From: Mytilus californianus
Lineage: Eukaryota
DNA length: 64,000 nt
Direction of reading: 5' to 3'
Assembly: GCF_021869535.1 (NCBI RefSeq)
Contig: NW_026262668.1
Span: forward strand, 132,618,001 to 132,682,000
This document shows positions 1 to 64,000 of the stretch, in pieces (within the stretch, counting starts at the first letter, position 1; every line of letters starts with the position of its first letter). The position numbers and the translations under genes were made by a program. The notes under the pieces were generated by a model. It worked only from the letters and a program-made list of their open reading frames with translations, was not told the origin of the DNA and did not search any database.

Positions 1-740
1 GTGATAGATATATAAATTGGTGATAGATATGCAGAGTGGTGGTAGATATACAGAGTGTTGAAAGATATACAGAGTGGTGATATATATACAGAGTAGTGAT
101 AGATATACAGAGTGGTGATAGATATGCAGAGTAGTGGTAGATATATAGAGTGGTGATAGATATACAGAGTGGTGATAGATATACAGAGTGGTGGTAGATA
201 TACAGAGTGGTGATAGATAAACAAAGTTGTGATAGATATATAAAGTTGTGATAGATATGCAGAGTGGTGGTAGATATACAGAGTGGTGGAAGATATGCAG
301 AGGGGTGATAGATATACAGAATGGTGATATATAAACGAAGGTGTGATAGATATACAGAATGATGATAGATATACAGAGTGGTAGTAGATATACAGAGTGT
401 TGATAGATATACAGAGTGGTGGTAGATATACAGAGTAGTGATAAATATACAAAGTGGTGATAGATATACAGAGTGAAGATAGATATGCAGAGTGGTGATA
501 GATATACAAAGTGGTAATAGATATACAGAGTGGTGATAGATATACAAAGTGGTGATAGATATACAAAGTGGTGATAGATATACAGAATGTTGGTAGATAT
601 ACAGGGTGGAGACAGATATACAGAGTGATGGTAGATATACAAAGTGAGGATAGATATACAAAGTGGTGATAGATATACAGAGTGGTGGTAGATATACAGA
701 GTGGTGATAGATATACAGAATAGTGATAGATATACAGAGT
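1..740. repeat. Minisatellite, 19-22 bp unit (AGAGTGGTGATAGATATAC)
   Basis: About 35 degenerate tandem units read directly; continues off the window start. Confidence 0.95.
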
Positions 741-747
741 AGATATA

Positions 748-1030
748 GTTATAGTAGGAACTTGCTGAATGTCTTATAGTAATGGCAAATACATGTTGAA
801 TGTCTTATATCTAAAGCAGGTACTTGTTGAATATCCTATTGGTATAGTAGGTACTTGTTGGATGTTCTATATAGTAGTATATAACAGGTACGTGTTGAAT
901 TCCTATTGTTATACTAGGAACTTGTTGAATGTCCTATACTTATAGCAGTTCCTTGGTAAATGTCCCAAAGCTATAGCAGGTACTTGTTGAATGTCCTATA
1001 GTCATAGATGGTACTCGATGAATGTCCTAT
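748..1030. repeat. Minisatellite, about 30 bp unit (TATAGTAGGTACTTGTTGAATGTCC...)
   Basis: About 9 degenerate tandem copies. Confidence 0.85.
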
Positions 1031-1370
1031 TGATTTCCCGTGTGGGTTATGGTTACCAGAAGTAGAGGTATGCATGGTATCTAAAATTACCCTTAGCACT
1101 AGACCAGTAAACGTTTTGAAGCATTAAGGTAGAAGGTGTCTGGTTTGTCACAACGACCACTATTACTATTACCGGATGTCGGCCATGATAATAGAGGTAG
1201 AGATAGAGTTAGGCATTGACCTCTAAAATGGACCAAATCATTTATACATTTAAAAATTATAAACCAAATTCATGAAAGAATCCCACACAGTGATTTTTTT
1301 CTGAGACTTATTTTTCGACATTCCAATACGCTATGACAGCATGTTTTTTTTTGGTCTCGTAAACACCACA

Positions 1371-1470
1371 AAGGACCTACTTTGAGCAGAATGTAGCAGA
1401 AAGGACCTACTTTGAACACAATGTAGCAGAAAGGACCACAAAGGAGTTTATAAGAGCACAAAGGACCTTA
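1371..1470. repeat. Short tandem repeat, 30 bp unit (AAAGGACCTACTTTGAGCAGAATGTAGCAG)
   Basis: Two near-identical units plus partial copies. Confidence 0.8.
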
Positions 1471-2104
1471 TAATCACTGTTTTGTAAGGAAATAGTATTT
1501 TTTTAAGTCTGTATTTCAGAAATGTCAATATATGCTTTGCTTTATCAAATTTTATTTTGGACAAAAACAAAGAATCTACAGAAATGTTCTTACTTTGTGA
1601 ATCTTAATTTGCTGTGAGGAACAAAAAGTGCACATGGTGCAATAAAAAAAAAAGGTGCAATAAAAAAAGGACTGCACAGCTGTCTTTTGGGTATATGTTT
1701 CGTTGGGCTGTTTGATGAAACAGATAATATACCTGTCTAGATAACCTCGATATGTAATTGTAATAAAAGTTTATCATCATTCCGTGAAATATATGGCCGT
1801 GAAGAATATATTTATGAAAAACTCTCTGAACTTTATACCTTCTAATAAAAAATTTGACAAAATGGTTTCTATTTCTCCCTTTTTTACGTCAACAAACGAT
1901 GAACGATGTCTTTGGTCGTCGCTTGTGTAAATGTTTATTAAATAAATATTATTGTATTTGATAAAGTTTATATGTTTTTAAAGACTATATTTTTTAACAC
2001 CGAAATTTTGAAAATGTCATGTTTTAAATACTATCATTCAATACACTAAATATAGTTGACCTATTGCTGATAAATTCTAAAAAACAGACTTATTGCATAT
2101 AGTA

Positions 2105-3780
2105 TTAGTAAAATTAAAAAAGAAAACATTATTTTGTGCATTCGTCGACTTTGAAAAAGCGTTTGACACGATTTGGCGAGACGCAATGCTTTTGAATAAT
2201 ATGAATGGATGTATGTATAATGTTATTGTAAATATGTATCAAGGTACTAAGTCATGTATGTATTTCATATAACAATTCCGTGTCTGATTTTTTCCCATGT
2301 AATAACGGGGTTAGACAAGGCGAAAATTTATCGCCTTTTCTTTTTTCTCTATTTTTGAATGATCTTGATTCATTTTTCCAAACCTGTAATATAGAGGGCC
2401 TAAAATCAGTCTCAACAGAGCTTGAAGAAAAACTTGACATATTTTTAAAACTTTTTATTATTCTGTATGCTGATGATACTGTGTTGATGGCCGAATCCGC
2501 AACTGAACTCCAAAAACTATTAGATTGTTTTCTAGATTACTAATACACAGATGTATGGAGGCTAAAAGTAAATGTTGATAAAACAAAAGTCGTGGTTTTT
2601 TCAAGGAGACGACCATCATGTAATTTTCAATGTTTCTTTAATGAAAAAAAAACTGGATATCGTTGATGAATTTAACTATTTGGGCATAATTCTAACAAGA
2701 ACAGGTAATTTTAATAAAACGAAGCAATCAATGTAGAAAAGGCTACTAAGGCTTTTTACGAAGTGTTAAGACTAGTTCGTCTACATAATCTTTCTATATG
2801 TAGTCAGTTGGACTTATTTGATAAAATGGTGAAATCAATATTACTGTACGGTTGTGAATTATGGGGTATTGGAAATAATGAGATAATTGAAAAGGTACAA
2901 CTAAAATTTTGTAAATTATTATTAGGTCTGAAAACATCAACACCCTCTTACATGATTTATGGGGAGCTTGGAAGATATCCTATAGACTTGGACATAAAAA
3001 CTAGATTGATCTCATTTTGGGGGGAATTAAATTCTGGTAAAGAGACAAAACTATCATATACCCTATATGAATTGTGTTATCACATGTCTATTAATGACAA
3101 TGTGCATTTTTCATGGTTAAACAAAGTAAAGACTATTTTAAATGAATGTGGTATCCCCAATGTGTGGGAAACGCAATCTTTTATGAATTGTAAATGGTTA
3201 GTTTCATTCATCAAGGTCAGACTTAAAGATCAGTTTGTACAAGTCTGGCATTCTTTGCTTGAAAACTCACCAAAAGCACTTAATTTTAAACTTTTTAAAG
3301 ATTTTTTTGGAAAAGAAGATTATTTTGAAATTCTTGGGAACAAACTGTCTATTGATTTTTGTAGATTTAGGACCACAAATCACAAGCTCCCTATTGAACA
3401 GGGTAGATGGAATAATATAGTTAGAAGTAATAGATTGTGTCTTCTATGTAATAAAAATAACATTGGTGATGAATTTCATTACATATTAGAATGCAAATAC
3501 TTTGAAGAAAACAGGAAACATTGTATGTCACATTATTATTTTAAAAATGCAAATACTGTTAAATACAAGCAGATTATGTCTTCAAAACACAAATCAGAAC
3601 TGATTTAAACTTTATAAATTTATAAAGATTATCAACACAGGTATATGTGCTCCTGGCTAAAATGTACTTCATATAGTGTCTGAGCAATAGTTCTGTTTGT
3701 TCTGTCTTATTGTAAATATTGTACATAAATGTCTTCTCTATACCTATGTACATGTATATAGTTTATTGAGAATAAAGAAA
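2105..3780 (+). mobile_element. 5'-truncated non-LTR retrotransposon (LINE), RT domain and C-terminal region, disrupted
   Basis: Translation gives FCAFVDFEKAFDTIWR, GVRQGENLSPFLF and LYADDTVL RT motifs; the 281-codon ORF 2763-3608 ends in CLLC..GDEFHYILEC; stops and frameshifts between blocks; AATAAA and A-rich end near 3771-3782. Confidence 0.92.
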
Positions 3781-4465
3781 AAGTATGAGAAAAAAAGACC
3801 AAAACTCAGAAACTTAATTTTGACAACTGAACCATGATAATGAGGCCAAGGTTAGATGACACCTGCAAGCTAGACATGTACACCTTACAATCATTCCATA
3901 CACCAAATATAGTAGACATCTTGCATACAGTATAAGAAAAACAGACCAAAACACAAAAACTTATCTATAACCACTAAACCATGAAAATGAGGTCAAGGTC
4001 ACATGACACCTACCAGTTGGACATGTACACCTTACAGTCCTTCCATATACCGAATATACTTGACCTATTGCTTATAGTATCTGAGATATAGACTTGACCA
4101 CCAAAACTTAACCTTGTTCACTGATCCATGAAATGAGGTCGATGTCAAGTGAAAACTGTCTGACGGACATGAGGACCTTGCAAGGTACGCAAATACAAAA
4201 CATAGTTATCATGTTACTCATAATAAGAGAGAAATTATCATTACAAAAAATCTTAACTTTTTTTTCAAGTAGTCACTGAACCATGAAAATGAGGTAAAGG
4301 ACAATGGACATGTGACAGACGGAAACTTCGTAACATGAGGCATCTATATACAAAGTTTGAAGCATCCAAGTCTTCCACCTTCTAAAATATAAAGCTTTTA
4401 AGAAGTTAGCTAACGGCACCCTATGTCGAGCTTTCTGCGACAAAAGTCGCAGGCTCGACAAAAAT
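3781..4465 (-). mobile_element. Helentron/HINE-type non-autonomous element with internal tandem cores
   Basis: Terminal nested hairpin TGTCGAGC..TGCGAC-AAAA-GTCGCA..GCTCGACA at 4424-4460; repeated cores (CTGAACCATGAAAATGAGGTCAAGG..GACATGTACACCTTAC). The same core resumes at about 2020-2100, so the LINE is inserted in it. Confidence 0.75.
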
Positions 4466-4825
4466 CCAACTGGTTGTCTAAAAAGATAAGTCCTTCCTTA
4501 AATATATGCTAGTTTTCGAGTCAAAAGATATTATTAGAATAAAATATTTGAGAAAAAGATTGAACAGAAACCATAAGAATATAAATCTTTCAAAATTTCT
4601 TTTTCGTGCATGAATTAAAATATTGTTTTGAACAGTCTTAAACAAACTTTTATTACTTTTTTCCTGTTATGTGAAGATTTATTGGGGGCAGTTGTTATAT
4701 ATTAGCACTATAACAGGTAAAGCTTTGACAATCTTGTCACCTGTAATTACATTTACCTGTAAGAATAAAACGTTTTGGTTCAAGATTTAGAAACAGAACG
4801 AAGAGGTTTTCTCCTGTTTCTTAGC

Positions 4826-7038
4826 CACGGGTGTCATTAGGTTTATCGAGAGAAATGATAGTGAAAGAATATTTTACGGTGGTCAAGTATTGCGAGACGA
4901 TCGTAGAATCTCTGGTACCGGATCGTGAATGTAATTAAATGTAAATTCTACTTCAGAATGTGTGAAAAAATCGCTGAATTTTCAAAATGCGGAACAAATC
5001 CGAACAAAAAAATATGTCTGTCAAAATGATTCAACTTCCTCAACATTACTGTGCAATAAGATAAAGAAAATATGCAGTACTTTATGAAAAAACACAAAAG
5101 GCACAATGCATGTCTATGGGATTAATTAAAAAAACACGTTTTTTGTACCTATAATGGTCATATTTCAATATATCATGATATATTTGAAATTTAATCTTTG
5201 TTGTGTCCGAAAGTACAGTAAAATAAAAGTATGCTCTTCCCTTAAAATCGTTCATTTGTTTATGAAAACCTTGAATTTTGTTGATTTTTCATCAAACTTG
5301 ATCGTGATAGATCAGGCAACGCATTACTTTGATCGTGAAAGATAATGCGTGACCAGACTTAATAATCAGAAATCAATATTTCTTTTACCATTTGATATAC
5401 CTGCAACTGGTTGAAGCCAGTAACTTTTTTGATAAGAACGAACATGAAAGCTATCATTCGTTTTTTAAATTCAACACTTTACCTCTAAAGTTAAAAAAAT
5501 TTAACTTAAAACGTGTCTAAATCAGTGTGAAAAATTCAGCTCTGAGAATCGGACTAGTACAAATCAGGCAGACCGCCATTATTTAGCCAATAATATGGGT
5601 ATGCAACGTTCAAACCAAAAAGTTAACCATCAACCAAAAACTTATAGCAAAAACAGCATCTTTCATGAAAAATTTGAGATTGAACGATAACCAACATTTT
5701 GTTTGTTATATGTATCTTTGTATACAACGTAGCAGATGTGGATTGATTTCCATTGAGACAACTATATATTACAGAATAAAGAATACCAGAGCGCAAATGC
5801 TGAAATGTCTCGTCTGCTTTACTTATGATAGTATATTTGTTGAACTTCTGTAATATTAAGGGTTTTACTAGAAGTGTCACATACTCTTAAAATTGTCAAT
5901 GATTCATAAAAAGAGGTCAAGGTCAGATGAACCATGACATACAGATATCTACAAAAATCCCGTACACCAAATATAGGTGTTCCGATGCTTACAGTACCTT
6001 AGAAACTGACAAATGTAAAAGTTATGTTTGGCCAATTAATTCGGAACATGAGGTCGAAAGTATATGAACCCTGACCGACAGTTAGACACAGACATCTTAA
6101 AATCATTCAATATATCAAATACAATTGACGTCATATATGAAACATGCAGACAGACATGTACACCATACACCAAATACTGTGGCCCTGTAGCATACAGGTA
6201 TGCAAGCTTTATAAATATAATGGGCATAAAGATGAGAATTCAAAGTTATAAATACAAAATAAAACATCTTAATGTATAAAAAAAACAATACTTATGAAGG
6301 ACGGACAAATGGACTGGTATTGATACAATTTACCAAGTCTGTGTGATATTATAAGATATTAGATCCAATGGCATTGCACGATTATAGCCCTATTCACCAG
6401 CAAAAGAGACCCGGGTCAGTCATGCCAATCTAGTTTTTTTTAATACCAATAACAAATATTAATTATCATATAATTGAAGAATAATATGAACGTTTTCGTA
6501 GCTTTAGATCTTTTACGATCCTTTTCACGATCTTCATAAACCAGTACGTGATCTTTCACGATCCGAAATATCAATTTTGTGTAAATATTTCTTTTTTTAC
6601 CAAGTTTCAGATTATGTTTATACAAATTAACTATGAGAACCATTTGATGCATTCAAATAGAATGCCCTTTTTCGAAGAAAAATAGTTTATTTTATTGGAA
6701 TTTGTGAAAAAATCATGTTTGTTTACATTTTTGATGTCACTGAAATGTCGAGGAGCAATATGCCTTTTGTTGTTTTGTAAAAACTATGTACTTTTAGAAC
6801 TGGATTTTCTCACATACTGATCATAATGTTCGACCATTTTGACAGACAGTTTTATTTTGTTGTAAATTTGTCCGTGTAATTAATTAAATTAGATTATTTA
6901 ATGACTTTTCATATGTCTTCTCGATTAAATTTCTTTCACGATCCGGTACCAGAGCTTTCACGACCGTCTCGCAATACTTGACCTCCGTTAGATATTCTTT
7001 CACGATCATTTCTCTCGATAAACCGAATGACACCCGTG
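4826..7038. mobile_element. Non-autonomous TIR DNA transposon, CACGG termini, 5-bp TSD TTAGC
   Basis: 104-bp TIRs (4826-4929, 6935-7038, about 90% identical); TTAGC at 4821-4825 and 7039-7043; subterminal GATCGTGAAAG motifs; degenerate HINE cores inside (about 5900-6200). Confidence 0.9.
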
Positions 7039-7861
7039 TTAGCGAGTACACACACATTTTGTATTCAGACAATGTACATTTATTGTTTATATCCTACAAT
7101 TAATAATTGGCGCTTTAAGGTTCGTGGCATATAAACTCTTATGTATTTAATTATTTTGAAAACAAAATGAAAATTATGTCTAATGAATAACCATGATGAA
7201 ATAATTGTTTTTTCCATAATTGAATCGTGCATTTGTGTATTGGATTACTTAGTTGCCTTCTTTCTAGTGCTATTTATTTTGTTTACTGACAAATGACGAA
7301 ATAACGCAATAGTTAAAATTAAATATTTTACAAAACTTTGTCACGATTAAAAAATTAAAACCGACTGAATGAATTAAAATATGAGAATTCAATGATTATC
7401 GATGTCGAAATTAGCCGTCGGTAATAAACAGTCAGTCTGTGTAAAAGAAATAGCTACCAAATTTGTTTATTACGTATGTACAAAGTATATGTATATTGTA
7501 TATAATCAGCCCTTCTTTATATTACTTGTTTTTATAATTGATTCAACAAATTTCGCTTGTCCAGGTGTCAATAACGGTGATGTTCACACCACGAGTAGTG
7601 ATAAATGACACAATAACAGCGATCGATCAGTAAAAATTGCGTGCCGTATGCTGAATGTCGCCCCTCCTCTGAAAAGGACGCTAATTTTTATATAAAATCT
7701 CGCAAAATTATGACCCATATTTTGGCACATCCCCGTTCACCCAATAATAGGAAGTGAATTCGTCACCATCATGGTTTCAAAGAGAAAGTAAAACGTTAAA
7801 CGCCGGATTCAGTGTCGTCCAATTAAAACACTCGTTACATTGTTCTTTTGTATATTTAGAA

Positions 7862-8150
7862 TCCGAGATAAACCTAGATTTTCTCGAGAAATGAGATAAT
7901 TCATTATCTGAAATTGAGAAAATTAATTATCTGGAGATAAGTTAGGATTATCTGAAAATCGATCAGAAAAACCTAGATTTTCTTAATATTTTGAGATAAA
8001 TCGGGATTTTCTCTTGATAATGAATTTTCTGTATTTTCTGAGATAAACTAGGATTTTCTCGAATTTGAATTAAGCTGAGATAATCTTAGTTTATCTGAGA
8101 TAAACCGGGATTATCTGAGATAATCCTAGTTTATCTGAGATAATCTAAGA
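7862..8150. repeat. Degenerate tandem array of near-palindromic units (TTATCTGAGATAA)
   Basis: Repeated GAGATAA/TTATCT motifs at about 20 bp spacing. Confidence 0.7.
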
Positions 8151-8537
8151 TTAATTAATAAAAGTGGTTCAAGGGTGCCATACACATGTGTAAAATAGTA
8201 ATTATATATATCCCCATTGAGAGGCCCCTGACATAGTGTAATTACGTGAAGTCTTTGTTGTCGACAGCCAGTGATACAAATATCATGTGTCCATGTCCAC
8301 GCTGTTATGAAATTCATTCTATGTAATTTTGATAGTTAAATGCAGTTGTTGAAATTAAAAGGAAAATACTTCATTCATTATGCAAAACAGTCAAAGTCAA
8401 TGAAACATGACTGAAGCTACTGGGCCAAATGATCTCCCTGAAAATGATAATGGGTATGATAATGCTGTGCATACAAAATATCGTTGACATATTGTCAATG
8501 GCTCTCCTTAAAATGACATAATAAAAAAACTCTAACT

Positions 8538-8668
8538 GTAAAAAGTAAAATAACAAAAAATACCGAACTCTAAGGAAAATTCAAATCGGAAAGTCCCTTA
8601 TCAAATGTCACAGTCAAAAGCTCAAACACATCAAACGAATGGAAAACAACTGTCATATTCCTGACTAT
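8538..8668 (+). mobile_element. Abundant SINE-like dispersed repeat, family B
   Basis: AAAAGTAAAATAACAAAAATACCGAACTC..GGAAAATTCAAA..GGAAAG; other copies at 22690-22875 (-), 47355-47545 (+) and degenerate at 9565-9680. Confidence 0.75.
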
Positions 8669-11600
8669 GTAAGCGATGCAAAACTTTTGACGGAATCAAA
8701 TATCGTTCAGGGGATGATGCCTTATTATCTCCATAAAAATATGCCAATGCTAATACAAATACATACCAAATATCCATTGACTTATCGTTAGTAGTCCCCA
8801 TTTAAAAAAAATTACTTGATCACAAATTCGAAGAAAAAAAATGTTGACGCCGCCGGCGCCACCAGAAACAGCACGCCTCTATTACTTCGTAGAGAAGAGA
8901 CAAAAAATATTAATACTAACATTTTTCGCTCTCTTATATCTGAAAAATCTTTATTTGATGTAATGTTATTACAATTTTTACGAATTATGCATGAAGATTA
9001 AAATGGCCAAGAACTGCATTCAATAGGTTGAAATGTGGAAAGTAAGAACATAATTTTTTAGTTGCGAACTAGGAATCGTTTTTCTTTTCCATTACTTAAA
9101 GTAAGTTTTATTTTCAAGCGATCATCTATTTCCATGCTCAAAAACTCGTGACTAGAATTATGATATTATCCAAACACATTTCTAAGTAAACACATTAAAT
9201 GTACACATTTCTTGAATATAAACAATATTAAATGTGTTTTAGAATTAAAAGTTTTTAGGACTTAAATATGCACTATTTCTAAGTTAAACATGATCATAAA
9301 CACAATTCTATACACTTTCTTCAATCTAAACATGTTACGAAATTAAACATGTTAAAAAAGTGCGCAAACAATGCATATGTATTTAGAATTGTGTTTAGGA
9401 TTTATACACCATTTAAACAGATTACATGTAGTAAGGATATCGGAAATGCATTTTTTGGACGTGTTCATATAGAAATGTAATAGATGTTATGTCGATGCCT
9501 ACAATTTGAAGGAAAAATCGGGCCGTCTATACAGCATGACTTGATTTTATCCTTCGCATATAAAAAAGTATAACAAAAACATCAAACTCCAAGGCAAATT
9601 CAAAAAGTGAAAGTCCATAAAACTAACAAAATCAAACGCTATCAATCAACGGAACAAGTGAAAAACTTCTGACATATAACTTTTAACTAATACAAATATG
9701 TTTGAAGAACAATTAGGATTTCTTTAGATGTCCCAAAAGTTCATTTTAACAGTAAGCAATGGGCTAAGACTGATACCTCATATAACATGAAACGTATAGT
9801 TACAATAAAAACATACCGCAACTACATTAAAAAAATATCGCATTCTACAATAAAATAAATATCATTTAATTATTTATTTACAAAAGAAAAACGTTGCAGT
9901 ACAATTTTTACAAGGAAATAAACTTTTGCTTTTACTTTGATATTGAGCTTATTTCAAGACTTAATTTTCGTTTATATTTAAATGATAGGTTAACCGCGTA
10001 TATGTTCACAAAGAAATCTTACATTGTTGCTCGTTTAACTGGTCCATTTGACTTTTTTCCCTTTAAAATGGCCTCGAAAGGCTTAATATAGTCGATTTCA
10101 CACTCTATTTATTAATGGTAATGCAAAAAACTATTCTGTGTGTCGCGTGAATTAATTTCGGACTGAAAGTATTTATATATTTTAATATTAAAAAAAATCT
10201 ATTGCAAAAAAAAAACATCTTTTTCCTCATGGAGTGTCTGTATATTTACAATTTCATATTAGAAAATATCGCCACTCCACATAAGAAACGGTTTTCTCGA
10301 TTCGCACTTTCCATAGACTGATGTATAGGCATCCTAAATCACACAAGAAACTTTATAATTATCGTTTTATATTTACATCCATAAATCAATCAAAATATTT
10401 CGGTTCTTTTGGCTTGTGCTCTAACAATCGTTTAGCAACTCGTTATCAAATTTCATTCCACTGATTATGCTTATATAGTAGGTATTTACTATTCATTGAT
10501 AGTAATAAACACTCTACCTGTCTTTGAAAAGGATACGTTCCTATGAAGTTGAAATTATCTCCGCTGACACGGAGTCCTTGTTGTGTTTTACTACACTATC
10601 ACATACTTATGAAACATTAATTTTCATATCTGATACAATGGTCTTTCTATAATCTGAGATTACTTATATCTACTCTTTTTTAGTACAATAGAAATTTATT
10701 CAATTCGACTAACTCTTCGTTAATACAACGTTAATAGTGACCGACGTTCTTTTTTAGACCGTGGTTTGTAAATTTCTGGTGATAATCTTCATACAAGATA
10801 ATAAATCGGGATGAATTTTGTCTTCCTGTTTTAAATTGTCCATTGCTTGAGGGCTACTGTTGCCCGTTGGCTGTACATTTCGTAGTTGGCTCAATAATCA
10901 GCATTTGGAGTATGGTCTCTAGTTCCGATGAAAACAATATTTTTCTGACTAAAAACCGTTTACAGCAAGGATAAAGATATACTTATTTGGTAAAAAAAAA
11001 ACTTTTACTAAATTTTACCACATGTGAATATATTCATTATTGAAAAATGTTTCCACCATGCATTAGAATTATAATAAAAAAATTGAATTTCACATGCAAT
11101 TTTTACTTTGATATTATTAATAAAGGTACCACATTTATCAAATTTAAGAATTGACCTTGAAATCTTTTGAAAAACTTTTGATAGGTTTCAGTTAATTTGT
11201 TGTTGTTGAATCATTGTGTCTAAAGGTATTATTGGGTACGAATATCAATTCAGCTATTTTTTTTTCAAGCAAGACAACTTAAGTGCACCTTTTCAGATTC
11301 AGATTGTTGCACTGTTGTTGATTAACATTTATTCTGAAAGACAGTTATGGATTAGGAATTGGGACACAGACACATCGTATCAGTAAACCCATTCGTGATG
11401 TAAAATATATGTAGTGTCGATTTCAGTCGTTCTTCTTCAAAATTTGCTTAGAGTTTTAACAGATTAAGACAAATAACAGCACTAGAATTGTCCTTATTCA
11501 ACCAGATATTCATGTTTCCGCCCAAAGAAATGAATCTTGTTAGTGATTGACGTATGTCATATTCTGATAATGTTTCTTTTGATATAGAGGGGATATGGTG

Positions 11601-14600
11601 TTGATTGCAGATCTTTGCAATATCGATGACAATCTAGAGCTTAACACATAGTATAGACACATGTTTATGTTGCGCTCTATCTGTCTTTTGGTTGATTCGT
11701 GTATTTAAGTTACCGTCTCATTGACATACACCTCACATCTTCTGTAATCATACTTACATACTTGCTCTTTAATCTTTTATGGAGCAGTAATCTCATTGGA
11801 ACAGTTCTTTGTGTATCATTAGTTGTACCTTTCGATACCGTACAAATGAACTGCTACAAAACAATAAAAAACTGAGTTGTAAAGGAACCCATTGTCATAC
11901 CGAAAAAGAGGTTATATTGGATAAGGGAGAAATTAAGCTTCGTAATATGCCATCGATGAACCTTTCAAAGAATTGTAACTCTCTGCGTGAGCTTTTGTGC
12001 CAGAAGGCAGAAGTCTCGGCGACCAAACTTCTTTTACCCGGTCAACGTGTGCAGTTTGATAGCGTAAAAGTGTGAACAAACCCAAGATAAGAATTTAAGG
12101 GAACTCAGTGCAAATGCCACCTTATCGATTTATATGAAGATACGATATGTCTTTAAATATTACATCATGTAAGAAGAACAAGTGCAGACTTTTGATAAAG
12201 AACCATGTTGATTCGAAGAATAGTTCATTATTGTTTTATTGATAAAAATATTAAACAGATTTATTTACCTCAATTTTTTTCAATCTGATTTTCTTAGACA
12301 AACACAAAACTGAAAGTCTCTATATTTAGGTGCATTTCAATAGCTGCGACATATGGAACATCGGAAAGAGAAAAAAGAGTGCCCTAGACTTTACCGAATT
12401 AAACGAAGCAACAAGGCAGGCACAAAAAAAAAGGTTTTAACGTCACATTCCGAACGTACGTGGATGCGAATGTATACATCCCGCACAGTCAAACGGACGC
12501 CCCACTTTAGCAATGAGTTTACTGTCGGAACCGGAGAAGTCCAGTGATGGCAATTTTTCTATACTCCAGTCAACCATTATGTTATCATGAATCATCATAC
12601 CCATTAGATTAGAGGTAACAGTAGTTTACCCATATTCAAATGTCATACATCTGTTTAGAAGTTACAGATCAAGTTAAAAAAATAACTGAGAGGATCGCAT
12701 GAACGCCAAACTGGACGAGACCGGGTGTGTCTCCAAATATGCATGCATCACCTGCTATGCGAATCTTTGACCATTAATCAAACCGTCATAAGAAAAATCT
12801 CATAACTCTTCCAAAAAATCATCGAATCAAAATGGCGGTGAGGTAAATTTTCGAACATTTTGTGTCAAATGAGTAGTGATTACAGTGTCTAAGCATTCTG
12901 CAATAGACAGAATATGGCCAAAGTCACAAAACTCCTACTGAAATGTTTACATCATAGCGTAGAATCATCTACAAATCATGTCAACACTCCTACTACTAAT
13001 AATTATGAAATCTTTTGAACAAACGTTCGCCAATAAGTAGCGTTCACAACATGTGAATAGGCCAAAAATTGTCAAGGTTCCATATTGCTAAATTAAAATG
13101 GTGATATAGTATGTAGACTATATAGAACAAGTATACATGTCTCAAAATATAAAATGTATTTTTTCATGGCTTAGAAACAGGTAGAATACGAAGCTTTGCC
13201 GATCATTTAATCACTATTTCTCAGAAAATTGGGACCATTTGCCAAAATTATACTTGGAAAAAATTTGTGTAAACAAACTTTAAATTATGCGCAAATGATT
13301 CATATATATATATATATATGATTTGAAAGATTCCAAATTGGTTGATCTTAGCTCTTACTGTAAAAATAATACCGATGGTCAAAACTATGGGTCACTTTTT
13401 TCCACATAACAGATACGTTACCGTCATGTTTTATTACCTTAGCAAACGAACTCTCATACAAAGTGTCATTGATTCAATTTTTTCCTCCAAAACTATTCTG
13501 GAGGTACCTAACGTTCTATTAATAGTCATAAATCTTGATGAAAGACTTTTAAAAATTTATAATTTGTTCTTGAATCCATATCTTGATCAAATACAACTGT
13601 GAAGACAGAAAAACATAATGATTAGTTGTTCTTAATAAAAAATGTATCAAGATATTAATCCAAATATTTTAAAATAGCAATTATCAACAACTGCTCTTGT
13701 TAATTTCATATATTTTTTCAACTGTTTATATATCTTATCTTATTTTCAACTTGGAAATGAACATATCACGTATCTGTTCAGAAAACGACTTTGATATTGA
13801 AAACTCTGTTATATCGATTCTGGAACTTTTAATTTTAAATAAGCTTTTAAAAATATATAATATTTGAAAAAAGAAGTAAGCGTAACGCATAAAACTTTAA
13901 CGAAATCAATAAAATATAAGATGTAACGTACCCGTTCAAGGTATGCAACAGATACGTTACCATAGGAAACAAATATGTTACTCAATGTTTGCAACCTGAA
14001 CATTACTTTTATCCTGTAGGTAACAAATTCAAATGCCTAATTCTTATCTACGTGTTAAAATGTCTAATTTGGTATATTAGCGCAATATATATTACAATAT
14101 CCAGTTAAAAGCAGTACAATCACCTCATTTGACGTTGTCCTTCAAAAATCTTCGAAAGTTGCAGCTCATAACTTGTTGCATTGATGATATTATTGAAATT
14201 TAACATTAAACAAAACAAAAAGATATTAAGCAGGTAGCTCATATGTCTGAATTCCGAAATGGAAGCGGTATTTCATCGTTATTCAAAACATGGTAACGTA
14301 TCCTTTAGTACCGTATCTGTTTAACAAAATATTCTTAGTCTTTTATTTCAAATATTGTTCTAATAACAGGACATTTTCTACTGTTGAAAAGAAAGGTCAA
14401 ATATGTAAACACATATTTATACAGTTAAATGGATCCCGTGCAAGTGGTTAATTTTTAAGCGAAAGATTCCATAGTATCGTATATGTTCAAAATTACCGTG
14501 AAAAAGCCATTTCCCAGTTTAGTAGCTTATTAATTTTCTTATCGTTATAAATACACATAAAATAATTTTGTTTTGGTTACAACTATGGAAGCAACATAAC

Positions 14601-14658
14601 TATTCTTTCCTTTAGATAAATGTAGAGCCAGTTTAATTAAAAGTTGGTAACTTATCTG

Positions 14659-15465
14659 GGGCCAGTTTCACAAAGCTGTCTTAGGACTAAGATATGTCTT
14701 AGGATGGTCTTACGACATATCTTAGTCCTAAGTGGGTTTCACAAAGTGGTCCTAATTTAGGACATCTCTTAAAGTTGGTCATAAAGTTAGGACTACACGA
14801 GAGGTGTCTTATGATGGTCTTAGGATAGTCATAAGTTTATTTTTATGAATTACACTTATTTTTTATATTAATTTTGCAAATTATGTTATTATTATTTGAT
14901 TATCTAACTCCTTCTTCTACTCGTAACAAAATCTTTATAGGTTGGCGGATTATCAACAATGATTTATCAACAATGAACATTCGATTTATTTATATCAAAA
15001 ATGCACGATTTTATTCTTTAACCTTTTTATAACCGATACAGTGAAAACTTGAATTCAACTCACTTGTACAAAATCAAATAATCATCAGCTTATTGTTTTT
15101 TTTTCTCAAATTTTTATTTGAATTTTTATATGCATATTGGTGTATTATTAATAGATTATTTATATAAATTAAACTAATGCTTTATATTAATTTTACAAAA
15201 TATCTAATTCTGGAATGTTAATCAATACGTTAAGTAATTTATTGGAAACACATAATACATTTACATGAATTTTTCCATGAATCCATGTTAATATTTAAAA
15301 ATTTAAAGAACTTGCGACAGGTTTAGGATATCTTAGCTAAGATCATCCTGAGACAGCTTCGAGGCGAGGTCTGAGATATGTCCTAGGATAGTCATAAGAG
15401 GATCATAAGAATGTCCTAAGATATATCTTATGACAGGTCTTAGGATAGCTTCGTGTAACCGGCCC
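14659..15465. mobile_element. PIF/Harbinger-like MITE
   Basis: TIR GGGCCAGTTTCACAAAGCT / AGCTTCGTGTAACCGGCCC; 3-bp flanks CTG/ATG (one mismatch); subterminal GTCTTAGGAT-type repeats. Confidence 0.7.
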
Positions 15466-16254
15466 ATGTCACAAAAATAGTGACATATAATCTCAAAACT
15501 TGGTTTGGGTTTTTTTTATGACAAACTAATTAAAATGGCATAAATATGTACTGGCTCAATGGTGATGGATCAGAAAAGGCAACATTAGTACATTAGTTCT
15601 TTCGAGCCGAATACAAATAAAATTTATATTTCGGGACAATTTATACGTGTTCCCCTTGTACTGCAACTCTTACAACTGTTTTCAAATGAAATATTTGGGG
15701 TAAAAAACTTAAAGAAGCTGACGACGTAATAATTCAGCGTACCGGTATAAATACGTCATAAATAAAACTTGACAGTATTGAGGGCATACGATACAGTTTT
15801 GATCCCAGGCCACGGTGATTTTTTGACGAAAGTTTGCATACAAGCTATTTTTCACCTAGTTAGTTCAGATATGTAATAAAAAATACACCTTCATGTGCTA
15901 CTTTTAGAGATAAATGGGGTCGAAATTTTAGACATTTACTGGAAATTTCGGTTTTTTGAACATTTCTATCCTTTAGAAAGACATACTTAACTTTTTTGTT
16001 TTAAATAAGTGTGCTTTGAATTTGTGAGACAACTCTTTGGAAATTGTTCATTTTTATCACATTTTCATGATTTTAGTCAATAAACGGCATTTTTGCTGTA
16101 TATTTTTCTAATTTGAAAAAAAAATACATCGGTGATTTGTTCATAAAAATTGGCACAAATAATCTTCATACATAATCAAGCCAAATGTCATTTTTAATCA
16201 AAGTACTGAATTATTGAACATCGGATGACCGCAAGTTCTTGTGGATGGTCACAA

Positions 16255-16343
16255 GCACTTGTCTCAGAAAAAAAATCACATCTGTATACCTGAAAGTGAG
16301 GTTAATGTACAGAGGTATATTTTTTTCTGAGACAAGTTCGTGC
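16255..16343. mobile_element. Miniature hairpin element (about 90 bp)
   Basis: CTTGTCTCAGAAAAAAAAT ... ATTTTTTTCTGAGACAAG arms with further internal complementarity. Confidence 0.7.
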
Positions 16344-17697
16344 GTGGATAATGAATAAATGACAGGGAATTCATCGTCACCGTATGTTTTATACGCTTTA
16401 TCATATATTTAAACAGGAGAGTATATATGAACTGCTTTCTGATCCCTAGCACCTGGGTTACCTTCAGATTTACTTTTTTCTTGTTTTAAAAGCTTTAAAA
16501 GAACTGCTTAATTATTCATCCGAAGCACCTGGGTTACCTTACAATTTGCGTCCTGTTGTTCATAGAAATATTTTGTTTATTGTATTTTTTTATGTTTTGT
16601 ATGGTATTTCATTGAGTTCTTCTTTTATAGTTGATCATAATTGCATTTCGTGTGCCAGAAAATATAAAAGCTCGACGTCTGTGACGTCACATGCCAAACA
16701 ATGACGCCATTCGATAAATGACGTCACGCCCTAATGACCGTTTCATTAAGGACCCATTGAGGAAAAATATTTCTTGAGAAGCTTGCATAAATTAAAACAT
16801 GGACTTCATGTAAATTTAGTTGGAATCACTACTGTCATAAATGACAAATTTGAGTAGGGGTGTGATAAAGGGTGCGCATCAAAGTTGAGCGATACGGATT
16901 AAACAGCAGGCTATTTATCAAATATTCAAAACTACTGTATTTAATACTAAATATATGATAAAAATCAGTGTACTCTGGTTTGTTGTTATATATTATGTTA
17001 ATGTTTGTATATAACAGTTACATGTATAAGATATAATTTTCATCCATTTGTATATCATTCTATTATTTATCATTTATTTTGTATAATCTTCGGTATTTTA
17101 TTTGGAAGAGATACAGTAATGAACGTGTGCATTTCAGAAATTAAAATATATGGACATATGTGTCCATCCCGCACAGTCTGATTTTCTTTCTTCTTTACGC
17201 GTTACTTCCAATAGAATCTTGGTTTGGATAAGAATGTCCTTCTAAATCATTTTGCCATAATTACTAAAATTACCGAAATTATAAAAAAAAAGGTCAAATT
17301 TGGGGCATCTTTAGGCATTCAAGTGTTGTTACATATTAAAGATACATCATAAAATTGTTGATTAATACCACAAAGTTCATTGAGTAGGTAATCACGGTTG
17401 GTATAGTGTCCGGCTGGGATCGTGGTTTTTCGAGTGATTTGATCGGTTTTTTTCGAGTGTGACCACTTTTTTTTTGAGTGAATATTATCAAAAATGTAAA
17501 CAAACAGACTTCCTTTCTGGTAAAACGTGAAAAAAGATACTAGAACCTTATATACAAGATCATAGAAGGTAAAATAGTATTTTTGATAAAAAGATATTAT
17601 CAACCATACATTACTTTGTTTTAAAAACGTTTAACTTAGCCTTACAATGATCTTACAATGCTTTATTCCAAAATATAGATTAAAGCCATTTTTATAC

Positions 17698-17965
17698 ACC
17701 TGATGTTCAGTGGTTGTCATTTGTTGATGTGGTTCACAAGTGTTTCTCGTTTCTCGTTTTTTTTATATAGATTAGACCGTTGGTTTTCCTGTTTGAATGG
17801 TTTTACACTAGCCATTTTTGGGCCCTTTATAGCTTGCTGTTCGGTGTGAGACAAGGCTTCGCGTTGAAGGCCGTACTTTGACCTATAATGGTTTACTTTT
17901 ACAAATTGTGACTTGGATGGAGAGTCGTCTCATTGGCACTCATACCACATCTTCTTATATCAATA
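17698..17965 (-). mobile_element. Abundant SINE-like dispersed repeat, family A
   Basis: Reverse complement of GATGTGGTATGAGTGCCAATGAGAC..; copies at 21700-22345, 24300-24535, 26490-26640 (-) and 29918-30075, 46293-46375, 58245-58440, 61305-61640 (+). Confidence 0.8.
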
Positions 17966-18504
17966 TACATACCTATGCAAATGTCAACAGAAATGTGCAC
18001 ATGGAATCTATGTATACTTAGATATATACAGACACTTTACAAAATTCTTGTTTTTGCATTGAAATGGACATTTTGGAGAGTAAATCCATTATTATATGTC
18101 CGTGTTTTTTCGAGTGTGTCCTTGTTTTATCGAGTTAAAAAACAACATTCCGTTGGATTAAAATGTAATATGTCAGTGTATTTACGTTTAAAGAACATTG
18201 AAAAGATTCAAATAAAGTACTTTTCAAAGCACGAAACAATGCATTAAACCTGTTTGATAATGCTGAATTAACACGTACATTTCAAAAACAGTCCTCGTTC
18301 ATTTGCATTCTGAAATCTTCAGGTTAGTGTACCGATATGGATTTCATACAGTAAATATTTTGTGACATAAACAATCTCTATGTGAGCTCAACCATGTTGG
18401 ACTGAGACGTACGTACACATAGAGTATAAAGCGGGTAAATGTGTTTTAACAGAAAATATATCCTTAATGTTTCATTTACTATTTGTCTTGATGAAAATAT
18501 TAGC

Positions 18505-18639
18505 TATCTTGGTGTAATCAGGAGTGTACAGAATTTTACACCGGAGTTGAAAATCTATACACCGTGTGGCGCAGCCGAAGGTATTATGCATTTTCAACAC
18601 CGATGTAAAATTCCTTACACTCCTGATTGCACCAAGATA
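18505..18639. mobile_element. Palindromic MITE
   Basis: 50-bp arms (18505-18554, 18590-18639) with 5 mismatches around a 35-bp spacer. Confidence 0.8.
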
Positions 18640-18671
18640 ACGATTTTTTGTCTTACTTAACGTTCGTTTAC

Positions 18672-20036
18672 TTTTTGGAACGGTGAGCTTTAGCCATCAC
18701 TTGGCGTCCGTCGTCGTCCGTCTGGTGTAAACTATTTCAAACATCTTCTCCTCTGAAACTACTGAACCAATTCAAACCAAACTTCAGCTGAATGATCCTT
18801 AGGGTATCTAGAATAAAGTTTGTGTTTTATTTTCTGTTTCGTCAAAAAACTTGGCCGCCATGGCTAAAAATAGCACATAGGGGTAAAATGCAGTTTTTGG
18901 CTTATATCTAAAAAAAACAAAGGAGTTAGAGCAAATCTGACATGGGTAAAAGTGTTTATTAGGTGAAGTTCTATCAGCCCTGAAATTTTCAGTTGAATCT
19001 GATAACCCATTGTTGGGTTGCTGCCACTAAATTGGTAATTTTAAGTAAATTTTGCAGTTTTTGGTTATTATTTTGAATATTATTAATGATAAAAGATAAA
19101 CTGTGAACAGCAAAAATGTTCAGCAAGGTAAGATCTAAAAATGATCAAAATTGTCAATTGACCCCTTAAGGAGTTATTGCCCTTTAAGGACAATTTTACA
19201 CAATTTGTTTATCATGTTTTCTAACTTTAAAAAATCTTCTTCTCTGAAACTACAAAACTAATTCCAACCTAACTTAAGCTGAATGGTTCTAAGAGTATCT
19301 AGAATAAAGTTTGTGTTTTATTTTCTGTTTCGTAAAAAAACATGGCCGCCATGGCTAAAAATAGAACGTAGGGGTTAAATGCAGTTTTTGGCTTATATCT
19401 AAAAAACCAAAGCATTAAGAGCTAATCTGATGAGAGGTAAAAATGTTTATATTAGGCCAAGCTCTGACAGCCCTGAAATTTTCAGATGAATCTAACAACT
19501 CATTGTTTGATTGCTGCCACTTAATTGGTAATTTCAAGGAAATTTTGCAGATTTTGGTTATTATCTTGAATATTATTAACGATAAAGATAAACTGTAAAC
19601 AGCAAAAATAAGCAAAGTAAGATCTACAAATAAGTTCCAATGATCAAAATGGTCAATTGTCCCCTTAAGGAGTTATTGCCCTTTAAAATCAATTTTTCAA
19701 AATTTGTTCATTTAGTTTGCTTACTTTAAAAGTCTTCTCCTTAGAAACTGATGAATCAATTTCAGCCAAACTTGGGCCGAATGAGTTTCAGAGTATCTAG
19801 TATAAATTTTGTATTTTATTTTCTTGTACGTCAAGAAACATAGCCACTATGGCTAAAATGAAACATAGGGGTAAAATGCATTTCTTTGATTTTGAAGAAA
19901 TATGACAGATACAAAGAACATTTCAATGGAAGTTTAAAGCCATTCATTGATATATATTGAAAAGCAAAAATAATCATTGATGAAAGATTTAAGCAAAAAA
20001 TTACAGGTGAGCGATTCAGGCTCTTGAGAGCCTCTT
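18672..20036 (+). mobile_element. Helentron/HINE-type element with about 2.5 tandem 500-bp cores
   Basis: GTCC/GTC microsatellite near the 5' end; cores beginning CTTCTCCTCTGAAACTAC; 3' CAGGTGAGCG and hairpin AGGCTC-TTGA-GAGCCT at 20018-20033. Confidence 0.85.
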
Positions 20037-21699
20037 TTTTTATTCCCTGGAATAAAATTGAAAAAAAATCTTATGACCAACTTCCACTACACATTTTTCA
20101 ACACCGAAATTTCTGTCCATATCAAATATACTCTCATTTTCAGTGACAGGCTAAATTTCCCGACCTTTACCCCGAACGTCCTCTGTTACAGTACCTACTT
20201 ATTGGATTTACTGTAAATTTGTTCTCGTCCGGAACATGCATGACACATTTTGCCACTGGACGTTAAGCAACCAACAATCAATCATTTAGAATATTGTCCG
20301 TTTATAAATTTAAAAATCATAAAAAGGATAAGGTTTCAACTCCATCAGGCAAAGTTGACCTTAGATGGATTTGGCTAATTTTAGGTCGTTTTGGTCATAT
20401 AGCATAAAATTATAAAGTGTTGTTTTCATTTTTTATTATATACTCCATTCAATTCAAATGCTATTGTAATTTATTAATTTTTGTTTGTGGGGAAGGTGGG
20501 GGGGGGGGTCCTCTTTTAGTAGAATATTTGGGTTTATATTGAATTTTTCTAATTGTTTACTCCTTTTCCTTAATTTTCTTGCTCCTATGCTTTTTCGTCA
20601 CTGTAATATATATCAATCATAAAATATTATTGACTGTACAAATAAAAGCATGCATGCCATGAAATTAAAAAGATTATGAGTCCCTGTACTCGGTTCTTAC
20701 GACCGTTTTCAAACGGACCCATTGATTTCTTCTTATATATCGTAATAATGCTAGGTTATGGTAAAATGTTTTCAGATCAGAGAGTTATCATTAAATTGAA
20801 AATGGTTAAATTTGATCAACATAGTAATCTGTGTTTGTGATTTATTCCGAATATATAATATTGTCCATCGCTAAATTACAGTTACAAACTAGAAAAAGTC
20901 AGTTTTTAAGCCAAAGAATGTCTTCTTTCTTATTCACATTTTCTTCAAAAAACTCGGATCATTTGTTAAAATAACCGGACGTTTTAACTGTTGCTACCGA
21001 AAAAACATGGACAATGTAAATAACTGAATTTTAGGTTAAATACAACGAAATTGTGAGTCTTTTGTGCTCAAAACGTGTATAGTATTCAGAATAACATGGA
21101 CGGTCATGAATAAAACGATTATAATTGCGAAATAGCAGTTAATTGACCTGATCGCATGGTTTATCACTCGAAAAAAAAACCGATCTACACTCGAAAAAAG
21201 TGGACCGATTCACTCGAAAAAAACACGATCTCCGCCGGACACTATACCTACCGTGGTAATTGGAAAGTTTTATTTGATTTGGCCTTGGTGATAATATTTT
21301 CGAGAGAATGTGGACATACTCTTCTGTATTAAGGATTACTGTTTAGTGCGCTTGATCTTATTCAGTACTGAATATTTTGTGTAATTTATGTTCGATTGGA
21401 TAAAGTATGTACAATCCAAATGCTGATAAGAGTTTGTCGTGATAAGATCGTAAGTCAAATAGTTTATACTGTAGAAGGATTGTTTGTTCTATTATCAATC
21501 AAATTTCATTTTACTTTTGAAGTCTATTTCTGAAAGATCAACCTCGAGACAGGTCTTTGCTTGAATGGTATTTATTGTAGCAACTAGCGCGGTAAGGAGT
21601 CGACATATAGATTTCAGTAACTGCGAGTATTCTAAAATTCCGTTTTTTTGTGTTTGTTGTCATTTGTTAATTGTGTTCGTGTTTAATACTGAACTGACG

Positions 21700-22345
21700 A
21701 ATCTAGCCATTCTGAGGAGTCTAGTTCTATTCAACTGATTTTAACAGTCTGATTTTTTGTTGTATGCACGGTAACACCACAGTCTTTGGGGGAGTTGAGC
21801 ACCCGGAAATATGTTTAATTCCGCCACATTCTTCGCGTACATGTCCCAAGCCAGGGAAGTTAGTCTATGGTCTGTCGTTGGTTGATGTCTAGCATTCTTG
21901 CTTTGCGTAATAAGCTTGTTTCAGGTCGTTATAAGTTAGTTTTCTTTTTTAAGTGGTTCAATATTTTGCTATCCCGGGGTCTTGTATAGCTTAATATACT
22001 TACTTACTTACTCAATGTTGTTTTCGGGTACAGGATCCTCGCGGTTCCTCTTCACCACATGCAATCATTAAGTGTGTTTTGTTCTCTTTTATTTCTGTTG
22101 CTATTTCCGGTTATTTCAGCTCGATAATCAGAATAATAGATTTCTTCATTTTTCAATATCTATGTAGTCTATTTTTGAAGGCGTTTTTTGATGGGGCCTT
22201 TATCTCTTTATCGGGGATGTTTGTTTCATATTTTTTGCAATGTTTACCGCAAAGCGGTTAGAGTTTTGCTCATTATTAAAGGCCGTGCGGTGAACAATAG
22301 TTGTTTACATTCTTGTGCGTTGGTCTTTGGTTGATAACGACAAAT
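21700..22345 (-). mobile_element. SINE-like family A copy interrupted by a CR1 fragment
   Basis: Family A sequence on both sides of 21997-22252. Confidence 0.65.
21997..22252 (-). mobile_element. 3' end of a CR1-type LINE
   Basis: Minus strand reads PSKNAFKNRLHRY.KNEEIYYSDYRAEITG (CR1 ORF2 C-terminus, one frameshift) followed by an (AGTA)n tail. Confidence 0.7.
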
Positions 22346-24159
22346 AAATATCGAAGAGTCATCGTGTTTCTCTATTAATGCGTTAAAGCCACGTAACAAT
22401 CTCTAAATAACCAGGACCCGGTTGTTCAAATGTATGATAAATATAAATATTGGTTGTATATAACCATGGGTAAAACTGCAAAGCTCCATTTAACCTTAAC
22501 GCAACAAAAAAGGGGGTGTAAAACGCAATAAGCAGTATTTGATATCAATCAGTAACTTATACTAAATAATAAAAAGACCACAGTCAACGACAATCTTTAA
22601 TAATAGCAAGGTAATCTCTTTACTTTGGATCTTAGTTAAAGCTTTGGAAAATACAGGGGAAAATCAACCAGCTGTCATTAAAGTGAGAAATTTAGGTAGC
22701 TATAAAACCAGGTTTAATCCACCATTTTCTATATAAGGAAATGCCTGTACCAAGTCAGGAATATGACAGTTGTTTTCTATTCAATTGATGTGTTTGAGCT
22801 TTTGCTTTTGCCAATTGATAAGGGTCTTTCCGTTTTGAATTTTCCTTGGAGTTAAGTATTTTTGTTGTTTTACTTTCTACCAAGACAAGATGAAAAAGCA
22901 ATATAAACCAAGTTGAATGTTTGTCGACTGGTCATTTTTTTCTTATTGCACAACTTTTTTTCTGTTGCACTGGAATGGACTTAAGTTACTCGGTAATGAT
23001 TTTTTTGTTATATAGATTCTAATTGGGCAACACTTTAAATAAACAAAATATGTATTACATAGAACTCCTTTCTAGTAATAACTGACATTTTGATAAGTTA
23101 AGACAAAATAAGGACTTTAAATTAATCTTTTTTCCCCCAATGATTGTTTAGTTTCTTTTTAAATACTTGTATCGTGGTGCTTGAAATGTAAACAGTTACT
23201 GCAAACTTGTCTGAGTGATTTACGAACTCTTAACCACTGAAATCACTAATAGTCTATAAAATACAGACTTCCGTAAAATAAAATAAGTTATGCTCAATTT
23301 TTTTTTTATAATAATGCATTCTTTTATAATGAAAACTCTCCAAATAAGAATATAGGGGTAGCATGTATATATAAACTCTTACTTAAAGATCGTACGCGGA
23401 TAACAGCAAGTATACACATTACTGAAGGTATAACAAGATGAAATATAAACGAAATATTTAAAAAGATAGTAAACACACATGCACAAATAAATAAGCTGGC
23501 AAATTCTCCTGGGATTTGTATTTCAAAGAGTTTATAGCATATAATTTTCTATAAAATAAAATTGTCGGATTCAGCCTTCATGCTGCTTTTGAAGGCATTT
23601 TGATACAAAATTGCCAATTTGACATGTTTTTTCTTTTAAATTTTGCATCGAATGACGTCTCTAACGAAAACGAATTCATTGTATCCGAAAGAAAATATAT
23701 AGATATAGTACTTCCAAAAGAGTTTTGCTTTTGGTTAAGAATGTCCTTCTTATACATTTTGGGAATAAATATTCAAACTATTTTTCCTAAATCTTTCAAA
23801 TTTAAGTCTATCTTCGGGCGATTTAAATTCGGTTACATGCTAAGAAATATGCATAAGCCATGATGAAATTGTAAGAGCCTCTTAGTACACATATGGGGCC
23901 GTGTAAAGACTGAACTTTTTTTTCATTCCCACGTGTGAAAGAAATTTTAGGAATGTAAGTGCTTTATATACAACAATTAATTCACGTAGTACAAAGTATC
24001 ATAGATTATATGGTCTTAGGAATTTAACTAGCCAAATGTAATTGATAAAATATGTATGGAAGTTATAGAGTTATCTAGTGACTCTAGGAAGGAAAATATA
24101 TTCATTTTAGTATTATGGTGTTATATAAAATGAATAAGGCAAAATTCCAAATATCATTT

Positions 24160-24300
24160 AATACGTAATATGTATGCATTACTGGTAAATTAGTAAGTCA
24201 GGGATTTCGTTACCACGAATTACTTAAAACCTTTACTAAATTCTTCCATAGATACACATATTTGGTTTGGAAGTTTGGCTGTTCCTGTAGAAAACTTATT
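24160..24300 (+). pseudogene. Fragment of Penelope-like retroelement RT C-terminal region
   Basis: TGKLVSQGFRYHELLKTFTKFFHRY resembles the KLLxQGYRYHKLxKxFxKFYxR motif recalled from bivalve PLE-type RTs. Confidence 0.55.
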
Positions 24301-24849
24301 TGTATCATATTTGCTTTTCGTTCATTGTTATGTAAATAAATCAGGACGTTAGTTTTCTCGATGGAACTGTTTTACATTTGTCATTTCGGGGCCTTTTATA
24401 GCCGACTATGCGGTATGGGTTTTGCTCATTGTTGAAGGCCGTACGGTGACCTATAGTTGATAACTTCCATGTCATTTGGTCTCTGGTGGAGAGTTGTCTC
24501 ATTTGGCAATCGTACCACATCTTCTTATTTTTATTATAAAACTATGTTAGACCCCTAAAAATACCATATGGGTCTCTTGCTTCATCAATGAATAGATAAC
24601 TACATCTGCAATACAGCAAAAATAATGATATACCAAACATGAAGTCCATCTCTATTTTAGCAGAAAAAAACATTTAAAAACCAATAAGTGCTCTGCTGTA
24701 GCAAGTAAACTTCTTGCTTCTTGAACAAACATATTTATAATCAGAACAAGGGTCCTTATTTATCACTTATACTACAAAAATATTAAATTTCTGCTCTGCC
24801 TATATCATGATGATGCAATCTCCTATTTTTTTTTATCCCGGTCCGTTGT

Positions 24850-25355
24850 CTCAGGCATCCATTCTTAAAATACATAAGTAACATGAAATATTGTCATGAT
24901 TGTCAAATTGTTCTAAAAATGTGGAGAAATAAAAGCAATCATAAGTTATTCAATTTTTACGGATGTGAATGTAAGTAGGCATTATGCGACTTCTGGTGTG
25001 GATAGAATTACGGTTAAGGTAAGGAATGTAAGTATGTGTGCAATTTATGCACTCCTCATTACAGAATCTTAGGTTGTTTGGGTGTAAGTTCACATCCATT
25101 TTCTAGGATTCAGTGTGGATTCAAAATCAAATTTGTTGAAAAAGAGAGGCGAAAGATACCAAAGGGACATTCAAACTCATTAGTCGAAAATAAACTGACA
25201 ACGCCATGGCAAATAAAGAAAAAATACCAAAAGACATACAGCTGTACGCAAAACACAACATAGAAAACTAAAGACTGAGCAACACGAACCCCACCAAACT
25301 GTATAGTCAATAATGATATATCTACAAAATAAACGTTAGAATGGAAACTTTTGTC
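24850..25355 (+). repeat. Dispersed repeat also at 34030-34315; this copy is split by a family C insertion
   Basis: Shared CTCAGGCATCCATT..GTCAAATTGTTCTAAA..CATTACAGAATC..GGATTCAAAAT..AGAATGGAAACTTTTGTCTG. Confidence 0.7.
25140..25300 (-). mobile_element. SINE-like dispersed repeat, family C
   Basis: Reverse complement of the copy at 55000-55210. Confidence 0.75.
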
Positions 25356-26261
25356 TGTTTCTTGAATCAACAAACGTGGGGAAAAAACTCAAAATAGGAA
25401 GAATTTTAAGGCTTTTGTTACTTTTTATGACAAACTACTATTTTTCATAGTTTTCCGAAAACTTTACTTTCCAGTGACAAGTACCAAGAAATAACCAGAC
25501 AAACCTTTCAGTTCTCGAACTTATGACAATGTCAAACCTTTTCTTTGATGAGTAACCAAAAAGATTAAATCTAAAAAGATAAAATTTGATAAAGTGATCT
25601 AGGGTTAAGGCAAATAACCTTAGTATAAAACCGACATTTGTTTATGTTTCATTATTATCATGATAACCAAGCGTTAGGGAACAATTCACAAATCAGTAGC
25701 GGATTAAAATGTCAATGAGCTCTTTTTAAATTGTTTAATAATTTTTATCATTTACAAGTTTTAACGACATTGAACAAAATAGCCAAAAATGCAAAATATC
25801 CGAATTGACTGTTAACCTAAAAAGTAATACGGAAATGGCAAACTGTTTGTGTTGTTGGGTTGCTGTTACAATAACGTTATTCCTCTCTTGTTATTCCTCT
25901 TCTGGTTGGATAAGTTTTCTTTTATGAAAAAACTGAGTAAGACATACTATAAACATATAAATTTCAAATAAATATTATTAAATATTATTAACTTATTCCA
26001 AATGGATATAACAAGTACTAGCTTTTCTAAAACAAAATCTTGCCGTCTCATAGCTGATTACATTGAAAATATTTTTTGGCATTGTAGTTTCTTCCATTCA
26101 GAATAGTCTTTTGGGTATAAATTGTAGGGGAGGGGGTTTACAAAAACAGGAAGATGGGAAAGGATGATTAATATATGATTTTTGTAGGTTTAAAATTTTC
26201 TGAGGTGATGTATAAACACTGGAAATAAACTCATCATAGACACCAGAATTAAAAATTGTGT

Positions 26262-26302
26262 ACGCCAGACGCACGTTTTGTCTACAAAAGACTCATCAGT
26301 GA
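26262..26302 (-). ncRNA. Degenerate minimal type I hammerhead ribozyme motif
   Basis: Minus strand TCA-CTGATGA-GTC-TTTTGTA-GAC-AAAA-CGTGCG-TC-TGGCG; the core GAAA reads AAAA. Confidence 0.5.
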
Positions 26303-27220
26303 CCCTCGAATCAAAAAAATTAAATGGCTAAAAAAAGTACGAAAGGGGACAGTTTCTAAATCCCCTACGTTTGTTTTAATTAACCTTTCCCTCATTTGAT
26401 ATAGACCTGTAGGTGTTCTGGCTTTTCAAGCAGAAATGTAATTTGTAAAAAAAATACGTTTTGTTTGTTTGTGTTAGATAAAGGGACGTTTTCGCTTACT
26501 ATAAAATATAACGGTATGGGGTTTTGTTCATTGCAGAAGACCGTGCGGTGACCTAAAGTTATTTACATCCTCGACCTTTGGTTAATTTTGGATAGTTGTC
26601 TCATTAGCAATCCTACCACACCTTCTTATTTTTATATAGTTATTTCCCACTAAATCAGTTTCAACATAAAGTCAATATCGCAAAATTGGTTAAACATAAA
26701 TTGGTTTTGAACATCATCTAAAAGAATCAAAATGATATATTTCAAACAATTTTCAACACTTTTACTAATATATCCTTATTCATATGATATAAATTGAAGT
26801 GTTTTTGAGGGATTTTTTTCGAATATTTTTTGTTTTGGGTTGTTGTTGCTTCTAATTCATTTATCAAAAAAAAAAAACGAAAAGAGAAGGAATGATAAGA
26901 GCTATTGTTGGTTTTTCTGAAATTCAATGAATTCGCCCTTTGTTGAAAATTACTTTTTAGTATTATAATTTTATTGATTATAACCAAATGATGAGGTCTA
27001 GTTACATATTTGTACTTTATAAAGGTAAGCACTTTTGATTCTTTTATTTTTATTGGACGATCTTTTATGTATCTTTTTGATAAAACGGGAATGGTTGAGA
27101 TCTCAATATAACGAGATAGAGCACGCCATAAAAATGTCAGGAGTTTGCATGTGCTATGTCTTAATTTTGATAAACGTAGCGCTGATTCACAAAAAAATAT
27201 ATATATAAAATGAATGTTAT

Positions 27221-27262
27221 GCCTCCGAAGCGCATTTCAGGATTTAACTTCATCAGGAACGC
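27221..27262 (-). ncRNA. Minimal type I hammerhead ribozyme motif
   Basis: Minus strand GCGTTC-CTGATGA-AGTTAAATCCT-GAAA-TGCGCT-TC-GGAGGC; both core boxes and the UC cleavage site are present; stems I and III each have a mismatch. Confidence 0.6.
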
Positions 27263-27402
27263 TCACAGCCAATAAAAATGAAAGCCAAGGATGGATAGGT
27301 ACCGAGACATGTTAAGAGCAATATACCAAAGGGGACCTAAAACAAAAATCAATATAAGGTCAACTTTTCCTCAGGGAGTTGGAACCTTAGTTTCTTAATT
27401 AA

Positions 27403-28080
27403 AGGGGCATTAGCTACGAGATATACAAAAAAAATATTTTTTTTTTTATTCAATCATTAATGAAAGTAAAAGAGTGAAATAATAATTCGCTTTTAGCAGC
27501 CAGTTTGGTTCAATTTTGTCAAAATAAGCTAAGAAACATAGCTGATGAATTATTCACTTGCAAGTGAATAATTCGACCTCATTGAATCCGTATTCATGTG
27601 ACCTTCAATTTAACCCCTTAGCTGGAGATGGGTTACGCATGTATTCAGCTATAAAAAGGAAAAGAATGTCAACATTGAAAGTGAAACAAGGATGAACCAT
27701 TTGGTTGACTGATTTGATCCACAAAAAAATCATTCTTAAACAAGTAAAAACGAAGATAAGCATACTTTTCAACCTACAATATGAAATCAAACAGACCTAG
27801 AAAATCCAATTACACGTGGTCGCTATCTATTTATATTCATATTCATGTTTATATCGGGTTGTATGACCGTCGGCAGTCTTCGGAGGTCATATCGATAGTT
27901 AATTAGATGGCGTCTAGACTAAAATAAACACGAAATGCTGATACATATTATCGAGTCTATGCATTGTTAATTGTTTATTTTAAACTTTTTGTAATTTGGA
28001 TATATTTTTCAGTATGTTATAAATCAAATATGAGAATTTGAGTCAAATCGTTGAACATGAATTTGACAGCTAATGCCCCT
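27403..28080. mobile_element. Kolobok-like non-autonomous element (TTAA TSD)
   Basis: TTAA|AGGGGCATTAGCT ... AGCTAATGCCCCT|TTAA; a second, 3'-only copy at 58441-58791. Confidence 0.88.
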
Positions 28081-28139
28081 TTAAAAGTCACCAGCTCATA
28101 ATTTACTCTTCGTTTTAGTTACATGAACTAAGTAGATAT

Positions 28140-29917
28140 CACAGTGTAGATACTATTCTGTACGCTATCCGGAAGTCGCGATTTTCGAAGCGAGAACTTT
28201 TTGAATCACATTTTAAATTTGATGGATATACTGAATTAAACGGTAAGTTGATCATCTGTACATTGCTTAATGATTAATTCAGCTGACATCGATATTCTCA
28301 AATGGTTTAGAATTAAATTCATCACATTTATTATTCGTATCTTTGCCTTAATCGAGAGATTTTCAAGTGCATCACTAAGGAAAATCAGTCGGTGAACCTA
28401 AAAACAATCTTTTTACCCTCTTAGTGTACAAATTAACGTAAAAACCAGCGACTCTTTTCACAAAAAATCTTAAGAGTAAAAATACTCGTAAGTCATACAC
28501 ATTTCAGTATAACTTACGATCAATTTTAATCGTAAGATTTTTTGTGAAAAGAGTCGCAGACGTAATTACCTAAATGAAGTATATTTCAAGTGGTGGTAAA
28601 AGTTTCAACCAGATCTTTGAAGCCAGAAATAAGAAAATTACACTTGTTTGAATTTCTCACTGTACGATCAGTCTCGCTTGTATATTTTGAAACTGTATGA
28701 TCAGTCTTTATTTCACTGTATTCTAGTGGTGATTTCAAAGTTATTTACGATACATTAGAAGGTGGCATTTTTCTAAATAACACAAATATATTTCAATAAA
28801 TTCACATCCTGAAAACTTATGAAACATGTTTTAGCTTGATGGGGTGTACTCGACTTACTACATTAAGTATAAGGATGTTTAAATGTTGCTAAAATAAGAG
28901 GAAGGTTTGTTGTATATATAAGTTTCAGAAATGTCCTCCGTTATACTTAAAATTGTACAAACACACAGATTTAATTGTTATATAAAAATGCATGTATTTA
29001 CACACATTCGAGGCCGTACTGTAGCCTAAATTGATCACAGTTCCTTCACTTTGTTTTGGATGTAGAGCTGTCTCTTTGACACTCAATTGTACACCACTTT
29101 GTAAAGCGGGGGTTTATAGTGATAATGAAGTCCGTCTTTCCGTTGGACCGGTACAATATGTTTCGTCGGTTTTGTAAGTGCATCTCCTCATAAACCACTT
29201 AATATACATTGTGGGTTCCAGCCATTTTTAAATGGAGAGGGGGTCCAATCCAGGAGAAAAGGGATTCCAAATATATGTTCCCATACAAATGCCGTCTACA
29301 AAAATCATCAGAAATATATTTGTATTGTCTGATGAAAGAAATTACACGTTATAGTTCCCTGGACAGTTCATAATATCACATAGACACGTATATACCTTCA
29401 AATTGCCGTTGTTTCTTTTTCAAAATCACGACTGGTCATACAGTCAAAAAATCTGAAATCGCTTCTAGAATACAGTCAGTTCTAGACTGATCGTACAGTA
29501 ATTTATTTTGGGATCCTCAAGGAAAACATATTTTTTATGGGAAATACGAATATTCTACTTAAATACGAAAAGAATATTGAAACAGTATATATTTAATTGT
29601 AAACTGATGCAAATATTTGCATTAAAAGATTATTTGCTTTGTACTACGAGAGCAAAATTGTCCATTGATTTCACTTTTCTATCAAGTTGGTGTGATGCAC
29701 ACGTATATTTTATATTCTTATGCATGTTTTTGTTACAGTTACTCATATTTATGATGCTATACATACCTTGAAGATGTTCAAAGCACTTTATAGATATAGG
29801 AGTAAACAAATGATGAGAAAAGTCACCGTAGGCAAAACCGTTCTGTTAGCCAGTTGGAAATCATCGCTTCGAAAATCGCGACTTCCAGATAGCGTACAGA
29901 ATAGTATCTACACTGTG
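28140..29917. mobile_element. Transib/RAG-type non-autonomous transposon, CACAGTG termini, 5-bp TSD GATAT
   Basis: 54-bp TIRs with 1 mismatch (28140-28193, 29864-29917); GATAT at 28135-28139 and 29918-29922; inserted in the head of a family A repeat whose uninterrupted form is seen near 46297. Confidence 0.9.
28449..28556. mobile_element. Harbinger-like MITE (108 bp), TSD CAG
   Basis: CAG|CGACTCTTTTCACAAAAAATCTTA ... TAAGATTTTTTGTGAAAAGAGTCG|CAG. Confidence 0.8.
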
Positions 29918-31710
29918 GATATAGGAAGATGTGGTATGAGTGCCAATGAGACAACTCTCCATCCAAGTTACAATTTATAAAAGTAAACCATTATAGGTCA
30001 AGGTACGGCCTTCAACACGGAGCATTGGCTCACACCGAACAGCAAGCTATAAAGGGCCCCAAAAAATTACTAGTGTCTTTTTATAATCATTAAGGTTTTC
30101 AAATCATTTCAATCATTTTATCATGGAATTTATTGTTTGCGATATTACTGAAAGAACTGTTATTTTTCAAAAATAATTTATAAACTCTTCTTTGATAATG
30201 CGATTGATTTGTTAAGCTAATTCCAAAATGTCTCTTGATATTTTTCATGTTCAGGGAAATTTGGTCACAGACTTCTTTTCATACCTTTTCCCTTTCTGTT
30301 TCACCATTTTCTAAATTTAGATGGAAATGAGTAAAAAGATTTCTATAGTATCCATTGTCAGGAAATATATTTACATGAAAACAGTATTTTAACAATGGTA
30401 TATAGTTCATAACTCGAGTCTGAGAACCATGGTTTATAGTTTGACTGATCACTATATATAATCATTTGAACAAATGTAGTGAATGCAAGAGCAGTGTCAC
30501 ATAGTATGAAGTTAAATTTTTTCCACAGCTGTTTCATAGTTAGCTTGCTCGTCATTAACAAAAATCACATAGTCTCTGTTTCAAATCAGAACTTTAATTT
30601 TTTGTAATATAGCAACGAATTGCTTTTTTTATCCCAATTAATTTTGCCTGGTAATGGATCTAACTTAACCCTTTCATTGTTACATCTATGAAAACAGGTA
30701 AGTTAAAAATAACGGATGGGAAAATGGTCTGGAATTGGAGTGTAATATTTAACCATAAAGTTTCTAAATGCATTCTATCAAACTAGAAGACACCAGTGTG
30801 AAGTCAACAAGCTGACTACAGCAATTGTATGATAAACGTGTGCGTTTACCCATAGAGTCTCCGATTGTCCTTCCGTTTAATATTTTGAGTCCTGATTCTT
30901 GACATAAGTCAATTAATAATTCTCCACTCTTGTTCGGAATTTTCTGAACAAATTTTTTTCAGTATAATTTAGACTACATGGTAGTTGGGATAAACCTTAA
31001 AATATAGAACTTCTGACATACACAGTAAAACCGCCAGGCCCTCGTATGACTTTTTTCTCGTTTTTTTTTTAAATTGGAACCATTACGTAAAAAATCATAT
31101 CCATTTTTTTATCAACAGGGGTTTACCACTCCATGTTTTAACAAAAATTACATTATGCATTTGTGTTACAACATTTACAAATTCATGTACATGTTCACTG
31201 ATTTTTTTCTCAGTTGTCAGACCCTGAATAATCCGGATGCATGCCAATGTTTATGATGTTATCAAAAGAACTTAGTCTCGGCATTTTTTGATTCAAAAAA
31301 ATATTCAAATTTTATCGACTAACAAATATAAGTTATAAGGTTATATATGCTGGGTAGTCCTATAATATCGGCGATAAAAATACGTTGACAGCAAACGATA
31401 TGGGCCTATGGACCTACGAAGGCTTAGACTGATAAGAGGACTAATATGCTGGTATGATCCGTATAAAGCTAGTCAATGAAATCATGACTTAAATCAAGGA
31501 TTTGTTTATCAAGATCTCTCTATACAAATCCTTGTTTAAATTTAACTTTAATTTATTGAAAAATAAACTATATTTTTGTTTCTTTCTTTTCTTCAAATGC
31601 TAATTAAGCATTTTCATGACAATAAAAAGAAAATTAGATCTTATAAATGTGCCAATAATATGAACAATAAAAAATATTTATGAACTAGATAAGTCACTAT
31701 TTAGATCTGA

Positions 31711-32030
31711 GACTACTATAACACATGTGTTATAGTAGTCCTCATGAATGAAGAAAGGAAGATAACTCTACTTTTCTATACACATCAATTGATTATCTAA
31801 AATTTTAAAATTTTTGAAAATATATAATCCGAGATTACTATAATAACATGTGTAAAAAATATGCCAGAGGATAGCCTGGAAGTTCAGTTGTGTAGCTTAG
31901 TTTCTGTGAGCATTGTGCATATCGATATGTCAAGCAAACGTTGAATAATTACATTGTTTCGAGTTTGACCGTATGATTTGTTGTCACTACTATTTTCTAA
32001 GTAGAAGTACAAGTTGTCTCAGTGACTAGA
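31711..32030 (+). repeat. Dispersed element starting with a perfect 30-bp palindrome and carrying one copy of the 79-bp unit amplified at 47672-50550
   Basis: GACTACTATAACACATGTGTTATAGTAGTC; sequence from about 31755 matches 47575-47700 and 50550-50630. Confidence 0.7.
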
Positions 32031-32309
32031 CAAATTACCAGCGTGGCATTATACTGGTTTATAAGCAAACGTTTTCGTCAATGAATAAATCTAATACTCC
32101 TGTCTGTTTATCGAGGTAATATGCTATGTCCGCTTAGACCGATACGATAGTCTACAGAAAAATGAGACAGTATAGAGTTTCAGAACTGTTGAGAAAGAGA
32201 TAGATTATCCACATTCAAATTGTACTGTATAGACCCCTGTCAACCAGTTCTGATTGCACAAAGAACCTAGCTACGCCACTGAATTTCAAGACTAGTATAA
32301 AAAGAGCTG

Positions 32310-33425
32310 GAAGTTTCTCATTTGATGATAACACAGTATCATATAGTGATTATGATATAGATAACGTTGTTAAAAGTTTAGAAACTGATAGTTTAATCTA
32401 ATAAACTGGTTTTCGATAAATATAATGAAGGCTAATCCTGACAAATTCAAGGCTATAGCCATTAAAAAAAAACCCAAATAAACATAATTTGACATTCAAT
32501 TTAAATGGAAACAAAATTTCTTGTGAAGAAAATGTTAAACTTCTTGGAATAACTATAGACTCGGACTTAAACTTTAACAATCATATATCTGAAATATGTA
32601 AAAAGGCATCAAAACAATTAAATGTTCTAAAATAAATGGGTAAATATTTAAACAGGCTAGGTAGGTTAACAGCATACTACTCATTCATTCTTTCGAATTT
32701 TAACTATTGTCAAGTAATTTGGCACTACTGTAGCGAAAACATTCTTTTAAAATGGAAAAAATTGAAGAAAGAGCTCTTAGATTCATCTATGAAGATTATG
32801 ATAGCTCATACGAAAAACTGCTAGAAAAGTCAAAATTACCTTCCTAGTCTTTATCTTCCTCCTCTAGCAGGAAAATAAGAAGAATAAAAAATATTGCAAC
32901 AGAAACTTTTAAAATAATTCACAAAAAAAGTCCAAGCTATCTTCATGGTTTAATAGAATATATCAAAATTCAAAAGTATAATTTAAGATCACAGGAAACA
33001 GCAGTATCCCGAGAGTCAGAACCACCAGATATGGTTTAAGACCGTTTCGCTATAATGCTGCACAAATCTGGAATGAGCTGCCGAACCATTGTCGAATGGA
33101 AACATCTTTTGACGTGTGACTTTTTGATTTGTTTGGCTTTTTTAGTTGCTATTATCTGCTGTGCTTATCATTCTAACTTGTGCTTTGTTTTAATATATAC
33201 TTTATTTTGCATACTATGCTTTCAACTTTTCAGATATGTCATCTATGGTCATCTATGGTATCTTACTATGCACTGTATGTTTAAAATTGTCTTGTTTTCA
33301 TGACTTTTGTATGTGTGTATATATTTTGTTATTCAGTCGATTTGAAAAGCTCACTAGAGCTTGTGTTTGTGTAGTTTATAGAATATCGACTTTAAGTAAA
33401 ACTTTGAACTTTGAATATTGAATAT
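32310..33425 (+). mobile_element. 5'-truncated CR1/L2-type LINE, decayed
   Basis: DDNT, MKANPDKF, VKLLGITIDSDLNFNNHISEICKKASKQLNVL, FILSNFNYC, ERALRFIYEDY, AAQIWNELP; frameshifts; TTGAAC/TTGAAT tail. Confidence 0.9.
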
Positions 33426-34388
33426 TGATCAATTGATCATGAGTTCCGTTTGACTCGTTTCTCTCCCTCATCCTGGTACTGTCCTTATCAGATTATGGCA
33501 AACACAATGTACAACTGTAAGGTTGTTTATTTTCTATCATGGTAATCGATGTGCATAATATTGTCATCATTATATCTTTGATATTACAACATGGAAGAGT
33601 TATATACGGCACACTCACGGAATAAACTGTAAGGTGTTATTGTGTTTATTTCGTAGAGTGGGGTGCCATATCGAACTCTTACCATGTTTACCTTACATAA
33701 TAATAATTGTAATGACACAGCATCAACGTGATTGTATTTTTCCGTTGCTGATTAACGAAAGAAGAAGAAGAAGTCACAATACCCAAATTGCACCCATTTA
33801 GCAAAAATAGCAATTGAAATCTTTATAAGTTTTCTTAGAGACTAAACAATTTGTATTTTTATGATTTGACATTATGCACTTCTTTCAAAATATATTTCAA
33901 TGCGCACAAAAAGTTCACAGTATATTTCAACAGATAAATTATTCACTGCAAAAAGTAAAATCTACAGAAACGTTGCCATGAGACGTCCACAAAAAGTCAA
34001 TTTTTAAAAATGAGCATTTAAAATATACAGCTCAGGCATCCATTTCTTAAAAAAAAAAATAGAAAGCATGGACTATTGTCAAATTGTTCTAAATATTTGG
34101 AGAAATTAAACAAAACATCAGTTATTCAATTTTAATGGATGTGAATTTAAGCATGGATGCAAGTTGGGTACTCATTACAGAATCATGGATCTTTTGGGGG
34201 TCTGTTCAAACCTATTTTTCTATGATTCAATATGGATTCAAAATTAAATTGGTGGAACTTTATAGTAAATAAGGATACATCTACAAAATAAACACAGAAT
34301 GGAAACTTTTGTCTGGACCCTAAATAAACGTAAGTGAAAAAATTCAAAATAGGTGCAATTTGGGTACCCTCACGTTACATCTTTTGTT

Positions 34389-34433
34389 CTCACGGAGGAA
34401 AATTCAGCGGACTCGGTTAGATAAGGTCTGAGG
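34389..34433 (+). other. Putative non-coding first exon of SLC16 copy 1
   Basis: Block conserved with 54097-54130, both ending at a GTATGT donor; 5' boundary uncertain. Confidence 0.35.
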
Positions 34434-35250
34434 GTATGTGGGTGATCGTGTGTATAGTAAGGGTACACTTGGGACTATTATACTAATAGTCTCAGGGGTA
34501 AATTTTGTTTAAAAATGCATGTAAATGATAACAGGTAATGTATCATTGTATGTGATATAGCTTAATTGTAAGTTCCTATGGTCAAGTCAAGTAAAATTTA
34601 GCCAATTTGAACACCGTAAAGTAACATACAAATAACATAAGCTCTGATGATCTTTGGAATTGACATAAACACATATATGATCATATATAATAATAGGATT
34701 GATGGATGGCTGTTAAATGTCCAGCAGCAAGTTAATGCTTATTCAGGACAAGAAATTATGTACTGCAAAATCATTATGAATCCTGCTTTGTACAACACGA
34801 CACACTGAGCTGGGTTTTTAATGTCTTACTTCACTAGCTGAAGGTAAGAGTCTGCAGGAAACATGTCACCTTACCTGGACATATAAGAGGGTGTTGATGG
34901 GGTTTACATAATAGAGAATAGTGGGCAAAAAGTGCAGAATAAAGTGCCCAGAAAATAATGAATAAAAAAAATATGCAAAATCCAGTCCTAGATAAAAATG
35001 TAGAGGCCTAATGGCCATTTGACAACGACCACCAGAGCATAAAATGTGCATAACTGTGTTTTCCATTTTGTAGTATTTTTCCAAGCAAGTACTCAAGTAT
35101 CTTTCTGTAAAACCAACATTACTCGATTAGTAATTCTTCACCAAGTTGACGTCCCTATTTTTTTTTAAATTAACTGCTTCATATGTAATTATGGTATTTT
35201 TAAAAACTTAGCTTAATCCCTGATAAATAGATAATTTTTTATCTAACCAG

Positions 35251-35333
35251 ATTTCTCCTGTATGACAAGAATAATGGTATGTAGATATACTGTGATTGAA
35301 TGGATATAAATGGTCAGAACTGGAATTTTAATG
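35251..35333 (+). other. Putative 5' leader exon of SLC16 copy 1
   Basis: T-rich tract plus CCAG acceptor and GTAAGT donor; homologous to 59778-59994. Confidence 0.45.
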
Positions 35334-35489
35334 GTAAGTATATTGAGTATGGTACAGTATTCGACCAGCGATTGATTCGACATTTGTTTTATTATAGTAT
35401 AAATGTCTTGTCAACTGTATTCGATAGTATGATTTTGTCGATTCAATCAATTGTTGTACGAAATTAACATACTTCTTTCGTGTCAGGAT

Positions 35490-36230
35490 ATATCAACTCA
35501 GTCTAACTGTACGATCATTGTAATAAATTCTGTCAACTGTATATTCATATTATGAACGGAGCACGATCGTATCGATCGTATTCAATCGATACGATTGTGC
35601 CACGGTTGATCAATATAATCAACTCAGTCAGCTCTAAACTAATATTATAAATGGAACACGAACGTATCGATCGTATTCAATCGTTACGATTATGCCACGG
35701 TTGTTCAATACAATCAACCCAGTCAACTCTAAATTAATATTATATGAACCTAGCACGATCGTATCGATTGTGCCACGGTTGATCAATGTTATCACCTTAG
35801 TCAACTCTTTATTGATATTTTTAACCTAGCACGATCGTTTCGATCGTATTCAATCATGACGATTATGTCATGGTTGATCAATATTATCAACTCAGTCAAC
35901 TCTGTATTAATATTATGAATGAAGCACGATCGTATTCAATCGTTACGATTGTGTCATGGTTGATCAATATTATCAACTCAATCAACTTGTATATTAATAT
36001 CATGAATGGATCACAATCGTATTGATCGTATTGAATTGTTAAGATTGTGCCATTGTTGATCAATATAATCAACTCAGTCAACTCTATATTAATAGTATGA
36101 ATGGAGCACGATCGTATCGATTGTATTCAATTGTTACGATTGTGCCATGTTTGATCAATATAGGAGCACGATCGTATCGATCGTACTCAATCGTTATGAT
36201 TGTGACATGGTCGATCAATATATATAATCA
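35490..36230. repeat. Tandem array, about 95 bp unit (TCAACTCAGTC..CACGATCGTATCGATCGTATTCAATCGTTACGATTGTG)
   Basis: 7-8 units, spacing 78-126 bp, mostly about 95 bp. Confidence 0.9.
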
Positions 36231-36682
36231 ACCCAGTCTACTGTATCTATATATAATTCTAAGAACACCAGTTTATGTTTACAGATTTCAATAAGATTTA
36301 AAGTCATGTAGTTGTTGAATTGTTTCTTCTTGTTGGATACATGTGGTTGTCTCATTGGCAATCATACCACATCTCCTTATTTGTATATAAGTATCAATAA
36401 TAGACAAGAAATATATCAAATATACAAAATAAGACCACAAAAACATGTATATTTACTGTTGATTGGAACCCAAAAATTAATTAATTCTAATTATTTTTTA
36501 CATTAATTGAGTCTGTAATTGGCAAGTATTCAACAATAGAATTGTGTCACGGTTGATCAATATAATCAATTCGATCAACTGTATCTTCAGATTATAAACA
36601 ATAGTATACGATTAATAAACTTAGTCAATTCTGTTTTGTGTAAGACAAGAAAAACAAGGACACAGCACTACATGGTGTATTT

Positions 36683-37420
36683 AATACAGCCTTACCCTAA
36701 CCCTAACTCTATCTAAACCTAACATAACTCTAACCCATGGACACAGCCTACAGCACTAGGTGGCAAATTGACACAGCCTACAGCGCTAGAAGGAACATTG
36801 ACACAGCCTATAGTGCTAGATGGCACATTGACACAGCCTACGGTGCTGGATGGCATATTCAATATAGCCTGACCCTAACACTAAACAAAGGACACAGTTT
36901 GGGCGCTAAGCGGCATATTGAAACAGCCTACGGCTCTAGATGGCATATGTAATACAGTCTTACTCTAACCCTAACTCTAATTATAACTCTAACCCTAACT
37001 TAAATTTAATACAAGGACACAACCTACAGCGCTTGAAAGCACATTGGCACAGCCTACGGCGCTACAAGGCACATTAGCACGCATTGACACAGCCTATGGC
37101 GCTAGAAGGCACATCGGCACGCATTGACACAGCCTACGTCGCTAAATGGCATATTTAATACAGCCTTACCCTAACCCTAACTCTAACCCTGACACAAAAA
37201 CATAGCAACGGTGCTAGGTGGCATATTGACACATGCAACGACACAAAAAGGCACATTGAGCTAGACAGCCTACGGCGCTAGATGGCACATTGATACAGCA
37301 TACGGTGCCAAATGGCATATTTAATACATCCTTACACTTACCCTAACTCAAACCCTAACCTAAATATAATACAAGGACACAGCCTACGGCACTAGGCGGC
37401 ACATTGACACAGCGTATGGC
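36683..37420. repeat. Composite repeat: CCCTAA/CTCTAA telomere-like blocks alternating with 29-30 bp units (GACACAGCCTACGGCGCTAGATGGCACATT)
   Basis: About 5 higher-order blocks read directly. Confidence 0.85.
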
Positions 37421-37534
37421 TTAGGCAAGCAGTATCTCGTAAACATTTTTGTTTTACAATGTATAAGTGTGGATAATAAAAGAATCATGCAGTGCACAAG
37501 ATGGATTTTGATGCTGCATGTCGTTTATTTGTCT

Positions 37535-37670
37535 TCTTGTCAACCGTCAACTTGTTAGCTGTCAACCTGTCAACTGTCCACCAACTTCTAACTCAGCAAC
37601 TGTCAACCTGACAACTCTCCACCATATTTAACACGACAACTGTCAACTTGTCAACTGTCATACCTCAGTC
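37535..37670. repeat. Degenerate (TGTCAAC)n simple repeat
   Basis: Direct reading. Confidence 0.7.
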
Positions 37671-38474
37671 ATAACTCAAACATGAATAATTTAATGTTTA
37701 ATTAGATTTACACCGAAGAACCCAATTATGAATCAACAAATATTTGGAGGAATTATTTCTTAATTATACTATAGTTGATCCGATACAACAGTCGGTAGCT
37801 AAACTGCAAATGGCTACGAATTTCAGTGATAGAATGCTTTAGCAAATAGTCCCTCTCAAACCGGTGTTAGGGATCGTCTTGGAACTTGCATTGAGGTGAG
37901 AATGTTTCTTCGGTGTTGAAGATCTCACTGCAACTTTAAAGATGAAGAACAGCGATAAAGCGCTCTTCCGTTGTTGCTATTTTTGACATGTGCACATAAA
38001 GTGCACAAATATATTTGAGTTTCAAGTTGATTGGAATAATGTTTGGTGAATTATGCCCTTTAGAAATAGCATGAATCATAAAAATATCCAGGAAACCAGT
38101 ATGGGACATAGTATTGCACCCGCAATACTCATTCACCTGTTGATAATGCCTCGCTGCTGTGCATCTTCAATGGCACAGTTGTGGCGTTGTAGACTTTAGT
38201 AAAGAATTCCGCTCAAACCGGTGCTATGGAACGTCCTGAAACTTGGGTTGAGGTGAGAATATTTTCTCTGTGTTGAAAATCTTTCAAACAGCAAATAAAT
38301 AAAAACGCTATTCATGCACAGCAAATTTTGTAGTTGTTTTAATTTTGTGTCCTTGTTATGTTCACCATATCCGTTCTTACACATTATATGACAGAGTTTG
38401 TCTCTTGTGCAGTGTGGAGGTCGAATAAATCTTCCCCGTGCTTGAGTTGTATATATAGTACTAATCATATTTAA

Positions 38475-38975
38475 TAATTATCGATCGTATTGAAAGTTAC
38501 CATAAACAAATAAACAAATTGAGTTGATCGATTCGACATATAATGTTCAATTGTTATCGATCATATAAATAGTTACGATCGAGTCTTCATCATACACAAA
38601 TTGAGTTGATTGAATCAACAAATGATGTTCAATCGTTATTGATCGCTACGATTGCGTAGAAGTAATAAACAAGCAGTGAAGGTTGATTAGACAGATGTTG
38701 TTCAATCGTTATCGATAGCATCGATTGTTGCTATCGAGCAGTGGTAATAAACAAACTGTGAAGATTGTTTCGACAGATGTTTTCAATCGTTATCGATAGT
38801 TACGATTGAGACTTCGTCTTAAACAAATTGGGTTGATTGATTCAACATATGACGTTCAATCATTATCGATCGTATCTATCGTTACGATTGTGTCATCATC
38901 ATAAACAAATTAAGTTGATTGATTCAACAAATGTTATTCAATCGTTACCTATCGTGTCGTTCGTTAAAGATTTGT
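38475..38975. repeat. Tandem array, about 78 bp unit (AAACAAATTGAGTTGATT..TTCAATCGTTATCGATCG)
   Basis: About 6 units; shares the ATCGTTACGATTG motif with the 95-bp array. Confidence 0.85.
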
Positions 38976-40009
38976 TGAATAAATCGATCGTTAAGTTGTC
39001 TATTCAATAAATTTTTTTTAACTGAATTGAATTAAAGAATGAAGGAAAAATCAACTGTTGTCGAATCAATAGATTGTCGAATACTGTACCTTCATGAGTA
39101 CATTTTGTTTTTTATGATGAATTTTAGTTTCTTGAAATACAGCCAGGGGTACTACAAGTAATTTTTATTTACTTGAAGAAGTAAATATTAATATACTTAT
39201 ATAAGTAAATTTGTAGGATACTTATACAAGTGTATTTTATTTACTTTTATAGGTAAATAATTTTTTGGCTTAGTTATGTCCCTTAGACATTCAGATTTTT
39301 TTACTTATACAAGTAAAAAAGTCATCCTATCTTCTTTTCTTGAATTCTTAGGAATTCTTTGCTCTAATAGAATTTTTAATTGTCTGTCCTTTGCAGATGT
39401 CTTTACTAATCATTTAAGTGTAATTTCATGGACAATGAAAATCTCATTTGTCTGTTATCTTCAGAACACTGCTCATTTACAAGCCCCTAGGGGCAATTTT
39501 TGAAGGCCTTGCACAAATACTTTAAGATCTTTGTGCAATCAGTTTCTTTCTTGAATTAATGAGATTAAACATTAAACTCTAATCAAAAATTATGAGCTAA
39601 CCTGAGAAAAATTGTGAAAGGCATGTTTTTACATCTCAAAACTTGAGAATTTTTGTGGGATTGTAAAAAAAAATGAACAGAATTAAAAACCAAACAACAT
39701 ACACAAATCAGCATATAGGTTTTGGAATAAACATAGAAACTATTCAATATGTCAAGCTTTAAATCTTCTAATGTCTAAAAAAGTTGAAGTAGAGTATAAT
39801 ATATAAACATAATATAGGTATAGACACAGAAAATATTATATGTAAAAAAAATATTTGATTTTAAAGAAGGTTTTACAGAGCTGTAGAAGGACAAAACTAA
39901 CAATGTCAGCTTGAATAAAATGACAACATATTAAAATCTTTTAAGTCCTGATCAAAATCAACATACATGTAAGCAACATTATACTTCCAATGTACAAAGT
40001 TATAATTTT

Positions 40010-40665
40010 TAACAGGGTTGTCTGAAGGAAATAAAAGTAATAAATTTGGTGAAGTACAGTGGGCGGGCGGGCAACAAGTGGCAATAACTTATGAACTGTT
40101 CAATCAATGCTTTTCAAATTTTTATATGTTGATACTAATGACAAAATGGAGGTCAAGTACGATATTGATAATTTTCACTTTTATCGTTCAGGAGTTATGG
40201 TCCTTGATTAATTGGAAAATAGGACTTCTTGTCATTTCTGTTCAATAACTTATGAATACTTCTACCAATGGTTTTCAAAATATAATATGTTGTTACTGAT
40301 GACAAAATGGAAGTCAAGTTCAATATTGAGGATTTTCAATTTCACTGTTCAGGAGTTATGGTCCTTGATCTATTAGAAAATGGCACTTTATTTTTTTTAG
40401 TTTGCAATTACTTATGAACCACTTGACCAATGCTTTTGAAATTTTAATATGTTGTTACTGATGAAAAAATGGAAGTCAAGTTTGATATTGACGATTTCCA
40501 TTATTGTCGTCCAGGAGTAATAGTTCTTGATAGATTGAAAAATGTGACTTTATGTTGTTTCCGTGCAATTACTTTTGAATTGTTCAACCAATGCTCTTCA
40601 AAGTTTAATATGTTACTGATCATGATGACAAAATGGTGGTCAATTCTGAAATTGACAATTTTCAT
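40010..40665 (+). mobile_element. HINE-like insertion with about 4 tandem 150-bp cores
   Basis: GGGC microsatellite then repeated ACTGATGACAAAATGGAAGTCAAG..CAGGAGTTATGGTCCTTGAT cores; absent in copy 2. Confidence 0.75.
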
Positions 40666-40746
40666 TTTTTTATCTAAATTGATTTGTGTATTTTACTTTC
40701 AGACTATGGCCTGTTGTAAACAACACTGAAGTAAACAAACCAGAAA

Positions 40747-43700
40747 ATGATTCCGAAATGGTGGTGTCTGATGATTGTATTTTCAGCCTTTATGATTCAA
40801 GTGATATCATTTGGTACAGCGGGAGCCATTGGATTGTACAATATAGAATTTATAGAATACTTCAACGTTGGAGCAGCTGAAGTCTCCTTGATTGGTTCCA
40901 TTAACCTTGGTGTTTTCCTAGGAGCAGGTATATTGTGAAGGAATTTTTTAAAGATAAAACTGAAACATATATTCACTTTTTAAAAATTTTATAGGCAATT
41001 TGAATCAGTTTAATTTTTCAGTGTATGATGTATAACATCAAAAGCATGAAAAGGACTGGTAGAAGACTTCAACACCTAGACAATAGAATTTTAACCCATT
41101 TGATCAAGGTCAATGTGAGCTTTTGACGTCTTTTGTTTATAAACTTTTTTTTTCAAATATGTTCTCATATTAAAATAATGAACCAATTGAAATAAAACTT
41201 CACGGAACTGATCCTTAGGATCTCTAGTTTAAAGTGGATGTTGAGTCAAATAACCAACATGTCCACCATATAAAAATAGAATGTAAGGATAAAATGCAAA
41301 TAATTAAAAAAATAAAAAATAAAAGGTACAGAAAATTTTATGTGTTTCAAAAATGTTTTAACTAACTGCCCTTCATATCCTTATAGGACATATTGCCCAT
41401 TGATTGGAGATTTTTCACTAACTGTAGTGTTTTTGCCTAGCCTGTTATCTTAAAAACTAGCAATTATCTTGCAAGTACTTTTGTGAGTTACTTAATTGAC
41501 ATTTATACTTGCGAGTCCTTTTGTGAGTTTGCTTAATTGACATTTATACTTGCAGGTCCTTTTGTGAGTTTACTTAATTGACATTTGTACTTGCAGGTCC
41601 TTTTATGAGTCTGCTTTATTGACATTTATACTTGCAGGTCCTTTTGTGAGTTTACTGATGAGACATTTAATTGCAGGTCCTTTTGTGAGTCTGCTTTATT
41701 GACATTTATACTTGCAAGTCCTTTTGTAAGTTTACTGATGAGACATATTTAATTGCAGGTCCTTTTGTGAGTTTACTAATGAGACATATGAGTTACAGAA
41801 GAGTAGCTGTCATTGGGAGTTTACTCAGTACTATTAGTTTGCTGTGTGTTCCATTTTTAGATAATATCATCTATCTGTATATTATATATGGAATATTTAC
41901 AGGTGAGGGCAATAATACGATGATCACATTAATGTTCACTTCATTTGTGATGTCACTATGATGTCATTAACTTGTCAAAATTGATCCATATAAACCAAAA
42001 AGAAATTGTACTCGCAGGATTGAAGATAAATTGCTGAAAATGTATTTTTGATTAAGATGTTACTCATATTTTAAAATTAATGAAAAAGTCTCAAATAAGC
42101 TATTGGCAGTTTTTGCAATTTTCCTGTAAATAGATTTATTTGTCAAATAGGGATTATCATTCTTTGAGTAATAATTGAAATTATAACATGATATGAAAGC
42201 AATATAGAATTTGCTTCTGTTGCGATTGCATGGAAAATATTTTGGCTCTTGATATATCCCCGTTTTTTAACAGGTTTAGGATTTGCTATGGTATACCTAC
42301 CATCAAGTGTGTTAGCAGGCCTGTATTTCAATGAACATCGGAGTCTTGCTACTGGTATTGCAACAAGTGGATCTGGCATAGGAGCAGTAATATTTCCATT
42401 ATTAGTACACAGTTTGATCCAGTATTATGGCTGGAAGGGGTCAGTTTTCATCCTTGCTGGACTCAGTTTACAATGCATTGTATTTTCTGCTTTATTATTT
42501 CCACTGGCAGAAATACCAAACAGGGGAGAACTGATGTCAGTGTTGACAAACAGCAATATACATGACAAACAAACAAATAATCATGAAATTGACCACATGA
42601 TGACCAATGGTAAATGTGAGAATTACAATGGTCACATAAGTATATCAGAGAATGACAAAACAGTTCAGGAAAATGGTGAAGTCACAAAATTAATGGAAAA
42701 TTTTGAGCCTGAAGCTGAAAAAAGTTTAAAGCATTGCTATGTTTTATGTGATTTTTCTTTCTTTATTTTCTTTCTTAATAACATACTTTGGAACATGGGA
42801 GTTGCAATTTCTTGGATCCTTGCTCCAGAGTACTTTGTATCAATGGGATTGACCAAAGAAAATGCAGCTACTATTTTAACATTTGGTGGAGTTGGTTGTT
42901 TCATTGGTTGTATAATTGGTGGAGGACTGGGAAACATACAAAGCCTAAGTAGATTGTCTATGTATATATCATGGAATATTGCAGTAGGAATATTGATAAT
43001 GTTCTTGCCATTTAAAATTTTTCAATCAGTTGAAATTTTGTCATTGATAATGTTTTTAAATGGACTTGGATTTGGAGGAATTTTAGGACTACTAGTCATT
43101 TTTACAGTTGATCTGCTGGGTGAAAAAGCTTTGGGTGATGCTTTTGGATATTTGATGCTCAGTAATGGTGTAGGATCTATTATTGGTCCACCACTCGGAG
43201 GTGAGTAAACCTATAGAGCTATTATAAGTCCATTAATTGAGGGTGGACTATCTACAAGTTTGAGATTTATCTACCATTAAAGGATGGTTACTTTATAAAA
43301 AGATTTTATTAGGCCATTCTTATAGTTAATTACTTTAAAGAGCATTTTTTTCCCACATTCAGAGATGAGTTAACATACAGATCTTTTGTTAGTTCACATA
43401 TTGACACCCCTAAACAAATATGACAGTCGCCTTATAATTTCCCAAGATTGAATAGACTGTTTGGAAGCTTCAATTAAATAGATTTATAATTGTATTATGA
43501 AAAAAAGTAGCACATACATGTAGGGGTCTTAAGATATCCTCCAAAGTTCCAACTCGACTAATGAAATTCATCTCCTTAGAAAAGCATAATAAAAAACATA
43601 AGAAATAGCAAATCTTAAAACACAAAAAAAGTGTTGTAAAGTTTGAATGATTAATGTTGTTTATATTTAGTGTAAGCATATTTTACAATTAATTCAAGTC

Positions 43701-43901
43701 ATACATAAACATATGACATTTATATTTTCAGGAGCATTTAAAGACATCCTTGGTACTTATGATCCCACATTTTTCTTTGCTGGTACATTGATTGTTGTTG
43801 CTGGATTATTGATGTTCCTAATACCAATAAGAGACAAGTTTGTTCCCAGACCAAAGAAAACTGCAATAGGACTGACAATAGAAGTTAATCTCAAAACATA
43901 A
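40747..43901 (+). CDS. SLC16 / monocarboxylate-transporter-family MFS protein, copy 1 (473 aa; exons 40747-40927, 41759-41902, 42274-43200, 43732-43901)
   Basis: GT-AG introns, all phase 1; 181+144+927+170 = 1422 nt, open frame. SLC16 signatures SLIGSI..GVFLGAGP, YGIFTGLG, YFNEHRSLATGIATSGSGIG, YYGWKG, IGPPLGGAFKD; 12-TM pattern with a hydrophilic central loop. Confidence 0.93.
41469..41790 (+). repeat. 41-bp minisatellite built from the acceptor and first bases of coding exon 2 (7 units plus the true site)
   Basis: Unit TTGCAGGTCCTTTTGTGAGTTTACTTAATTGACATTTATAC. Confidence 0.95.
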
Positions 43902-44105
43902 CAGATGATAATGATCTCAGTGTACCCTACTTAACTTGATATTTATCCAGGTGTTTTGTGAACATTTATTATTATTTATTTAATGCTGCTTAGTTAGATG
44001 AGACTAAAATTGTTAACATACAATTCATTTGTTTCCTCTATTTCTCATTTAATCATTTGAATTCATGTTCAGCATTTATGATTTTAATAATGGCATAATG
44101 AGCAT

Positions 44106-45283
44106 TTTTATGCCTCCACCGTAGCGGTGGGGGCATTAAGTTTTACCCTTGTCCGTCTGTACGTACGTACGTACGTCCCAAAATTGGTTTCCGTTCACTA
44201 ACTTGAGTTTGCCTCAACCAAATGTTATGAAACTTATACACAATGCTTATTACCACAAAACACAGATCAAGTTTGAATTTTGGTGGCTTCACTATAACCG
44301 TTCTAGAGTTATTCCCCTTTATAAATGGAAAAATTGCAAAATTTTTAGTTTCCGTTCTCTAACTTAAGTTTGCCTCAACCAAATGTTATGAAACTTATAC
44401 ACAATGCTAATTACCACAAAACAAAGATCAAGTTTGAATTTTGGTGGCGTCACTTTAACCGTTCTAGAGTTTTTCCCCTTTATAAATGGAAAAATTGCCA
44501 AATTTTTATTTTCTTCTAAATATCAAGTAATTTTTAAAATTGGAGTTATCTTCCTTTGTCCATGATTATAGTTGAATCAACTACAATCAATGCTTTATAC
44601 AATGGAATGTTTAATTTTGACTTCCACTGATAAAACACAGATCAAATTGAATTTGGGTAGTGTCACTTTAACCATTTTTGAGTTATGCCCCTTTATAAAT
44701 CGAAAGATTGCAAAATTTTTAGTTTCCATTCAGTAACTTAAGTTTGCCCCAACCAAACATTATTAAACCTATACACAACATTCATTACCACAAAACTAAG
44801 ATCAAGTACAAATTTTTTGTTTCCGTTTTCTAACTTTAGTTTGCCTCAACCCAATGTTATGAAACTCATACACAATGCTTATTACTACATAATACAGATT
44901 AAGTACAAAATTTGGTGGCGACACTTTTACCATTCTTGAGTTATGTCCCTTTATAAACATAAAAATTGATGAATTTTTCATTTCCGTTCTCTAACTTTAG
45001 TTTGTCTCCACCAAATGTTATAAAACTTATACACAACCGTTCTAGAGTTATGCGTGTTTACAAATAGAAAAATTGCTGAATTTTTAGTTTCTGTTCTCTA
45101 CTTAAGTTAGCTTCAACAAATGTTATGAGACTTACACACAATGCTTATTACCACAAAACTCAGATCAAGTTCAAATTTGGGTAGTGTCACTTTTACCGTT
45201 CTTCAGTTATGTCCCTTTATAACTATATGATATGCAAGCAGGGGCATCATCTGTGTCCACATGTGGACACTATCCACATTTAT
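44106..45283 (+). mobile_element. Helentron/HINE-type element with about 7 tandem 140-150 bp cores
   Basis: 5' hairpin ATGCCTCCACC-GTAGC-GGTGGGGGCAT, (GTAC)n, cores, 3' GGGGCAT and perfect palindrome GTGTCCACATGTGGACAC (45253-45270). Confidence 0.88.
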
Positions 45284-46419
45284 TTAATTTAAAATAGTTG
45301 GTATCTTGCTCTCCTCTAAGTTATATATTTCAAAAGCAGTTATAAACTTAAGAAAGTAATTTTGATACATATTTTAATGAAATTTTTGATATTAATACAA
45401 TGTTTCTTTACTTCTCATCTAAATAGTTTGGTCCCACAAGAATTATTGGACTTTTAATCTCCAAAAACTATGGAAACAGTAAACAACTTTTTGGAAATGT
45501 CCCTTCTCTTATATATGCTCGGGAATGGAAGGAAATTAACACAGTTGTTTATCATCATGTATACCTTCTTTGTCAAGTTTGGATTAGTTCTGAGGAGTTA
45601 TTGGACTGATAGCTTTGTTCAGTCATTTTTCTAGATCAGTTAAAACTATAAGTGACCTACTGATATTGACACATTTAGATCAATTTATCTATTGAAGATA
45701 ATGCTAATCTTTCTAAAGAATTGCTGTAATTCAACTATCTATATATATAGTTGTGCCATGTCAAGTGTTTTTGTATACCACCACCATACCTCAAAATACA
45801 TAAAATGAAATCCTACCATCCTACCTGAAAGAATAAATATGATTTAATAGAAACTCTTCCAATCTTCCAAACATTGATTTTGATGTCTTTGCTTTATTAT
45901 GTATTTTACTTCAGCGACATATGGCTTAGATAGGCAAAGCTAGTATTGGTCAACATTGTACCTCTGGGTTTTTTCGGAGGAGTAGGGTGTTGGTTGTTGG
46001 TGGGGTTGGTTGTTCTAACCAATATTTTAAGTGACTCCTGTTGGTTTTTTATGTACTATGCAGTTTCATTTTGTATCAGTCTCAAGTTTTTTTTCATCCA
46101 TTTTACAAGTAATTTTTAGAGAGCTCTAAGCATGTACTTTTTTTAGGACAAATCAAGTGATACATTCTAGATAGTAAAATGGGTATGTTTGTGCGCATGT
46201 AAAATGGTTTAACCCCTCTACATTTTGTTTCTGTACCCAGTCAAACAAGCTATCTCAGCCATGTGTTGTTCCTTGTTGTTTTTCTTTGTTTGTATATAGA
46301 TATAGGAAGATGTGGTATGAGTGCCAATGAGACAACTCTCCATCCAAGTTACAATTTATAAAAGTAAACCATTATTGTATATCTGTTTGTTGTTTTTGTT
46401 TTGTTATTAGGAAGAGTCT

Positions 46420-46640
46420 TGTGTTGGTGGCTGATGTTGTCTGTTGTGCTTCAGTATTGTTGGTGGCTGATAATGTCTGTCGTACTGTCCAGTTTTGTTG
46501 GTGGCTGATGTTGTCTGTTGTGCTGTCCAGTATTGTTGGTGGCTGATAATGTCTGTTGTACTGTCCAGTATTGTTGGTGGCTGATGTTGTATTGTCCAGT
46601 ATTGTTGGTGGCTGATGTTGTCTGTTGTACTGTCCAGTAT
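46420..46640. repeat. Minisatellite, about 38 bp unit (TTGTTGGTGGCTGATGTTGTCTGTTGTACTGTCCAGTA)
   Basis: About 6 units. Confidence 0.9.
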
Positions 46641-47671
46641 TTTTTGTGATATCTGTTATCCTTTTTATGTATTTTGACTATCTTTGATTGAGAAGGTGGT
46701 CATCAAATCCCACCTCTATTGCTTTTATATTTATAAGGGCATTGTCAAGTAGAATAAACTTGTAATTTGTTTGTGAATGAAATTTGTTGGTAAATAATTT
46801 AGTTACTAGCAGTCAATAAACTTTGTCAGTTTAACTTACATTATTACTGCTATTAAAACAATATTGTAACTTTCTTCTATCTTTTCTTGTAATACTTGAA
46901 GGTAGGAAAAGAACATATTTTATTATGAGTTTGATTGTAAATTTTAAGTTTATGATTGTTTTTATACTGGAACTAAAGTTTCAGACAAGTTTCAACCCTT
47001 AGGCACTTTTGGGTGTTATTTTTTCGAAAAACTTGAAATACTGATATTGTACATTGTTGCATAGTCATCAATTAAATTGCACTGGTTTATTTTTATGTGT
47101 TAGTCTGTTATCCTATTTTTTAAGCAGAATTTAAGTCTACATTGCTGTTTTAGTGATTTTGAATTTTTTATAGTGATCAACTATTATTTTTCTAATTATT
47201 TTTTTACGTTTTATAACAAACTAATACTATTGGATAAGTGTTTAGTATGCTGTTCCATTAGCAGTTGTAATTAGAACATAAAGAAGTCAGGTAGACATAT
47301 TTTTTCTGTAAAAAAAAAAACCTTTAAATGAATTGTTTCATCTGTTTTTGCTGTAAAAAATAAAATAACAAAAATACCAAACTCAAAGGAAAATTCAAAA
47401 CGGAAAGTTTCTTGTCAAATGGCAAAATAAAAAGCTCAAACATATCAAACAAATGGAAAACAACTGTCATATTCCTGACTTAGTACAGGCATTTCCTTAT
47501 GTCTCTTTGACACATTCCCCGTTTCCATTCTCAATTTTATTAATAGCATGAGTGTTGAAATAGTCCATGGATGGGGAAAGGAAGATAACTTTACTTTTCT
47601 ATGCACATCAATTGGCTATTTTAAACAGGTTTGAAAATATATACAACAGGAGTTTATTATAGGACGTGCAC

Positions 47672-47974
47672 AACATGTGTCAGAAGAAATTCTTGACATT
47701 CAGTTGCATAGCTATGTTCTGCATGCAGTGTACATATCGATATGTCAAGCAACATATGTCAGAAGAAAGCCTTGACGTTCAGTTGCGTAGCTAGGTTCTG
47801 CATGCAGTGTGCATATCGATATGTCAAGTAACATGTGTCAGAAGAAAGCCTTGACGTTCAGTTGCATAGCTAGGTTCTGCATGCAGTGTGCATATGGATT
47901 TGTCAAGCAACATTTGTCAGAAGAAAGCCTTGACGTTCAGTTGCGTAGCTATGTTCTGCATGCAGTGTGCATAT
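47672..47974 (+). repeat. 79-bp tandem array, left part (4 units)
   Basis: GAC core at 47695, 47774, 47853, 47932. Confidence 0.92.
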
Positions 47975-48343
47975 AGATAAGATATATTTTTGCTGTATGT
48001 TTTAATTGGTATCAATGAAGCATATTGTTTAATATTCTGCAATTTATTCTGTAATTTTTATGAAAGTCCTATTATGTAGGAAACAGTAACTGTATGAACT
48101 TGTACTATACTAGTCTGAAACCTATTCATAATTGAGGCAAATAAATTTTAATTCACAATTGCATTTAATTAAGTAAAGTAAGAACAATTACAATGATATG
48201 ATTTTTCTAGAAATATTGTATTACTGTCATTTGAATATTTGATAAACAATTTGAAATTCATGTTTATAATTTACCAGTTTATAGTAAAAATCCACTGAAT
48301 AATCCACATCTAAATGTCGTCTGCCATTTAGGCCATGCGGTCA

Positions 48344-48529
48344 TCACACTTGGTTGAATCCAATTTTCACTTTCAGTTGATTGTATATCGATAACGATAA
48401 CGTCTCTGTATTGCAAAATTTACACATTCCATAATTACTTCTATCTGTCATTATATGTTGATTTTTGAATCGAAATGTCTTGTATTTTCGTGAAGATCCA
48501 ACTTTACCAACTGTAGTGACTTCACGCAT
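48344..48529 (-). pseudogene. Possible decayed BED zinc-finger (hAT transposase N-terminus) fragment
   Basis: FRFKNQHIMTDRSNYGMCKFCNTETLSL resembles the F..CxxC part of BED fingers; the His pair is not seen. Confidence 0.3.
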
Positions 48530-50080
48530 CTTGCTTGAATTTTATGAATGAAATGTACTTACATGCTTAGTAGAACCCATGTGTCACTTGGAATCGTTTT
48601 TCAATAAATACACTATTTTTACGTTTCTTCAACTGTTTTCACTAAATCTTTGTAATTACTTATGGTATTTGTGAACATCGTCTTCAATATTTTGTAGATG
48701 TTAATAATCACTATCCTTGATATTTATCATTTTGGTCCGCCGGTGACACATATGCTTTTTGCAACATTGTTTACGTATTGTGACTTCCAGTAGAGTTGTA
48801 TTTTTAGTTACCATAGAAATTTGTTCAGTACCATGTAAAATGTGTTTATTATATAACTGTTACTAAAATTGTATATAATTATGATTTTTGTAATTTATTA
48901 TAAGAATTCTAATATTTAGTTGGACAGCAAGCGCACGATCCAACAATTTTCCAACAGTCCAACATTGACGTTATTTTGACGCTCGTTTGGCAGTTCTGCT
49001 TAAATCTTTGGTCGTTACAGTAAGTATTTTATTTTGCTCGTCATTAATTTTAGTCAAAATGGTTAATTTTTCTCACAAACTTCATTTTTTTAAGGTTAGA
49101 TTGTAAAGGAAAATAGTAAATTTATTGTTTTCTAAGTTAGAAAGGAATATTTCATTTTTAGCGACTCTTAGGAGGCGGACCCCTATATTTTTGATCTTTT
49201 GCTTAAAGTATTTTATTCTTTTGGTAACTTTAGGAAAGTTCTAAAAATTGTTTTAAAATATCTTTTGGGTTAATTATCATATTATTGCTGGCAAAGTTTT
49301 ATAATAAGTTATCTTTTAAAGTTAGGATTATTGTAATTGTACATTTGAATTTAATATTGTAGTTCACATTTACTGTTAACCTTTGTCTTTTTCTAATAAA
49401 TTGAATTAGATAGGAAAACATTTGGCAATTAAGGGATAATTTCCTAAAGGTCTTGAAATTATAATAAACAAAACAGTTTATTTAAGGTATAAACTGTATT
49501 TCATTGTTAGTTATTATTCGGGAAAGGTTCTGAATATAACTAATAATAATAAACATTTTTTTTATACAAATATGTCAGAAAGAGGTCTTCTGACAAAATT
49601 CACTTGAAATTATTATCTATTTTTATGCAAGTTATTTTCTTGGTAATATAGCAGGACTCAGCCTTTAATGTATTTTTCAAACATACCAACATACATTTAT
49701 TGGTAATAGCAAGTGTTATTTTTTATTAGAATTGCACAGACAAAGTTATCCTGCAATCATATCATTAATATTTATTATCTCTTGAGTGTAGAGATAAATT
49801 ATTACATGTATACTGAATAGATTCTTGTCACATCATCTAAAAGTCTATAATTTAATTATCTTACTACTTAAAATTGTTTGTTGTTTATGCTGAATATTAA
49901 TTAAAATATCTGATTCTCGAAATGAATAAAATATGGAAACTTATATATGTTACTTTTAACAAATGCCTATATTATACTGACCAGATCATATCTTGTCATA
50001 CTGACTTAGCAATCTACAAAACTACTCATAAAATTTGAATAAAACTTTTGGTCAAACATTTCAAGCCCTTGCCCGCTACA

Positions 50081-50550
50081 ATATGTCAGAAGAAAGCCTT
50101 GACGTTCAGTTGCGTAGCTAGGTTCTGCATGCAGTGTGCATATCGATATGTCAAGCAACATGTGTCAGAAGAAAGCCTTGACGTTCAGTTGCGTAGCTAG
50201 GTTCTGCATGCAGTGTGCATATCGATATGTCAAGCAACATATGTCAGAAGAAAGCCTTGACGTTCAGTTGCGGAGATAGGTTCTGCATGCAGTGTGCATA
50301 TCGATATGTCAAGCAACATGTGTCAGAAGAAAGCCTTGACGTTCAGTTGCGTAGCTAGTTTCTGCATGCAGTGTGCATATCGATGTCAAGCAACATATGT
50401 CAGAAGAAAGCCTTGACGTTCTGTTGCGTAGCTAGGTTCTGCATGTAGTGTGCATATCGATATGTCAAGCAACATATGTCAGAAGAAAGCCTTGACGTTC
50501 AGCTACGTAGCTTTGTTCTGCATGCAGTGTGCATTTCGATATGTCAAGCA
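50081..50550 (+). repeat. 79-bp tandem array, right part (6 units)
   Basis: GACG core at 50101, 50180, 50259, 50338, 50415, 50494. Confidence 0.92.
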
Positions 50551-50699
50551 AACATTGAACTATTGAATTGTTTTGAGTACTGATGATTTGTTGTCATTAC
50601 TATTACTAAGTAGAAGTACAAGTTGTCTCGTTCAACGCAAAAATCAGTAAAAATATCTTTCTCCATATTCTATGGAGCTTTTTTTTTTACTGATTTTTG

Positions 50700-51290
50700 C
50701 GTTGAAAATGTGTTCAAGAAGATCTGCTAGTTATTTTATATATTAAGGCATTTCAAATATTTTTGCAGCGATAAAGCCAGCACAGGAATTAAAAATAGTC
50801 CAAAAACATAGATATAATTGTCTGGTAGGTTCAGATTATCTAAGCCAGTTAAGATCGTTTCAACAAAAAATACAGATATATCATGTCCAAGCAAAATGTC
50901 AATGAAATCCGGAGACAGTTGTCTTTTCTTCAGTCCACAAACATTAAAGAAACAAAACTTTAAGCTACCTTTGTTCAATTATATTCACTATTTACACTTC
51001 CATTACTGGTCGATTTCTTTTTAGATATAGGCCTCTTGCACCAACCGCCTATCTGCCAGAAGTCGGTGGAGCATTTGCGTTCGGTGGACGAGGGGACGGT
51101 CCCTGTCGCTATCTTTTGCTAGGTGGGGTAGCACTAGAGTAAGACCTTTTTGTGGTCGTGTCATGATTTGTTGACGAAGAGCTGGTACGCTCTGTTCTAG
51201 ATTCGTCGAATACAGTGCCATCAATAAAGAGCTGATTGTCTAAGACGAATGATTAACTTTAAATATTTCTGATTTGAAAACAAATTGCAT
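50700..51290 (-). mobile_element. LINE fragment: end of ORF1 and start of ORF2 AP-endonuclease, decayed
   Basis: LKFCFFNVCGLK..PDFIDIL..HDI..FVET matches the APE N-terminal NVxGL / DIxxLxET motifs; preceded by a short ORF at 51021-51224. Confidence 0.7.
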
Positions 51291-52173
51291 CCGATTACCA
51301 ATGAATAAAGTTGTACTTTATTGTATTTGTTTGTTTCTATATTATTTAAAAGAAATTGTAAAATACAGAAATTCATAATAAAAAAACATGTTACAAATTA
51401 ATAAATTACATTTTACAAATTAAGAAATTGCATGTTACAAACTAAGAAATTGCATGTTACAAACTAAGAAATTGCATCAAGTTAACAAATTAAGAAATGT
51501 ATAATTATGGCGGATATTTCCTTCCATATAATTAAGTTACATACAATATTCTAAAGAAAACTATAAAATTCTAAGGCTAGTTTATATACAATATATTTAC
51601 TTTGTCGGAAAATGTAAAATGTATTTTTATTAGCTTTAGAAACAGGACGACAATGTACATATATTGTTTTTATCTTACAATTAACACCCGGCAATGAAGC
51701 TTTAATTGTTTATAAATTCCACATCATTGTCTCTGATTTAAAAAAAACCAACTCGAAATCAACAGTTTAAACGCAGAGCTCGAAGGGGAGCCCAAATGAA
51801 CTGTTACGCTAAAGGACATATCCGGATTGTCGCTTGCTCAACATTGAATATATTTGTGAATAATTCTACAAATAAAGAGAAAAAAGACCAAATATCAGCA
51901 ACGAACAGAAGAGGAGAGTCTAAAACACCACCGAACACCCTAAAAAGGAAAGGAAAATTCAAAGAAGTCCTAAATGGCATTGCAACGCATGGTACCACTA
52001 TGACTGCCAACAATTTTCACTACCAGATAGCAGCTTCTCAGTAACATCAAACGGTTGCACGTTCTGTTGTTTGAACTGCTTGAGAGAAGAAGTAGTATGA
52101 CCCTACTGTTATTCGTCTGGTTTACTTCGTATTTATTTGAACTTTATATGTTTTAATCTACATCTATAATTAA

Positions 52174-52957
52174 GATGGGCATAGGAAATTTGAGCGAAAA
52201 TACAAAATGCACATAGGGTCATTTGACGCCGACATCATAGGACATTTTAGCGCCGGAATATCAACCTTACCTGGATTTTCAAATAGGACGTTTGAGCGAA
52301 ATTTCCTGTGATACTTTTATATGAGTAAAGAAAATATTTTTAAAAAGTAAGAAAAAAGGAGAAAGTTTTGAAAATAAATATATTTTATTTGATTTTTATA
52401 CCCGAGTAATTCTACCGGTTCTGAGTAGTTAATGGTAGTGGAATCCTGAGTTGATCTCTACTTATCAATCAAACCTCATAGCCAAACAGACAAGGAGAAG
52501 GAACAGAATCTCCTGGACTTCCATTCGCGTTACTGCAAGCAGGAAATAACGATGTATTTTTATGTGAGAAGCCTAGGATATAAATTTCAAGCCCGAAACT
52601 GACTTGTAAATAATGCCATTGCTGGGTTTTAAGTTTTATGACATTGCTTTGTATTTTTTTAAATTACAATTAAAAGATTTTAAAATTTTGTGCGTTATAA
52701 ACTCCACATTTTATTAACTATATCTTGCTCGAAATCCTACTTCCGCCTCCCCGTGGTGAGCAAGGGTAAGTTAAACATATTATACTGGTCTGGCAAACGG
52801 AAGAGGTACTCCATCAATCTTAAATTTCTTTTGCTCAAATGTCCTATGCTTATTTTTTATTTTCGCTCAAATGTCCAAAGATTTCGACGCTCAAATGTCC
52901 TATACGTTGGCGCTAAAACGTCCTTACAATTTAATCTTTCAAATGTCCATTGACATC
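52174..52957. mobile_element. Foldback-like element with inverted subterminal repeats (TAGGACATTTGAGCG / CGCTCAAATGTCCTA)
   Basis: About 4 motif copies at each end in opposite orientation; no TSD found. Confidence 0.55.
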
Positions 52958-54096
52958 AAAATCCTCAAACATCAAAATAAAAATCTTTTCTTCAATAATT
53001 TTATATTTTTCAGTTATTCTTTGTTAATTAAGATTAATCATGTTAAGTGAATCTACGTTGAATTTGTTTAATCTGTTTATCACCGACGCGTGTCAAGTTG
53101 TAATTGGTTTATTTCTGTTTTTTTTATTGTTAATTGCGATTAATCATGATAGGTGATTAACTGATTAAGTTTATTCTGTTTATCACAGACTCGTGTAAAG
53201 CTTTAATTGATTTATTGTGTACAGATTTCATTATACATCTTTTTTTTTTTGGAAAATATCTCTATTTAGAAAAACTTTTTTTCTGAAATTGTGGTCCTCA
53301 ATGCTCTGCAACTTCGTTCTTCATCTGGCCTATTTTTTCTTTTGGTAATTATTTGGGAAAATATAAATCGTACGAATGGTTAAGTTATTGAGTGAACAGT
53401 AATTAAAGATCTTTTTGAAAAGTATTGCTGCTCTTTAAAAGGACCTTTTAACATCAATTTGATGCATTAGTTGATTTTTTCTTCATCCTTATCGCTGCTT
53501 TATTTTTGTAAGTTGTCAAGGACTTCTTGTAGTTTTCTACTCTCCATTTCGTCAGCTTCCTTTAATATTCTATACTGGTTGCTTAGCATATAGATCTCAT
53601 ACGACAATCTCTGCAATTCTAGTAGGCACACCCATCTGTAATTGATGTCTTAACATTTACAAACCCAATCAAAACCTATTTAAGCACTAGTCTTAGTAAA
53701 ATAAATAAAAAGGTAAAGTGTTGTTTTTGTCCAGCTTAGAAAGACAAAATTTCCCCTTTCATAATTTTATGAAAATATTAGTCACTTGTATTTGTTTGTT
53801 AAAACATGATAACAAGAAAGGAGAACGTGAACTTGACAGAATGGCAAAGTAGACCCCAAAAGAAAAACATGATTGTAAAATAAAGAATAAAAAAATAATA
53901 GAAAGCAAAAATCTATACAGAACAATAAAAAGCTGCCTTTAATCATATAAAGACATATTAATGCTCAAATAGATACTATAGTTTAATCTAAGACAACTGT
54001 GTTATAGTAGACTCAGGTTTAATTTAGACGTCAACAACAAATGATTTACATAAAATATATGTCTCTGCCTTACATGATATGTGTACGTCTTTGATC

Positions 54097-54130
54097 TCAC
54101 GGAGGTAAATTCAGCAGATAAGGTCTAAAG
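54097..54130 (+). other. Putative non-coding first exon of SLC16 copy 2
   Basis: Homologous to 34389-34433; AAG|GTATGT donor. Confidence 0.35.
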
Positions 54131-54999
54131 GTATGTGGTTGACCGTTTGGTTAAATGATGTTTAAAAATGCATGTAAATGATAGCGTTCTTTATATCATT
54201 GTATGTGATATATCTGACCTGTTAACAAGTTGCTGTGGTCAAGTCAAGTAAAACTTAGCCAATTTGAAGACTGTAAGATAACGTACACGTAACATATAAT
54301 TATTAACATAAGCTCTGATGATCTTGAGAATTGACATAAACACATATACATGATCATATTTTTAAAGAAAATGCCACTGGTCTTTAATTTGCTTTACCAT
54401 GATTCCAGGACGGATGTCAAGTTGGTTCAATATTCAACATTCAACATTCATTATTCAATTTTTTTAGGCAATTAAGCTGCCTTATGCTAGAACAGCAGAT
54501 TTGCTTTTTCCCAACGAAAGCTGAAATAGGTGCCATTGACATTATCTAGAAGTCTTGTAGGTTGTTTAATAACTAATTGGACATTTTTTTCATACTTTTA
54601 ATTCTGGAATACAATAAATATGGCCAGAATAACCTTAAATGATTGGCGAAAAAACCCAAGATAATTGACGTTGCACATATGGAAAAGTGCTCAACACAAA
54701 TTCGTACATTGTTTTATTCCCACTGCTTTTGGTTAAGATGTTAAAGAACAATTGTATGAAATATTTCATCGCCGAAAATGTCTAAATACAAGTCGTTTAC
54801 ATTTGCCAAATGACAACAGGCGCAGGAATATTGTTTGGCGGTAATTTTAACTTGGAAGACGAAAAGTAAATATCAAGGATTTATAACTAACGTCCTTGTA
54901 AATTTGGAGGATTCAGATGATATAAAGGTAAATATTATTTATCATTATATTCTTTTTGTTTGTGATGATTATTTAATTGATCCTAATTAAATGTATCCA

Positions 55000-55210
55000 C
55001 ATGTGGAGCAGGATCTGCTTACCCTTCCGGAGCACCTGAGATCAACCCCAGTTTTTGGTGGGGTTCGTGTTGCTTAGTCTTTAGTTTTCTATGTTGTGTC
55101 ATCTGTACTATCATTTGTCTGTTTGTCTTTTTATTTTTGGCCATGGCGTTGTCAGTTTGTTTTCGATCTATGAGTTTGACTGTCCCTCTGGTATCTTTCG
55201 TCCATCTTTT
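55000..55210 (+). mobile_element. SINE-like dispersed repeat, family C
   Basis: GGAGCAGGATCTGCTTACCCTTCCGGAGCACCTGAGATC..GGTATCTTTCGTCC; second copy at 25140-25300. Confidence 0.8.
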
Positions 55211-58200
55211 TGAATTCCTTCTTATTATATTATATTATAGAAATTTGAATTCAATGGAAAAAAATCGAAAAGGGGAGGATTAGAAAGTAGGATCGCTATG
55301 AAGGTAGGCTAATTTTATAAACCTTACATGATATAAGCAAGCGATGGCGTCAAATTCAGTATCTGGATGTCCGAAAAACTTTCAGTCAGATGATCCATCA
55401 TCATGATCATGAAGCCAGTGTCCGACTTTTGACATTTCAATGTTTAGGATATTTTTTCAAAACCAGAATTTCCCTAAATCTCATTTATGGCTCATTTTAA
55501 AGAAAACTATAGATCTTTCAAGCAGTGTAAAGTCAAAGAATGTTCGACCAACCGTTTATCAAAATTTTTACTCGGAACTATCACCTGTTATTGTAATCCA
55601 AACTAGGTATGGAGTGACATTATGGGTTGGGGTGTGACATTTACATTTACCAAAGGCAGGTCTATTTGACTTTGATCCCTTTAATAGTAAACGTTTGTCT
55701 GATTTGTGTCTTGCACATAACTTTTGAACTTTTGAACTTAAATTGACCAATTTCAGTGTTCTCCCCAGCCCCTTAAATATTAAAGCAAAGCGGACAGGAG
55801 GTCCTATCATTCTTTGCGTGGTCCCATATTTTTTGCCTGTGGTGCTATAATTTTCAGTCAAAAATTTGCATACCAGTAAAATTTTATACGACTTGTTAAA
55901 TTTTATCCTTGTTGTATAAAATTCCAGGTGAAATTTAACCAGCACATTAGCTGTGATGAAGTAGGTATCATGGGATGGGTGCACTTGTCATATATCAAAG
56001 ACAGGTGGTTCTGATCTTGAGGTTATGATAGTTATTTTTGTTTTGGGCATAACTCTGTTCTCTGGAGAACTTAGGCTATCCAAACTAAGTCAAACTAATT
56101 ATTAGTTTGCAAATGCATTTTGGGAAAGTTGTGTCAATAAGATTATGTAAAAAAGTCTACCAATTTTAAACACAGATCTATGTGGAATAAAATATGAAAT
56201 ATAACAAGCATAGTCCATCCTTATTATACTGTCAGTAATTTTAAATGCTTTGGGTGTCCGATAAAACAGAGGCAAATGCAATGATTATATAGAATAAATA
56301 GCTGAAAGCCAAAAATCTCAAAACTTTGTTGTCTCAATACTGAATTCCACAGCAGCAACTGAAATGCATGTACAGGGGGTATTGGTCACACTATACAGAC
56401 CGCTCTTGTTATTGATGTACAATGTAAGCATTTATCCCAGCATCAATAATATCTAACAAATAGTTCATTATAAGCGTCAAGCAAATAAATAAAAATGGCC
56501 TTCCAGACGTCATATTTATTTATACTAGAATGTAATATATTAAATGACATATAAACATGTATGAAATTGAATAAAAAAAATAAAATTTAACATAATTTTA
56601 TCTCTGAAACTGCACAACTTTTTGTCAAAAATCAAACTTTGATCATTGAATATCCCATGAAGATTTCTTTTCATAGAGAAAACTTGTGTAATATACATTA
56701 TAAGTTTAAATAAACAATAACATTGGTATTTGTTTTTATTTCAGCTAGATTCCAATTTTTGGCTTATCCTAGAAGTGACAAGACATACATGTACAATACA
56801 TGATTGTATCTAGTAGCTGGAATGAGTAGTCACCACAATAATCCCATGACAGCAATGAAACTCTAGACCATTATGATGTTATGAAGATATATATATATAT
56901 CAACAGATATGATCAAAGTACACAACAGACGACATGGATTTTGATTTTTTCCACTTGGCCACCGTGGGTAGAATTGTATCAAGTATGCAGATTTTTACAA
57001 GGTCTCATCATAACTATGATATGTCTGTGTAACTGTATGCAGATTTTTACAAGGTCTCATCATAACTATGATATGTCTGTGTAACTGTTACTACAAAGAG
57101 AGAGATACATTGTATTATTGCACACTAATTATATATATATATATATATATAAGAAGAACACCCAGTTATTAGTTATATAAAGATAGTTTGAATTCATAAT
57201 GATAAATTGTGCAGAAACATGAAATATGTTTGTATGTATACTTGACAATCCAAGAGCAAAGTTGAATTGAACCAAGGAATTTTTATATACATGTAATGGC
57301 AATAATCGAATGATTTTGATCAATAACGATTCAATGGATTTTAACGAAAGAATATAAGATTAAGTTTCAAATCTATACTTACCATTGTGTAGTTGACATC
57401 CTTTCCTTAAATTTGCATAATATATTAAGATCCCACGCATTATTATGAGAAACACACAGACACTTATTAAAGTTATGTCTACACAAAAAAGGATTTGCGC
57501 ATAGGTAATTCCACACAAACCATTCGGTGTGTTCGTGTTTTATTTATACTGTAAAAAGATGCACTCGATTAAAATCCATTGATTCGCTTCAACAAGTTTC
57601 CTTTTGTTTTCATGTCTTTATTCTTAAATTATCTGTTAGTATGAAATATTTGATGTGTTCATTAATTAATGTGTATATTTTTTGTTGTTTTGGAGAAGAC
57701 GTTACTAAGTTGTAAAACTTGTGTCTGATCCATTTGTCATTTTGAACAATAAAATATGTTTAAACTATTGAACCAAGGAGAATTACTAATTAAGCAGCAG
57801 TATTTTGATTATGGAGTTTAATTTTTTTTATTTACTGAATATATATTTGTCACTTGTTCTTAATATCTAAGAAATAAAGAATATAAAAATGTAAAAAAAA
57901 AAAAAGACGGACAAAATTTTTGTGTAAAATTTGTTGTAAATTTAATAAATTGGACACTTAGAAGTACAATAATGTATAAGAAAACTAAAAATAAAATATT
58001 TTGCATCATTGCTAGGCCAACAACATCATCATTTTGTGTAATATGATAAACAATAAAATTACACCACCTACGATTGTTCCCAGTATTATTAAATTAGTTT
58101 GTGTGCAGAGTGACGCCTGCTGATCCAACTAAAATGATTATGTGGCATATGAAAACTCATACACCACTGTGGGACACCATAATTCTGATGACAATGTTCC

Positions 58201-58440
58201 TGCATAAGTAGCGTACGGAGAAGTTGACAGAAGTTAGCTTCTATATGTCACCGTAAGGTCTGCAACAATGAGCAAAACCCATACCGCATAGTAAACTATA
58301 AAACGCCCCGAAATGACTACTGTAAAACAATTCCAACAAGAAAACCAGCGGCCCCATTTATGTACTAAAACAGGCACAAACAGAATGTGGCGGGGTTAAA
58401 CATGTTTAATGGCGCCAAACTTTCCCCTAACCTGGGACAG

Positions 58441-58791
58441 TGTTTCGATCCACAAAAAGTCATTCTTCTACAGGTAAAAACGATGATTAACATACATATT
58501 TTTAATCTATAATATGAAATCAAACAGACATAAAAAAAAATCCAATTGCACGAGTTCGCTATCTATTTATATCTATATTTATTTTTATATCGGGTTATAT
58601 TACCGTGGGTAGTCTTCGGAGGTCATCTCGATGGTTAATAAGATGGCGTCTAGACTGAAATACACACAAAATGCTGAAACGTATTATCGAGTGCATGCAT
58701 CGTGAATTGTTTATTTTATACCTTTAATAATTTGAATATACGTTTTAGTATCTTATAAATCAAATATGAGAATTTGACAGCTAATGCCCCT
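58441..58791. mobile_element. 3' half of the Kolobok-like element
   Basis: Matches about 27720-28080 and ends GACAGCTAATGCCCCT|TTAA. Confidence 0.8.
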
Positions 58792-58962
58792 TTAATGTAA
58801 CAAAAAATCTGTCAGTGTGCAAGTATGATAATTTGTTGCACTCAAATGTAATTAATTGGCTCTGAATTTCAAATAATTTGCCTAGGCGAGCACTGTGTTC
58901 TAATGATTTTAGTTATCCAATTATTCCCTTTTTCATTCTAATCAACAGCAATAGAAATATCT

Positions 58963-59678
58963 GGGTGCATTGCATTTGCGCCAATTTTTACAAAATGCAA
59001 TGTTTCATTTGCACCAGAAGGTTATATGTCATTTGCACCAAAATCAAAACAACATTGCGCAATTTTACAGGTAATATATAACGGAAAACTTTAATTATAC
59101 ATTGTATCCTGAATAAGAATTTTGTAGAGTATTTACCCTGGGTAAATAAGTGAATTTACACTCATTTCTAATACAAATCTCAGAGTGACTTAAGTTTACA
59201 ATTGTATAGTGTTCCCATGTCATCTATGTGCACCAAATGAGAATTTTAATAGAACCAACAACAGACCAGAATCGCCCCATGAACATTTAACTGAGCAATT
59301 TAATTCTAAACATCCATACTTTTTCATGTATATGTACCATGGACGTAGTAAAGAATATTCTGGTAACAACGTATATAGCAATGAGATCCATGGATACACC
59401 CGGCTTCAATTAGACGATGGAAGAAAGAATAAAACGACTTTTTTTTTGGAGAAATATAGTATGCGAAAATTTCCCTCCATTAGTACATCTGAACCGTGCT
59501 TACAAGTTTCAAGCCATAGCAGACTTTTAATTTTACTTCTTTTTTATTGCTTCCATTGTGGTTTTTATTAAAAGTTTTTGTTCAATATATCTATTATTTA
59601 TACTATTTACCTGTTTTGTTAATGCAAATGAAATATGGTTTGTGGTGCAAATGAAATGCCAATTGGCGACAAAGCACC
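58963..59678. mobile_element. MULE-like non-autonomous element (9-bp TSD)
   Basis: Flanks GAAATATCT (58954-58962) and GAAATGTCT (59679-59687); GGTGC termini; inverted CATTTGCACCA repeats. Confidence 0.7.
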
Positions 59679-59777
59679 GAAATGTCTTTACCTATTAATT
59701 GCTATATATGTAATTATGGTATATCTAGAAAAAATAACTTAATCCCTGATAAATAGATATTTTTTTTATCTTACCAG

Positions 59778-59994
59778 ATGTCTCCTTCATGACAACAGCG
59801 GTATTATGATATGCTGTAATTATCAAGATTTTTAATGGTCAGCAGCCGGTTGTACGAACGTGGCATTAGCCTAATGGGTCATTAAGTCTTCATTAAGCCT
59901 TTATGATGCATTAGGCTAATGAAGACTTAATGACTCATTAGACTAATGACACGTTCGTACAACCGGCTGCAGAACTTTTGTATTTTAAGGGAAG
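59778..59994 (+). other. Putative 5' leader exon of SLC16 copy 2, containing a MITE
   Basis: Homologous to 35251-35333; CCAG acceptor; AAG|GTATTT donor. Confidence 0.4.
59843..59969. mobile_element. 127-bp palindromic Harbinger-like MITE, TSD CAG
   Basis: 53-bp arms with 3 mismatches; CAG at 59840-59842 and 59970-59972; empty site GGTCAGAAC in copy 1 (35312-35320). Confidence 0.92.
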
Positions 59995-60524
59995 GTATTT
60001 AATGATGAATTTTAGTTTCTTGACATAGATACAGATTAATACCATGATTAAAGGGAAATTTGTGGTATACAAGAGACAGCAATCCGACAGTATAAAAAAC
60101 CAAACAACATACACAAATCAACAAATGGTTTATGACAATACACATAGCAACTATTCAATATGTCAAGCTTTAAATCTACCAATGTCTAAAACAGTGTTGA
60201 AAATTGTAGCAACATATATAGACGGATATTATTATAAAAAACAGGTACAGACACACTAACGATTCTATGGATAAAACAACATGTTTGCTTTAAAGAAGGT
60301 GCTACAGAGCTGTAAAGGGAAATCTCATCTGTAGAATAGAAATTCTAAAAATATCAGCTCGCATGAAATGACAACATCTTTAAATCTTTTTAAGTCCTGA
60401 TTAAAATCAGTATAAGTAATATAATACTTCAAATGATGAATTTGTTTTTATCTAAATTCACTGCTGTATTTTATTTTCAGACTAAGTCCTATAGTAGACA
60501 ACATTGAAGTAAACAGAGCAGAAA

Positions 60525-63500
60525 ATGATACCAAAATGGTGGTGTCTGATGATTGTATTTTCAGCCTTTATGATTCAAGCGATATCATTTGGTACAGCAG
60601 GAGCCATTGGATTGTACAACATAGAATTTATAGATTACTTCAAAGTTGGAGCAGCTGAGGTCTCCTTGATTGGTTCCATTAACCTTGGTGTTTTCCTAGG
60701 AGCAGGTATAATATAAGGATTTTAAAAATATAAAATTGAAAGATATATTCACCTATTTAACATGTTTAGAATTTTATATGAAATTTTAATCAGTTTAATT
60801 TTTCAATTTATGATGTAAAAAAATAATCAGAATGGACCAGTAGAAGACTTCAACACCTTTACAATAAATATTTAACCCATTTGGCCAAGGTCAGTTTGAG
60901 CTTTTGACATCTTTTGTCCTTAAACTTTTTCAAATATATTCTCATCTGAAAATAATGAACCAATTGAAATGAAACTTCACAGAAGGATCGCTAGTTAAAG
61001 TTCATTAATTTTATTGAGTCCAATAACCAACATGTTGACCTGGCATATATGAAATAGAATGCAAGTATAAAATGCAAATAATGTTCTAATATCTATAAAA
61101 AAAAAAAACCAGAAAATCTGCTGTGTGGCAAAAATGTTCTATCTAACCTCCCTTTGTATCCTTATAAGACATATATTGCCCATTACTTTAGTGTGTATTG
61201 CCTGTTAACTTAAAAACGAGAAAACGAAAGATCCTGTAAACAGCAAAATTGATTAGCAATACAAGATCTACCAAAATGCTACATGACTGAAACAATTAAT
61301 TATAAATAAGAAGATGTGGTATGAGTGCAAATGAGACAACTCTCCATCCAAGTTACAATGTATAAAAAGTTAACAATTATATGTCAAAGTACGGCCTTCA
61401 ACACGGAGCCTTGGCTCACACCGAACAGCAAGCTATAAAGGGCCCCAAAATTGACTAGTGTAAAACAATTCAAACAGGAAAACCAACGGTCTAATCTATA
61501 TAAAAACCGAGAAACGAGAAACACCTATGAACCACACCAACAAACGACAACCACTGATCAACAGGCTATGGACTTAGGACAGGTGCATAAACATGCAGCG
61601 GGTTTACACGTTTTAACAGGCGCCAACCTTCACTTTGTCTACTTATAGGTTTAATTGACTTAAATGACAGAAATTATCAGTATTGGTGTAATTGCCCTTA
61701 AATAACTTTTGATTTACCAATAATTATACCTGTCTGTCTGTCTGTGTGTCTGTTTATTCATTATGTAGAACTCCACAGTAACTTGTGTGGTTTTGGATTT
61801 TGGCCCCAATGAATATTTAATATAAAAGTTATTTGCACTAAAATTCATTTTTGGATAGCTGGAGATTATTATAACCTTGAAACTGGATTCATATGAACAT
61901 AAGGTTGTGTAATGTATTTATAATTTACTGTTTCATGTTTGCATTGACAGTCCATATTTTCATATCAGACATAGATCCAGAAATTATCGTAATGTTTTTT
62001 TTTCACTTTTTTTTAACTAACTTTGTGTGTTTACGAAAAAATGAGGTGAAAAGCACTAAATTTTTTTTATCCTTTAATAGTTAAAAGTCAATACTCTCTG
62101 AATAGGTATCTCTCTATTAAAAGTGATTGAAATTCTACTTTGAACCAAATCTTGGGGGAATATTTGACATTTTCATGCTCCTTTTTGTAATATTTTATGG
62201 CAAATAAATGCAGAATGTTGCCATGGAAACACAAAAAAGAAATTTTATTTCACCATTCTCACTATTAAAAATTAAATGTACGGAAAATACTGATATATTC
62301 ATATGTACATGTATGGCACTAACAGATAACTTAATTTATTAGAAAGCCAGGAAAAGCGGATGGTTTAACATTTTGTGGGTCAATTTTTAAAAACTGTTCA
62401 GATGAGAGATTTCTGCTAATTAGAGCCTTTAGTACACTTATAATTCTAAATTTGAGTCTTTTTGTGAGTTCATTTATTTTCCTGGATTGAGGGAAACTAA
62501 AGTTTGTGGTTTTGACAGATTCTGCATACAATCCCATTGGAAATAGTTTTGTTTTTTTTAACACACCATGAACAATTATAACCCAATGAATCCACAGTTT
62601 ATACTTTTTAGTTATTTTGTGTATTTATTTAAATGACATATTTACTAGCATGTCCTTATGTGAGGTTACTTAAATGACATATTTACTAGCATGTCCTTAT
62701 GTGAATCTACTTAAATGACATATTTACTAGCAGGTCCTTGTGTGAGTTTACTTAAATGATATATTTAATTGCAGGTCCTAATGTGAGTTTACTTAATTGA
62801 CATATTTTATTGCAGGTCCTTATATGAGTTTACTTAAATGACCTATTTACTAGCAGGTCCTTGTGTGAGTTTACTTAAATGACATATTTATTAGCAGGTC
62901 CTTATGTGAGATTACTTAAATGACATATTTACTAGCAGGTCCTTGTGTGAGTTTACTTAAATGACATATTTACTAGCAGGTCCTTATGTGAGATTACTTA
63001 AATGACATATTTACTAGCAGGTCCTTGTGTGAGTTTACTTAAATGACATATTTACTAGCAGGTCCTTATGTGAGTTTACTTAGATGAAATATTTAATTGC
63101 AGGTCCTTATGTGAGTTTACTTAAATGACATATTTACTAGCAGGTCCTAATGTGAGTTTACTTAATTGACATATTTTATTGCAGGTCCTTATATGAGTTT
63201 ACTTAAATGACATATTTACTAGCAGGTCCTTGTGTGAGTTTACTTAAATGACATATTTACTAGCAGATCCTTATGTGAATTTACTTAAATGACATATTTA
63301 CTAGCAGGTCCTTATGTGAGATTACTTAAATGACATATTTACTAGCAGGTCCTTATGTGAGATTACTTAAATGACATATTTACTAGCAGGTCCTTATGTG
63401 AGTTAACTTAAATGACATATTTACTAGCAGGTCCTTGTGTGAGTTTACTTAAATGACATATTTACTAGCAGGTCCTTATGTGAGATTACTTTAATGACAT

Positions 63501-63737
63501 ATTAGATTGCAGGTCCTTTTGTGAGTTTATTTAAATGACATATTTCTTGCAAGTCCTTTTGTAAGTTTACTGATGAGACATATTTAATTGCAGGTCCTTT
63601 TGTGAGTTTACTAATGAGACATATGAGTTACAGAAGAGTAGCTGTCATTGGGAGTTTACTCAGTACTATTAGTTTGATGTGTGTTCCATTTTTAGATAAT
63701 ATCATCTATCTGTATATTATATATGGAATCTTTACAG
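60525..63737 (+). CDS. SLC16 / monocarboxylate-transporter-family protein, copy 2, partial (exons 60525-60705, 63594-63737; continues beyond the window)
   Basis: Same exon lengths (181, 144) and splice sites as copy 1; 10 differences in 325 nt (6 synonymous, 4 replacements). Confidence 0.92.
61305..61640 (+). mobile_element. SINE-like family A copy in an intron of copy 2
   Basis: Long copy, absent from the homologous intron of copy 1. Confidence 0.8.
62625..63625 (+). repeat. 41-bp splice-acceptor minisatellite (23 units plus the true site)
   Basis: Unit GCAGGTCCTTATGTGAGTTTACTTAAATGACATATTTACTA at about 41-bp spacing from 62648 to 63590. Confidence 0.97.
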
Positions 63738-64000
63738 GTGAGGGAAATAATATTGTAATCACAGTAATATTCACTTCATTTGTGATGTCACTTTGATGTC
63801 ATTAACTTGTCAAAATTGAACCGTGACCAAGAAGAGATTGTTCTCACAGGATTGAAGATAAATTGCTGAAAATATATTTTTTATTAAGATGTTACTCATA
63901 TTTCAATATTAATGAGAAGGTCTCAAATAAGCTATTGGCAGTTTTTGCAATTTTACTGTAAATGGATTTATTTGTCAAATAGGGATTATCATTCTTTGAG

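What the first reader, a model, noticed from the sequence alone, without database searches (positions are those of the whole stretch)
28140..29917. Young transposon with exact RSS-heptamer ends (CACAGTG) and a 5-bp TSD
Seen: 54-bp TIRs differing at one base, both beginning CACAGTG, a perfect GATAT duplication, and the empty target (TAGATATAGGAAGATG) visible in another repeat copy near 46297. Established: CAC termini with 5-bp TSDs characterise Transib and RAG-like transposons, and CACAGTG is the V(D)J heptamer. No nonamer at 12/23 spacing and no transposase ORF are present, so it is non-autonomous. Inference: a Transib/RAG1-like transposase was recently active in this genome.
Basis: partly seen in the sequence, partly recalled or inferred. 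Interest (0 to 1): 0.72.

Follow-up and report, generated by a model that had tools for sequence, protein, structure and literature searches.

The report
Orphan mussel transposon with RSS-like ends
This is a real but gene-less jumping element of a Mytilus mussel (about 48 copies) whose ends and 5-bp footprint look like those of Transib/RAG transposons. No enzyme that could move it, RAG-like or otherwise, could be tied to it, so it is an ordinary orphan repeat and not evidence for a RAG-like transposase.

Summary
Window 28140-29917 has 54-nt inverted ends (one mismatch) that begin CACAGTG, and it is flanked by GATAT on both sides.

- **Family:** the genome holds 95 such ends, about 48 copies. 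30 of 31 independent insertions have a perfect 5-bp duplication, each one different. The consensus is 1,671 bp with no coding capacity. Copies lie 0.5-2% from it, and no pair is closer than 1.08%, so this was one past burst.
- **Window copy:** it carries a private nested 108-bp hairpin MITE.
- **"Empty site" at 46297:** this is another copy of a 159-bp abundant repeat. The element landed in the first five bases of such a copy.

- CAC ends with a 5-bp duplication are the Transib signature, but there is no A-rich nonamer and the targets are AT-rich, not GC-rich.
- No copy with these ends carries a gene. Every longer copy is the same element with unrelated nested insertions.
- Pfam RAG1 finds nothing in the genome (best E 2.7).
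- This scan followed up this family before on other DNA (s1-307196) and named a P-like parent. I could not reproduce that. P-like relatives from metagenome contigs have CATAGAT ends, with 7-bp duplications in six of eight copies checked.

The mobilising enzyme remains unidentified.

The parts
28135..28139 (.). Left copy of the 5-bp target-site duplication, GATAT.
   Evidence: It equals 29918-29922. The same repeat carries GATAT only once in its other copies.
28140..28193 (+). Left terminal inverted repeat, 54 nt, starting CACAGTG.
   Evidence: I1, 98% complementary. There are 95 such ends genome-wide.
28140..29917 (+). Whole non-autonomous element. It is 1,778 bp here against a family consensus of 1,671 bp.
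   Evidence: about 40 copies at 96-99% identity; consensus, 0.48% divergence of this copy; no coding capacity.
28449..28556 (.). Nested 108-bp palindromic mini-MITE, private to this copy and flanked by a 3-bp CAG duplication (28446-28448 and 28557-28559).
   Evidence: I2. In one search the other copies lack query 310-417. In one search the joint 28445->28557 appears in all four runs, and this bin is about 200 times deeper than the rest of the element. One search aligns the window copy against the consensus.
28675..28748 (.). Left arm of an internal, imperfect inverted repeat. Its partner is 29423-29499. It is part of the family consensus.
   Evidence: I3/I4, 74-77% complementary. Read depth there equals the rest of the element, so it has no independent copies.
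29423..29499 (.). Right arm of the internal inverted repeat.
   Evidence: I3/I4.
29864..29917 (-). Right terminal inverted repeat, 54 nt, ending CACTGTG on the + strand.
   Evidence: The T at the position that pairs with TIR position 31 is the family consensus.
29918..29922 (.). Right copy of the 5-bp target-site duplication, GATAT. These are also the first five bases of the target repeat.
29918..30076 (+). Hyper-abundant ~159-bp repeat that was the insertion target.
   Evidence: copies at window 17961, 46299 and 61306 and in many loci. (very high depth, with loose ends at 29918-29921).

Best explanation
The element is one copy of a low-copy (about 48), non-coding, cut-and-paste DNA transposon family of a Mytilus mussel.

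Shown:
- 54-bp terminal inverted repeats begin with CACAGTG.
- The target-site duplication is strictly 5 bp and AT-rich.
- There was a single amplification burst. Copies lie about 1% from a 1,671-bp consensus.
- This copy inserted into the first five bases of an abundant 159-bp repeat, and a 108-bp hairpin MITE later inserted into it.
- No copy in the assembly that carries these ends has a gene.

Inferred: a DDE transposase supplied in trans bound the TIRs, cut at the CAC/flank boundary, and joined the ends to target phosphates staggered by 5 bp. From the CA..TG ends and the 5-bp duplication, the most likely enzyme is a Transib-like member of the CACTA-Mirage-Chapaev-Transib (CMCT) clade. That enzyme has since been lost, is unassembled, or is too diverged in its own ends to be linked. 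The family is therefore an orphan, and the enzyme assignment is provisional.
For: - TIR and TSD.
- 95 ends genome-wide against 0-1 for the control.
- Perfect 5-bp TSD at 30 of 31 independent sites.
- Non-coding.
- Burst statistics.
- Family present in runs under three species labels.
- Target repeat restored by removing the element and one GATAT.
- Literature: Transib is defined by CAC ends and 5-bp TSDs (PMC1131882). CMCT lineages share CA..TG termini and 2-5 bp TSDs (PMC12730594).
- Other superfamilies fail on TSD length or end sequence: P is 7-8 bp (PMC5199201; 7 bp in six of eight copies), AcademX 3-4 bp (PMC10045372), Kolobok has RR..YY ends (PMC9587614), and hAT has G at position 3 (PMC1131882).
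Against: - No Transib or RAG1-like coding sequence was found. Pfam RAG1 gives a best E of 2.7, although that model may miss Transib.
- A bivalve-wide survey found essentially no Transib (PMC10294476).
- The TIR has no A-rich nonamer.
- TSDs are 19% GC against 33% in the flanks, whereas Transib prefers GC-rich sites.
- No TIR relative exists at 85% identity or more.
- Two earlier follow-ups of this scan report a P-like-fold enzyme for CAC/5-bp families in this genome. I could not reproduce that.
Confidence: 0.45

Rival explanations
1. The family is mobilised by a transposase that is not Transib/RAG, with a P-element-like RNase H fold, as earlier follow-ups of this scan state. On this reading the RSS-like heptamer and the 5-bp footprint are convergent look-alikes.
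For: Earlier notes s1-307196 (this same family) and s1-302645. P-like (THAP9-type) genes are numerous in this genome, some with intact ORFs of 780-893 aa. No RAG1-like gene was found. Several CACNGTG/5-bp families were flagged in this genome although Transib is near-absent from molluscs (PMC10294476).
Against: - No copy bearing these TIRs has any P-like ORF.
- No P-like match lies inside any long TIR pair.
- There is no DNA or protein similarity between the element and 30 P-like loci.
- P-like elements from metagenome contigs have CATAGAT ends, and six of the eight copies checked show 7-bp TSDs. P is 7-8 bp in the literature (PMC5199201).
- One long copy (C143, 8.4 kb) holds a nested element with a 7-bp duplication inside the right TIR. 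A nested element of that kind could be mistaken for a parent.
Confidence: 0.25
2. It is a non-autonomous RAGL element, the RAG1L-RAG2L transposon type known from oysters and some mytilids.
For: 5-bp TSD and CAC ends. RAGL pairs exist in Modiolus and Bathymodiolus (PMC7204232).
Against: The protostome RAGL TIR consensus CACTWMCAAACKTYKBB, with AAA at positions 8-10, is not matched: here positions 4-10 read AGTGTAG. Pfam RAG1 should detect RAG1L, and it finds nothing. RAGL has not been reported in Mytilus.
Confidence: 0.05
3. It is a hAT5-type element, that is, a hAT lineage that makes 5-bp duplications.
For: hAT5 is a described group with 5-bp TSDs (cited in PMC12730594). hAT is abundant in bivalves (PMC10294476).
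Against: hAT ends have G at position 3, whereas this element has C (PMC1131882). A 54-bp TIR without subterminal repeats is atypical for hAT. No hAT gene is linked to it.
Confidence: 0.07
4. The mobiliser belongs to an undescribed DDE lineage, or the element was cross-mobilised by a distant element that shares only the terminal heptamer.
For: No relative was found by TIR. The family is an orphan. The AT-rich target with weak C/G flanks fits no described profile.
Against: This is an argument from absence.
Confidence: 0.15

Closest known systems
Non-autonomous Transib families (for example Transib-N1_AG and Transib-N2_AG; Kapitonov and Jurka 2005, PMC1131882)
   Same: CAC-initiated heptamer (CACAGTG against the consensus CACAATG), a strict 5-bp TSD, no coding capacity, and mobilisation in trans.
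   Different: There is no A-rich nonamer after a 12- or 23-bp spacer. The TIR is a 54-bp near-perfect repeat. Targets are AT-rich, not GC-rich. No Transib transposase is detectable in the host genome.
Protostome RAGL transposons and their non-autonomous derivatives (Pinctada, Crassostrea; PMC7204232)
   Same: Bivalve host, CAC ends and 5-bp TSD.
   Different: The TIR consensus (CACTWMCAAAC...) is not matched. No RAG1L or RAG2L was detected in this genome.
P-superfamily elements (the Drosophila P element; the P-like elements recovered here from metagenome contigs)
   Same: Ends begin with CA. P-like genes are abundant in Mytilus. Earlier scan notes link CAC/5-bp families to a P-like fold.
   Different: P-type elements make 7-8 bp duplications (7 bp in six of eight copies) and have CATAGAT or CATGATG ends. 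No TIR or sequence link to this family was found.
hAT5 (hAT lineage with 5-bp TSDs, Repbase Reports 2007)
   Same: 5-bp duplication.
   Different: The third base of the end is C, not G. The TIR is long and there are no subterminal repeats.

Membership tests
Non-autonomous cut-and-paste DNA transposon | TIRs, a TSD of fixed length, multiple dispersed copies with different flanks, and no transposase ORF. | tested here: met
Transib superfamily | 5-bp target-site duplication. | tested here: met
   30 of 31 independent sites are perfect.
Transib superfamily | Ends begin 5'-CAC, with a heptamer like CACAATG or CACAGTG. | tested here: met
   The family consensus has CACAGTG at both ends.
Transib superfamily | 38-bp end architecture: heptamer, then a 23-bp (or 12-bp) spacer, then an A-rich nonamer (PMC1131882). 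| tested here: not met
   Positions 20-28 read TGTACGCTA and positions 31-39 read CGGAAGTCG. Neither is A-rich.
Transib superfamily | [quoted passage not shown] | tested here: not met
   TSD GC is 19%, against 33% in the flanks and 32% in the window.
Transib superfamily | An autonomous member encoding a transposase of about 700 aa that resembles the RAG1 core. | tested here: inconclusive
   No TIR-sharing coding copy exists. Pfam RAG1 gives a best E of 2.7, but that model may miss Transib, and no Transib query sequence was available.
RAGL transposon (RAG1L-RAG2L) | TIR consensus CACTWMCAAACKTYKBB with a conserved AAA at positions 8-10. | tested here: not met
   The TIR reads CACAGTGTAGATACTAT, compared with PMC7204232.
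RAGL transposon (RAG1L-RAG2L) | A RAG1L gene in the genome. | tested here: not met
   PF12940 search of the whole genome: one candidate, E 2.7.
P superfamily | 7-8 bp target-site duplication. | tested here: not met
   This family makes 5 bp. P-like elements from metagenome contigs make 7 bp in six of the eight copies checked.
P superfamily | A P-type transposase (RNase H fold with a GTP-binding insertion) in a copy that shares the ends. | tested here: inconclusive
   None was found.
hAT / hAT5 | Ends of the form YARNG, with G at position 3. | tested here: not met
   Position 3 is C. The rule is from PMC1131882.
CACTA/EnSpm, Mirage, Chapaev | CA..TG ends with a 2-4 bp TSD. | tested here: not met
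   The ends fit, but the TSD is 5 bp.
Kolobok / KolobokP | RR..YY ends, a TTAA or 3-5 bp TSD, and long terminal direct repeats. | tested here: not met
   The ends are CA..TG and the repeats are inverted, not direct. The rule is from PMC9587614.

The most novel reading that the evidence does not exclude
Mytilus carries several transposon families with CACNGTG ends and 5-bp duplications but no RAG1/Transib-type gene. On this reading they are moved by a transposase outside the Transib/RAG lineage, possibly one with a P-like fold. That would be an independent origin of RSS-heptamer-like ends and the 5-bp footprint that are usually read as a RAG/Transib hallmark.
Probability: 0.25. Interest if true: 0.6.

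Novelty: new member of a known kind. Interest (0 to 1): 0.3.

Why it matters
CAC ends together with a 5-bp duplication are routinely used to file gene-less elements under Transib and to argue that RAG-like transposases are present. Here that signature sits in a genome where no RAG1/Transib-like gene can be found and where the targets are AT-rich. This is a caution against classifying by ends alone.

If a different enzyme proves responsible, it would show that RSS-like ends arose by convergence. If not, this is one more small, extinct repeat family of a mussel. It has no bearing on the origin of V(D)J recombination.

Tried and rejected
1. **Longer copies as parents.** TIR pairs 2.2-7 kb apart (L012, L031-L036) are the same element with nested MITEs, and one holds a 5.3-kb element that encodes a tyrosine recombinase. 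The C110 (19 kb), C143 (8.4 kb) and C99 (75 kb) pairs were read only in part. What was read shows no transposase.
2. **Diverged TIR relatives.** Patterns of 30 nt with 2 mismatches, 24 with 3 and 20 with 3 return only the family plus chance-level hits. Three near-matches, L070-L072, do not continue as TIRs.
4. **P-like route.** I took 51 PF21787 loci. None shares DNA or protein similarity with the element.
5. **Metagenome relatives.** These gave textbook P-type elements only.
6. **Presence or absence of this insertion.** Both flanks are hyper-abundant repeats and the runs are contigs, so this could not be read.
7. **Other collections.** The TIR is absent from genome contigs and viral contigs.
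8. **Subterminal binding-site repeats.** None were found.
9. **KolobokP and Academ.** Both were rejected on end sequence and TSD length (PMC9587614, PMC10045372).

Full report
**What is there.** Window 28140-29917 is bounded by 54-nt inverted repeats that differ at one base. Both begin with CACAGTG, and GATAT lies directly on each side. The 26-nt end occurs exactly twice in the window, against none expected. The element has no ORF longer than 87 aa and no Pfam domain.

**The family.** The window lies in a 1.65-Gb, 175-contig genome. A P-like ORF from that genome is 96% identical to a Mytilus coruscus protein, so the host is a Mytilus mussel.
- A whole-genome search found about 40 copies at 96-99% identity.
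- Pattern searches for the first 30, 24 and 20 nt of the end found 93-95 ends, about 48 copies. A reversed control pattern found 0-1 for the longer patterns.
- Of 33 complete copies read, 32 have a perfect 5-bp duplication. All differ except two pairs that are segmental duplicates of one insertion: L018/L030, and L024/L033, which share identical flanks. That is 30 of 31 independent sites. The exception, L029, is the most diverged copy.
- An alignment of 26 copies gives a 1,671-bp consensus. Mean divergence from it is 1.0% (range 0.5-2.0). Mean pairwise divergence is 2.0%, with a minimum of 1.08%.
- This pattern indicates one burst, with no sign of very recent activity.
- The single TIR mismatch is in the consensus itself.
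- Contigs from public runs under three species labels all hold the family.

**The window copy.** It is the copy closest to the consensus (0.48%), yet it carries a 108-bp palindromic insert (28449-28556) flanked by a CAG duplication. Other copies lack this insert, and the insert is itself about 200 times more abundant than the element. It is a nested mini-MITE with a CWG-type footprint.

**The 'empty site'.** The right flank (29918-30076) is a hyper-abundant ~159-bp repeat. Its copies begin GATATA(A/G)GAAGATG and are usually preceded by TA. The stretch at 46297 is one such copy. Removing the element and one GATAT restores an intact repeat start, so the duplication is real. The extra left-hand 'TA' match is the repeat's own context, not a shared left flank. 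The left-flank repeat ends at 28084, 55 bp before the insertion.

**The search for the autonomous partner.**
- Every TIR pair spaced 2.2-7 kb apart is the same 1.67-kb element with unrelated nested insertions. One of these is a 5.3-kb element encoding a tyrosine recombinase.
- Three longer or split copies could be read only in part, and the parts read showed no transposase.
- At up to 3 mismatches in 24 nt there are no non-family ends. At 3 in 20 the non-family hits (106) are fewer than for the control (224).
- The assembly therefore holds no element whose ends are 85% or more identical to this TIR, other than the non-coding family itself.
- Pfam RAG1 finds one candidate in the whole genome, at E 2.7.
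- A published survey of mollusc genomes that included Mytilus found one Transib ORF among 14,275 DDE elements (PMC10294476).
- RAGL pairs are known from Modiolus and Bathymodiolus but not from Mytilus. Their TIR consensus, CACTWMCAAAC..., is not matched here (PMC7204232).

**Earlier notes of this scan.** This scan followed up this same family before, on the copy at C88:55.39 Mb (s1-307196), and a foldback family as well (s1-302645). Both notes say the full-length relatives encode a P-like-fold enzyme. I treated that as a lead.
- The genome has many P-like (THAP9-type) genes. None lies inside a long copy of this family.
- None of 30 P-like loci shares DNA or protein similarity with the element.
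- Relatives recovered from metagenome contigs are textbook P-type elements of 4.5 kb with CATAGAT ends, and six of the eight copies checked show 7-bp duplications. The literature gives 7-8 bp for P (PMC5199201).
- One long copy (C143) holds a nested element with a 7-bp duplication inside the right TIR. This shows how a nested element could be taken for a parent.
- I could not read the ends of the mussel P-like families. The claim is therefore neither reproduced nor excluded.

**Comparison with known kinds.**
- CAC ends with a 5-bp duplication are the defining signature of Transib (PMC1131882) and fit the wider CMCT clade, which has CA..TG ends and 2-5 bp TSDs (PMC12730594).
- Two other Transib hallmarks fail. 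There is no A-rich nonamer after a 12- or 23-bp spacer. The targets are AT-rich: TSD GC is 19% against 33% in the flanks, with only weak C at -1/-2 and G at +2/+3.
- hAT5 also makes 5-bp duplications, but hAT ends have G at position 3.
- CACTA, Mirage and Chapaev make 2-4 bp. AcademX makes 3-4 bp. Kolobok has RR..YY ends.

**Verdict.** The element is an ordinary, extinct-looking, orphan non-autonomous DNA transposon family.
- I put a Transib-like (CMCT) mobiliser at about 45%.
- A non-Transib enzyme of P-like fold is at about 25%.
- The remainder is split among hAT5, RAGL and an undescribed lineage.
- Nothing here shows a RAG1-like transposase in this genome.

Noticed in passing
window 28449-28556: A 108-bp perfect-ended palindromic mini-MITE (arms about 51 nt) with a 3-bp CAG duplication. 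It is hugely abundant in all four runs laid. The footprint suggests a CWG-targeting Harbinger/Nuwa-type MITE.
   Followed up: partly
window 29918-30076 (also 17805-17961, 46299-46375, 61306-61461): A ~159-bp hyper-abundant repeat that begins GATATA(A/G)GAAGATGTGGTATGAGTGCCAATGAGAC and is usually preceded by TA. It is present in most loci fetched. It is probably a SINE or MITE and the most abundant feature around the finding.
   Followed up: partly
window 27710-28084 (copies at 58441-58795 and L039:4029-4350): A second abundant repeat forms the left flank and ends 55 bp before the insertion. Read contigs often join it directly to the 159-bp repeat.
   Followed up: no
L032:1343-6630: A 5.3-kb element nested in another copy of the family, with a 5-bp overlap at the junction. 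It has a 406-aa ORF that matches Phage_integrase (tyrosine recombinase), so it is Crypton- or DIRS-like.
   Followed up: partly
L021:2851-4350 (genome C143:42,008,107 onward): A ~6.8-kb element inserted 15 bp inside the right TIR of a family copy, with a 7-bp duplication (ACAGAAT). It starts CACCCGATCC. Its interior was not read.
   Followed up: partly
L108, L114, L115, L118, L140 (about 9200-13700); L120, L149; L130: Metagenome contigs (WLWD01..., VSKX01...) hold a very young P-type transposon of 4.5 kb. Copies are 99.5% identical, with 45-bp TIRs starting CATAGATTAACG. The 7-bp duplications often read GTTnGnC.
   Followed up: partly
genome C35:14,208,789-14,212,543 and four sister copies (L041-L045): A P-like family 98-99% identical across five or more copies. 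Its transposase reading frame is split into two blocks (aa 44-438 and 432-884) about 1.2 kb apart, by either an intron or an insertion.
   Followed up: no
window 42249-43208: A 319-aa open frame matching Major Facilitator Superfamily (E 3e-28). It is a host exon, about 12 kb from the element.
   Followed up: no
window 46422-46648 and 47671-47979: Tandem arrays with periods of 38 bp (6 copies) and 79 bp (3.9 copies), just after the truncated 159-bp repeat copy.
   Followed up: no

What the first reader, a model, noticed from the sequence alone, without database searches (positions are those of the whole stretch)
62625..63625. A 3' splice site amplified into a 23-unit minisatellite: an array of poison acceptors in front of a coding exon
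Seen: the repeat unit is the intron end plus the first 30 nt or so of coding exon 2, joined through the shared GACATAT. About 20 of 23 upstream units keep CAG, mostly as a TAGCAG (NAGNAG) pair. Splicing exon 1 to a consensus unit reads G-P-Y-V-S-L-L-K-stop (AAA TGA). Most units also carry GTGAGT or GTGAGA, a donor-like motif 8 nt after the acceptor. Only the real acceptor is preceded by TACTGAT about 20 nt upstream, and the unit before it has CAG changed to CAA. A variant block (CCTAATGTG..CCTTATATG) recurs 369 bp (9 units) apart, indicating higher-order duplication. Inference: array length could tune the share of productive versus NMD-bound transcripts, or offer stepping-stone/micro-exon splicing.
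Basis: partly seen in the sequence, partly recalled or inferred. Interest (0 to 1): 0.82.

Follow-up and report, generated by a model that had tools for sequence, protein, structure and literature searches.

The report
Splice-acceptor "mirage" minisatellite in mussel transporter gene
In a California mussel transporter gene, the last bases of an intron plus the start of the next exon have been copied 23 extra times in tandem; this is a known kind of splice-junction repeat ("mirage"), and the evidence to hand suggests it is harmless rather than a regulatory dial.

Summary
Window 62624-63612 holds a 41-bp x 24 tandem array whose unit is the last ~10 nt of intron 1 plus the first ~31 nt of coding exon 2 of a Mytilus californianus MCT14-like (SLC16) gene. 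Of the 23 upstream units, 20 keep CAG, and each would give a stop within 12 codons.

The array is not unique. The same array sits before exon 2 of both other M. californianus paralogues (8 and 60 copies). It is also in two M. coruscus genes (17.5 and 23 copies) and one M. galloprovincialis gene (about 20). Three edulis-complex orthologues have a single upstream copy.

A cDNA contig of the M. coruscus gene with 23 copies joins exon 1 exactly to the last acceptor. The annotated protein of this gene uses 60705->63594. The decoy AG columns mutate at the array's average rate. The one RNA run I could lay had no reads on this gene, so decoy use here remains untested.

This matches the published "mirage" class (amphioxus Adh3, globins, PGBD5) and mirrors the human F7 intron 7 donor repeat. 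The scan has already reported about 14 such arrays on other DNA of this genome.

Verdict: a real feature and a new member of a known kind. The "poison-acceptor rheostat" reading is unsupported but not excluded.

The parts
60481..60705 (+). First coding exon of paralogue 2 (ATG at 60525). It ends in GCAG, phase 1, with donor GT at 60706.
   Evidence: Sequence; protein P0003 = XP_052090891.1 begins MIPKWW and runs ...GVFLGAG|PFVSL; exon start placed by homology to the M. coruscus cDNA L004.
60706..63593 (+). Intron 1 of paralogue 2 (2.9 kb); the array fills its last ~1 kb.
62624..63612 (+). 41-bp x 24.1 minisatellite: 23 intronic units (starts 62652 to 63553) plus a terminal unit that is the start of exon 2.
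   Evidence: TRF; unit table; array pieces present in DNA contigs of two other samples, X7 and X3.
63550..63552 (+). CAA in place of CAG in the unit just upstream of the true acceptor (a dead decoy); identical in paralogue 1.
63568..63574 (+). TACTGAT, a branch-point-like motif with its A 21 nt before the exon. It is unique within this array but not within the sister arrays.
63594..63737 (+). Coding exon 2 (144 nt, GPFVSLLMRHMSYRR...GIFT), acceptor CAG at 63591-63593, donor GT at 63738.
62775..62856 (+). Two-unit variant block (CCTAATGTG / CCTTATATG); its second copy lies at 63144-63225, 369 bp away.
40747..43901 (+). Paralogue 1, complete gene: exons 40747-40927, 41759-41902, 42274-43200 and 43732-43901, giving 473 aa (XP_052095889.1).
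   Evidence: My model translates exactly to P0001.
41464..41787 (+). Sister array before exon 2 of paralogue 1: 7.8 copies, 7 upstream units, 4 of them with CAG.

Best explanation
This is a 'mirage' minisatellite. A 41-bp segment straddling the intron 1/exon 2 boundary of an MCT14-like (SLC16, MFS) transporter gene was duplicated in tandem in an ancestor of Mytilus. It has since grown and shrunk, by unequal exchange or replication slippage (inferred), in each gene copy. The whole array is removed as part of intron 1: exon 1 (donor 60705/60706) is joined to the last acceptor (63593/63594). The 20 upstream CAG copies are largely silent passengers. Any rare use would give a stop-containing mRNA, but nothing indicates that this is regulated or selected. 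The last acceptor is probably chosen by exon definition, since it alone is followed by the real exon body and its donor 144 nt downstream. The nearest decoy being dead (CAA) probably helps. Shown: the array's anatomy, its presence in six genes of three species, correct splicing in a gene with 23 units, and the neutral rate at decoy AGs. Inferred: the mechanism of site choice, and silence of the decoys in this particular gene.
For: Array and unit anatomy. The same array precedes exon 2 in M. californianus paralogues 1 and 3 (7.8 and 60 copies), two M. coruscus genes (17.5 and 23.1) and M. galloprovincialis P0008 (about 20). M. trossulus, M. galloprovincialis and M. edulis orthologues have one degenerate upstream copy. 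cDNA contig L004 (Logan SRR13891802) is 99-100% identical to the M. coruscus gene with 23 units and joins exon 1 directly to the terminal unit. An edulis-complex cDNA, L011, does the same. All annotated proteins carry the GAG|PFVSL junction. Pooled over 106 units, the acceptor A and G columns differ from consensus at 0.038 and 0.075, against an array mean of 0.068. Published mirages duplicate splice sites without producing aberrant mRNA (PMC3087553; PMC3902484).
Against: There is no RNA evidence for this gene copy: run X21 (about 6% of it was read) had zero reads on exons 1 and 2. Assembled contigs and annotated models show only dominant isoforms, so minor NMD-degraded decoy products would be missed. 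Decoy units look about as good as the true site in pyrimidine content and have a yUnA-like motif at the same distance, so sequence alone does not explain their silence.
Confidence: 0.78

Rival explanations
1. The decoy acceptors are used at a meaningful rate, giving stop-containing transcripts that are degraded, so array length sets how much productive mRNA the gene makes.
For: Twenty of 23 units keep CAG and all give early stops. Copy number differs widely among paralogues and species, from 8 to 60. Decoys resemble the true site in sequence.
Against: No decoy-spliced product was seen in cDNA contigs or in the protein collection. AG columns are no more conserved than other columns. The gene with 23 units in M. 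coruscus yields a clean transcript. Published mirages do not disturb splicing.
Confidence: 0.1
2. Paralogue 2 is a duplicate under relaxed constraint, possibly on its way to being a pseudogene, so the array has no consequence that selection sees in this copy.
For: For exon 3, dN/dS of paralogue 2 is 0.59-0.99 against its closest relatives, compared with about 0.2 in the paralogue 1 lineage. It has the longest branch among the Mytilus genes in the tree. RNA run X21 had zero reads on it. The NCBI model stops inside intron 3.
Against: All four exons and their splice sites are intact and give a 475-codon ORF. The substitution counts are small. Arrays just as long or longer sit in genes under purifying selection (the paralogue 1 orthologue in M. 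coruscus has omega about 0.2 and is expressed).
Confidence: 0.15
3. Stepping-stone, micro-exon or recursive splicing. Exon 1 is spliced to a decoy, then the GTGAGT 8 nt downstream acts as a donor to the next unit, walking through the array.
For: Seventeen of 23 units carry GTGAGT or GTGAGA at +9.
Against: The sequence right after each AG is GTCCTT, a poor donor, so there is no zero-length ratchet site. Each step would leave 8 nt and shift the frame. The donor-to-next-acceptor distance is 33 nt, too short for an intron (established knowledge). The GTGAGT simply copies the exon's Val-Ser codons. cDNAs carry no 8-nt inserts.
Confidence: 0.03
4. Assembly artefact: the array, or its length, was created by mis-assembly.
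For: Short-read contigs cannot span 1 kb of 41-bp repeats, so the figure of 24 copies is not independently verified.
Against: Array pieces and the left flank-to-array junction occur in contigs of other samples: X3 record 12 reaches 62658 with 1 mismatch in 273, and X7 and X3 hold internal array contigs. Homologous arrays occur at five other loci in three species' assemblies.
Confidence: 0.02

Closest known systems
'Mirages': minisatellite-like tandem duplications of exon-intron boundaries in amphioxus (Adh3, Canestro et al. 2002 NAR 30:2871, as cited in PMC3087553; globins BflGb6/9, PMC3087553; PGBD5 and TnC, PMC3902484)
   Same: The unit spans an intron/exon boundary. Many copies keep AG/GT signals. 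Copy number is unstable, the arrays evolve in concert and their edge units are degenerate. The mRNA uses the authentic site.
   Different: Here the host is a mollusc and the unit is 41 bp, with 8 to 60 copies. The array is shared by three paralogues and three species, with two unit types. I found no paper reporting this in Mytilus, though the library searched is limited.
Human F7 intron 7 37-bp VNTR, whose first unit spans the exon 7 donor (Borensztajn et al. 2006, PMC1557585)
   Same: A minisatellite built on a splice junction yields a row of pseudo-sites of identical sequence. These stay silent, and the site adjoining the real exon is used.
   Different: F7 repeats the 5' splice site and the most upstream copy is used. 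Here the 3' splice site is repeated and the most downstream copy is used. The functional dissection done for F7 has no counterpart here.
Human IFI6 (6-16) 12-nt minisatellite providing multiple splice donor sites (Turri et al. 1995; title seen through papers citing it; details from my own knowledge)
   Same: A minisatellite sits at an exon boundary and consists of splice-site copies.
   Different: In IFI6 several copies are really used, in frame (12 nt). Here the unit is 41 nt, out of frame, and no use of extra copies was seen.
ABCA7 intronic VNTR that affects splicing (PMC5954066)
   Same: An intronic tandem repeat lies near a splice site, and its length has been linked to splicing outcome.
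   Different: The ABCA7 effect is shown by patient data. Here no effect of length on splicing or expression has been shown.

Membership tests
Mirage (splice-junction minisatellite) | Head-to-tail array with a minisatellite-sized unit (published units 10-160 bp) | tested here: met
   41 bp x 24.1, 90% matches.
Mirage (splice-junction minisatellite) | The unit spans an exon-intron boundary of the host gene | tested here: met
   Unit = ~10 nt of intron end + ~31 nt of exon 2 start. The last intronic unit matches the exon at 28 of its first 30 nt.
Mirage (splice-junction minisatellite) | Many, but not all, copies keep the splice signal | tested here: met
   20 of 23 units have CAG here; AG is kept in 108 of 129 units over five arrays.
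Mirage (splice-junction minisatellite) | Regular splicing to the authentic site is not disturbed | tested here: inconclusive
   Met for the M. coruscus gene with 23 units (cDNA L004) and in the annotated model of this gene. There were no RNA reads on this gene itself.
Mirage (splice-junction minisatellite) | Length instability | tested here: met
   1, 8, 17.5, about 20, 23, 24 and 60 copies among paralogues and species. Polymorphism within the population was not resolved.
SLC16 / monocarboxylate-transporter-like MFS protein (host gene) | MFS_1 domain above Pfam's cut-off, and closest named relatives are MCTs | tested here: met
   PF07690 scores 136.6 and 125.8 bits against a cut-off of 33.4. 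Named hits are 'monocarboxylate transporter 14-like' and SLC16A14.
Regulated unproductive splicing (poison splice sites coupled to NMD) | The alternative site introduces a premature stop | tested here: met
   In silico, every decoy gives a stop within 12 codons.
Regulated unproductive splicing (poison splice sites coupled to NMD) | The unproductive isoform is actually made | tested here: inconclusive
   None seen, but there were no reads on this gene and contigs drop rare isoforms.
Regulated unproductive splicing (poison splice sites coupled to NMD) | The poison element is conserved beyond the neutral rate | tested here: not met
   AG columns differ at 0.038 and 0.075 against an array mean of 0.068.
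Recursive splice site (ratchet point) | A 3' splice site directly abutting a strong 5' splice site (CAG|GTRAGT) | tested here: not met
   The units read CAG|GTCCTT; the GTGAGT lies 8 nt further on.

The most novel reading that the evidence does not exclude
Decoy acceptors are used at a low but real rate, and their products are removed by NMD. Array length (8, 24 and 60 copies in the three paralogues) would then set different productive outputs, making the gene family a natural dosage series. A related, weaker idea is that selection acts only on the decoy nearest the true site. In all six arrays that decoy is dead (CAA, CAT plus an indel, or deleted) or is a 42-nt in-frame copy.
Probability: 0.1. 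Interest if true: 0.7.

Novelty: new member of a known kind. Interest (0 to 1): 0.35.

Why it matters
On its own this is one more splice-junction minisatellite of a described type, and the scan already holds about 14 such cases from this genome. Its value is as a comparative set. The same acceptor has been amplified to 1, 8, 17, 20, 23, 24 and 60 copies across three paralogues and several Mytilus species, with two unit types and one cDNA that shows clean splicing. That makes it a ready-made natural series for asking how the spliceosome picks the last of many near-identical 3' splice sites. It is the acceptor-side counterpart of the human F7 donor model. It also lets one ask whether mussel genomes are unusually prone to junction-anchored repeats. 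It has a practical side for annotation as well: the M. galloprovincialis gene with about 20 units was annotated without its first exon.

Tried and rejected
**RNA reads.** The only raw RNA run offered (X21) gave zero reads on exons 1 and 2. Runs guessed to be RNA (X15) or of unknown type (X7) behaved like DNA, with even intron depth.

**Search for decoy-spliced ORFs.** I queried the exon 1 peptide (61 aa). The search found only exon 1 read through into the intron, not exon 1 joined to a unit. This is a weak negative.

**Logan contig L010.** It turned out to be colinear with genomic DNA, so it is uninformative.

**Branch-point argument.** TACTGAT is unique to the true acceptor in this array. It is not unique in paralogue 1 (two copies), in paralogue 3 or in M. 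coruscus gene A. In M. coruscus gene B the true acceptor lacks it. I rejected it as the general discriminator.

**Higher-order repeat.** The two-unit block does recur, but the 9-unit periodicity overall is weak.

**Splice-site strength scoring.** I did not attempt it. No MaxEnt model was at hand, and the mussel introns available were too few and not independent enough to build one.

**Cañestro 2002 paper.** It could not be opened; I cite it only through PMC3087553.

Full report
**Observation.** The window holds a clean tandem array at 62624-63612: period 41, 24.1 copies, 90% matches, no indels. A 21-nt core of the unit occurs 20 times here, where shuffled sequence gives none. I placed every unit by its GTCC start. 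There are 24 starts, 41 nt apart (one of 40), and the last one, at 63594, is the first base of a coding exon.
- Of the 23 upstream units, 20 are preceded by CAG, and 15 of those read TAGCAG.
- The two leftmost units have CAT. The unit next to the true acceptor has CAA.
- Seventeen units carry GTGAGT or GTGAGA at +9.
- Joined to the upstream exon (phase 1), every unit reaches a stop within 12 codons.
- TACTGAT occurs only once in the array, 20 nt before the true acceptor.
- The two-unit variant block recurs 369 bp apart. The general 9-unit periodicity is weak (93.3% identity against about 91% at other shifts).

**Gene and organism.** Exon 1 (60481-60705, ATG at 60525) and exon 2 (63594-63737) encode the N-terminus of an MFS transporter. 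A search with exon 3 of the upstream paralogue returned 'monocarboxylate transporter 14-like [Mytilus californianus]' at 100% identity (P0001, 473 aa). My four-exon model of paralogue 1 (40747-43901) translates exactly to that protein. Paralogue 2, the gene of this finding, is P0003 (XP_052090891.1). Its sequence runs ...GVFLGAG|PFVSLLMRHMSYRR..., which is donor 60705 joined to acceptor 63594. Pfam MFS_1 is well above its cut-off in both proteins. The rest of paralogue 2 lies beyond the window. In locus L002 its exons 3 and 4 and their splice sites are intact, giving a 475-codon ORF.

**The array is a family trait.** A second array of the same unit (7.8 copies) lies at 41464-41787, before exon 2 of paralogue 1. 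I fetched the loci of related proteins. The copy numbers before exon 2 are:

| Gene | Locus and position | Copies |
|---|---|---|
| M. californianus paralogue 1 | window 41464-41787 | 7.8 |
| M. californianus paralogue 2 | window 62624-63612 | 24.1 |
| M. californianus paralogue 3 (P0053) | L003 11237-13702 | 60 |
| M. coruscus gene A | L005 | 17.5 |
| M. coruscus gene B | L006 | 23.1 |
| M. galloprovincialis P0008 | L009 9159-9990 | about 20 |
| M. trossulus, M. galloprovincialis, M. edulis orthologues of the paralogue 1 lineage | L001, L007, L008 | one degenerate upstream copy |

**History (inferred from the comparisons).** There are two unit types:
- Type I (…AATTGACATTTATACTTGYAG) is found in paralogue 1, in M. 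coruscus gene B and in the single edulis-complex copy.
- Type II (…AAATGACATATTTAMTWGCAG) is found in paralogues 2 and 3, M. coruscus gene A and the M. galloprovincialis gene.

A protein tree places the type II genes as sister to the type I genes plus the edulis-complex orthologues, with moderate support (86/87). The simplest history has three steps. First, a 41-bp duplication across the boundary arose in an early Mytilus. Second, the type II lineage expanded before the species split. Third, the type I lineage expanded later in the californianus/coruscus branch, or alternatively contracted in the edulis complex.

In M. californianus, the last two units and exon 2 of paralogues 1 and 2 are identical, whereas the M. 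coruscus orthologue of paralogue 1 ends in a type I unit. Exon 3 dS between paralogues 1 and 2 (0.081) is below dS between paralogue 1 and its M. coruscus orthologue (0.094). Both points suggest gene conversion between the paralogues.

**Splicing evidence.** I laid four runs on 60400-64000.
- The raw RNA run X21 (about 6% was read) had no reads on either exon, so it says nothing about junctions in this gene.
- X7, X3 and X15 behaved like DNA.
- They show array pieces in other individuals. One X3 contig reaches from the left flank into the first unit with 1 mismatch in 273.

Indirect evidence is consistent with use of the last acceptor.
- A Logan cDNA contig (L004, SRR13891802) matches M. coruscus gene B at 99-100% in five exons. 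It joins exon 1 directly to the terminal unit, skipping the 23-unit array.
- An edulis-complex cDNA (L011) also uses the acceptor next to the exon.
- All annotated proteins carry the same junction.
- A search with the exon 1 peptide for short ORFs of the form exon 1 + decoy + stop found only read-through into the intron.

**Tests for selection.**
- Over 106 exact-length units from five arrays, the acceptor A and G differ from consensus at 0.038 and 0.075, against a mean of 0.068 per column. Decoy AGs are therefore neither protected nor purged.
- In every array the copy next to the true acceptor is either dead or a 42-nt in-frame copy. It is CAA in paralogues 1 and 2, deleted in M. coruscus B, and CAT plus an indel in M. 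galloprovincialis. Paralogue 3 and M. coruscus A have the in-frame copy, with a dead unit just before it.
- This is suggestive, but these are few independent events, and the edge units of minisatellites are known to be the most degenerate. The left edge here is also dead.
- Exon 3 dN/dS is about 0.2 in the paralogue 1 lineage and 0.59-0.99 for paralogue 2 against its closest relatives. Paralogue 2 may be under relaxed constraint, though the counts are small.

**How it most likely works.** The array is excised with intron 1. The last acceptor is used because it alone adjoins the real exon body and the exon 2 donor 144 nt downstream. This exon-definition step is inferred, not shown.

Sister arrays have TACTGAT before decoys, and in one sister array the true acceptor lacks it. 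The decoys here carry CTTAA at the same distance.

The stepping-stone idea fails on sequence grounds. CAG is followed by GTCCTT, the donor-like GTGAGT is simply the copied Val-Ser codons, and a 33-nt donor-to-acceptor distance is too short for an intron.

[quoted passage not shown] They are described for Adh3, globins, TnC and PGBD5. They are reported to keep AG/GT signals, to vary in length, to evolve in concert with degenerate edge copies, and not to produce aberrant mRNA (PMC3087553; PMC3902484).

The human F7 intron 7 VNTR is the donor-side mirror image, with silent pseudo-sites and use of the site next to the exon (PMC1557585). I found no paper combining Mytilus, minisatellite, splice site and intron.

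After I had reached this reading from the literature, the scan's own notes showed about 14 other 'mirage' reports on other DNA of this genome. They agree with this reading. I did not test them.

**Verdict.** The array is a real, well-described feature and a new member of a known kind. The regulatory reading is unsupported but untested in this gene.

Noticed in passing
window 61247-61730: A very high-copy repeat inside intron 1. Contig depths reach millions in all DNA runs, and it has 150-750x coverage on both strands in RNA run X21. It is probably a transcribed transposon family.
   Followed up: no
window 61837-62385: An X3 contig joins 61836 to 62386 with about 52 other letters in between. 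This 549-bp stretch of the intron is therefore an insertion/replacement polymorphism between individuals.
   Followed up: partly
L001 10836-10910; L007 10843-10951; L008 10790-10860: In M. trossulus, M. galloprovincialis and M. edulis, the other end of exon 2 (last ~24 nt plus donor GTGAGG) is tandemly duplicated 2-3 times with a 36-bp unit. cDNA L011 uses the first copy, as in human F7.
   Followed up: partly
L008 15659-16197 (also L007 16163-16330): An 80-bp unit holding the last ~22 codons, the stop codon and the start of the 3' UTR is repeated 6.7 times in M. edulis and 2.1 times in M. galloprovincialis.
   Followed up: no
L003 13647-13688; L005 11957-11998: In paralogue 3 and M. coruscus gene A, the unit before the true acceptor is 42 nt long, open in frame, has CAG and is preceded by TACTGAT. 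If used, it would add 14 residues to the protein.
   Followed up: no
P0003 / L002 13583 and 14509: The NCBI model of paralogue 2 carries two extra residues (VT) at the exon 2/3 junction, which need a non-AG acceptor 6 nt upstream. It also ends GGE-stop by reading into intron 3, although exon 4 is intact at L002 15060 onward.
   Followed up: partly
window 63788-63908: Eighteen RNA reads of X21 (first mate on the minus strand) lie in intron 2. All carry 63803 T>A and 63812 A>C, while the exons have none. They probably come from a paralogous or repeated copy, or from an antisense transcript.
   Followed up: no
window 41718-41818 vs 63553-63653: The last two units and the start of exon 2 are identical in paralogues 1 and 2, although the flanks are only 83-89% alike. 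This suggests gene conversion of type II sequence into paralogue 1.
   Followed up: partly
L009 10001: The M. galloprovincialis gene with about 20 units is annotated from MSYRR inside exon 2, without exon 1. The array may have broken the gene prediction.
   Followed up: no
window 1-740, 47671-47979, 50081-50551: Other large tandem arrays (19 bp x 39; 79 bp x 4 and x 6). TRF lists 49 rows in 64 kb, so minisatellites are very common in this region.
   Followed up: no
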